Assembly: GCA_963804385.1 (NCBI GenBank)
Contig: CAWDQD010000009.1
Coordinates: 80,831-144,830 of the forward strand
Length of the DNA stretch: 64,000 bases
Direction: 5' to 3'
DNA from: an uncultured Candidatus Micrarchaeota archaeon
Lineage (GTDB): Archaea > Micrarchaeota > Micrarchaeia > Anstonellales > Bilamarchaeaceae
A program made the translations under genes and the position numbers. Below are positions 1-64,000 of the stretch, in pieces (the first letter of the stretch is position 1; each line of letters opens with the position of its first letter). The notes under the pieces are model-generated. The model saw only the letters and a program-made list of their open reading frames with translations, did no database searches and was not told the DNA's origin.

Positions 1-9
1 TTGGACTGA

Positions 10-648
10 TTATTGCTCCAGAAGCCCCCCGTGTATCTTCTTCAATATCCCTGCTGCCGGATACCAGATGAAAAGGTAGCATACCGGTATCATGATCAGG
101 CCTTGCAGCAAGCCATAGTTCATGGTGATCTTGGGGTATGTCATGGTTTCCGGAACGAACGTCAGGTTTCCTGTGAATCTCGGATCCTTGAGGGGTAAGA
201 CCATGTTCACGTACCATTTGTAATCATTGGACTTGTTGAAATCTATTGATGTGCAATTGGTGGAATCTGGTGCGACCAGGATAGTCATGTTGTTGAATTC
301 AACAGTCCACGTGAATTCAGGGTCGTATTTGGTCCCATCCGAGAGCATGAGGTAGCTGTCATTATCCTGGAAGCATAGCTGGGGGCTGCTATGAGAGACC
401 ATCGGAGGGAAATCCAGATAGTCCGCGAGAGGGAATATAGCGTTAACTTTCTGCGGTATCAGCATATCGCTGGTCGGGTGGGTGAATGAGTATACTATCA
501 CATCCGCGTTGCTGCTTTCCTGTGGGCTACTCAGGGCTTGCCCATCCATATCTTGCGTGTGAGGGAATACTATGGTGCCTAAGATGAAGGGGATGAAGAT
601 GAGCAGTACCGCCCTTGCGCATAATTTCGCCAGCTCCTTGGTAGTCAT
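10..648 (-). CDS. Hypothetical membrane protein (N- and C-terminal hydrophobic helices around an extracellular domain)
   Basis: 212 aa ORF starting 5 bp after the cdc6 stop; hydrophobic segments at both ends and N-x-S/T sequons in between. Confidence 0.7.
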   Translation of the reverse strand: MTTKELAKLCARAVLLIFIPFILGTIVFPHTQDMDGQALSSPQESSNADVIVYSFTHPTSDMLIPQKVNAIFPLADYLDFPPMVSHSSPQLCFQDNDSYLMLSDGTKYDPEFTWTVEFNNMTILVAPDSTNCTSIDFNKSNDYKWYVNMVLPLKDPRFTGNLTFVPETMTYPKITMNYGLLQGLIMIPVCYLFIWYPAAGILKKIHGGLLEQ

Positions 649-653
649 AATTC

Positions 654-1850
654 TCAGTTCCCGAAAATGTTCTTCTTGAGGACAGTTATGACGTTCTCCG
701 GGTCCGGGCCTATCTTGATGAGCGTGGTCTGCCCCCGTATGCCCCTGCCGCTCGGTGTCGTGATTATCAAGCCGAGAGTCTCGAGGTCATTCAGGTACTC
801 TCGGTACCATCTCGCGCTCCTCGCGCGCTTGTGGGCCTTGTTGCACGCCCTCTCGTACTCCTCGTATACCTCGCCAGAGAATAGAAGGCCGGTATCTTCA
901 CCTTCCAGGCGGGAGTATTTGCTTCCGGATAGCGATAGGGTCGCGATCGCATAGAGCACGATCTGGTTCATCTCAGGCAGCGCGTTGATGGCTTCGACCG
1001 TCAGGTCCATCTCGACTTTCTTGCGCGCTGATTCGACCTCCTCGTCGCTTATCCTGCCCAGGCCTTTCTGCTGCGCTATCTCGCCTGCTTTGTGCAGTAA
1101 GGTGAGCGCATATCTTGCGTCCCCGCTCTCCTGGGACGTGATGGCGGCCGCGAGATTGATAGCGGACTGGTCCACGACGTCCTTCTCGAATCCCTCTTTA
1201 GCCCTCTGCTCGAGTATCCTCTGGAGCTGCTCTGATTGGTAGGAATGGAAGATTATCTCGCTCTCATAAAGGCTGCTCCTGGTCCTAGTCTCCAGCGAAT
1301 CCTTGAAAGATATCCTATTCGAGATACCGACCAAGGAGACCCCGCCCCGTTTTATCTCATCGTTCGAACGCGTGAGGGTGTATACTAGGTCATCAAGGTC
1401 CTTCACCACATCTATCTCATCAAGGATTATGGTCATCTGCTCCCCATTCGAGACTATCTCTAGGAGCTTCTCATAAAGGAACGGCAGGCCGAACCCTGCT
1501 TTCTCCAACTCCGGGATGTATTCTTTCAGCACCTTCTGGAGTATCCGGTACCGTGAAGCGTATATCCTGCAATTGATGTAATACATCGTGGCCTTGTTCT
1601 CCTTCTTCTTCGCGGTCTCGATGAAATCCTCCATCACGCGCTTCATGGTGCATGTCTTTCCCGTGCCGCTCGGTCCGTATATTATCAGGTTCCTAGGCTT
1701 CTGGCCTTTCAGGGCAGGGGAAAGGACGGACATTATCTCATGCAGCTGGTGTTCCCGGAAAGGAAGCTCCTTCGGGACATAATGCGGAGAGAGCACAGAC
1801 ACATCACGGAAGATGGATTTCTGTGAGAGTATCTGATCAAAAGAAGCCAT
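654..1850 (-). CDS. cdc6: Orc1/Cdc6 replication initiator
   Basis: LSPHYVPKELPFRE N-terminus, Walker A GPSGTGKT, Walker B ILDEID, GDARYAL sensor motif, C-terminal winged helix (GRGIRGQT). ATG at 1850 lies about 25 bp below a TATA-like box. Confidence 0.95.
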   Translation of the reverse strand: MASFDQILSQKSIFRDVSVLSPHYVPKELPFREHQLHEIMSVLSPALKGQKPRNLIIYGPSGTGKTCTMKRVMEDFIETAKKKENKATMYYINCRIYASRYRILQKVLKEYIPELEKAGFGLPFLYEKLLEIVSNGEQMTIILDEIDVVKDLDDLVYTLTRSNDEIKRGGVSLVGISNRISFKDSLETRTRSSLYESEIIFHSYQSEQLQRILEQRAKEGFEKDVVDQSAINLAAAITSQESGDARYALTLLHKAGEIAQQKGLGRISDEEVESARKKVEMDLTVEAINALPEMNQIVLYAIATLSLSGSKYSRLEGEDTGLLFSGEVYEEYERACNKAHKRARSARWYREYLNDLETLGLIITTPSGRGIRGQTTLIKIGPDPENVITVLKKNIFGN

Positions 1851-1991
1851 GCAATGCTTTCTCCGCAAAGGTTTATATTGAATAGTGGAAGTGCGCCTCT
1901 TCCGAGGTGTAATCGACGTAACCGATTTTGCGTAAGTTTTAATATTTTCCCATATACAGTGTTGTCCATATTTTATTTCGGAGGCGAATCT

Positions 1992-2414
1992 ATGATTGTC
2001 GGTGAAAGGATACTAGAAGTCAGCGGAACCAAAGCCTTGAATGCCAATATCAGCGGCTTGAGCATCAATATCTCGCTCGAAGACGTGGCGAAGGCAGCGG
2101 ATGGCAATCTCGAGATAACCTACGCCTACAACGTCAATTACGAAACCGGCGTCGGGACCATGAAGATCAAGGGCGTGCTTATCGCGAAAGAAGACGATGG
2201 CCTTTTGAAGAGCGTCCTGGACACATGGAAATCGAACAAGAAGCTGCCTGATGAATACGCGACGATGATACTCAGCGCGGTGAATTACAGCGGCAGCGCG
2301 AACGGCACACTGGTCGCCCGCGTTCTCGGCCTCACAGCCCCGCTCATACCGCCACGCATCCAGCTTCCTAAATCGGCTCCTGCCCCGGCTCCGTCCGGAA
2401 AGGGCAGGAAATAA
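1992..2414 (+). CDS. Conserved hypothetical archaeal protein between cdc6 and primase
   Basis: GGAGG SD at 1980-1984 before ATG 1992; beta-rich N-terminus and a L..PLIPPRI C-terminus resembling proteins recalled from archaeal replication clusters. Confidence 0.75.
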   Translation: MIVGERILEVSGTKALNANISGLSINISLEDVAKAADGNLEITYAYNVNYETGVGTMKIKGVLIAKEDDGLLKSVLDTWKSNKKLPDEYATMILSAVNYSGSANGTLVARVLGLTAPLIPPRIQLPKSAPAPAPSGKGRK

Positions 2415-2418
2415 TTTT

Positions 2419-3519
2419 TTATCTTTTAATTATAGTCGCGCTTCCTTTGAGCACATAAAAAGCAGCCACGGCAAGGTTCAGCCTCTTCTCCTCGTCTTTC
2501 TTGAATGGTCCTGTCGCCTCACCACGCAATGGGAGCTCGGGTACATCCTCGAGGAACCTCACCTTTAGCTCCTGACTTGAGGGCATGAGCGCATCGCGCA
2601 ACGGCTCGAATTTTTCCAGTTCGGCGCCATCGAAAACCTTCGCGATGAGGCCGGTATCCCCGTGGATGGAGTTCGGCACACGTATCAGCTTGCTCAGGTC
2701 CTGCGTCACTCCGGCGTCCGTATCCACGGAAGCGACCGGAAGCTCCTTCGCTATCGGCGCGAGCCTTTCTATGAGCTCCGCGTTCTTCTTGACCGGAGAT
2801 GTGCTCCAGTTCCCTTCCATGATGCCTTTCACGAACACGTCCCGCGCCTTATCCTGCTTGAGGCTCCTATGTATGGAAGCCGGATCGCTTTCCAGCGCCT
2901 TGAGCGTCATGTTCGCGAACCTCCCCCGGTACCCTCCTTCATCCGGTTTCGGTCCGTGCAGCTTCGCGATCTTATCCCCGCTTTCTGAGAAGAAATCCCG
3001 GTAGTTTAGGCCGTTCCCCATGATGTAATCGACGAGCTCTCGTCTCTCCTCGCCCCCAAGGATCCTGAAATCGGCATCCCGCACGTGGACGTGATAGCCC
3101 CTGTTGCCCGAGAATGCGAGCGTCACGTCCTTGCATCCGAAATCTCCTTTGATGAAGTCCGTGACGAGGCGCGAGAGGTCTGATTTGACCTTGTCCAGCA
3201 GCATGTACGCGCCATATTTGCCTTCTGCGTGCAGGTCGAGGTCGAAGACCAGGTCCGCCCCCTTCCATATCTTCTTCTCCATGGGGGTAGCGGCCGGATG
3301 CTCGTAATACGATATGGAATGAGATACGAAGAAGGGGGTGTTGTTCATGAGATAATTGCGCAGCTCGGAGGGGTGCGCGAACGCGAGGTGCCTCGACTCG
3401 ATCTTCCTGCTGAAACCGACTCCGAACTCGCGCTGCTCGATCCCCACGACCTCGAGATCAGCTTGGCTGTAGTAAGAGGAAAAGATCTTCGTCATGAGGG
3501 CGCGGTCGCTTTCGTTCAT
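2419..3519 (-). CDS. priS: DNA primase small (catalytic) subunit
   Basis: QREFG, DLVFDLD, FSGNRGYHVH and D..VT.DLSKLIRVPNSIHG motifs; ATG at 3519 overlaps the priL stop (ATGA). Confidence 0.95.
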   Translation of the reverse strand: MNESDRALMTKIFSSYYSQADLEVVGIEQREFGVGFSRKIESRHLAFAHPSELRNYLMNNTPFFVSHSISYYEHPAATPMEKKIWKGADLVFDLDLHAEGKYGAYMLLDKVKSDLSRLVTDFIKGDFGCKDVTLAFSGNRGYHVHVRDADFRILGGEERRELVDYIMGNGLNYRDFFSESGDKIAKLHGPKPDEGGYRGRFANMTLKALESDPASIHRSLKQDKARDVFVKGIMEGNWSTSPVKKNAELIERLAPIAKELPVASVDTDAGVTQDLSKLIRVPNSIHGDTGLIAKVFDGAELEKFEPLRDALMPSSQELKVRFLEDVPELPLRGEATGPFKKDEEKRLNLAVAAFYVLKGSATIIKR

Positions 3520-4511
3520 TGGGTCGCCTCCTTTTCCATAGAACCGATCATCTGCTGCTTGATGAATGATTTGCGCTCCTTGCCCAGCGTATGCCAGTTG
3601 AGAGGGCTCCCGATCCTGCAGACTGCGCAGCAAAGTCCATAAGTCAGCGTCGTGGCGCATGACGGCACGCTGTATGCCCTCTTCCTTATCTGAGTAACCT
3701 GGTATCTGGTGATCTTCTCCTTGAAATCCGGAGCGTCCGAGAAAAGCTGCACTATGTCCTCATCGTTCATGCCTATGGCCATGAGGTACGTTGCAAGGAA
3801 ATACCTGGCCTGGTGCGGCAGGTTCTCGTGCTTCCTCATGCTTTCCATGAGCCTTTCCACGCATGGCGGGTGGTCCTCAACTTTCGCCCCGCTGGCGAGC
3901 TTGCCAGATCCAGCCTGCGTCTTGGGGAGGCTCTCCAGGAGCTTCTCGGCCGCCTGCTTTATCAATTCCGGCGGGTCTTTCACGAGCGGTATCTTCTCCA
4001 CATGCTTGCGTACCGCCTCCTCGACGAGCCTCTTCTTCTCATGGTACGTTATCTCCACCATGCCGCTCATGAGCCGCCTGTTCGTTATGCGGTAATCCAC
4101 GGAACGGGGGCTGTATCTGAGGTATGCCGGAAGCGTGATGAGCATGCGCCCTTCTTTACCGGGGTTCGTCAGGATGCCGAAGATCCTTGCGACCGCGTCG
4201 ACTTCCTTCTCGTCAGCCCGGTCCAGCCAGTTATGGGCGATCTTCGCTTCGTTCACAGCGAATCTGCTGGTGAGGAATGTGTTGCGGAGGAAACCGAGCA
4301 TCATGCGGGCCGCGGCGAATGAGGCGATGCTCTCTTCCTTGTCGGACCCGCGGAATGAGACCGATGCGCGCATGTCGCCTTCAAGCGCCCTTTTTATCCG
4401 CTCGACTCCGCGGTCTGCGATGCTTTCCGTGAGGCTGATGTTGGCAATCGCTTTCCTGGCTTCGTCAGTGAAAGGGTATTTGACGGCAAAGTCCAGCTCG
4501 TTATCATCCAT
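3516..4511 (-). CDS. priL: DNA primase large subunit
   Basis: KYPF N-terminus, PPC, NLPHQARYFLATYL, APDFKEKITRYQV and PSC..CC..C Fe-S ligands; coupled to priS. Confidence 0.93.
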   Translation of the reverse strand: MDDNELDFAVKYPFTDEARKAIANISLTESIADRGVERIKRALEGDMRASVSFRGSDKEESIASFAAARMMLGFLRNTFLTSRFAVNEAKIAHNWLDRADEKEVDAVARIFGILTNPGKEGRMLITLPAYLRYSPRSVDYRITNRRLMSGMVEITYHEKKRLVEEAVRKHVEKIPLVKDPPELIKQAAEKLLESLPKTQAGSGKLASGAKVEDHPPCVERLMESMRKHENLPHQARYFLATYLMAIGMNDEDIVQLFSDAPDFKEKITRYQVTQIRKRAYSVPSCATTLTYGLCCAVCRIGSPLNWHTLGKERKSFIKQQMIGSMEKEATQ

Positions 4512-4542
4512 GGATGTTCTTCGCAGCCATCATCTAAAAAAC

Positions 4543-5067
4543 CTATGAGCGGGCCTTCTTTTTCGTGGTGAGCGGCTTTTTCTGCTTAGATGCCACGAAT
4601 CTGAAAAGCGCATACCCCAAGTCGAACGCGATGACAGCCAGGAAATAACCGTACTGGCCAACGAGCGCGAAAGCGAGAGCCGCTAATTTGAGGAACGGCC
4701 TCCACTCCGTGAGCGGCCGGAGGTTCCCAACGTAATCTATCTCATCTAGGAACGCAGCTACCAGGAATATGATGAATACCGGGATGTCTATGGAGGGGAT
4801 GCCCAAGGCGAGGACCGTGAGCATGGCCGCTGCCAAGCCTACGCGGTGCGCAGCCGTGTCGACCTTGGTCGCGAACACCTGGGCTGTGACTGCGGCTAGG
4901 AAAAGCACAGAGAATGGAGATACCGATATGAGGTATCCTATGAGAACCCCGTAGAGCACCGCAAGCGGAAACTTCGCCGGGTGCTTCCCGGGCTGGTCGT
5001 CATCCATCCAGTCCACTGCCTTCACGATGACGCCCGCGCAGAACGCGAGCAACAGGAGTTCTAGCAT
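4543..5067 (-). CDS. Hypothetical integral membrane protein
   Basis: 174 aa with several hydrophobic helices and conserved-looking K.VD..DD, KVD..H and DE motifs. Confidence 0.75.
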   Translation of the reverse strand: MLELLLLAFCAGVIVKAVDWMDDDQPGKHPAKFPLAVLYGVLIGYLISVSPFSVLFLAAVTAQVFATKVDTAAHRVGLAAAMLTVLALGIPSIDIPVFIIFLVAAFLDEIDYVGNLRPLTEWRPFLKLAALAFALVGQYGYFLAVIAFDLGYALFRFVASKQKKPLTTKKKARS

Positions 5068-5148
5068 GGCAATAATCCTCCAGCGCGATTTTTAAATGGC
5101 GAGCCGGCACACCATAAAACCTATATTACTGCGTATCTATACCTAGAC

Positions 5149-5916
5149 ATGAAAACAACACCAAAGGTTCGGCTTGGTGTGCCCGGTCTTGATCCTCTTC
5201 TCGGTGGGGGCGTGCCCAAAGGCACGGTCCTGCTCCTCCCCGGCTGCGTCGGAAGCGGAAAGACCATCTTCTCATTGCAGTTCATCGCAGAGGGCGCGAG
5301 GAAGTACCATGAGCGCGGATTGTACGTGTCATTCGAAGAATCAGAGGGCAAGCTGATCGAGCAGGCCGGCCTTTTCGGATGGAACTTCAAAGCGCTCGAG
5401 AAAAAGAAGATGGCGCGTATCATGCTCTTGCCCGCCCTGACCATGGGCGAGATGCTTTCTGACCTGGACAAAGCCATACGCACCTTCAAACCCCAGAGGC
5501 TCGTTATCGATTCGTTCACGTTCATGAGCCTCGCCGCGCATACGCGCAACCGGGTCGTGGATATAGACAAGATCCCGGTCGACGAGCTTCTCTATGGGGA
5601 CCCCAAAGGAGCGGTCGCCTCGGCTCCATCAGACTGGAACACCATGGTAGTGAAGAAGATGGTCACGGACCTCGTCCTCATGCTCCAGCAGAAGAACATA
5701 ACGACCATTTTGACATCCGAGGTGTCGAAGAACAGCGATTGGTACAGCCGCGATACCGTGAGCGAGTTCGCGTGCGATGGTGTCATCCTCCTCCGTTCCA
5801 CCCCGATAGGATCCGAGCTCCACCGCTCCATCGAGATCGTGAAGATGAGGAACGCGAAGATAAAGGGCGGCATATACAGCTTCGATTTCGCAAAGAACGG
5901 TATTGTGATACAGTAA
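5149..5916 (+). CDS. Single-domain KaiC-like (RecA-superfamily) ATPase
   Basis: GVPGLD..LGGGVP, Walker A GCVGSGKT, VSFEES, RLVIDS, KMR finger. Confidence 0.9.
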   Translation: MKTTPKVRLGVPGLDPLLGGGVPKGTVLLLPGCVGSGKTIFSLQFIAEGARKYHERGLYVSFEESEGKLIEQAGLFGWNFKALEKKKMARIMLLPALTMGEMLSDLDKAIRTFKPQRLVIDSFTFMSLAAHTRNRVVDIDKIPVDELLYGDPKGAVASAPSDWNTMVVKKMVTDLVLMLQQKNITTILTSEVSKNSDWYSRDTVSEFACDGVILLRSTPIGSELHRSIEIVKMRNAKIKGGIYSFDFAKNGIVIQ

Positions 5917-6792
5917 TCATCTGATGAGCCCTAAGAAGAACATCGCGAAGAGGCTCAGCCTCGCGATAATGTGCATCGAGAACGAGAGGTAGTAAAACCT
6001 TTGGTAATCGGAATTTTTCCACACCTCCAGGAATATGGCTGCGGTTCCGAAGAGCATCACTATCCCAAGGATGAGGATGTATGCCGGCAGCACTCCGGAG
6101 GATCCGAGCGCGATGAACGCGGAAAATACCGCTGCGTATCCGATCCAGTTGACCTCCAATGCCCTTTTAGTCCCGAGCAGGACTGGGAGAGTTATGGCAT
6201 TGTGCAACTTGTCTCCTTCCACATCGAAATAATCCTTGGCATTGATGGCAATCACGTCATAAGCGAATAGGAGCGTGAGGAGCGGAAAGGGGGCCGCGGT
6301 GAGCGGCTTGAATATGACCCACCCTATCAGGAAATTGACGAAATTGTAGCATATCGCAATCGAGATATTACTCAGAAGGAACCTGTCCTTGAACCTGATC
6401 GGCCGAACGCTGTATCCCACTCCAATAATGAGATATATGGATATCAAGAAGAGGGTCGATACCGAGACGACTGCTGCCGCAAGCAACGATATGGCATATA
6501 GGCTGATTGTGATGATGATAGCTGTCCTCTTGCTAATCTTCCCGCTGGGAAGCGGGCGGTGCGGTTTGTTTATTCGGTCTATCTCTATGTCAGCTATTTG
6601 ATTGAGCAGGTTCACTCCTAAGAGGGAGCAGAACACCGCTACGAACGCGGAAAGGATTGCGATGGAAAATGGAGGAATCGAGCCGAAGGCAAGCAACGCG
6701 CCCAAGAGGAAGCTGAGGGCATTCGCTACCTGGTCTTCGATTTTGAACATATCATGCGCTAACATGATCCTGTCTTCAATCCAACTGGACAT
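5917..6792 (-). CDS. UbiA-superfamily prenyltransferase (DGGGP/chlorophyll synthase-like)
   Basis: NQIADIEIDRINKPHRPLPSG and KDYFDVEGD Asp-rich motifs plus multiple TM helices; start uncertain (6765-6825). Confidence 0.88.
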   Translation of the reverse strand: MSSWIEDRIMLAHDMFKIEDQVANALSFLLGALLAFGSIPPFSIAILSAFVAVFCSLLGVNLLNQIADIEIDRINKPHRPLPSGKISKRTAIIITISLYAISLLAAAVVSVSTLFLISIYLIIGVGYSVRPIRFKDRFLLSNISIAICYNFVNFLIGWVIFKPLTAAPFPLLTLLFAYDVIAINAKDYFDVEGDKLHNAITLPVLLGTKRALEVNWIGYAAVFSAFIALGSSGVLPAYILILGIVMLFGTAAIFLEVWKNSDYQRFYYLSFSMHIIARLSLFAMFFLGLIR

Positions 6793-7900
6793 GGAATCCA
6801 TTTTCTGTCTCTGTCTTCGAGACATTAGTCAGATTGATGTCTTTTCCACAAACGCCGCTTAGCAAGCCAGAAGTGAATCCGGATACCATTGTGAATTTGC
6901 AATCCTTGGAGAACGCAGCCCAAGGGAAATGGAAGAACACGACTTTGTAAGCGTCTTTCACTGAAAGGATTTGCACGTCTCCAAATCCCATTCCGCTCAG
7001 TAATCTCTGCGCGAAAACTGCTTCCTTGCCAGCTCCTATCTCCTTACCGACCGAAAACGCGGTCTCGAAAAGAATTCTGCTGGTTTTCGCGTTATTGGAG
7101 AAACCCTCGTCTATCATGTAATGCATGCTGGACTCTATCCCTACCATCCGTTTGTCTCCGAGGAACATCTGCCCGCGCTGGTATCGGAATACACCGCTTT
7201 CGATTAGCGTTATCATTGAATCGTTTCCATTAGTGGTAGGATAGACCGCATTGAGTGCGCCGTACTTCTCCATATCTTCATCCAACCCGTTCATGTCTGA
7301 TTCTGTCAGAGGCTTGAGCTTCATCTTCTTCAGCTGGGCTGGCGGTGCGCAGACCAGCCGACATCTCTTGTCGCCCCGACCCTGGCAGGCAATCTGGATT
7401 CCGTCAATGGGTTTGCCCACTATGAACGACCACCCCCCGGTCCAGGGGCCTATCAAGAGAAGATACCCCAAACCGTTCTTAGCGCAGCAGACATACGAGT
7501 CGGCTTCCACTTCGAGGAGCCTGCTCTTGTACTCTATCTTGTGCTTCAGCTGCTTCGCATAGATCACTTCGATGTACCTAGTGAACATGTACATGAAATC
7601 ATTCAGCTTCTTCTCTCCTATATCATCCGCTTTGGGGTAGCGGGACAGTCCGGCGTATCTGAAGCCGAATCTCTTGCCGATGGAATAGATCAGCTTCTCT
7701 CCGTTGGGTCCAAGCTCCTTGACAGTCCTAGTCTCGAGTTCTGCGTAGAAGATCTCAGGGAAGAAGAACTCGCGGAGGGTTATCGTCTTCCCCTGATCAG
7801 TGAACTTGCTCAGGATATAACCTGGGTTGCGCATATCCTCTGCGTTCGGAAGGACGATGTTCTGTATGAACCAACTCGTCACACTGTCCTGTATAGCCAT
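6776..7900 (-). CDS. Tandem V4R-like (V4R/TRAPP-Bet3 fold) domain protein
   Basis: CQGRGDKRCRL V4R C-terminal motif in the first half; second half has G...LGDKRM..., GMGFGD and GFTSGLLSG patterns typical of V4R; overlaps the UbiA start. Confidence 0.7.
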   Translation of the reverse strand: MAIQDSVTSWFIQNIVLPNAEDMRNPGYILSKFTDQGKTITLREFFFPEIFYAELETRTVKELGPNGEKLIYSIGKRFGFRYAGLSRYPKADDIGEKKLNDFMYMFTRYIEVIYAKQLKHKIEYKSRLLEVEADSYVCCAKNGLGYLLLIGPWTGGWSFIVGKPIDGIQIACQGRGDKRCRLVCAPPAQLKKMKLKPLTESDMNGLDEDMEKYGALNAVYPTTNGNDSMITLIESGVFRYQRGQMFLGDKRMVGIESSMHYMIDEGFSNNAKTSRILFETAFSVGKEIGAGKEAVFAQRLLSGMGFGDVQILSVKDAYKVVFFHFPWAAFSKDCKFTMVSGFTSGLLSGVCGKDINLTNVSKTETENGFHVQLD

Positions 7901-7919
7901 TTTTCCATCCCGATACTGA

Positions 7920-7941
7920 TGTAACGCTATTGTAACGTTAT
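7920..7941. promoter_or_regulatory. 11-bp direct repeat (TGTAACGcTAT / TGTAACGtTAT), operator-like, between the TATA box and the V4R gene start
   Basis: Two copies with one mismatch, one helical turn apart; AT-rich TATA tract at about 7948-7964. Confidence 0.5.
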
Positions 7942-8061
7942 CAACAGATATAATATTTATATAACTAACCACTCCAGACGCCGAATTCCATATCTCTGAT
8001 GCAGCGACTGTGACGTCGATTCAGCGGAACATATTAATAGCTTGAGAGGAAAGGAATTGGC

Positions 8062-8835
8062 ATGGCCAAGAAAAGCTCCCGTAAAGCTTCGGCGAAACCT
8101 GCCAAGAAACCTGCAGACGATCCGAGTTCGGAAAACCGCATCGTCCGGATTACCAGCGGCGTGCCTGGACTTGACCAGCTTATCGAAGGCGGCTATGTGA
8201 AGAACAGCTCCGTCCTGATAAGAGGCGACACCGGTGCGGCCAAGACCATCTTCTCCCTACAATATCTTTATCACGGAGCCAAATTCATGGACGAGCCGGG
8301 CGTTTACATAAGCTTCGCGGAATCCAAGGAAGCGACTTACAACCACGGCTGGAAATTCGGATGGGACTTCGAAGACCTCACCAAAAAGGGGATGTTCCAG
8401 GTCATCAGGTACGAGCCTCACGAGGTGGTCAAGATCATGGAGGAGGGGGGCGGCCTCATCCGGGACACGGTGGAATCGATCAGCGCGAAAAGGATAACGA
8501 TAGATTCGCTGACCGCATACGAGATGTTCTTCGAGAACCGCTACACAGCCAACCAGTCCGTGCTCAATCTTTTCGAGATGCTCAAGAAATGGGAGGTCAC
8601 CGCGCTGGTGACAGCCGAACTGCCGGTGAGCCTGAAACATGAATCGCGGGACCGCTTGGGTTTCCTCACTGAGGGGATAATAAACCTCTACCACGCCCGG
8701 CGCCGCGCGAGCCGTGTTAGAGCCCTAGAGGTAATCAAGATGAGGGATACTGATCACGACCAGGCGGTCAACCTATTCACCATAACCAAAAGCGGGCTCA
8801 AGGTTTTCCGGGGGTTGAAAGACCTTGACGAGTAA
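8062..8835 (+). CDS. Second single-domain KaiC-like ATPase, first gene of the pilus operon
   Basis: SGVPGLDQLIEGG, variant Walker A GDTGAAKT, ISFAES, ITIDS, KMR; its stop overlaps the adhesin start. Confidence 0.9.
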   Translation: MAKKSSRKASAKPAKKPADDPSSENRIVRITSGVPGLDQLIEGGYVKNSSVLIRGDTGAAKTIFSLQYLYHGAKFMDEPGVYISFAESKEATYNHGWKFGWDFEDLTKKGMFQVIRYEPHEVVKIMEEGGGLIRDTVESISAKRITIDSLTAYEMFFENRYTANQSVLNLFEMLKKWEVTALVTAELPVSLKHESRDRLGFLTEGIINLYHARRRASRVRALEVIKMRDTDHDQAVNLFTITKSGLKVFRGLKDLDE

Positions 8836-11125
8836 AGCCCAGGTGAGCCTGGAATTCCTCTCAGTCCTGGCCATGTCGCTGGTCATCATACTTGTGATAG
8901 CGCTGCTCGCGCAGCAGCAGATAAACACCCTACAGCAGCAGAAGAACGCGCAGGACACGCAGAACTCGCTGCTCGATCTGAGCTCCGCGGCAAAGGAAGT
9001 GTACTCGCAGGGGGAAGGATCCAAAGAGCTTGTGTACGTCAATCTGCCGAGCAGCTACCAACCAAACGGTTCTATGGTCGGAAACGACTCCATAATCCTG
9101 GAATCCGCAGGGACGGATTATGTGGCGCTCGAGAGTTTCGCTGTCCACGGATATCTGCCTACCGCTTCCGGCATAAATTGGGTGTGGGTCACTTCAGAGG
9201 GAAATTGGGTGCTCATCGGAAACACGATGATGCAATTCAACAAGGACAGCATCTTCGTCGTGATGAACAGCAATTCTACCGCATCATACTCGTTCTCAGT
9301 CACGAACATCTGGAATAGCAGCATCAACATAACCTCGAATACGACATGGACGAATCCGGATGTGGGCATGAGCGGCGTACCTGCTAAGATATCCTTGGAC
9401 GTGAACGGAACCAGCAATATCAATCTCCAGTTCACTTCATCATCCAATTCGACCGGAATCTATTCCGGCCAGATCGGTTTCATGGCCATGGACATGAACA
9501 ACGTCACCGACAACGTAGCCATACCGGTCACGGTAGAAGTCGTGCCTAACGGCCAGCAGCCATACCCCACAACTGACATCCAAGGCCCGATTATCACCGA
9601 TGTCTATCAAGTGCCTACGCCTGCCACCAAGAACCAGCCGCTGGCAATCTACGTTAACGCCACCGACTCCTTGACGGGTAACAGCACGATCATTGGGTGC
9701 CAGATAGATGCCGACAACGCGAACAATTGGCAGAACATGCTTCCGGTTGACGGAGCTTACGATTCACCTACGGAGCTATCAGTTTTCAATTACACGAGCG
9801 GTTTCGTCTTGGGCCCGCACACCGTGAGGGCCAGGTGCACGGACTTCTACAACAATACCGGTCCGACAGCATACTATTATTTCAACGTGAGCGAAGCCGA
9901 CACGCTCGGCCCGATCGTGATACAGATGACCCACCCAGATAACCCGACCACGCTCTCGAACATCACCTTGGGCGGTATAGCGACCGACTCATACACCGGC
10001 GGAAGCAATGTAGCCGGATGCAACGTGAAGGTCGGCAACGCTGGAAGCTGGCAGCCAGCGACCGCGGTCGGCGGTTCATGGAACACGACAGCGACCATGA
10101 ATTTCACATACAATCCCGGCCCTCTGCCTGTGGGCTCTTACAATGTCTACTATCAATGCACTGATTCGGTCGGCAACGTGGGTGGCATCTACAACGACAG
10201 TTTCGGAATAGTGGATGTCGACTTTATGCTCGTCCTGGATATTTCCGGTTCCATGGCCGACAACGTGACCAATGCCCAGAACTCCAATGTGACCTCAGCC
10301 TCGGGCACCGGCTGGTCCACTATAGAGAACATCAGTGTTTGGTACTTGAACGGTAACACGGGCAATCTCACAACCCAGCTCGAGGCAACGAAAAGCAATT
10401 GCATTGCGTTCTACAACGCCACGATCAACAATGTGCAAATAGCTACCGGGAACACGACATCGACATCGTACGCTACCTTGATAGCACCCATAAACCTCTC
10501 CAGCTTCTCGGCGCCTTTCACTGTGGTGCTCAAGGTGAAGACCAACGGCACCTCGCAATGCAGCGCACAGGCCCAGTATTTCTCATTGCAGCAGGCTCCG
10601 GCCAAGATAAACGCGGCCGAGAGCGGGGGAGATAATTTCATAACCATCGCAGGCAACAACGTCCAGGCTGGTCTAGTCTCGTTCTCGACGACCGCGACAA
10701 CGAACAAGCAACTGGCGTTCATGGGGGCAGCGAACCAGACCTCGCTTATCAGCGCGATAAACTCCCTGACTCCTACAAGCTCTACCTGCATCCAGTGTGG
10801 GCTCGTGAACGCCTGCACAGAGCTCAACTCGTCCCGCTCCAGGTCGACGGCCACAAAGGTCGTGGTCCTCCTGACCGACGGTCAGTCCAACTATTGCACG
10901 GGCTCGACCTCTTGCACGCAGGGCGGCAGCCAGTGCATAGGATGCGACGTGCAAGGCGCGACAACATGCAGGGACGGCAATGTGACGGTCTACACTATAG
11001 GCTTCGGCAGCGATGTGGACGACACAGAGCTTACGAACGTCGCGCTCATAACCGGTGGCAACTACTACTTCGCGCCGAACGTGGCGACGCTGACATCGAT
11101 ATTCCAGAACATAGGCAGGCACTGA
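8825..11125 (+). CDS. Class III signal-peptide pilin-like adhesin with Ig-like repeats and a C-terminal vWA domain
   Basis: SKA/QVSLEF prepilin motif and hydrophobic helix; two D..GP Ig-like repeats; MIDAS elements DISGS and LLTDG; VYTIGFG; GG.YYFA. Confidence 0.85.
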   Translation: MTSKAQVSLEFLSVLAMSLVIILVIALLAQQQINTLQQQKNAQDTQNSLLDLSSAAKEVYSQGEGSKELVYVNLPSSYQPNGSMVGNDSIILESAGTDYVALESFAVHGYLPTASGINWVWVTSEGNWVLIGNTMMQFNKDSIFVVMNSNSTASYSFSVTNIWNSSINITSNTTWTNPDVGMSGVPAKISLDVNGTSNINLQFTSSSNSTGIYSGQIGFMAMDMNNVTDNVAIPVTVEVVPNGQQPYPTTDIQGPIITDVYQVPTPATKNQPLAIYVNATDSLTGNSTIIGCQIDADNANNWQNMLPVDGAYDSPTELSVFNYTSGFVLGPHTVRARCTDFYNNTGPTAYYYFNVSEADTLGPIVIQMTHPDNPTTLSNITLGGIATDSYTGGSNVAGCNVKVGNAGSWQPATAVGGSWNTTATMNFTYNPGPLPVGSYNVYYQCTDSVGNVGGIYNDSFGIVDVDFMLVLDISGSMADNVTNAQNSNVTSASGTGWSTIENISVWYLNGNTGNLTTQLEATKSNCIAFYNATINNVQIATGNTTSTSYATLIAPINLSSFSAPFTVVLKVKTNGTSQCSAQAQYFSLQQAPAKINAAESGGDNFITIAGNNVQAGLVSFSTTATTNKQLAFMGAANQTSLISAINSLTPTSSTCIQCGLVNACTELNSSRSRSTATKVVVLLTDGQSNYCTGSTSCTQGGSQCIGCDVQGATTCRDGNVTVYTIGFGSDVDDTELTNVALITGGNYYFAPNVATLTSIFQNIGRH

Positions 11126-11130
11126 TGCAC

Positions 11131-11514
11131 ATGAGAGCCCAGGTATCCTCCGAATTCGTCGTGGTCTACACGGCACTGATGCTGATATTCGTGGTCGTCT
11201 TCGCGATATTGTTCGGCGGTAACTTCAACCTCTTCCAGGCGCAGGACCTCGCGGCGTCGCAACGCGATTCGCAATCCATCGCGACTGCCATGAACTTCGT
11301 CTATCTCGCCGGAGACGGGGCCAGCTACAATTTCACGCCCCAGAATCTGGAAGCCGGGGAGAACTTAACCATCACCGCTTTCGGGGTGGGCGCGCAGCGC
11401 ACCTACGATTACGCGAGCGCGCCGCTGCTGGACGCGAATGTGAATACAAGCTCGTTGGGAAGCGGAAGCATCGTGATAAGCAACAACGCGGGTGAGCTCT
11501 ATATCGGCAAATAA
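11131..11514 (+). CDS. Minor pilin
   Basis: MRA/QVSSEF class III motif plus hydrophobic helix; C-terminal part of track ORF 10795-11514. Confidence 0.8.
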   Translation: MRAQVSSEFVVVYTALMLIFVVVFAILFGGNFNLFQAQDLAASQRDSQSIATAMNFVYLAGDGASYNFTPQNLEAGENLTITAFGVGAQRTYDYASAPLLDANVNTSSLGSGSIVISNNAGELYIGK

Positions 11515-12016
11515 ACGAGGGCAGATGTGGGCCATGGATTTCATGGCGGGCCTCATCGCGCTCACGTTCATGATCATGATATATATGCTGGTATGGAACT
11601 CGATCGTGCTGCGATGGGACGAGGCGTCTGCCCGGACGAGCATGGAGTCCAGCGCTTTCCTCGCATCAGAATCCCTGCTCGCCACTCCAGGAGAACCTTA
11701 CAGCTGGGAGACGCTTCCGCACATAGACGGGAATGTGAGCGCTATCGGGCTGGTCAACGGCCGCAACGAGCTGGACCCAATGAAGCTCGCCAAGCTCGTG
11801 TCCGAGAACGCGACGGCGTATTCGACAATAAAGGCACGCCTCGGCATGCAGTTATATGATTTCGGCCTGAGCGTCACAGACATCACAAGGGGTACGGTAT
11901 ACTATTCGTTCGGGAAGTTTTCCAACCCTCTATCCGGCAACGCCGTGGCCTTCGACCGGCTCGGCATACTCAACAACACCCCCGTCATCGTGCATATGGA
12001 GGTCTGGTCCGGATGA
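11492..12016 (+). CDS. Minor pilin
   Basis: KRG/QMWAMDF motif, hydrophobic helix, TPGEP.SWE motif. Confidence 0.8.
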   Translation: MSSISANKRGQMWAMDFMAGLIALTFMIMIYMLVWNSIVLRWDEASARTSMESSAFLASESLLATPGEPYSWETLPHIDGNVSAIGLVNGRNELDPMKLAKLVSENATAYSTIKARLGMQLYDFGLSVTDITRGTVYYSFGKFSNPLSGNAVAFDRLGILNNTPVIVHMEVWSG

Positions 12017-12420
12017 AAGGCTTCGTCATAACGCTGGACGCGGTGATCGCGTTATCTTTCTTCCTGTTCGCCATAATCATAATCACAGGGCAGATATACC
12101 AGCCGCGGTCTGCGAACGACATCTATCTCAAGGAGCTCACGCTCGATGCCATGACCGTGATGGAGAAGACCGGCGGGATAGATCAGGCCATAGAAGGGAA
12201 CATAAGCTCGGTGCAGGAGGTGCTCCAGGCAACCCCGGACCTAGCATGCATCGATATCGCCATATACAACAGTACCGGTGATGTGGTGGCCAGCACTGTG
12301 AAGAGCGGTTGCAACTACACCGAGGACCTCGACATGCAGGCAGCGGCGAGCTCCGAGCGCTTCGATCAGAGGAATTTCATAATAAAAACGGCATCGTGGT
12401 TCAAGAAGGGGAGCGATTGA
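12013..12420 (+). CDS. Minor pilin
   Basis: MKG/FVITLDA class III motif; ATGA overlap with the previous gene. Confidence 0.8.
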   Translation: MKGFVITLDAVIALSFFLFAIIIITGQIYQPRSANDIYLKELTLDAMTVMEKTGGIDQAIEGNISSVQEVLQATPDLACIDIAIYNSTGDVVASTVKSGCNYTEDLDMQAAASSERFDQRNFIIKTASWFKKGSD

Positions 12421-12421
12421 G

Positions 12422-13249
12422 ATGCGGGGATTCGTGATAACTCTTCTGTCGGTGAGTCTCATCATGATACTCGTGGTGCTGGCGCTGTCCCTTAGCGACA
12501 CGCAGCTCAGCACGGACAGAGCGCTCAAGGATCCCCTGCCGCTCACATACGCCGCGTTCCTGATGGACGATGCCGGGCATGGCCTGAACTCGATAGTCGG
12601 CCCGAGAATGGGGTTTTCGGAGACGAACAGCAGCATGGTCCTATCCGTGGCGGACACCCTGAGCGGATATAATTACACCCCGGCCATTGTTGGATACGGA
12701 GCGTTCCTCTCGGACGAGGTCGCACCGCAGACCGCGAGCATCATAAGCGTCAATCTCACGAACATGACCAATGGCGTCACGACGCTCTCCATAGACAGCG
12801 ATTACTCATACTCCAACGACCACAACCAGAACTCGTCGCTTTTCACCAGGGGCGGAGGCACTGGCGCATCGGCATATTTCATCAATGTGACGGTCACGGC
12901 AGTGCGGGCGAATCTCACGCCCATGGTGTTCACCAACGGGACGCTGAACGTGACGATACAATACACCGACGTCAACGGAACGAGCGTGGAGAATGGAAGC
13001 GTTTTCCCGAATCAGCAGAACACGCTGACGTTGTATTATCTTGGCGGCGGCAGGCTTACCATAACCGTTGGGCCCCAAAACGGCAACAGCGGTTCATTGA
13101 TGATGCAAGCGACGGGTACGGGGGCGTCCACATCATGGGCTGCCGTCCTGCCGCCACTGAACGCGACTGATGAGGTTGGTTATCAGTACAATGCCACGAT
13201 CGATTACGTGCAGGGCGGTGTGGAGAAGAAGTGCCGCATCGGGGAATGA
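12422..13249 (+). CDS. Minor pilin / pilus accessory glycoprotein
   Basis: MRG/FVITL class III motif; many N-x-S/T sequons. Confidence 0.75.
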   Translation: MRGFVITLLSVSLIMILVVLALSLSDTQLSTDRALKDPLPLTYAAFLMDDAGHGLNSIVGPRMGFSETNSSMVLSVADTLSGYNYTPAIVGYGAFLSDEVAPQTASIISVNLTNMTNGVTTLSIDSDYSYSNDHNQNSSLFTRGGGTGASAYFINVTVTAVRANLTPMVFTNGTLNVTIQYTDVNGTSVENGSVFPNQQNTLTLYYLGGGRLTITVGPQNGNSGSLMMQATGTGASTSWAAVLPPLNATDEVGYQYNATIDYVQGGVEKKCRIGE

Positions 13250-13279
13250 TATTAAAAGCGCAAGCGAGATGAGTGGAAC

Positions 13280-15013
13280 ATGGCCATGGAAACGAAAATA
13301 GAAGAGATGGTCCGGCTCGTCCAGAAAAAAGGGCGCGCTAATTTCCGTGAAATATCCAAGGCGCTCTCATGGGACGAGCAGAACGTGGAGAAGATCGCGC
13401 TCATCCTCGAGAAGGCCAATCTCGCGAAAACGCATTATCCAATCAATATCTTCGAATCGCCCTACCTGGTGATCGTTCCGGAGCAGAAGAAGAACGCCGC
13501 AGCCGGAGATTCCGGGAAGGTGCTGGAAGAATACGCGATATCCCCAAGGGAGGGGCATACGCTCGGCACGGCGAAGATATACCAATCCATGGCAGAACGG
13601 CGCCCGGCATACCAGCTCACGCTGCCTCAGATCAGCTCCTATACGCGCGCTTACCTGGAATACCTGAAGGAAGCTATCTCCAGGAAGCTTCCGGCAGCCA
13701 ACGAGGAGAAAAGCGAGGAGCTCGTGGAAGAGAATTTCCTCACCCGCTACGCGGCCATATCCGGCATGATCAGCACAGACCTGAGCCCGGAACCATCCGT
13801 GCTCGAAACGCTGACAGACACCGCGCTCAACGAGATGTACGGGCTCGGAGAGCTGGAGGCGCTCATCGGAGACCAGAAACTCGAGGAGATCGTGATCAAT
13901 TCCGCCGCAGTGCCTGTCTCGGTATACCACCGGCAATTCGGCTGGCTAAAGACCGACGTCATGATGCCGAGCGAAGCCGAGATCGAGAATTTCGCCCAGC
14001 AGATTGCGCGCAAAGTGGGCAGGCAGATAAGCACCCTGAGCCCCGTGCTGGATGCGCATCTCGGTACCGGAGACCGTGTAAACGCGACGTTGTTCCCGAT
14101 ATCTTCGCATGGCAACACCATCACGCTGCGGCTTTTCGCTAGGAATCCGTGGACTATAGTCACATTCATCAAGCCGCAGGTGAGGGCGATGTCGGTCGAC
14201 ATAGCCGCCCTGCTCTGGCAGGCGATGCAGTACGAGATGAACGTGCTCGTCGCGGGAGGGACGGCGAGCGGCAAGACCAGCGCGCTCAACGGCCTCGTCT
14301 CCATGGTGCAGCCTTTCCAGAGGATAATCACCATAGAGGATACCCGAGAGCTCATGCTTCCGACCTACCAGTGGAACTGGGTGCCCCTGGTCACGAGGAT
14401 GCCGAATCCGGAAGGCCTGGGAGAGGTCACGATGCTGGACCTTCTCGTGAACTCGTTGAGGATGAGGCCAGACCGCATAGTCATGGGCGAGATCAGGCGC
14501 AAAAACGAAGCCGAGGTCCTCTTCGAAGCCATGCACACCGGCCACAGCGTCTATTCCACAATACACGCGGATACGGGCAGCCAGGTGCTAAAAAGGCTGA
14601 TCGAACCGCCCATAGAAGTGCCTGGGGCCGAGGTGGAGGACCTGCACCTCATCCTCGTCCAGTACCGAGACCGCCGCAAGAACATCAGGCGCACTCTCGA
14701 GCTTTCCGAAGTGATAAGCGGGGCCGGGGGTCCGGAGCTCAACCGCATCTACACATGGAAGCCCAGGGACGACGAGTTCCAGTTCGTCAAGCCGCCCCAC
14801 CGCTATATGCAGGAGCTCAATCTCCACACCGGTTTCAGCGAGCAGGAGTGCAATGACGATCTTAAGGACAAGGTATCCGTCCTGAAATGGATGGAGAAGA
14901 ACGGTCTCGAGAACATAGAAGACGTCGGCAGGGTCATGAAGCTTTTCTATTCCGAGCCTGACACGATAATCGGGGCGGCCGCGAAAGGGACACTGCCCGA
15001 CAAGGTGCTTTGA
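13280..15013 (+). CDS. Type IV pilus assembly ATPase (TadA/VirB11/ArlI family)
   Basis: Walker A GGTASGKT, Asp box IED, LRMRPDRIVMGEIR, His box MHTGH...TIHA. Confidence 0.95.
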   Translation: MAMETKIEEMVRLVQKKGRANFREISKALSWDEQNVEKIALILEKANLAKTHYPINIFESPYLVIVPEQKKNAAAGDSGKVLEEYAISPREGHTLGTAKIYQSMAERRPAYQLTLPQISSYTRAYLEYLKEAISRKLPAANEEKSEELVEENFLTRYAAISGMISTDLSPEPSVLETLTDTALNEMYGLGELEALIGDQKLEEIVINSAAVPVSVYHRQFGWLKTDVMMPSEAEIENFAQQIARKVGRQISTLSPVLDAHLGTGDRVNATLFPISSHGNTITLRLFARNPWTIVTFIKPQVRAMSVDIAALLWQAMQYEMNVLVAGGTASGKTSALNGLVSMVQPFQRIITIEDTRELMLPTYQWNWVPLVTRMPNPEGLGEVTMLDLLVNSLRMRPDRIVMGEIRRKNEAEVLFEAMHTGHSVYSTIHADTGSQVLKRLIEPPIEVPGAEVEDLHLILVQYRDRRKNIRRTLELSEVISGAGGPELNRIYTWKPRDDEFQFVKPPHRYMQELNLHTGFSEQECNDDLKDKVSVLKWMEKNGLENIEDVGRVMKLFYSEPDTIIGAAAKGTLPDKVL

Positions 15014-15016
15014 CGG

Positions 15017-15913
15017 ATGCCTGAACAAAGGATACCCCTCATGCTCATCTCGTCCGGCCAGATGTTCTGGCTCGGCCGCAGGTTCAGGGCGCTCGGTCGC
15101 GTCCTCATGATAGTGAATCCCCGCCTGGACTCGGTCTTCCAGAAACTGAGGATGGACGTAGAGCCGGAAGGTTACGCGGTAGGTTCGCTCGTATCCTCGT
15201 TCTTCTACGGCCTGCTGCTCTTCATCATCGCGTCCGCGGCGCTGTTCGTGCGCACCCAGAGCATGGGCCAGGTATGGATGACGTCCATCCTGGTCGGGGT
15301 CGCGTTCTGGTCGGTCTTCTTCGTATTCCATATGATATACCCCGGGATAATAATAACGAAGATCGCCGCTAAGGAGAGCAACGACCTCCTTTTCGCGCTC
15401 CGGGAGATGATGATCGACATAGAGGGCGGAGTCCCGCTTTTCGATGCCATGAAGAACGTGTCCCTGGGGGATTATGGATATGTCTCCCGGGATCTAGCCG
15501 GGGTGGTGAAGCAGATCGAACGCGGAGTGCCGGACCAGGTCGCCCTGAGGGAGCTCGCCATCAGGACCGAAAGCGAGTACATGAAGCGGTCGCTCTGGCA
15601 GATGGTCAACGCTCTGGAATCCGGTGCGAGCCTGAGCACGGCGCTTTCGGCGATAGTGCAATCGATACAGAACTACCTGTACCAGGACATAAAGAACTAC
15701 TCGTCGAACCTCAACTTCCTCATGCTGATCTACATGATGGTCGCCACGGTGGTGCCTTCCTTGGGCATAACGTTCATGGTGCTGCTCTCGGCCTTCAGCG
15801 GCCTCGGCGTGACCTTCACGACGCTCCTGCTGCTGCTCGGGGCGTCGGTCCTGATGCAGGCGATAATGATCGGGTACATGAGCTCCACCCGTCCGGAGAT
15901 ATTCGGTGGATAG
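15017..15913 (+). CDS. T2SS-F/TadB-like membrane platform protein
   Basis: Follows the ATPase; TM pairs flanking a helical T2SSF-like domain (GVPLFDAM, DYG.VS). Confidence 0.88.
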   Translation: MPEQRIPLMLISSGQMFWLGRRFRALGRVLMIVNPRLDSVFQKLRMDVEPEGYAVGSLVSSFFYGLLLFIIASAALFVRTQSMGQVWMTSILVGVAFWSVFFVFHMIYPGIIITKIAAKESNDLLFALREMMIDIEGGVPLFDAMKNVSLGDYGYVSRDLAGVVKQIERGVPDQVALRELAIRTESEYMKRSLWQMVNALESGASLSTALSAIVQSIQNYLYQDIKNYSSNLNFLMLIYMMVATVVPSLGITFMVLLSAFSGLGVTFTTLLLLLGASVLMQAIMIGYMSSTRPEIFGG

Positions 15914-17113
15914 ATGAAGAGCAAGACCCAGAAACCGAAAAAAGGCGTTGCGCCTCCCTCCCCAGCCAGGCAAATGGCCGGACCCGCACCCAAGGGGAGG
16001 CAGGGTATCCTTAATTCCATCTTCTCAAAACCACGGCCCGCGCCGCCTCCAGTGCATGCGCAGATCAAAAAGACCGACGCCAGGAAAACCACGCTGCAGA
16101 TGCTGAGGTTCTACCGGAGGTTCAGCGCCGTGATGCCTCCGAAGCTGTCATCCTATTTCGAGCAGAAGATGAGGTACGCTGGCATAAGCGTGGACCAGAG
16201 CCCGGTCGTGCTCGGCAGGGCATTGCTCATCAGCCTGCTCGCAGGCATCATTCCATTGCTGCTATACCTGGTGATATTCAATCCGCTCACGAGCCCAACC
16301 ACGATAACCATAGCCGCGGCCCTGTTCCTGGGCGGCATCCTGCTATCGACCATCCTCCATTACCTTAACCTGTACTTCAGCATAGCGGATCGCTCCGAGG
16401 CGATCGAGAAGATGCTACCGGACTTCCTTTCATTGGTGGTGTCCAATCTCAGGGCTGGAATGAGCCCCTACGCAGCATTCGTGCATGCATCCCGGCCAGA
16501 ATTCGGTGCCTTCCATGAAGCTGTGATGCATTCCATGGCAAAGATGGGTGGCAAGGGTTCCATAGCAGAAGCCCTCGTGGATGTATCAGAGAACTTCGAT
16601 TCCCCGATCCTGCGCAGGACCGTCACGCTCTTCGCCAAAGGCGTCGGTTCCGGTGGCCAGCTGGTGCGGCTTCTCAACTCGAGCGCCGAAGAGGTCCGTA
16701 GGATCCAGGATCTCCGCGCGGAACTCATATCCGCGACGCGTACATACACCATATTCCTCAGCTTTATCGTGATCCTGGTGATGCCGTTCCTCCTCGCGGT
16801 CTCCACGAACTTCGTCCTGGTGTTCGTGCGCCTCGAGGCGAACACCAACGGAGCGACATCCTCGATGCCTGGGGGAGCCAAGATGCCGAGCTTCAGCGGC
16901 AAGATACTGATAACCGCTGATGACATGACTAATATCTCCTTCATAACCCTCGTGATCATAGATCTGATGGTCTCCATACTGATAGGGGTCGTGGATCGCG
17001 GCAAGATAATGTACGGCATCAAGAGCTTCCCTGTGCTCGCCGTGCTTTCCGTCGTAGCGTTCATATTCGCCAAGGCGTTCATCGCCGGCTTCCTTTCGGG
17101 TTTCATGGTATAA
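15914..17113 (+). CDS. T2SS-F/TadC-like membrane platform protein
   Basis: IEKMLPDFL...NLRAGM, RPEFG and SGG.L..LL motifs with TM helices. Confidence 0.9.
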   Translation: MKSKTQKPKKGVAPPSPARQMAGPAPKGRQGILNSIFSKPRPAPPPVHAQIKKTDARKTTLQMLRFYRRFSAVMPPKLSSYFEQKMRYAGISVDQSPVVLGRALLISLLAGIIPLLLYLVIFNPLTSPTTITIAAALFLGGILLSTILHYLNLYFSIADRSEAIEKMLPDFLSLVVSNLRAGMSPYAAFVHASRPEFGAFHEAVMHSMAKMGGKGSIAEALVDVSENFDSPILRRTVTLFAKGVGSGGQLVRLLNSSAEEVRRIQDLRAELISATRTYTIFLSFIVILVMPFLLAVSTNFVLVFVRLEANTNGATSSMPGGAKMPSFSGKILITADDMTNISFITLVIIDLMVSILIGVVDRGKIMYGIKSFPVLAVLSVVAFIFAKAFIAGFLSGFMV

Positions 17114-17194
17114 GTGTGCGTATAAGTAACGAAGTAGCTCGTCAGAGACAGAGAAAATCTTTATAAACTTATACGAGATTTATAGCCAGGTGAA

Positions 17195-17647
17195 ATGATG
17201 TTTAAGAAAGGACAAGTCTCGACAGAATATCTTGTAATTTTGGCCATTGTCCTCGTCGTTGCTCTGGTCGTCGTCTACCTGGTAGGCGGCTTCGCTGGCA
17301 TGGGCGCAGGAACTATGCAGACCCAGAGCATGCAGGCATGGGGTACCGCGGCTCCGCTCGCCATAACGAGCTGGCAACAGCACGGCACGGCATTGCAGCT
17401 CCAGGTCCAGAACAATGACGTGAACCAGCTAACCCTCACGGGCATCTCGATGGATGGCGCTTCGGTCTACTCCACGAACACAACGTTCGCGAGCGGCCAA
17501 TCGCAGGTCGTCACGGTAACCGCAGCAGCAGCCTGCACATCCGGCAGCCCGTTCACCCACCAGAATGTTATCATTACCTACAACAAGGGTGGCATAAGCG
17601 GAGAGACCGAGACCGGCATCAGGCCTATAATCGGCACCTGCTCGTAA
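17195..17647 (+). CDS. Major pilin paralog 1
   Basis: KKG/QVSTEYL class III motif; TATA at 17160-17167 and AGGTGA SD. Confidence 0.9.
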   Translation: MMFKKGQVSTEYLVILAIVLVVALVVVYLVGGFAGMGAGTMQTQSMQAWGTAAPLAITSWQQHGTALQLQVQNNDVNQLTLTGISMDGASVYSTNTTFASGQSQVVTVTAAAACTSGSPFTHQNVIITYNKGGISGETETGIRPIIGTCS

Positions 17648-17734
17648 TCCCTCATTTTATTTTTTCTTAATTTTCTATTTCTACGCCATGCAATATCTTT
17701 ATAAAATCAGATGAGAAGCTTCCTTTGTGATAAA

Positions 17735-18181
17735 ATGTTCAACAAAGGACAAGTCTCGACAGAATATCTTGTAATTTTGGCAATTGTCCTCGTCGTTGCT
17801 CTGGTCGTCGTCTACCTGGTAGGCGGCTTCGCTGGCATGGGCGCAGGAACTATGCAGACCCAGAGCATGCAGGCATGGGGTACCGCGGCTCCGCTCGCCA
17901 TAACGAGCTGGCAGCAGAGCGGCACGACATTGCAGCTCCAGATGCAGAACAATGACGTGAGCCAGCTAACTCTCACGGGCATCTCGATGGATGGCGCTTC
18001 GGTCTACTCCACGAACACAACGTTCGCGAGTGGCCAATCGCAGGTCGTCACGGTCACCGCGGCAGCCTGCACGACCGGAAGCCCGTTCACCCACCAGACC
18101 GTTATCCTTACCTACAGCAAGGGTAGCATAGCTGGAGAGACCGAGACCGGCATCAGGCCTATAATCGGCACCTGCTCTTAG
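17735..18181 (+). CDS. Major pilin paralog 2 (near-identical to paralog 1)
   Basis: NKG/QVSTEYL; own TATA at 17698-17705. Confidence 0.9.
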   Translation: MFNKGQVSTEYLVILAIVLVVALVVVYLVGGFAGMGAGTMQTQSMQAWGTAAPLAITSWQQSGTTLQLQMQNNDVSQLTLTGISMDGASVYSTNTTFASGQSQVVTVTAAACTTGSPFTHQTVILTYSKGSIAGETETGIRPIIGTCS

Positions 18182-18267
18182 GTCCGATCCCATCTTCTTA
18201 TTTTTCTTATTTTCTTTTTCTGCGCGCGATATACTCTTTATAAAATCTGCCGAATCATCATTGTGAT

Positions 18268-18714
18268 ATGAAGGGGCAAGTCTCGACCGAATTCCTCGTG
18301 ATAATGGCAATCGGCCTGGTCATCGCTCTCGTGCTGGTCTATCTCTTGGGCGGCTTCGCTGGCATGGGCGCAGGGACCGTTCAGACCCAGAGCATGCAGG
18401 CATGGGGATCCGCCGCTCCGCTTGCGATAACCGGCTGGGCGCAGAATGGCACATCATTGCAACTCCAGATGCAGAACAACGCCTTGAACCAGGTCATCCT
18501 GACTAAAATTTCGATGGATGGCGCTCCGGTCTTCTCCACTGGCACGGCATTCACGACCGGCCAGGTGCAAACCATCAACGTGACGGTGGCGACAACGTGC
18601 GGCGCGACCGGAACCCCATTCAGCCACAGTAATGTCACATTCATATACAGCGAGAACGCGATCACGAATCAGATTGAGCTCGGTCCCCAGCCGGTTGTTG
18701 GCGACTGTTCCTAG
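18268..18714 (+). CDS. Major pilin paralog 3
   Basis: MKG/QVSTEFL; own TATA at 18237-18244. Confidence 0.9.
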   Translation: MKGQVSTEFLVIMAIGLVIALVLVYLLGGFAGMGAGTVQTQSMQAWGSAAPLAITGWAQNGTSLQLQMQNNALNQVILTKISMDGAPVFSTGTAFTTGQVQTINVTVATTCGATGTPFSHSNVTFIYSENAITNQIELGPQPVVGDCS

Positions 18715-18793
18715 TCCGTCTGAATTCTCGGTACAATCCCGTATGTCATTGCCCTTATAAATCTCGAGCAAATATACCGTAACGGGGATCAAC

Positions 18794-19243
18794 ATGTTAA
18801 GAGGGCAAGTCTCGACGGAATATCTCGTCGTATTGGCTATAGTTCTCGTAGTAGCCTTGGTCGTCGTCTATCTGATGGGCGGCTTCGCCGGCATGGGCGC
18901 AGGGACCGTTCAGACCCAGAGCCTGGATGCCTGGGGCTCAGCATCGCCATTCTCGATAACCATCCTGAGGCAGTCTGGAACGAACCTCGAGATGGAGATG
19001 CGCAACAGCGATGTGAACGAGCTCACGCTAACTGGCATATCTATGGACAATGCATCTGTATTCTCAGGCAATCTCACATTCTCGAGCGGTCAGGGCCAAG
19101 TCGTGAACGCGACACTCCCGAGCCCCTGCACCACGGTGGGGAGCCAATTCATCCACCAGAACGTGATAATCCACTACGATGAAGGCGCCATCACGGACAA
19201 GATAGAAGTCGGTTTGAAGCCGCTGATAGGCAGCTGCTCCTAA
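18794..19243 (+). CDS. Major pilin paralog 4
   Basis: LRG/QVSTEYL; own TATA at about 18755-18762. Confidence 0.9.
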   Translation: MLRGQVSTEYLVVLAIVLVVALVVVYLMGGFAGMGAGTVQTQSLDAWGSASPFSITILRQSGTNLEMEMRNSDVNELTLTGISMDNASVFSGNLTFSSGQGQVVNATLPSPCTTVGSQFIHQNVIIHYDEGAITDKIEVGLKPLIGSCS

Positions 19244-19251
19244 TTTCCGAT

Positions 19252-20154
19252 TCACTTCAGGTATCGCGCCATTATCAGCGGGAACGCTATCGTGGCATCG
19301 GCATCCACGGTGACATGGTTCGCCTTCTCCTTTATCTTGCCCCACGAGATGCCCTCATTCGTCCTAGCGCCGCTAAGCGAGCCGTCCCATGGAGACGACG
19401 TAGTGACGTAGATAGCGTAATCGAAGCCGCCGCGCAGCAGGTTCACGCCTATCGCATGGTGCTTGGATATCCCGCCCCCTAGGATGATACCGCCTGTGCT
19501 ATCAGCGTTCAGGGAGATGCCGGCCAGTTCGTTCATATCCTTGGTGACATCGATGCAGAAATCCTTCTTCTTCTGCTTGAAGAAATAGGTCTGGAGCCCG
19601 ATCGCCGAATCCGTTATGCCCGGGCAAAAGACCGGTATCTTGTTCTTAGTGCACCAATGCAGGAACGAGTCCGGGCCCGTCTTTTTCCCGATCTCCCTCG
19701 CGATCTGAGAAGGCGAGACCAGGCAGTGGCCGCATGCAATCTTGGATTCATCGTACATTTTCGCGTACGTCTCCTGCATGAAGCCCTCGAGATATTCGTA
19801 GCATTTGTTAGGGACAAGGATGTTCCCGATGCGGTTGATCCCTTTTTTATGGAGCTCTTTGTCATCCATGAGGAAATCTCCCTGCAGGTAATCCATCTTG
19901 GATCTTATGAGGTCATGATCGAGGCTCCCCCCTGCGGTTATGATGCAATCGACGAACCTCCTCTTGCACATCTCCGTGACGAGCCCCCGCATGCCGGAAG
20001 CTATGAGGTTCGAAGTGAATGTCAGGAAAACCGTCGCCTTCTCCTTCTTCATCTTCCCCACTATCTCTATCGCTTTGCCTATGTTCGTGGCCTGGAAGCC
20101 GCATGACAGGTAGCCGTCAGCAGCGATGTCCGAGGGTCTGAGATCCTTGATCAT
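19252..20154 (-). CDS. dys: Deoxyhypusine synthase
   Basis: GFQA, TSNLIASGMR, GINRIGN, FCPGITDS, GGGISKH, DGSLSGA..EGISWGK. Confidence 0.95.
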   Translation of the reverse strand: MIKDLRPSDIAADGYLSCGFQATNIGKAIEIVGKMKKEKATVFLTFTSNLIASGMRGLVTEMCKRRFVDCIITAGGSLDHDLIRSKMDYLQGDFLMDDKELHKKGINRIGNILVPNKCYEYLEGFMQETYAKMYDESKIACGHCLVSPSQIAREIGKKTGPDSFLHWCTKNKIPVFCPGITDSAIGLQTYFFKQKKKDFCIDVTKDMNELAGISLNADSTGGIILGGGISKHHAIGVNLLRGGFDYAIYVTTSSPWDGSLSGARTNEGISWGKIKEKANHVTVDADATIAFPLIMARYLK

Positions 20155-20155
20155 A

Positions 20156-20908
20156 TCATATCCTCCTCGCGCTTCCGGCCAATGAATCGGCCAGGTCGCT
20201 CGCGCAGTAGTTGTACCCGAATCTTTTCATCAGCGAATTGCCGGCACGGCCGTTTATCCTGGCCCCCTCGAGCGCCGCGGTGAAAGCGTCGTTCTTGCAT
20301 GCGAGGGCGGCCACGAGGCCGGCGAGCACGTCCCCGGTCCCGCCTTTGGTCATGCCTTGGTTGTGCACGCGGTTGGTTTCGACCTTCGCTTTCTTGGGGT
20401 CTCTTCCATCCGCGATGATATCCACCTGCCCTTTCTTGAGTATGACGCAGCGGTGCTTCGAGGCCATCTCCTTGACATTTCGGGCAGTGCCTTCCATCCC
20501 GAAAAGCATGCGGAACTCCCCTTCATGCGGGGTGAGGATGCAATCTGGAGGGATCTCGTCCTTCATCCGTTGCAGCCCGTCTCCGTCTATCACGAGTTTC
20601 CAGCTCCCCGGTATGATATCTCCGGTCTCGAATGGCGCGTCCGAGAGCCCTATCCCGAAAAGGACCGCGTCCATCTGCGGAAGGAGCCCGAGGTCGGAAA
20701 CCACCATGGTCTCGGGAATGCGTTTCACGGCGCTTATGAGCTGCGGGTCATTCTCGCCCGGATAGAAATACGTGAGGTCGACGAAACGCCGAGCTGCTAG
20801 GAGGGAAAAAACCGGAGCTCCGTGGTAAGCCCTGCTTCCGCCTATGATGAGCAGCTTGCCATTTTGCCCCTTGTGCGAACCTTTTGGCGCGGTATACAAC
20901 TTCGGCAT
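20156..20908 (-). CDS. nnrD: ADP-dependent NAD(P)H-hydrate dehydratase (stand-alone YjeF C-terminal domain)
   Basis: SHKGQNGKLLIIGGS..YHGAP, LTPHEGEF, KGGTGDVLAG. Confidence 0.9.
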   Translation of the reverse strand: MPKLYTAPKGSHKGQNGKLLIIGGSRAYHGAPVFSLLAARRFVDLTYFYPGENDPQLISAVKRIPETMVVSDLGLLPQMDAVLFGIGLSDAPFETGDIIPGSWKLVIDGDGLQRMKDEIPPDCILTPHEGEFRMLFGMEGTARNVKEMASKHRCVILKKGQVDIIADGRDPKKAKVETNRVHNQGMTKGGTGDVLAGLVAALACKNDAFTAALEGARINGRAGNSLMKRFGYNYCASDLADSLAGSARRI

Positions 20909-20960
20909 CGGTTTACCCTCTCAAGGCAAAGTTAAAAATCATGCACAGGAAACTTGAAGT

Positions 20961-22520
20961 GTGCCCTCCATTGATGAAACCGATCCCGAATCCATCTGCC
21001 TGGGTGTTTCAGGCGGATCGGTCGTACGCATCCCGCTGCATTATCTCACTCGCCATTGCATAATCGCAGGATCCACCGGGAGCGGGAAGAGCAGGGCCAT
21101 GCAGCTCATGGCTGAGCAGCTGGCCGACCGCGGCATCAGCGTTTTCGTCTCCGATGTAAAAGGGGATGCCAGCGGCTTCTGCGTCCCTTGCGCAGAGACC
21201 GAAGTCCCGGACGAGCATCCGCAATGGCCGGATGAATTCGCTAACCGGAACGCGCTCGCCCCGTTCAAACCGCATGCATTGCGCGCATCGTACTGGAGCG
21301 TGGGCCCGCGGTTCTCTGCAATGCGGTTCTCGCTGCAGGATGCGGGGAGCATCCTGCTCTCTCGCCTGCTTTCGCTTAATCCGACCCAGGAGAGCCACCT
21401 CGTCCTAGCGTTTTCGTACGCCCGCAAGAGCGGACTCGCACTGGATGACATAACCCAGCTCCAGTTCGTGCTCGACGAGATGGTGCGCACCGGCCAGAGG
21501 GGCATCAGCCCACCTAGCGTATCTGTCATACAACGGAAGCTAGCGGCCATGGAGGACTCGGGCCTAGGCAGGATGTTCGGGAAGCCATCTCTCGATCTGT
21601 TCGATCTGTCAGGGCTCAATGTGCTCAATCTATCGGATGCGCGCAAAGATATGTCCGCATCTATCGCCCCCGCATTCATCTTGAACAAGCTCTTCAACGA
21701 GCTGCCAGAGGTCGGCGATTCCGGCCGACCGCGTTTCGCGATATTCTTCGACGAAGCCCATTACCTCTTCAAGGATTCGAACAAGTCCCTCAGAGACCTG
21801 ATGGTGACGATACTGAAGCAAATCCGATCGAAAGGCGTCGCCGTCTTCTTCATCACGCAGGACGCGACCGATCTGCCAGAGGAGATACTCAGCCAGCTTT
21901 CCACCAAAATCATATTCTCACAGAAGACGCTCACCGAGAAGAGCAATGCCCGGCTGCGCGCCCTCGCGAAATCATTCCCGAACGCGGGGCAGGATTTCGC
22001 CGAGACCTTGAAGTCCCTCCCTCCTGGGACCGCTATCATCTCCTCGCTCGACCGTGGGGGGAACCAGACAGCGCCAAAGGAAGTGAAGGTCTTCGCGCCG
22101 GCTTCCACCATGGAAGTCGTTCCGGACGATGTGCTCAGGAAATTCACGGACCCGAAGCTGATCGCGAAATACAACCAGGCGAGGCCGGCACCCGCGTCGA
22201 AGACTCCGTTGAAAGCCACTATCAAACCGGAACCTTCGCCTCCCAGAGAACTCAAGCATCCGGAGCAGAAAGAAATGGCCAGGAAATCCATCTGGGACGG
22301 CGTATTCAGCTTCCTATTGAAACTTCTTGATTTCCTGCTCAAGGCGCTTGCAAAAATAGCAAGAGCGCTCATCATCAAGCCGTCACAGAATCTCATCAAA
22401 TGGATGTTCAAGAAGCCGGTGCGGATATTCGGTTTCCTGCTTTTCATCGTCTTGGTCTATTTCATCTTCGTGAACTGGCCAATTATGGTCTCACTGCTGG
22501 AGAGATTGAAGCTGCACTAG
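20961..22520 (+). CDS. HerA/FtsK-superfamily ATPase (DUF853/YjgR-like) with a C-terminal TM segment
   Basis: RHCIIAGSTGSGKS, DVKGD.SG, FFDEAH, IRSKGV.VFFITQ; hydrophobic C-terminus. Confidence 0.85.
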   Translation: MPSIDETDPESICLGVSGGSVVRIPLHYLTRHCIIAGSTGSGKSRAMQLMAEQLADRGISVFVSDVKGDASGFCVPCAETEVPDEHPQWPDEFANRNALAPFKPHALRASYWSVGPRFSAMRFSLQDAGSILLSRLLSLNPTQESHLVLAFSYARKSGLALDDITQLQFVLDEMVRTGQRGISPPSVSVIQRKLAAMEDSGLGRMFGKPSLDLFDLSGLNVLNLSDARKDMSASIAPAFILNKLFNELPEVGDSGRPRFAIFFDEAHYLFKDSNKSLRDLMVTILKQIRSKGVAVFFITQDATDLPEEILSQLSTKIIFSQKTLTEKSNARLRALAKSFPNAGQDFAETLKSLPPGTAIISSLDRGGNQTAPKEVKVFAPASTMEVVPDDVLRKFTDPKLIAKYNQARPAPASKTPLKATIKPEPSPPRELKHPEQKEMARKSIWDGVFSFLLKLLDFLLKALAKIARALIIKPSQNLIKWMFKKPVRIFGFLLFIVLVYFIFVNWPIMVSLLERLKLH

Positions 22521-22555
22521 ATCCTTTTCATCCAGTATCGCCTTCATCAGCACGA

Positions 22556-23548
22556 TCAGAGGTGGATGTCCATCAGGTTAAATCTGAACAGATCGAACAA
22601 TCCATCGGCCTGAAACGTCTTTGCGTCCCTCAACAGGGCCGCTAATACCGCAGGCCTCATCCCGTGGCAGGAATCCGGAACCCTGCCTTCTCTGAGGGCT
22701 TGCATATCAGCATTCTCCAAGCCCTTGGTCATGACCCTGCCGCTATCGTCCAGGATGTCCCAGACGACATAAGTGACACCTAACGGCTCGAATACACCAA
22801 AGCATACGAAGCTCGTTTCTCGTAGCAATCCGCGGACCACCGGGCCTAAAACAGGAGATTCATTTTCGGAAACCCACATGTCCCGGCATTCTTCAAGCGT
22901 CACCCACTCCTTGCCCCAGGAGATTTTTTCCACCATGCCGGTATCCGGTTGCCTCCTGCCGGTGAAGGATTCCCAACCGCTTATCTCCATTCCTGGTATC
23001 CGTTCGTCGCCATGCTGGGCCGGAAGGATGGAACGTATAAAGATATCCTTGGATGGCATCACGTTTCCGCTATCCTCGCTCGAACCATGCGAGCGGTATT
23101 CCATGGCAAGGCCGGTCTGCGGCCTGGCGAGCGCCTCCGTCTTGAGCGAAAACCGCTCGATTTCAGACCACTTAAGGCGCAGGTTATTGTTCACGTCGTA
23201 GATATCAGTTCCTGGCTGGAACACGCGGTTTTTTCCGGCGTATGCATAAAGAGTGCTTGACCAGAACGGGCTCGCATCCTCCACTTCGAAAATCTGGCTT
23301 TTCGAGAGCGTGTCCCGGTATTTCCTGTTGCAGAGATGCAGGTCCAGCATCCGGTTGGGCGGAAGCCCACCCTTGCCAGTCATCGCGTCGCAGCCCTCAA
23401 GGAAAGGCAATTTCTTACCGGCAGGAACGATCCTCGGACGAAGCCAGACCTTATTGACTTTGCGCGGGCAAGGCATACCTTGGCAGCACGATTCCTTGAC
23501 GGCCGGAACGATCCAGGGCTGAGGCCGGGCCTCCGTGAAGATGCGCAT
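22556..23548 (-). CDS. Hypothetical protein (orphan)
   Basis: ORF of about 330 aa filling the gap; TTTATAAA about 25 bp above ATG 23548; no recognised motif. Confidence 0.55.
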   Translation of the reverse strand: MRIFTEARPQPWIVPAVKESCCQGMPCPRKVNKVWLRPRIVPAGKKLPFLEGCDAMTGKGGLPPNRMLDLHLCNRKYRDTLSKSQIFEVEDASPFWSSTLYAYAGKNRVFQPGTDIYDVNNNLRLKWSEIERFSLKTEALARPQTGLAMEYRSHGSSEDSGNVMPSKDIFIRSILPAQHGDERIPGMEISGWESFTGRRQPDTGMVEKISWGKEWVTLEECRDMWVSENESPVLGPVVRGLLRETSFVCFGVFEPLGVTYVVWDILDDSGRVMTKGLENADMQALREGRVPDSCHGMRPAVLAALLRDAKTFQADGLFDLFRFNLMDIHL

Positions 23549-23619
23549 ATCCAAAAACTATCCGGCAAAGAATTTATAAAATATCATAATACACTAGAAA
23601 CTTACACTACTATTTTGAC

Positions 23620-24429
23620 TTATTTGAGATATCTCCTTATCACGGCATTCAGCTTCTCCGCTTCCTTCAATGCCGCATCCACGTGGTTGCCGCCGCTCTT
23701 CTCATAAGCATAAGCGATCGAGGATGAGGCGTTTATCCTGTGGATAAGGGGGTTCGTGCCTATAGCTCTCATGACCATATCCAGGTCACCGCCTTGCGTC
23801 CCTACTCCGGGGATCAGGAACGGTACCTCGTTATCCGTGGCCTTGGCAATCCTCTTTATGGAGTCGCTAGTCGCTCCTACGACCAGGCCGCAGTTCCACT
23901 CCCTGGCTTTCGATGCGACGTGTTCGTATATGCATTTCTTGCCTGCCTTGAGCGCCTGGAAGTCCTCGGCCCCGGGGTTCGAGGTCCTGCCGAGCATATA
24001 CGCCAGCTTGCCTTCTCTTACGAAAGGCTTCACCGAATCCCCGCCCATATACGGGCTTATCGTGACCGCGTCCGCTTCCCAGAAATCATACGCCTCGCGG
24101 GCATACGCCTCGCTGCTCTTCCCTATGTCCCCACGCTTGGCGTCCAGGATGATCGGTACCTTGTCCTTGTAATGCTGGATGATGTCCTGGAGGACATAAA
24201 GCCCGTCGAAACCGTACTGGGCGAAATACGCATAGTTCGGCTTTATTGCCGAGACCGCGTTCTCTGCGAGCAGCCTCTCTATGATGGAGTGGAAGAACGG
24301 GGCGATCGTCTCCTCGGCAGTTTTACCCGCAGACACGCCGGGCAACTTGTCCATGACCGGGTCGACTCCGAAACAGAGTATCGTTTTCCTTTCCTGCGCG
24401 CTTCTTTCGAGCCATTCAGGTGCTATCAT
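23620..24429 (-). CDS. pyrF: Orotidine 5'-phosphate decarboxylase
   Basis: LCFGVDP, KPNYAYF, DAKRGDIG, TSNPGA, VVGAT, LIPGVGTQGG; start uncertain. Confidence 0.95.
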   Translation of the reverse strand: MIAPEWLERSAQERKTILCFGVDPVMDKLPGVSAGKTAEETIAPFFHSIIERLLAENAVSAIKPNYAYFAQYGFDGLYVLQDIIQHYKDKVPIILDAKRGDIGKSSEAYAREAYDFWEADAVTISPYMGGDSVKPFVREGKLAYMLGRTSNPGAEDFQALKAGKKCIYEHVASKAREWNCGLVVGATSDSIKRIAKATDNEVPFLIPGVGTQGGDLDMVMRAIGTNPLIHRINASSSIAYAYEKSGGNHVDAALKEAEKLNAVIRRYLK

Positions 24430-24545
24430 GGCATTAACCACCCTTTTTGCCTTTTTATGCGTTTGCAGCACCTTTACGTAATCCATATAAACCAGTTCGA
24501 GCAAAGAAACCATGCTTTTGGGCCTTCAGTGGCCCAAATATAGCT

Positions 24546-24677
24546 GGGGTTATGGCGTAATGCCAGTCATGGCACGCATCCCGGTAGCGCGGCAGTCTCC
24601 AGATCCCTCTTCCGCGAAAGCGGGAGAACTTGTGGCCGCGAAAACTGCATGTCGGAGTTCAAATCTCCGTGACCCCA
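24546..24677 (+). tRNA. tRNA-Trp(CCA) with two introns (D-loop 15/16 at 24561-24579; anticodon loop at about 24603-24642)
   Basis: Acceptor GGGGTTA/TGACCCC, D stem GCGT/GCGC, anticodon stem GCAGT/ACTGC with CT-CCA-G, T arm CGGAG-TTCAAAT-CTCCG; no encoded CCA end. Confidence 0.85.
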
Positions 24678-24740
24678 ATATTCGGCGGCTGAAGCCGCCT
24701 TAAATAATAGTCAATGGGTTTCCCATTGGAGATGATGATG

Positions 24741-25553
24741 ATGCGTTGGTATGTATTCGGTTTGTTATTGGTTGCAGTGCTGATATTCGGCTGCGTCAAT
24801 CCAACTCCGGTTTCGAACAGCACGATCAACAATACTGTCAGCAACATGAGCAATCCGCTTGTAGCGCAGTATGGGGACAATGTTTCGGTGGACTATACGC
24901 TCACTGTCGATGGCAAGGTTTTCGATACGGACAATGCGACGCTTGCCAACGAATCAGGAATCTATGATCCAATGCGCGACTACGGCCCGCTTAGCTTCTC
25001 ATTGGCATTGAATCACGGCGTACTGAACAGCTTCGTGACCGACATCGTTGGCATGAAGGTGGGAGATACGCGCAGCTTCAACATCACGCCGGACCAGGCC
25101 TACGGTCCGTACAACGAGAGCAAGCTCCTGGTCATCCCGCGCTTTTACAACAAGAGCCTTCTGGAAGACGTTCCGATGTCGTACTTCACCCAGCGCAACA
25201 TGACGGTGGAGCAAGGCACGAGCTTCAACACGAGCATCGGAACCGTGTCCATACAGAACATCAGCGGGGACAACGTCACCATCTTCTATTTCGTCCAGCC
25301 AGGGCAGACGTTCACGCTGAACGGTTTCCCAACCACCGTCACGAGCATCAACATGACGGATTTCATGGCCACCATGGAGTTCAACCTGACTGTCAACACG
25401 ACCTACAGCCCGACGGACCCGAATACCGGGCAGGCCACGGACTTCAAGGTCATCGACGAGACGGACTCCAACATAACCCTGGACTCCAACCCTCCGCTGG
25501 CTGGCAAGACCCTGGATTTCGTTGTGAAGCTGGTCGATCTCGAAAAGGGCTGA
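24741..25553 (+). CDS. Exported (lipoprotein-like) long-type FKBP peptidyl-prolyl isomerase, SlyD-like
   Basis: Signal with LIFGC lipobox; GD.V.VDY, G.VFDT, GMKVG, P.QAYG and LD.N.PLAGKTL.F motifs with an enlarged insert. Confidence 0.85.
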   Translation: MRWYVFGLLLVAVLIFGCVNPTPVSNSTINNTVSNMSNPLVAQYGDNVSVDYTLTVDGKVFDTDNATLANESGIYDPMRDYGPLSFSLALNHGVLNSFVTDIVGMKVGDTRSFNITPDQAYGPYNESKLLVIPRFYNKSLLEDVPMSYFTQRNMTVEQGTSFNTSIGTVSIQNISGDNVTIFYFVQPGQTFTLNGFPTTVTSINMTDFMATMEFNLTVNTTYSPTDPNTGQATDFKVIDETDSNITLDSNPPLAGKTLDFVVKLVDLEKG

Positions 25554-25650
25554 TCCCCTTATTATTTTTTCTTTCTTATCCCAGCCATTGGGAGGGTTAA
25601 AAAACATAGCTTTACATCCTTTAATCAGTTCCTTACTTGGGCGCATATGA

Positions 25651-27390
25651 ATGGTCGACCGAAAACCGAATCCCACTGACGCAAAGACCTACTACCAGAT
25701 GGGCAACGACTACTACGAGAAAGGCGACTATGACAAGGCCATAGAGAACTACAACATGGCCATCCTGCTCAACCCCGTGTTCTCAGAGGCCTACTTCAAC
25801 CGGGCACTCTCCTATTACCAGCTCAAGAACTTCGACAAATCCATCGCAGACTACACGAAATCCATGGAGCTGGACCCCCAGAACCCGATCATCTACAATA
25901 ACCGCGGCGACGCCTTCTACCGGAAGCAGGATTTCCAGAGCGCGATCAAGGATTATGACAAGGCGATCATGCTCAATCCGAACTACCTCAAGGCGTTCTA
26001 CAACCGGGGTCTGTCGTACGCTTCGGTCGAGGAGTACGAGAAGGCCGTGGAAGACTTCTCCAAGGTCATAAAGCTCAAGGCCGATTTCGCAGAAGCTTAC
26101 CACCTGCGCGGCTTGGCATACGAGTACGCGGGAAGCATGGCGAACGCGATCGCTGATTACGAAAAGGCGCTCCAGCTGAATCCCGAGCTGACCGAAGCCA
26201 AGACGCACCTAGAGAGCGCGAAGGCCAAGAAGGACCAGGAAGGCAAGGAGGGCGGGAAAGAAGGAGGCACGGCAGACATAAAGATGCTCACCAAACCCAC
26301 CATGACGTTCAACGACGTGGCGGGCATGACCAAGATGAAAGAGGAGATTCGCGAGGCCGTAGTATACCCGATGCGCAACCCTGAGCTCGCCCGCAAGTAC
26401 GGCAAGCTCGGTGGTGGAGGCATATTGATGTACGGGCCGCCCGGATGCGGAAAAACCTTCATCGTGAAAGCCGCTGCGGGCGAATGCAGCTCAGGTTTCA
26501 TAAACGCCAAGCTCTCGGACCTGCTCGATATGTATGTCGGCAATACCGAGAAAAACATCCACAAAGTGTTCGAGCTGGCCAGGAAGAACTCTCCGGTCAT
26601 ACTCTTCTTCGACGAAGTCGAGGCCATAGGCGGCCGCCGCGACCAGCAGGAGGGTCAGCAGTACATGAAGATGGCCGTCAACCAGATGCTCTACGAGATG
26701 GACGGCGTCGAGGCCAATAACCAGAACGTCCTCATCATCGCCGCCACCAACGCCCCATGGGACGTCGACCCGGCCTTGAGGAGGTCAGGCCGTTTCAGCA
26801 AGACCATCTACCTCCCGGCTCCTGATTACGCCTCGCGCGTCTCCATGCTCAAGATGTACGCCAAGAAGAGGCCCCTCGCCACATTGATCCCGTTCTCGCT
26901 GCTGGGTGTAGCCGTCACCGGTTACGCTTCGGCTGACATGAAATCGATAGTGGATGACGCGTCCACAATCCCCTGGAGGCAGGCCTTCATGGGCATAGAG
27001 AAACGCGTCGCAGAGCTCACAAAAGGCGGCATGGAGAAAGCCCAGGCCGAAGAGATAGCCAAGAAGCAGGTCTCGCAGAGGGCCGTCACGCTCGGGGATT
27101 TCGTCACTGCTGTGGGGAAGAAGCGCTCCTCGTTGCCCCCATGGTACGAGCAGGCCAAGAAGCAGATCGGAAAGCAGGAAGAGGTCACTATAATCGACGG
27201 GAAGGAGCACAAGAAGGTCACCGACAGCAAGATGGGTCCTGGCGAGAAGGAGGCGTTCAAGGACCTCCTGAGCACGATAAACAACCGCAACCAATGGTAC
27301 TACAAATCGTACCTGATGGTGACTAAGACAATCACGCTCATGCTACTGCGCATAATCGTGTTCGTAACCGAAGGCGGAAGGATCGCATAA
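25651..27390 (+). CDS. TPR-repeat AAA+ ATPase
   Basis: About five TPR repeats (AYFNR, YNNRG), then GPPGCGKT, FFDEVE, ATNAPWDVDPALRRSGRF; hydrophobic C-terminal helix. Confidence 0.9.
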   Translation: MVDRKPNPTDAKTYYQMGNDYYEKGDYDKAIENYNMAILLNPVFSEAYFNRALSYYQLKNFDKSIADYTKSMELDPQNPIIYNNRGDAFYRKQDFQSAIKDYDKAIMLNPNYLKAFYNRGLSYASVEEYEKAVEDFSKVIKLKADFAEAYHLRGLAYEYAGSMANAIADYEKALQLNPELTEAKTHLESAKAKKDQEGKEGGKEGGTADIKMLTKPTMTFNDVAGMTKMKEEIREAVVYPMRNPELARKYGKLGGGGILMYGPPGCGKTFIVKAAAGECSSGFINAKLSDLLDMYVGNTEKNIHKVFELARKNSPVILFFDEVEAIGGRRDQQEGQQYMKMAVNQMLYEMDGVEANNQNVLIIAATNAPWDVDPALRRSGRFSKTIYLPAPDYASRVSMLKMYAKKRPLATLIPFSLLGVAVTGYASADMKSIVDDASTIPWRQAFMGIEKRVAELTKGGMEKAQAEEIAKKQVSQRAVTLGDFVTAVGKKRSSLPPWYEQAKKQIGKQEEVTIIDGKEHKKVTDSKMGPGEKEAFKDLLSTINNRNQWYYKSYLMVTKTITLMLLRIIVFVTEGGRIA

Positions 27391-27429
27391 AGCTTCTGAT
27401 TTTAATCTTTCCCCGTGACCATCTGATTC

Positions 27430-28623
27430 ATGAGCATAGCTATCAGGAACGGCGCGGCCTTCATCCGGGGGAGATACCAGCACAAGGACATCCTGATAGA
27501 GGACGGGCTGATAGCCAAGATAGGCATGAACCTGAAGGGCGACGAGAACATCGACGCCTCGGGCATGGTGGTGCTCCCGGGCCTGATAGACCCTCATGTC
27601 CATCTGCGCGAGCCTGGCGACACGTACAAGGAGGATTTCAGGACCGGTTCCCGCGCTGCCATCGCAGGCGGCTTCACCACGGTCATCGACATGCCTAACA
27701 ATTCCATACCCACGATCACCAAGGAGCGACTTCTCGAGAAGCAAAAACTCGCGAAAGAGAAAGCGGTCTGCGATGTCATGTTCCATTTCGGGGGCACGGA
27801 CGACAATTTCGAAGAGGTGCGGAAGGCGGATCCCGGCTCGTTGAAGCTCTACCTAGGCATGACGACCGGCAATCTGGCCCTGAAGAACCCGGATTCCCTG
27901 GAGAAGCATTTCCGCTCGTTCCCATCCAAACGCCCGATCGTGCTCCATGCATGCGACCACTCGGAGGACGAGAAGGAGAACCTGGAGAAGACATACTCCA
28001 CGGTCAAGAATGCCGTCTCTCTCGCGAAGAAGGTCAGGCGCAGGATACATCTCGCCCACGCCTCGACGAAGAAAGAGGTGACGCTCTCCAAGGCGTACCA
28101 TGGCTGCACAGTCGAGGTCGCGCCCCACCATCTCTTCCTATCTACGGCCGACAATATCCATCTCCAGGAATTGTCCAAGGTCTACCCACCGCTCCGTACC
28201 GAGCAGAAACGCATCATGCTCTGGAGCGCGCTCGACCTGGTGGACTGCGTCGCGACCGACCATGCGCCGCACACCATCGAGGACAAGGAGAAAGGCGCCG
28301 CAGGATTCCCGGGCCTGGAGACCAGCCTAGCGCTGATGTTCGATGCCTGCAGCAAGGGCCTGCTGGACAAGATATGGGTGGCGCAGAGGATGAGCGAGAA
28401 CCCAGCGAAGATCTTCAACCTGGAAGGCAAGGGGAAGCTGATGCCCGGTTATGCCGGGGATGTCACGATCGTGGATCCAAAGAGATCATGGCTGGTCGAA
28501 GCGGTGGAATTCGAGACGAAATGCAAATGGAGCCCCTTCGAGGATAAGGAATTGAAGGGGAAAGTGAAGGCCGTAGTGAAGGGCGGGAAATTGGTGTATG
28601 ACGACTACCATTTCCTGCACTGA
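27430..28623 (+). CDS. pyrC: Dihydroorotase
   Basis: PGLIDPHVHLREPG, GGFTT..DMPN, PPLR, ATDHAPH, G.PGLET. Confidence 0.93.
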   Translation: MSIAIRNGAAFIRGRYQHKDILIEDGLIAKIGMNLKGDENIDASGMVVLPGLIDPHVHLREPGDTYKEDFRTGSRAAIAGGFTTVIDMPNNSIPTITKERLLEKQKLAKEKAVCDVMFHFGGTDDNFEEVRKADPGSLKLYLGMTTGNLALKNPDSLEKHFRSFPSKRPIVLHACDHSEDEKENLEKTYSTVKNAVSLAKKVRRRIHLAHASTKKEVTLSKAYHGCTVEVAPHHLFLSTADNIHLQELSKVYPPLRTEQKRIMLWSALDLVDCVATDHAPHTIEDKEKGAAGFPGLETSLALMFDACSKGLLDKIWVAQRMSENPAKIFNLEGKGKLMPGYAGDVTIVDPKRSWLVEAVEFETKCKWSPFEDKELKGKVKAVVKGGKLVYDDYHFLH

Positions 28624-28642
28624 ATGTTGAAAAGAAAAAAAA

Positions 28643-29089
28643 TCATCCGCGGTCTATCGCTATCTCAGCGTTGCCGTTCGGGCCAGGATAGGAGCTTATC
28701 TTCACCTTGATGTACCCGCCGGGTATAATCTGCCCAGGTATCGATCCGTATGATTGCATCGGGTATTGGATTATATCGGTCGTCTCGGTGTTCCCCTGGG
28801 GCGTGCTGAGGGTCAGCACCAATTCGGAGCCAATCCCAGCTTTCTCGGTCACGAAAGAGACCTCGTTCGGCGGTATGTACACGTCCGTAGTGACCGACGT
28901 GTTCGTGCCCAGGCTTCCGACAGAATTCGCTAGGGACGCCAGCCTGGTTATCGTGAGTTCAGCCTGGTACGCGCCTATCTGCTGGTCCGCTTCGTTCGCT
29001 TTCATGTACACCATGACAAGCAGAGGTATGAATATCAGAAGCACCAGCGCTACGACCACAAGAAGTTCCGTGCTTACCTGCCCTTTCAT
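28643..29089 (-). CDS. Solitary class III signal-peptide (pilin-like) protein
   Basis: MKG/QVSTEL plus hydrophobic helix; ATGA-coupled to the upstream CBS-HPF gene. Confidence 0.8.
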   Translation of the reverse strand: MKGQVSTELLVVVALVLLIFIPLLVMVYMKANEADQQIGAYQAELTITRLASLANSVGSLGTNTSVTTDVYIPPNEVSFVTEKAGIGSELVLTLSTPQGNTETTDIIQYPMQSYGSIPGQIIPGGYIKVKISSYPGPNGNAEIAIDRG

Positions 29090-30189
29090 GTCTTTCCCCT
29101 CCCTTTAACGTTAGTGACTCTCGGCTTCATCTTCCGTTGATCCTTCTTCTTACGGAGGACGTTCGCTATCTCTGACGCGATCTCATCGATGGTCTCGCGC
29201 AACTCCGCCCTCTCTTCCTTTAGGGACACATGTCCCTCGTCTGTGTCGAAGTAGACGCTGACTTGGTATGTGGATTTGCCCTCTTTGATATGGACGCTCG
29301 CGTTGCGGATGTTGAAACCTTTGAACTTCTCCAGCACATGCGTCATCTTGTCTTTTATGTGCGAGTATTGCTGGACATCGTCCGAGCCGAGGCCCGATAT
29401 CTGTATCTGCATCCCTTCCTCGGCCATGTCGATTATGATCTTGAACACGTCCATGGCGGACAGGACGCCTGAGGGGACCTTGTCCGAGATGACTATGACC
29501 GCAGAGACCTCTTTTTCCACCATCTTCTGGACGGCTTCCTGGAGCGAAGCGCTCTCCGCCACCACTGTGATGTCAGGCCTGACGAACCCCGAGATCTTCA
29601 TGGCAGCCACGTCTATGTTGTCTGCCATCCGGATGTCCTTGCGGCCGCCTACGAGATTCGGTTTCGAGTCCCATGCCCCCATGTCGAACACGGATACGAT
29701 GCCGACCGGGTTGCCTCTCCTTGTGACGACCAGGCGCCTCGCCTTGTTCTCCTTGAGGATCCTTCTTGCCGAAGCCACGGTGTCGTTCTCGTCGATCATG
29801 AATACCGGCGTGCTCATTATCTCGGAAATCTTCATCGGAGGTATGAGCTTCTCCTTTATCATGTCGTTGAGCAGCTCCACCCTGGTGGTTATCCCCAAGG
29901 GCGCCAGGTTCTCGTCGACCACTGGGAGCGCCTTGAAATGGCCCACCATGAACGCGCTCACGCGCTGGAGTAGATCTGCCGATGATGTGAGTACCGGAGG
30001 CTTTATCGCGACGGTTTCGCAACTGATATTGGACGGGTCCCTGATGCCCGAATTCACGCACCTATGATCCACCAGACCGTAGTATTTTCCGTTCTTCGTG
30101 ACGATCACAGCGGGCGTCATGTCGAGCTGCGTGAGCGCCTTCGAAAGAGAATCCGAACTGTCCAATATGGCTGTCTTTTTGATATCCAT
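29086..30189 (-). CDS. Four CBS domains plus a C-terminal HPF/RaiA-like domain (Hib-type ribosome hibernation factor)
   Basis: Four CBS repeats, then a beta-alpha-beta-beta-beta-alpha module (MQIQISG...SVHIK...TIDEIASEIANVLRKKK) matching the HPF topology. Confidence 0.75.
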   Translation of the reverse strand: MDIKKTAILDSSDSLSKALTQLDMTPAVIVTKNGKYYGLVDHRCVNSGIRDPSNISCETVAIKPPVLTSSADLLQRVSAFMVGHFKALPVVDENLAPLGITTRVELLNDMIKEKLIPPMKISEIMSTPVFMIDENDTVASARRILKENKARRLVVTRRGNPVGIVSVFDMGAWDSKPNLVGGRKDIRMADNIDVAAMKISGFVRPDITVVAESASLQEAVQKMVEKEVSAVIVISDKVPSGVLSAMDVFKIIIDMAEEGMQIQISGLGSDDVQQYSHIKDKMTHVLEKFKGFNIRNASVHIKEGKSTYQVSVYFDTDEGHVSLKEERAELRETIDEIASEIANVLRKKKDQRKMKPRVTNVKGRGKT

Positions 30190-30252
30190 AGCCTCACTCC
30201 CTCAGATGCTATCTGAATCAGATATATAAACCACTTATGTATATAAACGATT

Positions 30253-30963
30253 ATGGCGATCCAGTTGCAGCTCCAATCGTTCAGCTACTTGGAGAGCATG
30301 GTGTCCAAACCGACGTGGAAGGACATACTGCTGGACCTCATGTCATCGCACAGCATCGATCCCTGGAACATAGACCTGGTGGTGCTCGCCGACGCGTTCA
30401 TAAAAAAAGTCCGCGAGATGGAGCGCATGGACTTCCTCGTCCAGGCCAACGTCATACTCGCGGCATCAATCCTGCTCAAATACAAGAGCGATTACCTGCG
30501 CATGCTCAGCTACCAGTCCGACATAACGGAATACGCGCCGGAGGGCGAGCTGCCCGGCATAGAAGAGGTCCCGGACCTGACATTCTCCTCCCGCATCCCC
30601 CCGAAGCGCCAGATAACCTTCGACGAGCTCGTCTCGGAGATGGAGCGCATAATCAAATACGAGGGGCCGGAGCGGGTGCATATCCCCCGCGGTTCCATCG
30701 TGGAGACTGTGGATCTGGAGCTCATCGAGCGGAACATCGAGAAAGACATGGAGAACCTTATCCAGCGCCTTCGCGAAGGGACCGACAGCGAGGGCTGGGC
30801 GCTGTTCTCCAGATTGACTACCGGTTGCGATCCCCGCGCTACCATTTACACGCTTCTTTGCCTGCTCTACCTCGTGCAGGAAGGCAGCGCTGAGCTGAAG
30901 CAGGACAAGATGTTCGGGGAGATATTCATACATCTCCAGGAGAAGAAAGAGAATTCTAATTAA
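30253..30963 (+). CDS. scpA: Segregation and condensation protein A (kleisin)
   Basis: IDPWNIDL, ASILLKYKS and LLYL......L.Q...FGEI motifs. Confidence 0.88.
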   Translation: MAIQLQLQSFSYLESMVSKPTWKDILLDLMSSHSIDPWNIDLVVLADAFIKKVREMERMDFLVQANVILAASILLKYKSDYLRMLSYQSDITEYAPEGELPGIEEVPDLTFSSRIPPKRQITFDELVSEMERIIKYEGPERVHIPRGSIVETVDLELIERNIEKDMENLIQRLREGTDSEGWALFSRLTTGCDPRATIYTLLCLLYLVQEGSAELKQDKMFGEIFIHLQEKKENSN

Positions 30964-30985
30964 AATAAGATATAAAATAAAAAAA

Positions 30986-31363
30986 TCAGGAAATGACTGT
31001 TCCTGCTTTCGGCTTCGGTTTCGATTTGACTATCTTGACGTTGGCCGGAGTCAGGATGAGCATATCTTGGGAGAGCAGGGCGATGTCGCCGTTGATCTTT
31101 CCAGTGTGCACCTTCAGTTTCGAGAGTATGGTCTTGAGCCTGTTCGGCTGCTTCGCGAGTGGAGTCACGTTCACTATGATAATGTTCTTCGTGCTCAGCT
31201 CCTTGACAGCCAAGTCTCCGTCGCCTTCGTTGCGCAGGTCGATCCTCTTGACATAAAAGTCTGCCGGGGGGCTGACTACGTCTCCTTCTGCCGACATCAG
31301 GTCTTCGAGGTCCGGTACGTCCACTGTTTCTTTGCTGCCGAAAATCTTGTCAAAAAATCCCAT
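30986..31363 (-). CDS. sepF: Archaeal cell division protein SepF
   Basis: Amphipathic MGFFDKIFG N-terminus; NIIIVNV, GDIA and LILTP..VKI motifs. Confidence 0.88.
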   Translation of the reverse strand: MGFFDKIFGSKETVDVPDLEDLMSAEGDVVSPPADFYVKRIDLRNEGDGDLAVKELSTKNIIIVNVTPLAKQPNRLKTILSKLKVHTGKINGDIALLSQDMLILTPANVKIVKSKPKPKAGTVIS

Positions 31364-31455
31364 TATACCACCTTGTGCATGGAGCGTATCCTATGCGATC
31401 TGTTATTCTGATAAAGCAATTATTTTTTAAATATGAGCCGATTCCACGCCGATTT

Positions 31456-32766
31456 TCAGACAGGCGTACGTAGGAACTGCTTCGCCTTCTCCATCGCGTT
31501 CTCCACGCATCTGTCCGAGTTATGGTACCTGAACTCCCCCCATCGTCCGAGCAGGACGATTCCTTCGCCTGCCGCGAACTCCTCTATCGTCTTGATGTTC
31601 TTCTGGTAATCGAGGTCATAGACGACGTAAGCGTGCTTGCAAGTCACCAATTTCGTGAAGACTATATCCTTGCTCTCCAGGACGCCGATGCGCTGCAAAC
31701 CGTCGATGGTGCGCTCCGCGATATCGGAGAGCTTCGACTTGTCTCCATCCGGGCTGAAAGTCGTCTCAGCGAGCACGGAAGAGCATCCTTTCGGCACGGT
31801 GTTGGGGCTCATGTTAGATGGGAAGCTTATCCTGTTCGGCAATACGTCGTCGTCAGGTATGTAAGCCCAATGCAGGTCGTTCAGCTTCGCTTTTCCGAGG
31901 CCTATCATTACCAGATGCACGGAGTTCCATTTCAGGCCTTTGGCAGCCTCGCGCACCTCTTCAGGGGCATCATCGTAGGCGTCGATGAAGTCCTGGATAT
32001 GCATGGTGTTCACGAGATGGTCGTATACGCGTTCCTCTTTCTTCCCCCCGACAATCCACTTCCCACCCTCTTTCTTTACTTTCGTGACCTCGAAACCGGT
32101 CAGTAGCCGTCTTTTCTCTATCGCAGAAGCTATGCCGTCGGTCACCGCCTGGATGCCGCCATGCGCAGGGTAATGGAAATGCAGCTGGTGGGTATATCCC
32201 TCACTCTCCAGGCCCATCGCCGCCTTCATAACGTCCTTGAGCGGAGGCTGCGGGACCCTGCCTTCCACCCAGAAAAGGTCCATCTTCTCAGGAGGATAAT
32301 CCCACACCTTCCTGTTGTAAGGATAGAGGTATTTCTCGGTGATCGCCTTGCCGAAGCGGTAGTGCATCCACGCATGGAAATTCTTCGGCGATTCGAGATC
32401 GCCCTTCTCCCGTTTCGCGTACGTCTCCGCATAATCGCTCACGCATTCGAACGCCTCCTGCTTCGGGAGGCCGCCCAATCCGTTCTCGAACGGGTATTTC
32501 ACCTTGATTCCCTTGTAGAAAATAGCGGTGTTCCTGCGGTTCATGATCTGGTTCTCGCCCAGGGCCCTGAGCATGAAAGCGACCGCATCCTTGTTCTTGG
32601 AGAAGATTATGTGCGAGCCCAAATCGAACGTGTAGCCGTCCTGCTTGATGGAACGCATAAGGCCGCCTGGGGTCGCCTCTTTCTCAAGGATTTCTGCATC
32701 CTTGACCAGGCTGGAGAATGTGAGTCCGGAGATGCCTCCGCCAAGCACGCCTATGTTCTTTTCCAT
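31456..32766 (-). CDS. FAD-dependent oxidoreductase (UDP-galactopyranose mutase / protoporphyrinogen oxidase-like)
   Basis: GGGISGL, GGL.RS, FDLGSH, YPFENG, PYN.K.W, GR.GEF.Y.N.D motifs. Confidence 0.85.
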   Translation of the reverse strand: MEKNIGVLGGGISGLTFSSLVKDAEILEKEATPGGLMRSIKQDGYTFDLGSHIIFSKNKDAVAFMLRALGENQIMNRRNTAIFYKGIKVKYPFENGLGGLPKQEAFECVSDYAETYAKREKGDLESPKNFHAWMHYRFGKAITEKYLYPYNRKVWDYPPEKMDLFWVEGRVPQPPLKDVMKAAMGLESEGYTHQLHFHYPAHGGIQAVTDGIASAIEKRRLLTGFEVTKVKKEGGKWIVGGKKEERVYDHLVNTMHIQDFIDAYDDAPEEVREAAKGLKWNSVHLVMIGLGKAKLNDLHWAYIPDDDVLPNRISFPSNMSPNTVPKGCSSVLAETTFSPDGDKSKLSDIAERTIDGLQRIGVLESKDIVFTKLVTCKHAYVVYDLDYQKNIKTIEEFAAGEGIVLLGRWGEFRYHNSDRCVENAMEKAKQFLRTPV

Positions 32767-32910
32767 GATGGCACTTCTTGTAGTTTTTTTGTCCTGCATT
32801 ATATTAGTACGCGTTTCGTCATATTCAGCGTCCGTTCCCTTTTTTAACCTTTTAGGTAATTTATTCCCTGGCTTTACAACCAATACTCAGAATGAAAAAA
32901 AGGTGAAAAA

Positions 32911-34914
32911 ATGATTGATGCAGTGATATTGGCGCTTGGCGCAGGCATATTCGCCCTGCTCTACGCAGCGTTCCTCGCATACCGCGTGGTGAGCGCTCCG
33001 GCAGGCAGCGAGAAGATGCGCGAGATCGCCAAAGCTATACAGGAGGGCGCGAACGCCTTCCTTCTCAGGCAGTACAAGACGCTCGCACCGATAGTCGTGG
33101 TGCTGGCGGTCCTCATAGCCCTAGGGCTCCAAGGCCAGCTCGGAATCCAGACATCGCTCGCATTCCTGGCAGGCGTCATTTCATCGGCCCTCGCAGGCTA
33201 CATCGGCATGCAGGTCTCGATCCGCGCTAACGTGCGCGTGGCCGAGGCAGCCAAATCAGGCATGATGAAGGCGCTCGGCATGGCTTTCAACGGAGGAGCG
33301 GTCACGGGCATGGCTCTGGCCGGCCTCGGTCTGATAGGCCTATCATTGCTGTATATCTACTTCGGCAGCCTCGCACCGCTGATCGGTTTCGGTTTCGGGG
33401 CATCGCTGATATCGCTTTTCGCGCGTGTCGGCGGAGGCATATACACCAAGGCGGCCGATGTCGGAGCCGACCTTGTAGGTAAAGTGGAGAAAGGCATACC
33501 GGAGGACGACCCAAGGAACCCGGCTGTCATAGCAGACAACGTCGGCGACAACGTCGGCGACTGCGCAGGCATGGCAGCGGACGTATTCGAATCGCTCGTC
33601 GTGACAGTGATAGCGGCGATGCTCATCGGATTCACGTTCGCAGGGAACATGATGCTCCAGATACCGCTCGGTATAGCGGCTCTCGGTGTCGTGGCCAGCG
33701 TGCTCGGTTCGCTCTTCGTGAACATCGGCAGCGGAGACAAGATAATGCCCCGCTTCTACCAAGGGCTTCTCGCAGGGGCCCTGCTCATGCTCGTGTTCTC
33801 GTACTTCTATCTGACCAACCTGGGCGCGCTTCCGATAGCTCCGATAGCGCTGTTCGGCGCGATCATGATGGGTATCGTAGTGACGATGGCCATGTTCATG
33901 ATAACCGAATACTACACCGCGACCGAATACGCGCCGGTGCAGAGCACGGCTAAAGCGGCATCCACGGGCGCAGGCACGAACATAATCACCGGCCTCGCGA
34001 TAGGCATGGAGTCCACGGCGCTCCCTGTCATTGTCATATTGGCCGCGATAATAATATCATTCAAGCTGGCCGGCCTCTACGGGGTCGGTTTGGCCGCAGC
34101 CTCGATGCTCTCGCTCAGCGCGATAGTGATCGCGATCGATGCATACGGTCCGATAACGGATAACGCGGGCGGCATAGCCGAGATGGCCGGGCTTCCGGAC
34201 AAGGTCAGGCAGGTCACGGACGCTCTGGATGCGGTCGGCAACACGACCAAGGCTACGACTAAAGGGTTCGCGGTGAGCGGTGCGGCGCTAGGCGCGCTCG
34301 CGCTTTTCGTGGCGTATGCCGGAGCAGCGAAACTGACCGACATAAACCTGCTCTCGACTCCGGTGGTGGTAGGCCTTTTCATAGGCGCGCTGCTGCCATT
34401 CGTCTTCTCCAGCCTATTGATGACGGCTGTGGGCAAGGCGGCGTTCCAGATCGTGGAGGAGGTCCGCAGGCAATTCCGCGAGATAAAAGGCCTCATGGAA
34501 GGCAAGGGCCGCGCCGACTATGCCAAATGCGTTGACATAGCCGCTGCGACCGCGCTCAGGGAGCTCGCGCTCCCAGGAGTGATCGCCGTCTTCACGCCGC
34601 TTGTGGTGGGGTATCTCTTCGGCGCAGCCGCGCTCGGAGGATTGCTCGCGGGCGTGATCGCAAGCGGGCTGATGCTAGCGCTCACCATGTGCACGGCAGG
34701 AGCCGCCTGGGACAATGCCAAGAAATACATAGAGCAGGGCAATCTCGGCGGCAAGGGAAGCGAAACGCATAAGGCGGCTGTCGTGGGAGACACGGTCGGC
34801 GATCCCCTCAAGGATACCGCAGGCCCGGCTCTCAATGCGTTGATAAAGGTCGTGAACACCGTCTCTCTCGTGTTCGCGGGCTTCATCATCGCGAAAAGCC
34901 TGAACCTAATCTAA
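32911..34914 (+). CDS. hppA: Membrane proton-pumping pyrophosphatase, K+-independent type
   Basis: DVGADLVGKVE, EDDPRN, DNVGDNVGD, GDTVGDPLKDT; Lys in GNTTKA is the established K+-independence signature. Confidence 0.95.
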   Translation: MIDAVILALGAGIFALLYAAFLAYRVVSAPAGSEKMREIAKAIQEGANAFLLRQYKTLAPIVVVLAVLIALGLQGQLGIQTSLAFLAGVISSALAGYIGMQVSIRANVRVAEAAKSGMMKALGMAFNGGAVTGMALAGLGLIGLSLLYIYFGSLAPLIGFGFGASLISLFARVGGGIYTKAADVGADLVGKVEKGIPEDDPRNPAVIADNVGDNVGDCAGMAADVFESLVVTVIAAMLIGFTFAGNMMLQIPLGIAALGVVASVLGSLFVNIGSGDKIMPRFYQGLLAGALLMLVFSYFYLTNLGALPIAPIALFGAIMMGIVVTMAMFMITEYYTATEYAPVQSTAKAASTGAGTNIITGLAIGMESTALPVIVILAAIIISFKLAGLYGVGLAAASMLSLSAIVIAIDAYGPITDNAGGIAEMAGLPDKVRQVTDALDAVGNTTKATTKGFAVSGAALGALALFVAYAGAAKLTDINLLSTPVVVGLFIGALLPFVFSSLLMTAVGKAAFQIVEEVRRQFREIKGLMEGKGRADYAKCVDIAAATALRELALPGVIAVFTPLVVGYLFGAAALGGLLAGVIASGLMLALTMCTAGAAWDNAKKYIEQGNLGGKGSETHKAAVVGDTVGDPLKDTAGPALNALIKVVNTVSLVFAGFIIAKSLNLI

Positions 34915-34939
34915 TTTTTTTCTTATTTATATTTTTCCG

Positions 34940-35482
34940 GTGAAAAAAATGACAGAATCCCCAGACGTGATATGGGCGAGGTCGGATGACAGCGAGGGAA
35001 AGCCCAGAGAGTTCACGCGCAAACCGTCCTCCGCTGCGATGTTCTTCTTCGAGTTCCTCAGCTCCAACGGCATCAAATCCGGTTCCCTGCTCGATATCGG
35101 ATGCGGGAACGGCCGTGATTCCGTCTTCTTCTCTAAAAAAGGCTTCGACGTGCATGCGCTGGACATCAGCTCTGTGATCGGGTTGGAGCGGTACGGGGTG
35201 AAGGCGCATTGCGCGAGCGCGATGGAGTTCTGGCTTTTCGAGACGCATTCCTTCGAATACGTGATCGACGTCCTATGCTACTGCGAGGAGCCCGACCCGG
35301 ACAAGCGGGCGTTCTACAGGAGCGAGCTGTCCCGGGTCCTGGATCCGGAGGGCTTCTTCCTCATCTCGGTCCCGAAATCATACAAGAAGGAACGGATCGC
35401 GGAAGAGTTCCGCGGCTTCGAGATCATCGCGTCATCAGAGAAGCTGGATACGCTGGACCTGATCCTTTCCAAGAAAAGATGA
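34940..35482 (+). CDS. Class I SAM-dependent methyltransferase
   Basis: LLDIGCGNGR motif I, ALDIS, RVLDPEG. Confidence 0.85.
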   Translation: MKKMTESPDVIWARSDDSEGKPREFTRKPSSAAMFFFEFLSSNGIKSGSLLDIGCGNGRDSVFFSKKGFDVHALDISSVIGLERYGVKAHCASAMEFWLFETHSFEYVIDVLCYCEEPDPDKRAFYRSELSRVLDPEGFFLISVPKSYKKERIAEEFRGFEIIASSEKLDTLDLILSKKR

Positions 35483-35483
35483 T

Positions 35484-38195
35484 TCACTTCCTCTCTCCGT
35501 AAGCCTCCACGAACTTACGGTATTCATCGAGCAGATCCGGGGTTATGGATGGCCTCCTGGTCTTTATTATGTCCAGCAGGCTCTGTGTAGTTATCTTGGT
35601 CTCAGTACCGGCCAGCTTCGAGCGCAGAGCATCCATCTTGGCCGACTGGCATATGGATGCTATGTCCGCCCCGCTGAACCCTGCGGTGGCGCTCGCGAGC
35701 ATGCTCGTATTCACTCCCTGCGCGAATTTGCCTAGGTAGAGCCCGAACATGTCTCCCCTGCCTTTGGCGTCCGGAGGAGGGACGTAGAATATCTTGTCGA
35801 AGCGGCCCGGCCTCATTATAGCCGGGTCCATCAGGAACGGTTTGTTCGTGGCCCCTATCACGACGACTCCGCCTTTGCTCTTTATGCCGTCCATCTCGGT
35901 CAGGAACTGACCGAGTATCTCAGATGATGTGCCCATGCCGCGGGCCGGCGCGAACGTCTCTATCTCGTCCACGAATATTATGCCCGGCGCGTTCTCCCGC
36001 GCCCTGTTGAACGTCTCCTTGATCATCCCGGTTGCCTGCGTATACCCCTTCTTCATCAGCTCCGCGCCGCTGATCGTCTGGAACGATGCATGCAGCTCGT
36101 TGGCCGCGGCCTTCACGATGAGCGTCTTGCCCGTACCCGGAGGGCCGAAGAGCAGGATACCTTTGCTGGGCTTCACCTTGAATTCGGCCATCTCAGCCTC
36201 GTGTTTGAGGGGGAGCTCTATCGCTTCTAGGAGCGATTGCTTGACCTGGTCCATGCCAACGACATCCGACCATCTTGTGACTTCCTTCGCCTTATCCTCC
36301 TCAGGCTTCTTGCCTCCGGTCCTGCGCTCGAAATCCATCCTGAACTGCTCGTACATATCCATCTGGGCGAGGCCCGTGCTGGGCTTCACGCCCGCGATGA
36401 CCTTCATGAAATGCGACATGTCTGTGGGTATGATCTTGTTCTTAGCCAACGCTTCCCTGGCCGTAATATTCCTGGCTTCTTCGACGATATTCTTTATGTC
36501 CGCACCTGAGAAGCGGTCCGTCTTCCGGACTAGCTCATCCAAATTGACATCCGGAGCGATCTTCATCTTCCTCATGCTGACCTCGAATATCGCCTTCCTA
36601 GCTTCAGGCTCCGGCAGGTGCATGTAGATTATCTTGTCTAGCCTGCCTGGCCTCAGAATGGCGGGGTCTAGTTCGTTCGGGAGGTTGGTCGCTCCGATGA
36701 CGATCACCGGTCTGTCTGATTTGGATGCCCCGTCCATCTCCTGGAGCATCGTGGTCAACACCCGCGGGCCGACCGAGTCCAGGCCTTCGCCCATGGTGGT
36801 CCTTTTCTTGGCCACGGAGTCTATCTCGTCGAAGAACAATACGGTCGGGGCGTTCTTGCGTGCGTTGTCGAACACCTCCTTCACGTTTTTTTCAGACTCG
36901 CCGTACCATTGGGAGAGTATCTGCGAACATCTCACTTCCACGAAGTTGTAGCCTAGCTCCTTGGCCAGCGCCCTCATCAGCATGGTTTTACCCGTGCCTG
37001 GCGGGCCGAAGAGCAGGATGCCTTTCGGGGCTGTCAGCCCGTACGCGAAAGCTATATCCTTCTTCTGAAGGGGCATCATTATCGCGTCGCGCAGCTCCTG
37101 CTTCACGTCATCGTAGCCTCCGACGTCGTCCATGCTTTTCTCCGAGCCTCCGGCAGACATATCAGTCATGCCGAACTTGCCGTAGGATTTCATCTTCTCC
37201 TTGCGGTTTATCTCGGATTCGCGGCTTATGTGGACGCCGAACTGCTCGAGGCACCCGAGCACCGCTATAGTGAGCACGACGCCCCCTATGAATTCGAACT
37301 TGAATCCTGTCCCATATATGCTGCCGATGAGGAAATAGGCCGGTATGAGCAGGAGCATGGCAAACGAGGCTGTGAGCTGCGGCCTTCTCTTGAAAAGCGT
37401 AGGAAGGAAACCGATGAGATAGAGCACGACGCCCCATGCCACCATCTGGAGTATCAGAGAGTCCTGAGTCGCCATGATCAACGCATTCCCGCCTATCCAT
37501 TCGACCGAATTCCATATCTTAGCGAGATTGCTGAAATCGAAGAAGTTCCCTATCGCGGTGCCGAGCTGCGGGAAGATATCCGTGATATCCGCGGCGCTTT
37601 TCGTGAACTGGAGCTCGGGAATACCAGGTTGATACAGCGCCATCTTCAGTGGCATATACGCCGTGTTGTCGACGAGCCAGAGCGAAGAAAGCAGCAGGAT
37701 CATGAATACCGAGACGAGCGAGATGGTGATGCTTTTCTTCGAGCCGAAATGCAGCGCTCCGATCCCCATCCCGACCATGCTCAGCCATCCAGCTAAAGGC
37801 AGCTTCCCGAAAGCGAACGGCGCGAGTATGAATATCTCGAGCGATGCGATGAGCAGCCAGTCGTCGAACACGGTGAGCTGGATTATGACGAGCAGGATCA
37901 GGTAGAACCATCCGAAGACCGCGGATTGGTATATGACTGCCGGGATGCCGAACACCGCCCCGATTATTATGCCTATGGACGGGTTCTTGAACGCTATCGC
38001 ACCCGCGGCCGCGGCGAGCACGAAAACGATGTAAATCGGGTAGAACGGGATCGCGGAAAGCAGGAGCAATGTGGCTATGAAGACTATGATCGCGCTCCAG
38101 AGGCCCTCGCTTTTCTGCGCCATCGCCATGTAAGCGCCGACTTTCTGTGCAGCCATGGATTTCTCCATGCCTTGGAAGTTCTGCGATTCGGCCAT
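35484..38195 (-). CDS. Polytopic-membrane double-AAA+ ATPase (Cdc48/VCP-like D1-D2)
   Basis: Hydrophobic N-terminus of about 320 aa; two intact AAA modules (GPPGTGKT twice, FFDEID/FVDEIE, DPAILRPGR/DPAIMRPGR). Confidence 0.9.
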   Translation of the reverse strand: MAESQNFQGMEKSMAAQKVGAYMAMAQKSEGLWSAIIVFIATLLLLSAIPFYPIYIVFVLAAAAGAIAFKNPSIGIIIGAVFGIPAVIYQSAVFGWFYLILLVIIQLTVFDDWLLIASLEIFILAPFAFGKLPLAGWLSMVGMGIGALHFGSKKSITISLVSVFMILLLSSLWLVDNTAYMPLKMALYQPGIPELQFTKSAADITDIFPQLGTAIGNFFDFSNLAKIWNSVEWIGGNALIMATQDSLILQMVAWGVVLYLIGFLPTLFKRRPQLTASFAMLLLIPAYFLIGSIYGTGFKFEFIGGVVLTIAVLGCLEQFGVHISRESEINRKEKMKSYGKFGMTDMSAGGSEKSMDDVGGYDDVKQELRDAIMMPLQKKDIAFAYGLTAPKGILLFGPPGTGKTMLMRALAKELGYNFVEVRCSQILSQWYGESEKNVKEVFDNARKNAPTVLFFDEIDSVAKKRTTMGEGLDSVGPRVLTTMLQEMDGASKSDRPVIVIGATNLPNELDPAILRPGRLDKIIYMHLPEPEARKAIFEVSMRKMKIAPDVNLDELVRKTDRFSGADIKNIVEEARNITAREALAKNKIIPTDMSHFMKVIAGVKPSTGLAQMDMYEQFRMDFERRTGGKKPEEDKAKEVTRWSDVVGMDQVKQSLLEAIELPLKHEAEMAEFKVKPSKGILLFGPPGTGKTLIVKAAANELHASFQTISGAELMKKGYTQATGMIKETFNRARENAPGIIFVDEIETFAPARGMGTSSEILGQFLTEMDGIKSKGGVVVIGATNKPFLMDPAIMRPGRFDKIFYVPPPDAKGRGDMFGLYLGKFAQGVNTSMLASATAGFSGADIASICQSAKMDALRSKLAGTETKITTQSLLDIIKTRRPSITPDLLDEYRKFVEAYGERK

Positions 38196-38225
38196 GGGTG
38201 TGTCTCTCGTAATATGATTATTAAT

Positions 38226-38669
38226 CTACTCTACCCAGTCATGCGCTATTGGCTTGAGCGGTCTGGATCTGTATTCGTCCAGAACCTTCCGCATCTTCGA
38301 GGCACTCGCCGCGACACCATCGTCGAACCTAGTCTCGGCTGCTCCCTCAACTTCGCGCAGGACGGCTTGCAGTGCGCCAACTAGGTTATCCCTATTGAAC
38401 AAAGACTTTGCCACCATGGAGTCGAGAGACTCCACCGCGGCCACGACACTATCGGCCTTAACTTTCCGATTGCCGGTATATATGCGCAGGATCCTGCATG
38501 TTGGCGTCACAATAAGATGCTCTGCCATGATGTCTATGTTGTCTCTATGCTGAAGAATGTATAATTCGTCCACGACGCGAAGCCGGGATTTTGCTGGTCC
38601 CAACGGAGGCACTCTAGATCTACTGGCCTTCAGCGGTTCAGCCAACTTCCGGTCACCGGGAAAAATCAC
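38226..38669 (-). CDS. Hypothetical protein (orphan)
   Basis: 147 aa ORF filling the gap, TATA-like tract just upstream; no motif. Confidence 0.5.
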   Translation of the reverse strand: MIFPGDRKLAEPLKASRSRVPPLGPAKSRLRVVDELYILQHRDNIDIMAEHLIVTPTCRILRIYTGNRKVKADSVVAAVESLDSMVAKSLFNRDNLVGALQAVLREVEGAAETRFDDGVAASASKMRKVLDEYRSRPLKPIAHDWVE

Positions 38670-38691
38670 GCAGGGAGAATATATAAAGGCG

Positions 38692-40032
38692 TCATGCGTT
38701 CAGCGCCCGCATCATCGCGCCCGCCTTCTGCTCGGTCTCGGCGTACTCTGTCTCAGGCACCGAGTCGGCGACTATGCCGGCTCCGCTCTGGATGTAGAGC
38801 TTATTTCCGTTGGCGACGAGGGTGCGGATGCAGATTCCGAAATCAGCATTCCCGTTGAAGCCGAAATACCCTACCGCTCCGCCATAAGGGCCTCTCGCTA
38901 CTGGTTCCAAGGAAGCCAGAATCTCTATGGCCCTCAGCTTCGGCGCCCCGCTCAGCGTGCCTGCGGGAAATATGGCTTTCAGCGCGTCGAAGGCGTCCAA
39001 CCCGTCGCGTAAGTGCGCGCTCACCGGGGACATTATGTGCATGACATGCGAGAACCTCAATATCTGCATGAGCGGCCCAGCCTCGACAGTCCCGATCTCA
39101 GCAACGCGCCCCACATCGTTGCGTGTGAGGTCCACGAGCATCCGGTGCTCCGCCAGCTCCTTCGGATCCGCGAGCAGCTCGCGCTCGAGCGCGTTGTCCT
39201 CTTCTGACGTGCTGCCTCTTCGTCTCGTGCCTGCCAGAGTGGCGTAGCTGTCTATCTTCCCATTCTCGACACGAATGAGGTTCTCAGGGCTTCCGCCGAT
39301 TATCTGCCTTTCCCCGGATTTCAGGAAATACATGTATGGCGAAGGGTTGATCCGCCTCAGCCTGGAATAAAAGCCGAGCAGGTCTCCCGTAAACTCGATT
39401 GAGTGCTGCTTCGAAAGCACTGCCTGCATTATGTCTCCTGCGCGTATGTGCTCTTTGATGATCCGCACAGCGTCCTCGAATTCCCTCTTCGTGAAGCTGC
39501 AGTCCTTTGCCCCTAGCTCAAGCGGTTTTGCAATGCCAGGATCCTGGCCGACTAACTCTTCAGCCAGTTTCGACCGGTCAGGGCCGAGCGAGATGTAATA
39601 CGCCTCACCAGTTCTGTTGTTTATCCTTATGCCGTCCAGGTAAAGGCCGAATTCCAGGAGCGGAAAATCAGATGGTTGCGCCACAAATTGTATCCGGTTT
39701 TCCAGCTCCGCTATGAACTCATAGGAGACATGCCCCACAAGACCCCCCATGAATCCGGAGGGGGCACCGCTCACCCTCTCATTCTGCAGTATTGTGCGCA
39801 TATGGGCCAGAGGGTATCCGGTTGCGACATCATGGCCGTCGAACGACGCTTTTCCCTTCCGGTAAGTGAATGTCCTTTCGGGGTCGAACCCTATGAACGA
39901 GTAGCGGGAAAGCTGGCCGTCCTTTTCCGCCGATTCGAGCAGGACCGAGCTGTTGAATTTCGGATGCGCGTTCGCATATATCTCATGCGGCATCAGTCTG
40001 GTGTTGAGTTTTTTTTGTATCATGATTTTCAC
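38692..40032 (-). CDS. trpE: Anthranilate synthase component I
   Basis: LLES, RYSFIG, NPSPYM, AGTRRRG, KELAEH.MLVDL.RND, FPAGTLSGAPK, GAGIVADS. Confidence 0.93.
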   Translation of the reverse strand: MKIMIQKKLNTRLMPHEIYANAHPKFNSSVLLESAEKDGQLSRYSFIGFDPERTFTYRKGKASFDGHDVATGYPLAHMRTILQNERVSGAPSGFMGGLVGHVSYEFIAELENRIQFVAQPSDFPLLEFGLYLDGIRINNRTGEAYYISLGPDRSKLAEELVGQDPGIAKPLELGAKDCSFTKREFEDAVRIIKEHIRAGDIMQAVLSKQHSIEFTGDLLGFYSRLRRINPSPYMYFLKSGERQIIGGSPENLIRVENGKIDSYATLAGTRRRGSTSEEDNALERELLADPKELAEHRMLVDLTRNDVGRVAEIGTVEAGPLMQILRFSHVMHIMSPVSAHLRDGLDAFDALKAIFPAGTLSGAPKLRAIEILASLEPVARGPYGGAVGYFGFNGNADFGICIRTLVANGNKLYIQSGAGIVADSVPETEYAETEQKAGAMMRALNA

Positions 40033-40697
40033 CTTTGGTCGACGATGTCAAGGAACGCGCGTATCATGAGCGGACCTTTCTCGCTGAACACCGATTCTGG
40101 GTGGAACTGCAGCCCGAAAGTCTGGTGCTCCTTATGCCGTATCGCCATTATCGCCCCGTCGTCCCTGCTCGTCGCGATTACTTCGAAGCACGGTGGCAGA
40201 GTTTCATGTTCCGCGACAAGCGAATGGTAGCGCATGACCGTGAGTTCCCCATCTATGCCGGAAAGTATCCCGACCTTCTGGTAATCGAGTTCGCTAGTCT
40301 TCCCGTGCATGGGATTCTTCGCGCGCACGATCTTGCCTCCGGAGAAATGGACAATTCCCTGGTGGCCGAGGCAGACGCCGAGTATCGGGATCTTGCCGGA
40401 GAATTCCAGAATGGCCTCTCCGCTGACTCCGAAATCATCCCTAGATGCCGGATTGCCGGGGCCTGGAGATATCACCAACGCGTCAGGGGAGAACTCTTTT
40501 ATCCCAGCAAGCGAGATCTCGTTATTCCTCTTGACCTCAGGCACCCCGCCAAGCTTTCCGAACAGCTGGTAGAGGTTGTACGTGAACGAATCGAAATTGT
40601 CTATCATAAGAACGCGCGGAGCTTCCGCGAGAGGGTTCCCGAATCTTGGCCTTCCTGGCGAAGCCGGTCTTGAGAGCGTTTGTTCTGCCTGTTGCAT
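40029..40697 (-). CDS. trpG: Anthranilate synthase component II
   Basis: IDNFDSFTYNL, SPGPG, GVCLGHQ, RYHSL, QFHPES; stop overlaps the trpE start. Confidence 0.93.
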   Translation of the reverse strand: MQQAEQTLSRPASPGRPRFGNPLAEAPRVLMIDNFDSFTYNLYQLFGKLGGVPEVKRNNEISLAGIKEFSPDALVISPGPGNPASRDDFGVSGEAILEFSGKIPILGVCLGHQGIVHFSGGKIVRAKNPMHGKTSELDYQKVGILSGIDGELTVMRYHSLVAEHETLPPCFEVIATSRDDGAIMAIRHKEHQTFGLQFHPESVFSEKGPLMIRAFLDIVDQR

Positions 40698-40744
40698 TTT
40701 TCCACCAGCAATAGCTGGCACCAATGATATATTTATATCTTTTA

Positions 40745-40769
40745 TGTACAATATTGTACCTTATGTATC
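40745..40769. promoter_or_regulatory. TRP boxes (TGTACA-N4-TGTACC, plus TGTATC) in the divergent trpG/trpY promoter
   Basis: Sequence tgtaca-atat-tgtacc-tta-tgtatc matches the TGTACA TRP box bound by Methanothermobacter TrpY; AT-rich TATA tract at about 40727-40744. Confidence 0.7.
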
Positions 40770-41263
40770 CTATCCTGGAAGATGCGTTTTTGAGGTATCC
40801 AATGCGCAGAAAAGTGGCCGAGCTGCTCCTCAGACAGGGCCTGAGCGTCGATAAAGATGAGAGGATATTTTCCGGCGCCATAGAGATAAGCCCGGTCAAG
40901 ATTTCGCGGGCCCTCGGGGTGGATCGCCGCGTGGTCCTCGAGACCGCGCAGATGATCCGTGGGATCCCCGAGCTTTTCGGGATCTTCAGCGGTTTGGAAC
41001 CGACATGCTCGATAAAAGGAGTCGCAAAAAACCTCGGATTTGAGGTGATAGAGATAGAAGCCGAGTCCCATGACAAAGGCATCGTGAGCGCTGTCACTTC
41101 GATAGTGGCGGAAGCGGGAATCAGCGTCAGGCAGCTCGTCTGCGACGACCCAGACATCTATCCTAATCCGAAGCTCACAATCGTGCTCGAGAAAAGACTT
41201 CCGCCGAACGCATTCCTGAAGCTCCGTGAACTGAAGAACATAGCAAAACTGTCGATAGGATGA
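40763..41263 (+). CDS. trpY: TrpY-like HTH plus ACT regulator of amino-acid metabolism
   Basis: KISRALGVDRRVV HTH, ACT domain (GIVSAVT..VAEAGISVRQ..DDP...P.LTIV); divergent from trpGE with TRP boxes. Confidence 0.75.
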   Translation: MYPILEDAFLRYPMRRKVAELLLRQGLSVDKDERIFSGAIEISPVKISRALGVDRRVVLETAQMIRGIPELFGIFSGLEPTCSIKGVAKNLGFEVIEIEAESHDKGIVSAVTSIVAEAGISVRQLVCDDPDIYPNPKLTIVLEKRLPPNAFLKLRELKNIAKLSIG

Positions 41264-41524
41264 TTACCCTATTCTGATGTCCGGCTCTATCTTGCGCCAG
41301 TCCATGTTCATGAACTGCCAGAGCGTTTTCGTAGTGGAATCATAGACCAGGTCGTTCTTCGATGCGACCTCTTTGGGCCGGTCTATCTCTATGAGCGGGA
41401 ATCTCCGCATGAACATGATTTCATCGCGGAAAGGGTTGCGCTCGATGACATATATGCGCTTGCGCTCGGCCTTGACCTTCTCGCACCAGTCCATGACCTT
41501 GTCTATCTCTTCCTTGGTTACCAT
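41264..41524 (-). CDS. Small hypothetical protein
   Basis: 86 aa with host-like codon usage; downstream of trpD. Confidence 0.65.
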   Translation of the reverse strand: MVTKEEIDKVMDWCEKVKAERKRIYVIERNPFRDEIMFMRRFPLIEIDRPKEVASKNDLVYDSTTKTLWQFMNMDWRKIEPDIRIG

Positions 41525-41565
41525 CCGATTCGAATATCGATTGCCATCTTTATTATTGTTTCTTG

Positions 41566-42558
41566 CTATGGCATGAAGTTTCTCAAGTCATCCAGTTTGC
41601 CCATCGCAGCCCCGGAATCGATGGATCCGCATGCGCAATCGATCCCATCCGCGATGCTGTCGACGATGCCTGCAACATAGATAGCGGCCGCTGCGTTGAG
41701 CAGGGATATGTCGCGGGCAGGCCCTGGCTTCTTGCTGAGCACATCCAAGGTTATCTCTGCGCTCTCTTCCTTCGAGTTCACTTTCGGAGCGTCATTCCTG
41801 TCGAAGCCCAACTCCGCTGCATCCATGAACCTGGTCTCCACTTTCCCGTCCCGGACTTCGCTGATCTTCGTGTTTCCAAGCCCGATCTCATCCATGCCCT
41901 CGGAATGCACGACCATCGCCCTTTTCGTGCCGAGGACCAGGAGCACCTCGGCCATGGTCTCTGTCAAGCCCGGGCGGAAAACGCCGATTACCTGCGCGCT
42001 CGCTCCGGCCGGATTGGTGAGCGGTCCCAGGATGTTGAATACCGTACGGAAGCCAAGTTCCTCCCGCACCCCCTTCGCATTCCTCATGGCCGGATGGAAG
42101 TAAGGCGCGAACATGAATCCTATGCCTATCTCGTCGATGCATCTTTGGACCTCTTCCGGCTGGAGCAGCGGGACATCGAGCTTCTCAAGCACGTCGGCTG
42201 AGCCGCATCTGCTCGATACCGAGCGGTTGCCATGCTTTGCGATTATCACGCCAGCCCCTGCGGCTATGAGCGCCGCGGTGGTGGAGATGTTGAACGTGCC
42301 GCGCGAATCGCCGCCGGTCCCGCATGTGTCCACGAGCGGTTCCTTTGAAGGGCGAATCGCTTTGGCATGGCTTCTCATCTCCTGGGCCAATGCCGCGATC
42401 TCCCCTATAGTCTCGCCCTTCATCCTCAACGCAGTAAGGAACGCACTTGTCTGCGCCGGGGTGGATTCGCCGCTCATGATCTGCTTCATGGCCGCCCTAG
42501 CCTCATCATGCGTGAGGTCCTTCCTATCTGCAAGCTTGCCGAGCATCTGCCGCATCAT
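41566..42558 (-). CDS. trpD: Anthranilate phosphoribosyltransferase
   Basis: DTCGTGGD, FNIST, KHGNRSVSS.CGSAD, RTVFNILGPLTNP. Confidence 0.95.
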   Translation of the reverse strand: MMRQMLGKLADRKDLTHDEARAAMKQIMSGESTPAQTSAFLTALRMKGETIGEIAALAQEMRSHAKAIRPSKEPLVDTCGTGGDSRGTFNISTTAALIAAGAGVIIAKHGNRSVSSRCGSADVLEKLDVPLLQPEEVQRCIDEIGIGFMFAPYFHPAMRNAKGVREELGFRTVFNILGPLTNPAGASAQVIGVFRPGLTETMAEVLLVLGTKRAMVVHSEGMDEIGLGNTKISEVRDGKVETRFMDAAELGFDRNDAPKVNSKEESAEITLDVLSKKPGPARDISLLNAAAAIYVAGIVDSIADGIDCACGSIDSGAAMGKLDDLRNFMP

Positions 42559-42608
42559 CAGTCCCACCAAGCGGCATCTATGAACCGAATATGTTAAAAA
42601 ATGAAAAA

Positions 42609-43184
42609 TTATCTCTTGAGCCTCGCTTCCGCTTCCTTCCAGTCTATGTTCTTGAAGAACGCGGCGATGTAGTCTGCTTTCTTGAGCTGGTAATCCGTCA
42701 TGTACGCATGCTCGAAGACGTCCATCACCAGTATCGGCACGCAGCCCGAGAGATGGCCGACATCATGCTCGTTCACCCAGCAGTTGAAGAGCCTTTTTCC
42801 GACCGCATCATAGTAGAGGACGACCCAGCCGATGCCGCGCATGGCGCCGGATGATCGGAAATCCTTCTCCCAGTTCTCGTAGGAACCGAAATCCTCAGCG
42901 AGCTTCTTCACGATCATATCGCTCTTCGCGCCGCCTTTTTTCATGTTGCCGAAATACAGCTCGTGCAGCCTCATGCCGTTGAACTCCCAGCCGAACCTCC
43001 GCTTCAGTTCGGCGTATTCCGGAGTCCCGATCCTCGCATCCTTGGCCATCGCCGATAGCGCGTCCGCGGACTTGTTCGTGTTCGTGACATACCCCTGATA
43101 TAGAGTGAAATGGTTCTTCAGCAGCGTGTCGCTGAACCCATCCATCCCCAAAAGCCCCTCGAAATTCTTCGCTTCATATGCCAT
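42609..43184 (-). CDS. sod: Fe/Mn superoxide dismutase family protein
   Basis: H..LY.GYV, LHELYF, GIGW and MDVFEHAY metal-ligand motifs. Confidence 0.9.
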   Translation of the reverse strand: MAYEAKNFEGLLGMDGFSDTLLKNHFTLYQGYVTNTNKSADALSAMAKDARIGTPEYAELKRRFGWEFNGMRLHELYFGNMKKGGAKSDMIVKKLAEDFGSYENWEKDFRSSGAMRGIGWVVLYYDAVGKRLFNCWVNEHDVGHLSGCVPILVMDVFEHAYMTDYQLKKADYIAAFFKNIDWKEAEARLKR

Positions 43185-43193
43185 ACTATCGCC

Positions 43194-43739
43194 TCATTTC
43201 CCTACTTTTATCGCCTGCGCACCTGGCTTCCAGCCTGCGGGGCAAACCTGCCCTTTGTTCTCTCTAACGAAACTCACCGCATGCAACTTTCTTAATATTT
43301 CCGCAGCGCTCCGGCCGATGCTGTTGTCATGCATCTCCATGGATTTCACGGTGCCGTCCGGATCGATGATGAACGTCGCCCGTGTCGAGAGCCCCTCATC
43401 CTCGATATATGTCCCGAACGCTTTGGACAGCTTCCCGCCCGGGTCCGCAGCCATCGCGAACCTGACCTCCTTGACCATCGGATTGCTTCCATGCCATGCC
43501 TTGTGAACGTAAGCCGTGTCCGTGCTAACGCTGATGATATCAGCATCGGCACTCTTGAACTCCTTATGCATCTTCGCCGCCTCGTTCAGCTCGGTCGGGC
43601 AGACGAACGTGAAATCCGCCGGATAGAACATCAGCACGAGCCATTTTCCCTTGTAATCCGAGAACCTTCCCTTCCTGATTTCCCCATCCTGGAAATAATC
43701 GAATTCCATGTCAGGGATCTTCTGGTTGACACTCAACAT
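43194..43739 (-). CDS. ahpC: Typical 2-Cys peroxiredoxin
   Basis: FYPADFTFVCPTE and VCPAGW motifs. Confidence 0.95.
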   Translation of the reverse strand: MLSVNQKIPDMEFDYFQDGEIRKGRFSDYKGKWLVLMFYPADFTFVCPTELNEAAKMHKEFKSADADIISVSTDTAYVHKAWHGSNPMVKEVRFAMAADPGGKLSKAFGTYIEDEGLSTRATFIIDPDGTVKSMEMHDNSIGRSAAEILRKLHAVSFVRENKGQVCPAGWKPGAQAIKVGK

Positions 43740-43784
43740 CTTATCACCCGGTTATCCATTCTCAAGTTCGTTTTATAAACTGTT

Positions 43785-43803
43785 TGGTACGAAAAACGTA
43801 CCA
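43785..43803. promoter_or_regulatory. Perfect palindrome TGGTACG-AAAAA-CGTACCA, putative Lrp operator
   Basis: 7-5-7 inverted repeat between TTTATAAA (43772-43779) and the lrpA ATG. Confidence 0.7.
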
Positions 43804-44231
43804 TGGACGAAAGGGACAGGATAATCGTGGAAGCACTCATCGAGGACTCGAGGACCCCGTACGTGGAGCTGGCGAAGATGCTGAGAATAACCGAGGCGGC
43901 CGTGCGCAAGCGGGTACGCAACCTCGAGGATTCCGGCATCATCAGCAAGTTCACGATACGCGTGGACCCGTCCGTTCTCGGATACAGCTCCGTCGCCATC
44001 ATCGGGATAGACACGAAGCCGGACGCGCTCATCTGGGTGCAGGCCACAGTAAAGCGGATGAAAGGCGTGAGGTACACCTCGCTCTCTTCAGGTGACCACA
44101 TGCTCATGTTCGGCGTCTGGTGCCATGATCAGAATGAGCTCCGCTCGGTCATATCCAGGGTGAAAAAAATGGACGGCGTGACCAAGGTCTGCCCCGCCGT
44201 TCTCCTCAAGAATGTCGAATACTGCGAGTGA
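43803..44231 (+). CDS. lrpA: Lrp/AsnC regulator, LrpA-like
   Basis: MDERD, EAAVRKRV HTH, GIDTKP, LSSGDHM and GVTKVCPA, as recalled for Pyrococcus LrpA. Confidence 0.85.
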   Translation: MDERDRIIVEALIEDSRTPYVELAKMLRITEAAVRKRVRNLEDSGIISKFTIRVDPSVLGYSSVAIIGIDTKPDALIWVQATVKRMKGVRYTSLSSGDHMLMFGVWCHDQNELRSVISRVKKMDGVTKVCPAVLLKNVEYCE

Positions 44232-46004
44232 TCATGCAGGGTGAGCGACCCGCAGTTCCTCCAGCGCATGGATCGCGTTAAACCCCTTTATGAACGCCTG
44301 GATAGCCGCCTTGGTCGTGTCGGTGTGGACAAAGGAAGATTCGACCTCAAGCTCTCCTTTCCTGAGCGTCATGGTGATCCTTGCCGGAGCATCGCTTCCA
44401 TCTCCCATCCCGTGGCTTTCAAAGGACGACATTTCCACTCCTGCACCATTACCGATGGCAGCACGAATCGCATTCACCCCGACGTCTACAGGGCCGTTTC
44501 CGGTGCTGTCCTCTCCTATGGCTTCCCTGCCGTTGATCTTGACTCTCACGCGGGCCGTCGACCCTGCATCATTGGTGGAGATATCATCGATTCGGACGTC
44601 ATCGACCATGCAGCATGGTTTGCCCATCACGGCATGATAAGCCATGAGCAGGAAGTCCGCATCGCTCACCCCCCTGGTCGCAGCCATCCCTTTCACCGCT
44701 TCGAGGACGACCCCTACCTTGGCTTCGGGGATGCTGACCCCGAATTCGCCCAGCCTGTGGATGATGTTCTTGTTCCCCGAGAGTATGCCAATCCCGACCT
44801 CCTCTTTTCTCCCTATGATCTCGGGACCGTACGGTATGTACACGCTTCCGTTGTCTCTCCTGTCGGTCCCGACGTTCCGGGTGCTGCAGCCGCTGTCTTC
44901 GCTCTTGAGGACCCCGTCTCCGTGGACGCCAGCGGTATGCTTCAAAGCCTTTTCCCCCACATAGGAGGCGTTCTCTGCCGGTCCGACGCCGAAGCGTTCG
45001 GTCACGAATGCGGATACCTCTTTCAGCCGGCTCATGTCGGCGTACTCGATGCCATAGTTGAGCAGCATATGCATAGCCACCTGCTCCATCGCCGCATTTC
45101 CGGTCCTCTCGCCCACACCATGCATAGTGACCTGCGCTACGGAGACTCCCGCGAGCATGGCCGCTATCGTGTTCTGGAACGCCATGTTCATGTCGTTATG
45201 GCAATGCACCTGGAGCGGCAGCTGGGGCACCTTCGAGCGGATATATGATATGAGGCCGTACATGTATGCCGGATCGCACACGCCGATAGTGTCCGGGATG
45301 TTGTATTGGATGCCGTGGCCTCCGGCGGCTTCGTAGACCATCTCCCCGACCCTCACCAGATGGTCCGGATCCGCCCTCGCTGCATCCTCGAGCGATACTA
45401 TGATCTTTTCGAAGCCCTTGCTTCTCGCGTATATCACGCATTCCCTGATATGGTCCATGAGCTGCTCCGGCATCTTGTCGAATTTCACCCATGCATGCGG
45501 GATGGAGCCAGAGGAATATATGTGCATGGTCTCCGCTTCCGCCTCGGCTGCGGCGTCGATGTCCCTGTGCACCATGCGGCCTAGGCTGACTATCTCGGTG
45601 TCCAGGCCGCGTTCCCTCACCATTCTCCTCACCGTCTTTATGGCTTCAATCTCGCCGGGATTGCTCACCGCGTTGCCGACCTCTATGATCGGTATCCCCC
45701 AATTGGCCAGCCGCATGCAGATGGCGACCTTGTTCTCGATGACCGACTTCCCGCTGTGCTCGGTGACGAATGCCGCGGTCTCCGGCGTCTGCATGCCGTC
45801 CCTGGCCGTGGTGTCGAATATCTTGATAGCGCCGAGCATCGCTACTGTCCCCTCATCCCTCGCGATCATGGCGCGGCCATATCCTTCTGCATAGGGCCCT
45901 ATCATCTCGAGATACTTGTTCTTCCTCTCGCCCCACCATCTGAATTCCCTTACCGCATCGGGCATCGTTCTTGCTGCCGAGCGTATCATCTCTTTGGTTA
46001 CCAT
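44232..46004 (-). CDS. leuA: 2-isopropylmalate synthase (LeuA/CimA family) with C-terminal regulatory domain
   Basis: DTTARDGMQ, PDTIG, HCHND, GVGERTGNA, H.AGVH.DG, GNGPVD allosteric domain; strong SD AAGGAGGTG. LeuA versus CimA/homocitrate synthase cannot be fully resolved by eye. Confidence 0.8.
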   Translation of the reverse strand: MVTKEMIRSAARTMPDAVREFRWWGERKNKYLEMIGPYAEGYGRAMIARDEGTVAMLGAIKIFDTTARDGMQTPETAAFVTEHSGKSVIENKVAICMRLANWGIPIIEVGNAVSNPGEIEAIKTVRRMVRERGLDTEIVSLGRMVHRDIDAAAEAEAETMHIYSSGSIPHAWVKFDKMPEQLMDHIRECVIYARSKGFEKIIVSLEDAARADPDHLVRVGEMVYEAAGGHGIQYNIPDTIGVCDPAYMYGLISYIRSKVPQLPLQVHCHNDMNMAFQNTIAAMLAGVSVAQVTMHGVGERTGNAAMEQVAMHMLLNYGIEYADMSRLKEVSAFVTERFGVGPAENASYVGEKALKHTAGVHGDGVLKSEDSGCSTRNVGTDRRDNGSVYIPYGPEIIGRKEEVGIGILSGNKNIIHRLGEFGVSIPEAKVGVVLEAVKGMAATRGVSDADFLLMAYHAVMGKPCCMVDDVRIDDISTNDAGSTARVRVKINGREAIGEDSTGNGPVDVGVNAIRAAIGNGAGVEMSSFESHGMGDGSDAPARITMTLRKGELEVESSFVHTDTTKAAIQAFIKGFNAIHALEELRVAHPA

Positions 46005-46093
46005 GCATCACACCTCCTTGTTTTTTGACGAGAGAAAAAGTAAGACTGAGGATAATTTTTACAAGTCCAAAATTCTATTGTAGGTGTGGCCGG

Positions 46094-46156
46094 CTAGGCC
46101 AGGAGGAGCAAGCTGAGCACTATGGAATTAGACTGGATTTCGCTCCTTGCTTGCAT
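46094..46156 (-). CDS. Putative leu leader peptide MQARSEIQSNSIVLSLLLLA (or MDT-extended from 46165)
   Basis: Hand translation of the minus strand: ATG at 46156, TTG CTC CTC CTG at 46111-46100, TAG at 46096-46094; TATA-like TTTAAAAA at 46188-46181. Confidence 0.65.
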   Translation of the reverse strand: MQARSEIQSNSIVLSLLLLA

Positions 46157-46237
46157 AGTGTCCATTTGTGTAAGCAAGAATTTTTAAATTCTGGTAACAG
46201 AACTCGCCGGGCATCCAAGAACGCCAATCCAGAAAAC

Positions 46238-47320
46238 CTATCCTTGCCTCTTTATCACTTGCACGACGTCCCCGTCGGCCAGCATATGATATAGCCCGAC
46301 GCGCTGCGGCTGGTGCTTCACGCTTTTTCCCCACACGAGCGCATACCTGAATTCTTTCCGTAGATCGCGGTGCAGCCGCTCGCACATCTCCCCCACTGTG
46401 ATGCCGCTGCGAACAACCATGGGGTCGTTCATGTCCGCGACCTCTCCCTTGCGCTTGGTGAAGATGTGGATCAGATCGAGCTTGTCGTATATCTGTTTTT
46501 TCAGCTCCTCTATGCCGCCGCCCCGCTCCGCCGCGATGGCAACATACTCGAACGGAAGCTTGGGCGGCGTCTTCACGAGGTCCGATTTGCTCAGCACGTA
46601 GACTGCGGGTATGTAAGCACGGTTTCCTTCAATGGCATCGATGAATTCGTCAACGGTTATGTCCTGATGCAGTATGATGTCGGCATTGAACATGCTGTAT
46701 GCGTTGAGCGTCGCCTGGATGCTCCGCTCGCTTATCTTGGTGATGGGGACCGTATGGTTGATCGTTATCCCGCCTTTCATTGCCTTCCCTATGGATACGT
46801 GCGGTGGCGAGGCATTGACCCTGATGCCGAATCCGTATAGCTCGGTCTCGATTATGCGGCGCTGGTCCGGGTGGTTGGCCTCTATCATGATGAGTATGAG
46901 GTCCGCGTTCCTCGCGACCGCTATGACTTCCCGCCCCCGTCCTTTCCCGTCTTTCGCACCTTCGATGATTCCTGGCAAATCGAGGATTTGTATCTTCGTG
47001 TTCTTGTAATTCATCGTGCCTGGAATGCATTTCAGCGTCGTGAATGCGTATGCCGCTGTTTTGGATTCGGCGTTCGTGAGTTTATTTAGTAATGTGGACT
47101 TTCCGACGCTGGGAAGCCCTATCAGCGCGACGGTCGCGTCGCCGCTTTTCTTGACATCGAATCCTCCCCCGCTCGCCCCGTGTTTCCTCGGCGCGAGCAG
47201 CTCGCGGCGTATCTGCGCGATCTTGGACTTGATGATTCCGATATGGTACTCCGTGGCCTTGTTCTTCTGGGTACGAGCCATCTCGTCCTCTAGTTCCTTG
47301 AGTTTTTCCTGGAGTCCCAT
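46238..47320 (-). CDS. DRG/Rbg1-family GTPase with TGS domain
   Basis: TQKNKATEYH, GLPSVGKS, FTTL, DLPGII, YALVWGKS.KH.PQRVGL. Confidence 0.95.
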   Translation of the reverse strand: MGLQEKLKELEDEMARTQKNKATEYHIGIIKSKIAQIRRELLAPRKHGASGGGFDVKKSGDATVALIGLPSVGKSTLLNKLTNAESKTAAYAFTTLKCIPGTMNYKNTKIQILDLPGIIEGAKDGKGRGREVIAVARNADLILIMIEANHPDQRRIIETELYGFGIRVNASPPHVSIGKAMKGGITINHTVPITKISERSIQATLNAYSMFNADIILHQDITVDEFIDAIEGNRAYIPAVYVLSKSDLVKTPPKLPFEYVAIAAERGGGIEELKKQIYDKLDLIHIFTKRKGEVADMNDPMVVRSGITVGEMCERLHRDLRKEFRYALVWGKSVKHQPQRVGLYHMLADGDVVQVIKRQG

Positions 47321-47462
47321 CTGATAATGAATCGACCGTTCAGCTTTTCAAACATAGGGCTTGGATGGATGGTTTGCAGCGCACCTATCCCGTGTTCCAT
47401 TCTGATCAATGATGAAAGGCCAAAGTCAAGGTTTATATTCATTCTGAAACATTTAATATCAC

Positions 47463-48908
47463 ATGAGAGATTCCAGGATCCTAGTGCCTCCCCAGCATCA
47501 ACCATCTGCAGTGCTGCAGCGGCTTACAGAACGATCCAGAGACAAACGGATGGCTGGAATCCCATCGCAGCCGATGCTGGACGCCTGGGGGCGCGGGCCA
47601 GAGGATAAAGTCCTGCCGCTCCAGCAAGAATTCGTGAAACATGGCTACACGATAATAAGCACTCTCGGCTACGGTGGCATGAGCGTGGTCTATGAGGCGC
47701 GTTGCAACACCAACAAACCCGTCGGCCTCAGGAAAGGTTCCCGTGTCGCGATCAAGGTGCTTTCAGAAATTCTGGCAGATGAGCCGAACAGCAGGACGCG
47801 ATTCATCCGTGAAGCGGACTTCATACGCAACCTGAAGCATCCCAACATGGTCGAGTTATTCGAGAGCGGGGAGATCCAGAAAAGGCCGTATTTCGTCATG
47901 GAATATCTGGATGGCGTCGATCTCGCCACCTCGTTGCTGGATGAATCGGATCACCCCATACAGCTTCCCGTGCCAGCCGCGCTTTACATAGCACGGGAAG
48001 TCTGCGAAGCGCTGAAATTGGCGCATTCCAAGGGCATCATACACCGAGACGTGAAACCAGGGAACATATTCATCGTGGGTAAACCCCTGGAGGTCGGTCA
48101 GGTCAAATTGTTCGATCTTGGTATCGCCACGATTGTCAATGAGGCTGCCGATCCAAAAGTCCGGATCACCAGGCAAAACACCACTGTGGGTACTCCGGCA
48201 TACATGGCGCCCGAGCTGATAGCAGGCTTGCCGAACCATGACCACCACGTAGATATCTACGCCTTGGGCGTCACCATCTACGAGATGATCAGCGGGAAAC
48301 TGCCCTTCGAGTCCAATCTGGGGCTTGAACTGATGGTCATGCATAAACTCAAGGTGCCTCCGCGTTTGAGTTCGGTGGCTCCGGGCGTCCCGGAAGTTGT
48401 CGACTCGCTCGTCATGAAGTGCCTCGAGAAAGATCCCAAGAACCGCTTCAACAACATGGCGGAATTGATCGCAGCCCTAGAATCATGCGGGGTCGAGCCT
48501 CGGCAGCCAGGTTCGCTCGATGACACCCAGGTAACTCTCCCTACGCTCGTATTCCAGATCCCCAAACGAAGAATCTCAGGGAAGCTCGTAGTAGCCGCTC
48601 TGGCCAGCGCCATAGCTGTGGGGTCGACATTCGCCATACGTCTTGAAAACCGCAGCGCGAGAGATGCTGTGCAAGACGGGAGCGTGTATTCCGCGAAAAT
48701 CGAGACGGATATCCCAGGAGTTTCAGTGATGGTCGAAGACACCTTGGATGACGGTACGCTCGTACAACGGATGCTCGGGATCACCCCTCTTGAAACCAAT
48801 ATCACAGGGGCTAAGACGATCTTCCTGGAAAAGGACGGGTACAAGCGCGTTTATTTCAGCATATCCTCGGACAATGGCAATGTATCCCATACGATGGAAA
48901 AGAGATAG
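47463..48908 (+). CDS. Hanks-type Ser/Thr protein kinase with TM helix and PEGA-like external domain
   Basis: LGYGGMSVVY, VAIK, RFIREA, HRDVKPGN, DLG, GTPAYMAPE, DIYALG; TM LVVAALASAIAVG; G.TPL...LEKDGY. Confidence 0.92.
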   Translation: MRDSRILVPPQHQPSAVLQRLTERSRDKRMAGIPSQPMLDAWGRGPEDKVLPLQQEFVKHGYTIISTLGYGGMSVVYEARCNTNKPVGLRKGSRVAIKVLSEILADEPNSRTRFIREADFIRNLKHPNMVELFESGEIQKRPYFVMEYLDGVDLATSLLDESDHPIQLPVPAALYIAREVCEALKLAHSKGIIHRDVKPGNIFIVGKPLEVGQVKLFDLGIATIVNEAADPKVRITRQNTTVGTPAYMAPELIAGLPNHDHHVDIYALGVTIYEMISGKLPFESNLGLELMVMHKLKVPPRLSSVAPGVPEVVDSLVMKCLEKDPKNRFNNMAELIAALESCGVEPRQPGSLDDTQVTLPTLVFQIPKRRISGKLVVAALASAIAVGSTFAIRLENRSARDAVQDGSVYSAKIETDIPGVSVMVEDTLDDGTLVQRMLGITPLETNITGAKTIFLEKDGYKRVYFSISSDNGNVSHTMEKR

Positions 48909-48909
48909 C

Positions 48910-49365
48910 TCAAAGATACCTGCGTATGATCTCGTCCGCCGCGACTTTGTTGATTTGATAGAGGTCATTAAGATGCTCTGCGGCCTCCTTGCCGTCCTTG
49001 ATGGCTAACGCGAGTAGGATGAACAGCCTCTCGAGATCCTCGCTCGTCTTCTTCTGCTCCATGAAATGCATGAGCTTGATGCCTTCCTGATACCTGCCGC
49101 TCATGTAGTACGCGCTGCCTGTCAGCACCGCGCATGCGAGCATGTCCTTGTCCGAGACCGCCTTATTTAACGCCCTGCTTCCCTCGTTCACGGCTTCAGC
49201 ATACAACCCGAGCTCGAACGCGGACCTGGAAAGGAGGAAATGGGATACCATCTCGTCCGGGAACCGCGACACGAATTCACCTGCCAGGCCGTGCGCCTTG
49301 TCGTACTCCTTGTTCTTGAGGTAGAAATCGATCTGCGCCACGCACCCCGCTTTTCCCAGCTCCAT
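48910..49365 (-). CDS. Small TPR-like helical-repeat protein
   Basis: TPR-like pattern (YDKAH, HFLLSRSAFELGLYAEA, GSAYYMSGRYQEG). Confidence 0.7.
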   Translation of the reverse strand: MELGKAGCVAQIDFYLKNKEYDKAHGLAGEFVSRFPDEMVSHFLLSRSAFELGLYAEAVNEGSRALNKAVSDKDMLACAVLTGSAYYMSGRYQEGIKLMHFMEQKKTSEDLERLFILLALAIKDGKEAAEHLNDLYQINKVAADEIIRRYL

Positions 49366-49417
49366 AACTGAGCAAGGCGTAGTTGCATTTAAATTTCTAG
49401 TTGTTGAAAGCGGCTAT

Positions 49418-49711
49418 ATGGAACAGCAGCTTTTGCAAGAGAAGCGCACTGCCACCCAGGTACCGAACGTTCTGGAGCGGTTCATGGATGGCTTAAGCAG
49501 CGTGGTGAACACGGTGCTGGGCCGAGCTCCGAAGAGCGATCCGGCCACACGGCAGGTCGTGAGCAAAGAACTGCGCGTCAGCAATCCTGGCCTGGCGAAC
49601 CAAGTGGAGAGATCCACGAGCGAGGTCCAGATATCCGGGTCAGGCCATTTCCAGCCCGCGAGGTCCACCACAGAGATCGTGGAGCCTACAGCAACCAAGA
49701 AGAAAAGTTAA
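49418..49711 (+). CDS. Hypothetical protein (orphan)
   Basis: 97 aa ORF with TTTAAAT about 28 bp upstream. Confidence 0.5.
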   Translation: MEQQLLQEKRTATQVPNVLERFMDGLSSVVNTVLGRAPKSDPATRQVVSKELRVSNPGLANQVERSTSEVQISGSGHFQPARSTTEIVEPTATKKKS

Positions 49712-49771
49712 AGCAACATCATTACGCTCTTTTAAACACTATTTAAAGATGTTTCCATCAACCATTTATGC

Positions 49772-50677
49772 ATGACGCTCACTCGCATCCATGCGCCCCG
49801 GCTCAAGGCAATCGGCATGCTGGCAGCCTTGGCATTCTCATGCAAAACCCCTGAGCATGAGGGTCCGCATGTCCGTTGCTATGATTATGGCAAGAATTCG
49901 CTGCATCTCTATGCAGAGTCGAAAAGCCATCAGAAAGGCGCAGAGCTCGGCAAGGAATTCGCGCTTGAAATAGCAAAGCTGGGTGTGGAGGGCGAACCGC
50001 TCGCTTACTCCTGCACATATGACGGTCATGTCATCTGGGTGACAAAAGATCGAGTAAGCATAAGGAAGGTATCCACAGACGGTCTCAACATATCGATCTC
50101 CAATGTTCTCGATGCCAAGCACACAGAACCTGACGAGTATTCGGTGCCTGGGACATCAGTGGTGAGCGCCAGCATATGGAGCAATCCAAATGCGCCCCTT
50201 CAAAGCATCACTGTGGCGACCCTGACGAGCAGCGGACTTTTCCAGGCCGCGAGATATTCACCGCTGTCGAGCGCGAAAGGCAAATCCGATCGCGGCATCC
50301 TGGATCTCAAGGCGATTAAACCGGAAAGCAGGTGGCCGGAAAGCCACGTGTCCGGTGGCGTCGTGTTCGCCATGGGCGAGGAGGAATTCGCGGTCGTTCC
50401 GCTCGGAGAGCGCAGGCTCGGGAATGTAGAGACCCATTATCACGTTCGTTTCGAAGGCAACATCGGCCAGAACTTGGCCTTCAGGCGCATGCTCGTGGAC
50501 ACCTACTGGCCCCAGCAGAGCGGCCACGGCCTCAAGAACATCTTCGCTGTTTCCGAGCCCATCCATTATGACGCCAGCAAAGGCGGGTGGGTGGTCAATC
50601 TCCTCGGAGAAGATGTCACTGGCAAAGTGACGCCTATCTTCACCACTCTGGAAATAATCAATCCTGATGTGAAATAA
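49772..50677 (+). CDS. Hypothetical lipoprotein-like protein (orphan)
   Basis: LAALAFSC lipobox-like N-terminus, beta-rich body, upstream TTTAAA boxes. Confidence 0.6.
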   Translation: MTLTRIHAPRLKAIGMLAALAFSCKTPEHEGPHVRCYDYGKNSLHLYAESKSHQKGAELGKEFALEIAKLGVEGEPLAYSCTYDGHVIWVTKDRVSIRKVSTDGLNISISNVLDAKHTEPDEYSVPGTSVVSASIWSNPNAPLQSITVATLTSSGLFQAARYSPLSSAKGKSDRGILDLKAIKPESRWPESHVSGGVVFAMGEEEFAVVPLGERRLGNVETHYHVRFEGNIGQNLAFRRMLVDTYWPQQSGHGLKNIFAVSEPIHYDASKGGWVVNLLGEDVTGKVTPIFTTLEIINPDVK

Positions 50678-50678
50678 C

Positions 50679-51236
50679 TCAATCCAATTTCTTCAATCCT
50701 TTCCACCAGGAACCCGAATCCATCCTGCCCATCTGCGCGTGGAGTTTTTTTGCGCTCTTGGTTTTCAATCTCTCCCCTATGCTCTTGATCCAGGTCTTTG
50801 CGCCCGCGTATCCGGAATCGGCGTATTCCTTGGCCTGGAAGGCGCACTCCAGGTAATCCGCGTCCTTCAATATCGTGTGCTCTTCCTCGGAAAGCTCTAG
50901 CGTACCTAGCACGGAATCCCGAAGCGACGGAGGCAAATCAGCAGCCTGCTCCTTCTCTACCTTGCGCCCTAGCTCCTCGCTTACATGTATATACCTGGCC
51001 GCTATCTTGTGCAGATCCCCGATGCGGCATTCCTGCATATCATGGAAGACCGCCGCTGTGCAGAGCCGGTTTTCATCCGCTCCCTCCATCTTCGCAAGAA
51101 TGAAAGCGAGTATCGCAGTCCGGAACGAATGGTCCCCAACGCTTTCAGGAGTCTCTACCTTCTCGGCCCACCATCCGCTCCTCTTCACGCGCTTGAGCAT
51201 GCCAGCCTCGAATATATATCTAGCGATGGATTCCAT
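50679..51236 (-). CDS. HD-domain phosphohydrolase (YfbR/HDDC2-like)
   Basis: LKRVKRSGW, ESVGDHS, FHD..E..IGD, DADYLE. Confidence 0.9.
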   Translation of the reverse strand: MESIARYIFEAGMLKRVKRSGWWAEKVETPESVGDHSFRTAILAFILAKMEGADENRLCTAAVFHDMQECRIGDLHKIAARYIHVSEELGRKVEKEQAADLPPSLRDSVLGTLELSEEEHTILKDADYLECAFQAKEYADSGYAGAKTWIKSIGERLKTKSAKKLHAQMGRMDSGSWWKGLKKLD

Positions 51237-51289
51237 GCGCTAACCTCCCGCGCATATTTTTTAACTCCTATCAGCGGAATATCATCCGA

Positions 51290-51847
51290 ATGGTACACGA
51301 GTTGAAGGCAGCACTGAGGAAAGAGATGCTTCTCAAGCGCGATTCCCTCCAGGCGCACGAAGCGGATACGATGAGCAATGCAATCGCGGAGCGCATAGCT
51401 ACGCACCCGCGTTTCAAGGAAGCGAAGGTCGTGGCATTCTACATCGCCAAGGGCAGCGAGGTCAGGACCCGCTCGATCATAGAAGCCGCGCTCAAGATGA
51501 AGAAAGAGGTCCTGGTGCCGGTGACCGGGGATCAGCACATAGACTTCTTCCGTTTCCATTCCTTCGAGGAGCTCGTCCCGGGCAAGTTCGGGATACCTGA
51601 GCCGAAGACCCATGATCCGGAGAACCGCTTAGAACCAGACATAATCATAATCCCGGGGATCTCGTTCGGGCTGTGCATGCACCGCCTTGGATATGGCAAG
51701 GGATATTACGATCGGTACCTTTCCAAATCTCCGGCGTACCGCATAGGCGTCTGCTTCGATTTCCAGATAGTGGATCGTCTCCCTACGCACGAGAACGACG
51801 AGAGGATGGACGAGATAATAACCGAGAAGCGGGTAATATCCTTATAA
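51290..51847 (+). CDS. 5-formyltetrahydrofolate cyclo-ligase
   Basis: K.ALR, SEV.T, FGIPEP, PG..F, RLGYGKGYYDR, IITE. Confidence 0.92.
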   Translation: MVHELKAALRKEMLLKRDSLQAHEADTMSNAIAERIATHPRFKEAKVVAFYIAKGSEVRTRSIIEAALKMKKEVLVPVTGDQHIDFFRFHSFEELVPGKFGIPEPKTHDPENRLEPDIIIIPGISFGLCMHRLGYGKGYYDRYLSKSPAYRIGVCFDFQIVDRLPTHENDERMDEIITEKRVISL

Positions 51848-51881
51848 AATAAACCTGAGAGTCAGGTGCAGAGGTGTCCAG

Positions 51882-52160
51882 ATGGAGTTTCATAGGACCG
51901 TTAAATGCTCAAATTGCGGCGGAGAAGCGAATTTCAACGTGACCAGCGACCTCGAGCTCAAGGAACTGGTATTGTCAGGAAAATGCAGGTGCGGAAGCAC
52001 GATCCAGGCGACCTATAATATCGTGTCCTCCAGCTCGCCTCCGTACGAGCCCCCGAAGACCCCGGAGCCTCCTTCGCCCACGCCGGACATCAACCTAGAC
52101 GAGAGCCTCTTCGGCGCAGAGATGCCGAGCGACACGCTCCGCGACATCATGGAAGATTGA
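51882..52160 (+). CDS. Small zinc-ribbon protein with a Pro/acidic tail
   Basis: CSNCG and CRCG pairs; GAGGTG SD. Confidence 0.7.
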   Translation: MEFHRTVKCSNCGGEANFNVTSDLELKELVLSGKCRCGSTIQATYNIVSSSSPPYEPPKTPEPPSPTPDINLDESLFGAEMPSDTLRDIMED

Positions 52161-52911
52161 GCTCTGCGACCGAGGATAGCACCAGCTCTGGCTTGAACGC
52201 CGCGCCTTCCAAGTCCTCTTTCTTCGCATTCCCGGTCAGGACCAGGCAAGATTTTATCCCGCACGCTTTGGCGAACGCCAGATCCGTGTCCAGCCCGTCC
52301 CCAACTAGCAGCACTTCATCCTTCGTGAGATGGCTCTCCTTCTTGATTATCTCGAATGCCAGCGTGTTCGGCTTCCCGACGACATACGGCCGACGGTCTG
52401 CCGCGAAGACTATAGCTTCCACGATCGAGCCTGCGCCCGGCAGGTCTCCGGTCTCGGTCGGGAATACATGATCGAGATTCGATGCGAGGAATACCGCCCC
52501 TTTTTTCAGGTTGAGGTAAGCTTTGGCTAGCTTGTCATAAGTGAAGTTCCGATCCAGCCCGACGGCCACGATATCGGCGTCTTCGGCGATCGGTATGCCT
52601 GCAGCTGCGAACTCTTCCGTGATGCCTCGCTCTCCGACGACATATACCTTCTTGCCTTTGTAATTGGTCGAGATGTATCTAGCGAGCAGGTACGCCCCTC
52701 CGATGACCTCCTCTTTCCTAGCAGCAAACCCCATCTTCTCCAGCTTCGCCGCGATGCCCGCCCTGCTCCGTGTGGCCGCGTTTGTCAGGAAAAAGATCCT
52801 CTTTCCGGATCTGCGCAGCCTTTCCAGCGCTTCCTTAGCTCCGGGAATGGGCGTTTTGCCAAGATATAACGTGCCGTCCAGGTCGAATACCACCGCCTTG
52901 AAAGTCCCCAT
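52147..52911 (-). CDS. HAD-IIA (NagD-like) phosphatase
   Basis: FDLDGTL, LTN, GKP, VGD.LDTD, LVLTG. Confidence 0.92.
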   Translation of the reverse strand: MGTFKAVVFDLDGTLYLGKTPIPGAKEALERLRRSGKRIFFLTNAATRSRAGIAAKLEKMGFAARKEEVIGGAYLLARYISTNYKGKKVYVVGERGITEEFAAAGIPIAEDADIVAVGLDRNFTYDKLAKAYLNLKKGAVFLASNLDHVFPTETGDLPGAGSIVEAIVFAADRRPYVVGKPNTLAFEIIKKESHLTKDEVLLVGDGLDTDLAFAKACGIKSCLVLTGNAKKEDLEGAAFKPELVLSSVAELNLP

Positions 52912-53024
52912 GGATTGTCTATTATCCGCGCCCTCTTATAATCTTTCCAGCCCGTTTATCTATATATTAGCAGGAATCCGGTCCTGCCGCATAGAATATA
53001 AATAATCGCTTCGGAAATGGTTCC

Positions 53025-56000
53025 ATGAAGGGAGACATCATATACGCAGCTACATTACTGTTAATCCTTCTTCTCCCTTCCATATCATTTGCGATAAGCG
53101 TGACTAGCTGCCAGAACATCACGTCGCCAGGATACTACCAGCTGACGAGCGATCTGGTCGGGCAGCCATTGAATTCTTCAGATGTATTAGATGGATCATA
53201 CGCCTGCCTCAGGTTGAACTCATCAGACATCATTCTGGATTGCAACGGCCAAACGATAACCAGCGACGATAATTCCGTGACCTCGATAGGCATCCTCACT
53301 GACGATTCCTCAGGGACCATATTCAACAATATCACGGTGGAGAACTGCGCCGTATCGAACTACTCCTATGGAATCTACGTGGGGGGGATCGAGAACAGCA
53401 CGGTCAGGAACAATACCGTAGCCTATCAATCGGGATTGGGTCTATGGGGTTTCTATTTCGATGGGAGCGTGACTGATGTCGACAATGTCACCGTGGCCAA
53501 CAATACCGCCGACTCCTATGACTCTGGGTTCTATCTCTCAGGGAACTTCGCAAACGATACCATTTCCGGAAACCTCGCGGAATACACCAACACTGGTTTC
53601 GTATTCTCAACCTCATACACTCAGAGTCAGCCCACAGATAACAGCATAATCAACAATGTCGCCAACGAAGGTGAGAGCGGTTTTGATATCTATAATAGCA
53701 TAAACGACACCGTAGCGAACAACGTCGTTTCCAATTCTAATTCGAATGGTTTCTCTGTAACTTCCCAGAACATGACGTTCACGAACAACACGGCAGTCAA
53801 TGGTTCGAATCTTTACCCCATAATCTACGGCTTCTATTTCCAAGGCACTGGCCTGAATGTCACAAATAACAACGCCGCCAGCTACCCATACGGCTTCATC
53901 ATCGAAGCGGCATCAAACAGCACATTCGATAACAATACCGCGTATGACGGCTACAATATCGGTTTCGATATATACGGCATCGGATACTCGAACATATCCG
54001 ACAACACCGCTTACAACAATTCCGGCGTGGGGTTCTCGGTGGATGAATATTATGCGCCTCTCTATAACAACATCTATTCGGGCAACAACGCCACGCAGGA
54101 CTCCACGGGTTTCGAGTTCTCTTACATAGGGCAGGACAATGTAACCGACAACACCGCTTACAACAATTCCGATATGGGATTCGAAATGAGCAATATGGAC
54201 ACCATCAATTTCACCAACAACACCGCCATGAACAATACGAACGCCGGATTCACGTTCTCCACTACAGCTTCGAGCCTGATCCTCAACAACACGGCGATAG
54301 GCAACTCCATCGGACTTTCGCTCAACGCGTCCGGCGGCAACTCCATCGACAACAACACCTTCCAGGAGAATGCACTCTATGACCTCTGGGTGAATTCGGA
54401 TTCGTGCGGGAACGATGTCTCGAACAACACCGGTTCCGGAAACAGGCCGATCATGTTCTCCGGTCAGCAGAGCGTCTCATTGTCTTCCGTAGACGCTTCG
54501 GAGGTTATCCTCTGCCAGGCGGACGGCTCGACCCTGGACCATGTCACGGCTGACGGTTCGGCCTCATTGAACAACAACGGCATATTCATCGTGGATACGA
54601 ACGGCGCTAATATCAGCTATCCTGTATCGAGCAACAACCGCTATGGTATATACCTGCTTTCGGACAGCGGCATCAACGTCACGAATGGGGTTTTCAACAA
54701 CAACCAATTCCACGGCATCTCGCTACAGGGCACGGACAGCAGCCTAATACAAGACAACACTGCGCAGAACAACGGTCAGTACGATGTTTTCGTGAACGCG
54801 TCATCCCCGTTGCAATGCACCAACGATATCAGCGGCACCATCGCCTCGGGGGGCAAGCCCATAGCGTACTACAACCAATCCACGTCATTGAGCGGGGACA
54901 ACAGCCACGCGGAGATAATACTGTGCGACGCCAGCTATTCATCCATAGACAATGTCGTGGTGCACGGTTCCAACAACGACGGCATGCTTGTCATCTCGAC
55001 CGATTACTCGAACATAACGAATTCCGTGTCATCGAACAATTACCTGGGCATGTCGTTCCTGTATTCCAGCTACAACAACATCAGCGGAGACACCACGGAC
55101 AACAACGTCGCCGACGGCATCCTGCTCGACCACAGCGATTACAACTCCCTCAGCGGGGATACCGAAACCGGCAATGGCGGCCTTCCTATCGACATCCTGG
55201 ATTCATACGGCAATCTCATCGGCAGCCCGATCCCGATCTCGAGCTGTTCGAACCTCACTTCCACGGGCTGGTATATATTGAACGCGGATCTGTCCATAAA
55301 CTCCACGAGCGACGCGTTAGAGTGCTTCAACATAAGCGCTTCGGATGTCGTGCTCGACTGCATGGGGCACCAGATCAACTATACAGGGAACTCAACCTCC
55401 GGAACTGCGGGCATCGTGCTCTCACCGGGTGTCATCGGAGCGAGCGTCCTCAACTGCAACGTCTTCAATTTCAGCACCGGCATCAGCGGGTCCGGCATAT
55501 CCTACAGCTCGTTCGACCACAACACCATCAACACCACCACGAGCGGAGGGGAAGGCATATACGCCACCGGGACCGGGATCACGCTCACCAATAACGTCGC
55601 AGTCTACACTTCAGGCGGGGGGTTCTCCATAACCAGCGATGACGCGCTCATCGACAACAATACCGCCCTCTTCGACTACGACGGGTTCGAACTCACAGGA
55701 AGCGGAGATACGGTCACCGGCAACATCGCGAATTTCTCCACCAACGGCGGCTTCTCGCAATCCGGGGACTACGCCCTCTTCGAGAACAACACCGTGGTCA
55801 ACAATTACGGGGGTTTCTATCTCTCGGGATATTCCTCGGAAATCACCAATAACACGGCCATCAACAACAGCCGCGAGAACTCGCAAGCGGCGTTCTATTG
55901 CGCGGAGGGTTCTAGCAACATCACCGACAACTACGGTTCAGGCAACATCATCGGCATCCTACTGCCAGGAAGCTTCTCCAGCAGCAACAATTACGTGCAA

Positions 56001-59000
56001 GGCAACGACATGTCGGGCAACAGCATATACGGCATCGATGTGGGGTCGTACTCGTTCTACAACAACATCACCGGAAACCTGCTGCAGAATAACGGGTGGT
56101 ATGACATTTTCGTGGATTCAAATGCATGCACAAACGACATCACGGATAACGTCGGGTCTGGAGGTCGGCCTATCAACTTCACGAACACGCCCGTATCCTG
56201 GTCCGGGTTGAGCGATTTCTCGGAGATCATCCTATGCCAGGCGGACGGCTCGACCCTCGACCATGTCACGGTGCCATCTAGCGGCCATGACGGCATTCTG
56301 CTCCAGCAGACCAGCAACTCGACCATTAATTTCTCGGTCTCCTCCGGCAATTTCAACGGCATCTATCTGGATGGCGGCGTCAACGACACCATAGTCAACA
56401 GCGTCTTCAATTCCAACTACAACGGCATCTCGCTCACCCAATCGGATTCGAATGTCGTTTCGAATGACACCGCCGACAACAACCAAAACGGTATCATGCT
56501 AACAGAGAGCACGGACAACACGATTGCGGGCAATGCCCAGGAGAACAACCAGTACGACCTCTTCGTCCACCCTGGCGGAGATGCCTATGGCTCTTCGTGC
56601 GACAACAACATAACCGGAGTCACCGGATCCGGCGGGAAGCAGGTGCTGTTCACCAATGTGACGCAAAACCTGCAAAACAACAATGCCTATTCGGAGATCA
56701 TACTCTGCGGGGCAAACAATTCAGTGCTGAACGGCGTGACTGTCAGCGGCTCGGCCTCGCTCAACAACAGCGGGATAGTGCTGATAAACACATTCTATTC
56801 CATAGTCAACCAGTCGACCTCGTCCAACAATTACAACGGCATATACCTCATCTATTCGGACGAGGACAACATAACGAACAACACGCTGACCGGCGATGTG
56901 GTGGGCGTCCGCTTCGATTCTTCGAACAACGACACCATAGCCGGCAACGTGATCAGCTCGAGCGTGGATACCGGCATCCTGTCCCCGGCCGGTTACCTGG
57001 ACAACCCCACGCACAGCTACTACCCGTTCCCAAGCAGCAATCTCTACGGCTCCCTCTATTCCACTTCCGGATCGTCGTTCTACGACGACATCCGCAACAA
57101 CAGCGTGACATCTAGCGGCATGGCAGGCATGTTCATAGCCGACACGGGAGCGAACCTCATCCGATGGAACATGGTCTCTGGCAGCGGGCAATACGGCCTT
57201 TTCGTGGACAATTTCAGGCCAGCGTACTTCTTCGATGATATCAACGTCCAATACAACTACACTTACGCATTCATCTCCAACAACACCATCACGAACAACG
57301 GATGGGACGGCATACGCTTCGATGGGCACGATTATGGCTATAACTGCAACGGCTTCGATTGCAGCTACGCCACCATAACCAACAACACCGTCGCAGGGAA
57401 CAACTACGGCATCTGGCAGACCGATGCAGATTACAATAATTATTCGAACAACAACGCCACCCTGAACCGCTACGACGGCATAAGCATCGACCAATCGAGC
57501 CGTTTCAACACCCTGGTCAACAACAGCGTCGCGAGCAACGGCTGGAACGGGATCGAGGTATACGACAGCGACCAGAACTTCGAGGCCAACAATACGGCGA
57601 GGAACAATACTCAGGACGGCTTCAAGCTCTTCGTCTATGCCAACAACAACGTCCTGGTGAACAATACAGCCTACAACAACTCCGAGAACGGCTTCAGGGT
57701 GGACGGCAATTCGACCAGCAACCAGCTGAGCTATAACAACGCCACGAACAACAGCAACGACGGCTTCCTGATATTGAGTAATTCCGGCGACAACACCCTT
57801 GATCACGACCAGGGCATAAAGAACAACAACAACGGATTCGAGATGATTGGCGCCGCAGCCTTCAACACGGTCTCGTTCAGCAATGCGTCGAACAACACCA
57901 ACAGCGGCATCTGGGTGTACCAGACCCCCCAGGCGTCTATCCTCAACAACAACGCATCCAACAACAAGAACGGCAACGGCATCGGGTTGGACGGCTCCAG
58001 CGCCAACCTGGTGAGCAACAACTACGTCTACAACACCACGAGCTCGGACGGCATACTCATAGGCTATGGCAGCAACTACAACGACATCTACAACAACACC
58101 GCGATCAAGGGCATATACGGCATCAGCATCTACGCCTTCAGCGACTACAACGACGCGGAGAACAACACCGTCTCCAACGCGACCTCCGACCGCGCGATGT
58201 CGGTCGGGGGCTTTTCCAACAGCAACACGGTCGTCAACAACGTCGTCTACAACAACTCGAACGGAGGCCTGGTCATCTGGGACGTCAGCACCAGCAACTG
58301 GCTCTACAACAACACGGCCTTCAGGGACGGGCCCTACGGCATCCGGGTGGATCAAAATTCGAACTCCAACCTGCTCCAGAACAACACGGTGTACAATACC
58401 TCCACGGCAGGCATCAACATCGACAACTCCACGGGCAACGTGCTGGTGGGCAACAACGTCTCGCGGAGCCCGCGCAACTATTACATAAGCAACAACAGCG
58501 CCTACACGAACATCACAGGCAATATCGCCTACAACAGCTCCAGCTACGATTTCAACATAGACAACTCCACCAACTGCGCGCTGTACAACAACACCGCCTC
58601 GTATGCGTTCCGCGGCTATTACATCTCGGGCGGCAGCAACTACACCAACATCACCTCGAACATCGCGTACAACAGCACGGGCCAGGGCTTCTTTGTGGAG
58701 TCGAACACGGCATTCGTCGTCCTGGACAGCAACTCCCAGAACATCGGTTTCGCGGGTTATGTGGTGGGTTCCAGCTACACGCTCATCAACAACAACACCG
58801 CCCGGAACGAGACGTACGGAGATGCGTTCGACGTCTCAGGCGGCTACGACAACCTGACCAACAACTACGAGCGCAACGACTCCGGCAACTACGTGTACGA
58901 TCTCACGGGGAGCGACCTGCTGATCGTGAACAACACGGCCTCCGCGAGCGGGGTGACCTACGCCCTCTTCCTTTCCAACGGAGTGAACAACACCTTCATA

Positions 59001-62000
59001 GGGAACAACGCGACCGGAGGCGTCTCCGGCGGCGGCTATAACGGGTTCACCATGTACGGCAACTACACCACAGCTATCAACAACAGCGCGTACAACACCT
59101 CCAACGGCTTCCTCGTCTCCTCGGGCTACTACGCCAACTTCACGGGCAACAACGCGACCTTGGCAGGGAATGGATACGACATCTTCAACCCGAACAGCAC
59201 ATTCACCAACAACACTGCCACCTTGTGCTCAAACGGTTTCTATTCGGATTATGGCGCCACCTTCGAGCTGTTCAGCGGCGACAACGCGTCATCTGGAACC
59301 TACGCCTACGTAGTGGGGGGCAACAACACCTTCATCAGCGACACGGCATCCAACTCCACGATCGGCTTCGAGTTCGGCGCGGATTCCAACGTGAGCGGCA
59401 GCATGGCGTACAACTGCACCTACGGCCTGCACTCCAACGGCGGCTTCGGGAACATCGTGGCGAACAATACGTTCACCAACGACAGCTACGGCGGCTATCT
59501 GATGTACTCCGCCACAGACTCCGATTACATGAACAACAGCTTCATCGGAAACACCTACGGCTTCTCCCTGGGTTACCTAGCCGGTGACAACAATTTCAGC
59601 CAGAACACTTTCGCCAACAACTCGAAGTACGGCCTCCAGATAAACCAGTCCGACGAGGACGTGATGTCCGGCGACCACTTCTCCAACAACGGCCGCGACC
59701 TGATCGCGATGAACTACAGCGTCCTGAACATGTCCTACGTGGTCTTCGACAGCCCATCGGGGGACTACCAGAACTTCACCAACCTCTCCATCAACAACAC
59801 CGCCAACGACACTGGCTTCACCATCAACTGGACGACCAACGAATCCGTGCTTCCGAACGGCGCGTTCTCCTTCGCCCAGAAATTCGTGAACATCAGCCCG
59901 ATATCCGCTCCGGTAAACCTGGATTCCGTATCCTTCAGCTGGCTCGCTTCCGAGCTCCCGGGATACGACGAAGCGATATTCCAGCTCGTGGAGTACAATT
60001 CCACCGGATGGTACGTGATCAACGACACCCCGGATACGATGGGCCACACGCTCTCGTACACGGACCTGAGCCCGGAGAGCGATTACGGCATCCTGCAGAA
60101 CGGCCAGGTCTGCCCGGTCATCAACTCGAGCGGCACATACCTGCAGCCCAACAATTACGCCGGAGCATCGAACGACGCGTCAGAGATTACCTCGGGTGCC
60201 ATGGCGTGCGTGAAGATACTCGCCTCCGACGTGGTCTATGACTGCAACGGCTTCACCATCACCGGCGACAGCCCGGTCTCCATAGGGGTCCTGGTGGAGA
60301 ACGCCTCGAATGTCACGGTCCAGAACTGCAACGTCACCAGCTACACCTACGGCAACATCTATGCGAGCTATTCGAACGATTCCCTCTTCGTCAACGACAC
60401 GATACTGGACAATCCGGATTTCGGCATCGCCCTCGACCACTCGGACGGCAACACCATCGTCAACGACTCCATCGGGTCCACCTACGACACCGGCTTCTAC
60501 CTCCTCAACAGCTCGAACAACACGGTCATAAACAACTCCATCGACTTCAACGACAATTTCGGGTATTTCCTGGATGCAGATTCCGACAACAACACGGTGA
60601 TAGGGAACACGATACGCGACTCGCACAGCGTCGGCTTCCCGACATACGGGAGCAGCGGCAACGTCATCGAGTACAACACGATCGTGTCCCAGGACAATGT
60701 CGGCTTCGCGTCCTGGTTCGGCTCGACCAACGACAGCTTCATCGGCAACACGGTCGGCAACGCCACGGACGTGGGATTCTACGTCACGGGCTCGGACGAG
60801 CTCCTCGACAACAACTCGGTTCTCGCGAGCAACAACATCGGTTTCGAGATCGCGGGGAACGACACGCTCACCAACGACTTCGGCCAGGACTGCGCCGATG
60901 CCGCATTCTACATCTATGGCGATAACAACACCCTGGTGAACGATACCGCCAACGCCAGCATCCCCACTGTGGACGGCTTCATGGTCGGTTCTTCGGGCAA
61001 CCTGCTCATAAACAACACCATAAGCAACATCAGCGGCTACGGCTTCGACATCGTAGGGGATTCCAATGTGATGATCAACAACACCGCCCTCAACGAGCAG
61101 CCCAATGCCGACTTCGCCATCCCGGGCTACGGATTCTACATCAATGGAAACAATATGACCTCTTCCGGCAACTCGGTCTACAACAGCAGCGATTACGGCT
61201 TCTTCATAGGGACAGCGAACTCCTCCTTCAGCGGAGACATCGCCCAGGGCGCGCCGTCCGGCTTCTTCATCTCGACCTATTATGACAGCGGCGTGAGCGG
61301 CTACGTGCTGCCGCAATCCGACAACCTCTCGAACGAGACCGCATACGGCAACGGCGTCGGAATCGACATGAACGGCTCCAACGGCACCTTTGTGGATGGC
61401 GGCCACCTATACGGGAACGGCTTCGACATGCTGATCAACGATTCCACCGGTTCGCCGCTCTCAGTCGGCACCTCGGGCATGATTTTCGACAACCCGAGCG
61501 GCTCCATGGAGAACTTCACCAACCTGTCCATAAACGACACGGTGAACGACGGCGAATCGTACTCCGTCACATGGACCGCCAACGAGACCGTGCCCCCGCA
61601 CCAGTCTTTCGCCCAGAAATTCGTGAACATGACCACGCTCTCGGGTGCGCCGTCCATAGACTCTGCCGTGTGGAGCTGGCTGGCTTCCGAGCTCCCCGGA
61701 TACTCCGAGCACGACTTCCGGCTCTGGGGGTACAACTCCACCGGCTGGTTCATGCTCAACGACACGCCCGACACCATCGGGCACACCCTCTCGTATAATC
61801 TCAGCCCCGATGGCGATTACGGCATACTCACCAGCGTCGCAGCGCCCCTCATAGCGTTCGTCCCGCCTACTCCGGACAACGGAACGATCACCTACGACCA
61901 GAGCATCCTGGTGAACATAAGCGTGAACGAGACCTCCTTCCCGCTAGGGGACCTCGTCTTCGACTGGAACGGCAGCAGCGCCCAGGCGGCGAGCACGAAC

Positions 62001-64000
62001 CTTTCCCAGATAGGCGGCGAAGAGGATACGATCACCCTGTCCTGCCCAGCCGGGACCACGATCTCATCATACACCTCGAGGTGGGGCATCACATGCGCGT
62101 CGTGCGGCGGAGGGAATGGCGTGGATTGCGGAACCTGCGCGCCAGGAAATACATCCTGCACGGTGACATACGGCTCCGGCCAGTGCGGCGGTGACTGCAA
62201 CTTCGGCTGCTACAAGCCGAGCGAATTGAACCTGACATGCACTTCGACTCCGAACGATACGATGTACAACCCGGACCTAGTCCTCATGTACAATTTCGAT
62301 AATGTCTCCTCGCTAGGGGAAGACAACAGCCACGTCACGGACATGAGCATGTACGGCAACAACGCCACGTGCACGGACCCGGACTGCCCCGTATGGACGC
62401 CGGACGGGGAATACGGCGGCGCATACGCGTTCGATGGAGTGCAGGATTATTTCACGGCCGGCAACCTGGACCAGAACCTGCTGACGGTTTCCGCTTGGAT
62501 AAACAAGGGATCGGACTCGGGAGAAAACATGTACATCCTCCATTCCCAAAATGACGGCGGCTTCGGCTTCGGCGTGACCACGGACAATCATCTCTATCTC
62601 GAATGGCGCGGCCACTTCACGACCAGCTCGACAGCTACGGTCACCGATGGCGTATGGCACCTCGTCTCTGTATCTTACGATGGCGCCCACGCGATATTCT
62701 ACATAGATGGCGTCCAGGCGGGGATATCGGACTTCTCGGTAAGCTATGGCGGAGGCGGAAACTACTTCATCGGAACCTCCGGTGACGGAGACTCCTATTT
62801 CAACGGCACGATGGACGAGCTGCGCGTCTACAACCGCTCGCTCTTACCAACCGAGATCCAGCAGCTCTACACATCCAACCTGAACAAGTACGATTCCGGC
62901 AAATGGGACTTCATCTCCAACCGGTCGTTCGGAGTGTTCCCTGTCGGCGACTACAATTTCACCTATTTCGGCTGCGCGTCCGACACGGAAGGCAACGAGA
63001 ATTGCACAGAGAACCGGGAGATAACCTACCGCGTCATACCCCCGCTGATAGCCTTCGCCCCACCGACCCCTGATGATGGCATCACGATCTTGAGCAACGA
63101 AACGTCATCAATACCGATAAACGTCAGCGTCAACATGACGACCTACCAGATCGGGAACGGGGTATTGGACTTCAACGGCACCAACTACACCATGCCCGGA
63201 GGCAACCCCGCCCTCGCGGGCGATTCAGTGCTCATATACGATTTCGACGACAACACCACTAACGTCACGGACGCGAGCCCATCCGGCGACAACGCCTCAT
63301 GCTCAGGCTCCTGCCCCGTCTGGACCCCCGACGGCAAGTACGGCGGCTCGTTCCAGTTCGACGGCTACAGCCAGTATCTCACGACCAATGACAACCTGGA
63401 CATGAACCAGTTCACATTGTCCGCCTGGGTCAAGAGGGACGGCACCGGCAACACCCCGATGATCTTGGGCGCGCCCAACGGCTGGGGCGTATACTTCGAA
63501 TCAGACAATACCCTGCACCTCACGCATGTAGGCTTCAATAACGTGGGCTCCGCAGGCACCGTCGCGGACACCACCAGCTGGCACCACGTCGCAGTCACCT
63601 ATGACGGCTCGGAGGTCATGTTCTACATAGACGGGGTCTTCGCGGGCGAGCAACCCTATACGGACACATTCGTCTCAGGCGGCCCATACACCGTAGGAGC
63701 CCTGGACTACTACGGCCTCCAGGATTATTTCAACGGTAAGATAGACGACCTGCGCGTCTACGACCGCGCCCTATCTGACGCGGAGATATCCAACCTCTAC
63801 TCCACCAGCGCGTATTCGCCTGACTTCTATTACTCGGCCAACATCACGCCGCGCAGCCCGTACGGGATCTCCAACCTCACGTACTACGCATGCGCCTATG
63901 ATATCGAAGGAAACCAGAACTGCACCGAGACGAGGAGCATCCTGTTCGATAACTTCAACTGCCCGATAATCAACGAAAGCGGGACATTCGTGCAGGACAT
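53025..64000 (+). CDS. Giant secreted surface glycoprotein (more than 3650 aa, truncated by the window end): beta-helix (NosD/PbH1) blocks, Ig-like linkers, SUEL-like lectin, two LamG domains
   Basis: ATG 53025 gives signal peptide MKGDIIYAATLLLILLLPSISFA. The window ends in the same frame (CPIINESGTFVQD) and the track lists no terminated ORF in that frame. TATA at about 52996-53003. Confidence 0.88.
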   Translation, partial: MKGDIIYAATLLLILLLPSISFAISVTSCQNITSPGYYQLTSDLVGQPLNSSDVLDGSYACLRLNSSDIILDCNGQTITSDDNSVTSIGILTDDSSGTIFNNITVENCAVSNYSYGIYVGGIENSTVRNNTVAYQSGLGLWGFYFDGSVTDVDNVTVANNTADSYDSGFYLSGNFANDTISGNLAEYTNTGFVFSTSYTQSQPTDNSIINNVANEGESGFDIYNSINDTVANNVVSNSNSNGFSVTSQNMTFTNNTAVNGSNLYPIIYGFYFQGTGLNVTNNNAASYPYGFIIEAASNSTFDNNTAYDGYNIGFDIYGIGYSNISDNTAYNNSGVGFSVDEYYAPLYNNIYSGNNATQDSTGFEFSYIGQDNVTDNTAYNNSDMGFEMSNMDTINFTNNTAMNNTNAGFTFSTTASSLILNNTAIGNSIGLSLNASGGNSIDNNTFQENALYDLWVNSDSCGNDVSNNTGSGNRPIMFSGQQSVSLSSVDASEVILCQADGSTLDHVTADGSASLNNNGIFIVDTNGANISYPVSSNNRYGIYLLSDSGINVTNGVFNNNQFHGISLQGTDSSLIQDNTAQNNGQYDVFVNASSPLQCTNDISGTIASGGKPIAYYNQSTSLSGDNSHAEIILCDASYSSIDNVVVHGSNNDGMLVISTDYSNITNSVSSNNYLGMSFLYSSYNNISGDTTDNNVADGILLDHSDYNSLSGDTETGNGGLPIDILDSYGNLIGSPIPISSCSNLTSTGWYILNADLSINSTSDALECFNISASDVVLDCMGHQINYTGNSTSGTAGIVLSPGVIGASVLNCNVFNFSTGISGSGISYSSFDHNTINTTTSGGEGIYATGTGITLTNNVAVYTSGGGFSITSDDALIDNNTALFDYDGFELTGSGDTVTGNIANFSTNGGFSQSGDYALFENNTVVNNYGGFYLSGYSSEITNNTAINNSRENSQAAFYCAEGSSNITDNYGSGNIIGILLPGSFSSSNNYVQGNDMSGNSIYGIDVGSYSFYNNITGNLLQNNGWYDIFVDSNACTNDITDNVGSGGRPINFTNTPVSWSGLSDFSEIILCQADGSTLDHVTVPSSGHDGILLQQTSNSTINFSVSSGNFNGIYLDGGVNDTIVNSVFNSNYNGISLTQSDSNVVSNDTADNNQNGIMLTESTDNTIAGNAQENNQYDLFVHPGGDAYGSSCDNNITGVTGSGGKQVLFTNVTQNLQNNNAYSEIILCGANNSVLNGVTVSGSASLNNSGIVLINTFYSIVNQSTSSNNYNGIYLIYSDEDNITNNTLTGDVVGVRFDSSNNDTIAGNVISSSVDTGILSPAGYLDNPTHSYYPFPSSNLYGSLYSTSGSSFYDDIRNNSVTSSGMAGMFIADTGANLIRWNMVSGSGQYGLFVDNFRPAYFFDDINVQYNYTYAFISNNTITNNGWDGIRFDGHDYGYNCNGFDCSYATITNNTVAGNNYGIWQTDADYNNYSNNNATLNRYDGISIDQSSRFNTLVNNSVASNGWNGIEVYDSDQNFEANNTARNNTQDGFKLFVYANNNVLVNNTAYNNSENGFRVDGNSTSNQLSYNNATNNSNDGFLILSNSGDNTLDHDQGIKNNNNGFEMIGAAAFNTVSFSNASNNTNSGIWVYQTPQASILNNNASNNKNGNGIGLDGSSANLVSNNYVYNTTSSDGILIGYGSNYNDIYNNTAIKGIYGISIYAFSDYNDAENNTVSNATSDRAMSVGGFSNSNTVVNNVVYNNSNGGLVIWDVSTSNWLYNNTAFRDGPYGIRVDQNSNSNLLQNNTVYNTSTAGINIDNSTGNVLVGNNVSRSPRNYYISNNSAYTNITGNIAYNSSSYDFNIDNSTNCALYNNTASYAFRGYYISGGSNYTNITSNIAYNSTGQGFFVESNTAFVVLDSNSQNIGFAGYVVGSSYTLINNNTARNETYGDAFDVSGGYDNLTNNYERNDSGNYVYDLTGSDLLIVNNTASASGVTYALFLSNGVNNTFIGNNATGGVSGGGYNGFTMYGNYTTAINNSAYNTSNGFLVSSGYYANFTGNNATLAGNGYDIFNPNSTFTNNTATLCSNGFYSDYGATFELFSGDNASSGTYAYVVGGNNTFISDTASNSTIGFEFGADSNVSGSMAYNCTYGLHSNGGFGNIVANNTFTNDSYGGYLMYSATDSDYMNNSFIGNTYGFSLGYLAGDNNFSQNTFANNSKYGLQINQSDEDVMSGDHFSNNGRDLIAMNYSVLNMSYVVFDSPSGDYQNFTNLSINNTANDTGFTINWTTNESVLPNGAFSFAQKFVNISPISAPVNLDSVSFSWLASELPGYDEAIFQLVEYNSTGWYVINDTPDTMGHTLSYTDLSPESDYGILQNGQVCPVINSSGTYLQPNNYAGASNDASEITSGAMACVKILASDVVYDCNGFTITGDSPVSIGVLVENASNVTVQNCNVTSYTYGNIYASYSNDSLFVNDTILDNPDFGIALDHSDGNTIVNDSIGSTYDTGFYLLNSSNNTVINNSIDFNDNFGYFLDADSDNNTVIGNTIRDSHSVGFPTYGSSGNVIEYNTIVSQDNVGFASWFGSTNDSFIGNTVGNATDVGFYVTGSDELLDNNSVLASNNIGFEIAGNDTLTNDFGQDCADAAFYIYGDNNTLVNDTANASIPTVDGFMVGSSGNLLINNTISNISGYGFDIVGDSNVMINNTALNEQPNADFAIPGYGFYINGNNMTSSGNSVYNSSDYGFFIGTANSSFSGDIAQGAPSGFFISTYYDSGVSGYVLPQSDNLSNETAYGNGVGIDMNGSNGTFVDGGHLYGNGFDMLINDSTGSPLSVGTSGMIFDNPSGSMENFTNLSINDTVNDGESYSVTWTANETVPPHQSFAQKFVNMTTLSGAPSIDSAVWSWLASELPGYSEHDFRLWGYNSTGWFMLNDTPDTIGHTLSYNLSPDGDYGILTSVAAPLIAFVPPTPDNGTITYDQSILVNISVNETSFPLGDLVFDWNGSSAQAASTNLSQIGGEEDTITLSCPAGTTISSYTSRWGITCASCGGGNGVDCGTCAPGNTSCTVTYGSGQCGGDCNFGCYKPSELNLTCTSTPNDTMYNPDLVLMYNFDNVSSLGEDNSHVTDMSMYGNNATCTDPDCPVWTPDGEYGGAYAFDGVQDYFTAGNLDQNLLTVSAWINKGSDSGENMYILHSQNDGGFGFGVTTDNHLYLEWRGHFTTSSTATVTDGVWHLVSVSYDGAHAIFYIDGVQAGISDFSVSYGGGGNYFIGTSGDGDSYFNGTMDELRVYNRSLLPTEIQQLYTSNLNKYDSGKWDFISNRSFGVFPVGDYNFTYFGCASDTEGNENCTENREITYRVIPPLIAFAPPTPDDGITILSNETSSIPINVSVNMTTYQIGNGVLDFNGTNYTMPGGNPALAGDSVLIYDFDDNTTNVTDASPSGDNASCSGSCPVWTPDGKYGGSFQFDGYSQYLTTNDNLDMNQFTLSAWVKRDGTGNTPMILGAPNGWGVYFESDNTLHLTHVGFNNVGSAGTVADTTSWHHVAVTYDGSEVMFYIDGVFAGEQPYTDTFVSGGPYTVGALDYYGLQDYFNGKIDDLRVYDRALSDAEISNLYSTSAYSPDFYYSANITPRSPYGISNLTYYACAYDIEGNQNCTETRSILFDNFNCPIINESGTFVQD

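Follow-up and report, generated by a model that had tools for sequence, protein, structure and literature searches.

A tiny leucine-rich reading frame, with a small hairpin around its stop codon, is conserved in front of an isopropylmalate-synthase-like gene in 11 Micrarchaeota genomes, making it a credible candidate for amino-acid sensing by a translating ribosome in an archaeon. We identified it on the minus strand of a 64,000-nt stretch of DNA (hereafter, the window) from an uncultured Candidatus Micrarchaeota archaeon (GenBank assembly GCA_963804385.1, contig CAWDQD010000009.1). A first-pass annotation of this sequence had proposed a ribosome-mediated leucine attenuator upstream of an archaeal leuA, consisting of a TATA-like box, a 20-codon upstream ORF (uORF) ending in Leu codons about 90 nt before the gene, two upstream complements of the Shine-Dalgarno (SD) sequence, and a U-rich tract. 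Upon re-examination, every one of these features was present at the position given, and the observation is confirmed. The interpretation built on it is only partly supported, as described below. The parts of the locus are as follows.

46181-46188, minus strand: TATA box TTTAAAAA of the leader promoter.
46146-46178, no strand assigned: inverted repeat CTTGCTT...AAGCAAG (half-sites 46178-46172 and 46152-46146) between the TATA box and the first uORF codons, a possible DNA operator.
46094-46156, minus strand: leader uORF of 20 codons plus TAG, MQARSEIQSNSIVLSLLLLA (ATG 46156-46154, TAG 46096-46094).
46100-46117, minus strand: Leu-rich stretch CTC AGC TTG CTC CTC CTG (L S L L L L), including CCTCCT at 46106-46101.
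46087-46101, minus strand: 5-bp hairpin UGGCC/GGCCA with the stop codon in its loop, U46101-C46097 pairing with G46091-A46087.
46082-46088, minus strand: CACACCU, complementary to the SD region.
46030-46054, minus strand: conserved pyrimidine block TATCCTCAGTCTTAC followed by T5 (46039-46035), with CTTACTTTTTCTCTC at 46044-46030; a candidate archaeal oligo-T termination signal.
46021-46026, minus strand: A6 run just upstream of the SD.
46009-46019, minus strand: SD region AAGGAGGTGTG of the main gene.
44232-46004, minus strand: 590-aa gene of the IPMS/homocitrate/citramalate-synthase family, long-form clade, with its ATG at 46004, 89 nt from the uORF stop.

Four observations were absent from the first-pass annotation: the hairpin around the stop codon, the A6 run, the inverted repeat, and an in-frame ATG at 46165 that is not conserved in relatives. 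The sequence TTTAAAAA occurs 3 times in the window against 0.59 expected, and the other two copies also sit upstream of ORF starts.

To determine whether the uORF is a chance ORF, we compared the leaders of related genes, an examination that the first-pass annotation had itself named as a possible refutation. All 11 Micrarchaeota leaders found, from 11 genomes, carry an in-frame ORF of 20-29 codons ending in a Leu-rich stretch plus Ala/Gly and a stop, with 5-6 Leu in the last 8 sense codons in 10 of 11 and 3 in the genome designated G091, indicating that the uORF is not a chance ORF; the downstream proteins are only 37-91% identical. The N-terminal parts diverge in sequence and length but stay in frame, and in the eight closest leaders Leu codons vary at 5 of 6 positions and only synonymously (CTG/TTG, CTC/CTT), one whole codon is gained or lost, and the stop switches between TAG and TGA at a fixed place. 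These 11 leaders are kin from one family and so are not independent. About 14 further clade members seen only as proteins (P0002, P0003, P0005-P0016, P0018-P0020) are not included in the leader counts, and a metagenome scan added none, as the 80 loci kept are all 33% identical or less and none belongs to the long-form clade.

We also compared the elements flanking the uORF, using hand counts of spacings and T-run lengths from the printed sequences. A TATA box lies 23-24 nt before the AUG in 11 of 11 leaders, with a pyrimidine before the A, which fits archaeal leaderless transcripts and implies a leaderless uORF, although the transcription start is inferred from this spacing alone. Repeats related to the inverted repeat are seen in three other leaders (L034, L027, and L002), and the palindrome is seen only in the four to five closest leaders. 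A T-run follows the pyrimidine block, with at least 5 T in 8 of 11 leaders and a stop-to-T-run distance of 54-56 nt in the seven closest; of the remainder, genome G017 has T4, G319 has an interrupted run (TTCTTT), and G422 has no T-run of 4 or more. A-rich runs lie just upstream of the SD in most of the other leaders, and GGTG within the SD region is invariant in 11 of 11.

We next examined RNA structure across the leaders. The only consensus helix found by RNAalifold is the 5-bp hairpin enclosing the stop codon, which pairs in 55 of 55 cells, with one compensatory change (a GC-for-CG swap) and three U-A to U-G changes; the hairpin thus rests on a single compensatory event, and 32 of 500 shuffles reach its score. 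By contrast, the SD pairings put forward in the first-pass annotation are not supported comparatively. CACACCU:AGGUGUG is perfect only in this window, with 62% of cells pairing across 11 leaders, no change on both sides, and 500 of 500 shuffles doing as well, and only the 4-bp core CACC:GGUG is mostly kept. CCUCCU:AGGAGG pairs in 83.6% of cells but does not beat shuffles (314 of 500); Leu codons and an SD are each constrained on their own. A third candidate, GGAGCG:UUGCUCC inside the uORF, pairs in 75% of cells, matched by 184 of 500 shuffles, and pairing of the mRNA 5' end (AUGCAAG) with the pyrimidine block was dropped after inspection by eye because there are no matching changes. The window leader folds no better than shuffles (z 0.04), the part after the uORF folds worse than shuffles in 8 of 10 leaders, a terminator scan found none on the minus strand, and Rfam returned no match at gathering score in the window and only two noise matches at E up to 10.

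To assess how widely the leader occurs, we built a covariance model (R1) from nine of these leaders. R1 recovers the window leader at E 5e-15 and once only in the 1.45-Mb genome (G000), finds one strong copy per genome, and hits 11 of 99 family genomes. The six places scoring over 700 bits with the clade profile in 401 phylum genomes all lie in genomes with an R1 hit, whereas the ~500-aa paralogues lack the leader. There is no indication of a Leu regulon, as R1 finds no second strong copy in six genomes (one weak hit, in G091, scored E 0.06), and the paralogue elsewhere in G000 has no Leu uORF. Upstream neighbors differ among the leaders (a GTPase, a small Cys-rich ORF, tRNA-Phe, or a paralogue), and the neighboring tRNA is tRNA-Phe, not tRNA-Leu. 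In G017 the same leader and SD precede a different gene, and in G422 an extra ORF is inserted, both of which fit a portable cassette; these two ORFs have no Pfam family, no usable Atlas hit, and no similarity to each other. Read-through of the uORF stop into the synthase start was rejected because the frame, although open in the window, is closed in genome G006.

The name leuA, used in the first-pass annotation, is too strong for the downstream gene. The protein carries HMGL-like, HCS_D2, and LeuA_dimer domains (PF00682 at 1e-57, PF22617 at 2.5e-7, PF08502 at 4.1e-17), the HMGL-like catalytic domain plus C-terminal LeuA_dimer regulatory domain of a 2-isopropylmalate synthase, but it belongs to a divergent IPMS/homocitrate/citramalate-synthase clade. 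It scores below the cut-offs of all 25 listed NCBIfam families, the best being NF002085 at 318.8 bits against a cut-off of 517, and its best solved relative is a homocitrate synthase (6ktq). No Iso_dh (PF00180; LeuB), aconitase-family (PF00330; LeuC), or IlvD family gene was found in G000, which is 90% complete, and PF00180 and PF00330 were likewise not found in G006 and G049. In G317, the hits score as NADP-isocitrate dehydrogenase (624 bits, above the cut-off of 567) and, as partial pieces, best as aconitate hydratase, rather than LeuB/LeuCD; like-sized hits in G091 and G319 were left out of this NCBIfam scoring. The genome seems unable to make leucine, which obscures the logic of Leu control.

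We consider it somewhat more likely than not that the intergenic region is a cis-acting regulatory leader whose core is a translated, probably leaderless, 20-codon leader peptide. In this view, transcription would start about 23 nt after the TATA box, at or next to the uORF AUG, and a ribosome would translate the uORF, its progress through the five Leu codons just before the stop depending on charged tRNA-Leu. A ribosome held on those codons would open or mask the conserved GGCC hairpin together with the adjacent CACC, a ribosome that finishes would let the hairpin re-form, and this difference would set, in one direction or the other, how much expression reaches the SD-led synthase gene. The analysis itself establishes the conservation, the coding signature, the hairpin, the spacing, and the exclusive linkage to this gene clade; the transcription start, translation, Leu sensing, and the output step are inferred from sequence alone, and a search for sequencing data listed no RNA run. 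For the output step, the likeliest possibility, though a tentative one, is read-through versus termination at the pyrimidine block and oligo-U tract about 55 nt after the stop, an archaeal-type signal that needs no hairpin and might be helped by FttA/aCPSF1; archaeal RNA polymerase terminates at oligo-T without a hairpin, and FttA prefers U-rich RNA (PMC13675443, PMC13681488). However, the stop lies too far before the T-run for a ribosome there to touch a polymerase at the T-run, so that how ribosome position would reach the terminator is unexplained, and no alternative-structure switch is visible. In addition, the serine inside the Leu stretch and the final Ala are conserved, which pure codon sensing does not require, and an AT-rich block in the spacer could be a second promoter. 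Occlusion of the SD by the Leu-codon or CACC pyrimidine motifs is a more doubtful second candidate for the output step.

Among alternative explanations, the one that survives best, though we regard it as unlikely, is the translational switch proposed in the first-pass annotation, similar to the actinobacterial LEU element (PMC1262725), in which the Leu-codon run (CCUCCU) and/or CACACCU pair with the SD unless a ribosome stalled for lack of Leu-tRNA masks them. Both complements are perfect in the window, RNAfold pairs CACACCU with AGGUGUG there and the same region in G006 and G317, the cores CCUY:RAGG (88% of cells) and CACC:GGUG (7-10 of 11) are mostly kept, and the LEU element is described with a Leu-run:SD stem. 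Yet beyond the lack of covariation, the 7-bp pairing is lost in G006, G319, G091, G422, G049, and G367, the SD pairs elsewhere or not at all in 7 of 10 folds, and the helices are short and span a 90-190 nt loop. The geometry is also ambiguous, as opening the stop hairpin would free GGCCACACC to pair with the SD, which is the opposite response.

Less likely still, the small ORF could be a separate gene for a 20-24-residue peptide with its own promoter and oligo-T terminator, possibly acting in trans, for example on the synthase, which would then be transcribed from a second promoter in the spacer. The T-run lies where an archaeal terminator of a small gene would lie, the spacer holds an AT-rich block (GGATTTnTAnnAAAnnTATCC in five leaders) about 25-40 nt before the T-run and SD region, and the peptide end LSLLLLLA is conserved at the residue level. 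However, the AT-rich block is poorly conserved and does not match the TTTAAAAA box used upstream, conservation continues without a break from the stop through the hairpin, CACC, and the pyrimidine block to the SD, which is more than a terminator needs, eight or nine hydrophobic residues are too few for a membrane span, and the unit is always co-oriented and adjacent despite differing upstream neighbors.

It is improbable that the conserved element is instead a protein-binding site, either the palindrome bound by an Lrp-type regulator or the twice-repeated CUCAGYYUKRCU pyrimidine block bound by an RNA-binding protein, with the ORF incidental. The inverted repeat overlaps the expected transcription start and its half-sites may resemble Lrp-type sites, the pyrimidine block before the T-run resembles the Leu-codon block, and the authors of the LEU element study also ended up favoring a protein factor (PMC1262725), but an incidental ORF would not keep frame, start, Leu-only substitutions, and a TAG/TGA stop at one position across leaders whose first halves are unalignable. 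Least likely is nascent-peptide arrest, in which LSLLLLLA would act inside the ribosome tunnel, as TnaC does, and hold the ribosome at the stop in response to a small molecule rather than Leu-tRNA: the Ser, the final Ala/Gly, and the stop context are conserved and the RNA next to the stop is conserved, C-rich, and G-poor (by eye), but the final Ala/Gly codon and the UG of the last Leu codon are explained by the hairpin arm, and G049, G367, and G091 rearrange the residues while keeping the Leu richness.

Like the actinobacterial LEU element upstream of leuA (Seliverstov et al. 2005, PMC1262725), the leader has a short uORF with a run of Leu codons complementary to the SD of an adjacent isopropylmalate-synthase-type gene and no classical terminator hairpin, but the LEU element is defined by a conserved pseudoknot with a Leu-run:SD base stem, whereas here the only conserved helix encloses the stop codon (no candidate second helix was seen by eye, the folding methods predicting nested pairs only), the host is an archaeon, as the first-pass annotation had inferred, the uORF appears leaderless behind a TATA box, and a conserved oligo-T block follows. 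The classical enterobacterial attenuators (leu, trp, his, and phe leaders; outlined in PMC4007540) likewise have a short ORF rich in codons for one amino acid before an enzyme gene of the matching family and a U-tract before the structural gene; here, no mutually exclusive terminator and antiterminator hairpins are seen, the Leu codons sit at the very end of the peptide, the stop lies inside a hairpin loop, and the U-tract has no adjacent stem. Leaderless leader peptides predicted in Deinococcus deserti (PMC4007540) also start at the 5' end of the transcript and need no SD, but are bacterial and predicted to act through bacterial attenuators, whereas here the leaderless start is inferred only from the TATA-AUG spacing. 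In factor-dependent attenuation governed by a leader ORF, as in the E. coli tna operon with Rho and in uORF-linked Rho termination reported in M. tuberculosis, the RNA after the uORF stop is also unstructured and G-poor with a termination site some tens of nucleotides downstream, which here is a candidate site only; the archaeal counterpart would be FttA/aCPSF1 with Spt5 (PMC13681488), for which we found no case of steering by a leader peptide.

Leader-peptide attenuation is a textbook bacterial mechanism, and our full-text literature searches turned up no archaeal case; a recent cross-domain review of termination has no occurrence of "attenuat" or "leader peptide" (PMC13675443). A more far-reaching possibility, which we hold only tentatively, is that this is the first ribosome-mediated amino-acid attenuator in Archaea, built without the bacterial terminator/antiterminator hairpins, in which a leaderless Leu-codon leader peptide, a stop codon caged in a small hairpin, and an oligo-U/FttA-type termination signal couple tRNA-Leu charging to expression of an orphan IPMS-like enzyme. 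Leu-tRNA would then serve as a read-out of what the host supplies to a DPANN archaeon that apparently cannot make leucine, and the response might even be reversed (on when Leu is plentiful). The target enzyme, an IPMS-family protein with a regulatory domain in genomes where no LeuB/LeuCD was found, raises a metabolic question about its role in a host-dependent DPANN cell. If the mechanism is real, the locus would offer a defined natural setting for transcription-translation coupling and FttA/Spt5 action, described as largely untested in archaea (PMC13681488), and archaea would also use the translating ribosome as an amino-acid sensor, but with archaeal parts: a TATA-driven leaderless uORF and a hairpin-independent oligo-U signal.

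On the minus strand, the 233-nt gap between a GTPase gene (46238..47320) and a gene encoding a 590-aa protein (44232..46004) holds every feature listed in the first-pass annotation, at the positions it gave, so that its observation is confirmed. To these we add a hairpin around the uORF stop codon, an A6 run, an inverted repeat, and an upstream in-frame ATG. The features are as follows:

46188-46181, minus strand, TATA-like box TTTAAAAA
46165, minus strand, upstream in-frame ATG that relatives lack
46146-46178, inverted repeat (CTTGCTT...AAGCAAG) between the TATA box and the first uORF codons
46156 (ATG) to 46096-46094 (TAG), minus strand, 20-codon uORF translated as MQARSEIQSNSIVLSLLLLA
46106-46101, minus strand, CCTCCT
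U46101-C46097 with G46091-A46087, minus strand, 5-bp hairpin whose loop contains the stop codon
46088-46082, minus strand, CACACCT
46039-46035, minus strand, T5 within a pyrimidine stretch
46026-46021, minus strand, A6 run
46019-46009, minus strand, AAGGAGGTGTG, the SD region

To determine which genomes carry this leader, we first examined the downstream protein. The window lies in a 1.45-Mb, 90%-complete genome (G000), whose relatives are recorded as Candidatus Micrarchaeota. The 590-aa protein heads a distinct clade of 23 proteins, 558–609 aa long and 37–100% identical, after which scores drop from 354 to 231 bits. With a profile of this clade, 27 of 401 genomes of the phylum match at E 1e-100 or better, but only six places score above 700 bits (the next scores 408), and all six are in one family. 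We read the DNA upstream of the members in eight related genomes (G006, G317, G416, G413, G319, G091, G049, and G367) and built a covariance model, R1, from nine leaders. R1 finds exactly one strong copy in the window's genome (E 5e-15) and in each of five relatives, and it hits 11 of 99 genomes of the family, adding the leaders of G017 and G422 as well as a complete copy for G367.

The uORF is under selection as a reading frame. All 11 leaders have an ATG-started ORF of 20–29 codons, of which eight end in L-S-L-L-L-L-(L)-A, whereas G049 ends in LLLSLLLA, G367 in LLLLLLG, and G091 in LLQLA. The first halves are barely alignable and differ in length, yet the frame holds. In the eight closest leaders, the Leu codons vary at five of six positions (CTG/TTG, CTC/CTT, TTG/CTG/CTC/CTT), always synonymously, and the window and G006 lack exactly one Leu codon. 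The 11 genomes are kin, and these counts do not correct for phylogeny. The stop is TAG in seven leaders and TGA in four, at the same place. This is the pattern expected of a translated Leu-codon sensor and not of an incidental ORF.

Counting by hand, we found that a TATA box (TTTAAAAA, TTTATAAA, or TTTTTAAA) ends 23–24 nt before the uORF ATG in 11 of 11 leaders, with a pyrimidine preceding the A. In archaeal promoters, this spacing puts the transcription start at or next to the AUG, suggesting a leaderless uORF. TTTAAAAA is rare in the window, with 3 copies against 0.59 expected; one of the other two copies lies 21 nt before an ORF start and the other lies 60 nt before an SD-led ORF, so both architectures exist in this genome. 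The inverted repeat spans the TATA-to-AUG interval and the first uORF codons, and related repeats are seen in the leader loci L034 (2771-2801, CTTGCAT-N17-ATGCAAG), L027, and L002. This may explain the conserved Met-Gln-Ala start, and the repeat could be an operator for a transcription factor; its half-sites resemble Lrp-type sites.

To look for conserved RNA structure, we ran RNAalifold on nine leaders, which returned only the hairpin around the stop codon. On 11 leaders, 55 of 55 cells pair in this hairpin, with one CG-to-GC swap (G367) and three U-A to U-G changes; slid controls pair in 4%–57% of cells, and 32 of 500 shuffles reach the score. Nothing else holds up. The window leader folds at -33.7 kcal/mol against -33.8 for shuffles, and the segment from the 3' arm of the hairpin to the start codon folds worse than shuffles in 8 of 10 leaders (z +0.26 to +1.85), with the other two at -0.71 and -0.53. 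The CACACCU:AGGUGUG helix proposed in the first-pass annotation is perfect only in the window; overall, 62% of cells pair, there is no double change, and 500 of 500 shuffles do as well, although the core CACC:GGUG survives in 7–10 of 11 leaders. Its second pairing, CCUCCU:AGGAGG, is formed in 83.6% of cells but equals its shuffles (314 of 500), and a helix inside the uORF is also unsupported.

Further conserved parts lie downstream of the hairpin. After a variable AT-rich spacer comes TATCCTCAGyCTTrC followed by a T-run, which has at least 5 T in 8 of 11 leaders (G017 has T4, G319 has TTCTTT, and G422 has none), and then an A-rich run, an SD with invariant GGTG, and the start codon. By hand count, the distance from stop to T-run is 54–56 nt in the seven closest leaders, although the spacer sequence differs, and 36–67 nt in the four distant ones. 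The pyrimidine block before the T-run (46030-46054, CUCAGUCUUACUUUUU) looks like a degenerate copy of the Leu-codon block (46100-46117, CUCAGCUUGCUCCUCC), a likeness that is stronger in G317 and G416 and could reflect a duplication or two sites for one factor.

In G017 (contig C5; L169 93-836, minus strand), the same leader, up to and including the SD, precedes a 247-aa ORF with no Pfam family, which belongs to a weakly conserved multi-copy family in these genomes; the contig ends 92 nt after that ORF, and no long-form synthase was found in that assembly. In G422 (contig C21; L171 991-1458, minus strand), a 155-aa ORF of no known family, with a Gly/Ala-rich N-terminal part, sits between the leader and the synthase, and a second IPMS-family paralogue lies directly upstream of the leader, as also appears to be the case in G049 (L033). 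The upstream neighbors differ among genomes. A tRNA-Phe gene lies directly upstream of the leader in four of them (L029 615-686; L030 about 2525-2730; L031 about 2580-2740; L169 about 1080-1100); in L030 and L031, the tRNA-like halves are separated by long inserts and are not called by ARAGORN, and these may be unusually long or multiple introns. The leader therefore behaves as a cassette tied to whatever follows it.

We consider it more likely than not, though with only moderate confidence, that this region is a cis-acting Leu-sensing leader peptide. In this view, ribosome progress over the terminal Leu codons would depend on charged tRNA-Leu; a ribosome held there would open or cover the stop-codon hairpin and the adjoining CACC, whereas a ribosome that terminates would let the hairpin form. 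The conservation of the frame, the hairpin, and the spacing comes directly from the sequence comparison, whereas the transcription start, translation, sensing of Leu, and the output step are inferred from sequence alone, without RNA data. For the output step we favor termination versus read-through at the conserved pyrimidine/oligo-U block; archaeal polymerase stops at oligo-T without a hairpin and FttA with Spt5 prefers U-rich, uncoupled RNA (PMC13675443, PMC13681488), and the leader is conspicuously unstructured and G-poor. The 55-nt gap between stop and T-run, however, leaves the link between ribosome and polymerase unexplained. Occlusion of the SD comes second, and the response could run in either direction; freeing GGCCACACC could close the SD during starvation.

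The closest described system is the actinobacterial LEU element, in which a uORF with a Leu run lies upstream of leuA and a stem forms between the Leu run and the SD (PMC1262725). The element described here shares this layout, but no candidate second helix for the defining pseudoknot was seen by eye, and the stem has no support beyond chance. It also fails the structural criteria of classical attenuators and matches no Rfam family. Leaderless leader peptides have been predicted in Deinococcus (PMC4007540). Literature searches, which did not extend to supplementary files or to every paper, found no archaeal leader-peptide attenuator and no paper joining Micrarchaeota with isopropylmalate synthase. 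The interpretation in the first-pass annotation, a leucine attenuator with anti-SD elements upstream of an archaeal leuA, is supported in part: the leader peptide and T-tract hold up, the anti-SD pairing is not shown, and the name leuA is uncertain.

To characterize the downstream gene, we compared its product with domain, protein family, and structure databases. Pfam gives HMGL-like, HCS_D2, and LeuA_dimer domains. The best NCBIfam hit is a 2-isopropylmalate synthase subfamily at 319 bits against a cut-off of 517, followed by homocitrate and citramalate synthase models, all below their cut-offs, and the nearest solved structure by sequence is a homocitrate synthase (6ktq, 1.2e-47), followed by IPMS entries. 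The long-form clade has an invariant Met (M71) in the R-D-G-x-Q active-site motif, where relatives have Glu or Asn, plus a 57-residue N-terminal extension with a conserved F-R-W-W motif. Downstream of the synthase gene (41566-42570, 42609-43184, and 43194-43739, minus strand) lie a 124-aa ORF of no family, an AhpC-type peroxiredoxin (below cut-off), a superoxide dismutase (below cut-off), and trpD (above cut-off), and the genome therefore keeps at least part of tryptophan synthesis.

We next asked whether the rest of the leucine branch is present. The window's genome has a second, 504-aa paralogue of the synthase without the leader, two class-IV aminotransferase genes, and a partial citrate-synthase-like match, but we found no Iso_dh, aconitase-family, or IlvD gene in it, although all 14 control genomes gave a match for each family; neither synthase paralogue has the usual downstream enzymes. 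Absence in 86%–95%-complete assemblies is not proof. G006 and G049 also lack the first two families, whereas G317 (a single-contig genome), G091, and G319 have them. In G317, the Iso_dh hit scores as NADP-isocitrate dehydrogenase, above its cut-off, and the two aconitase-family pieces match aconitate hydratase best. The enzyme behind this leader is thus an IPMS-family protein of unknown substrate, in cells that apparently lack the rest of the leucine branch.
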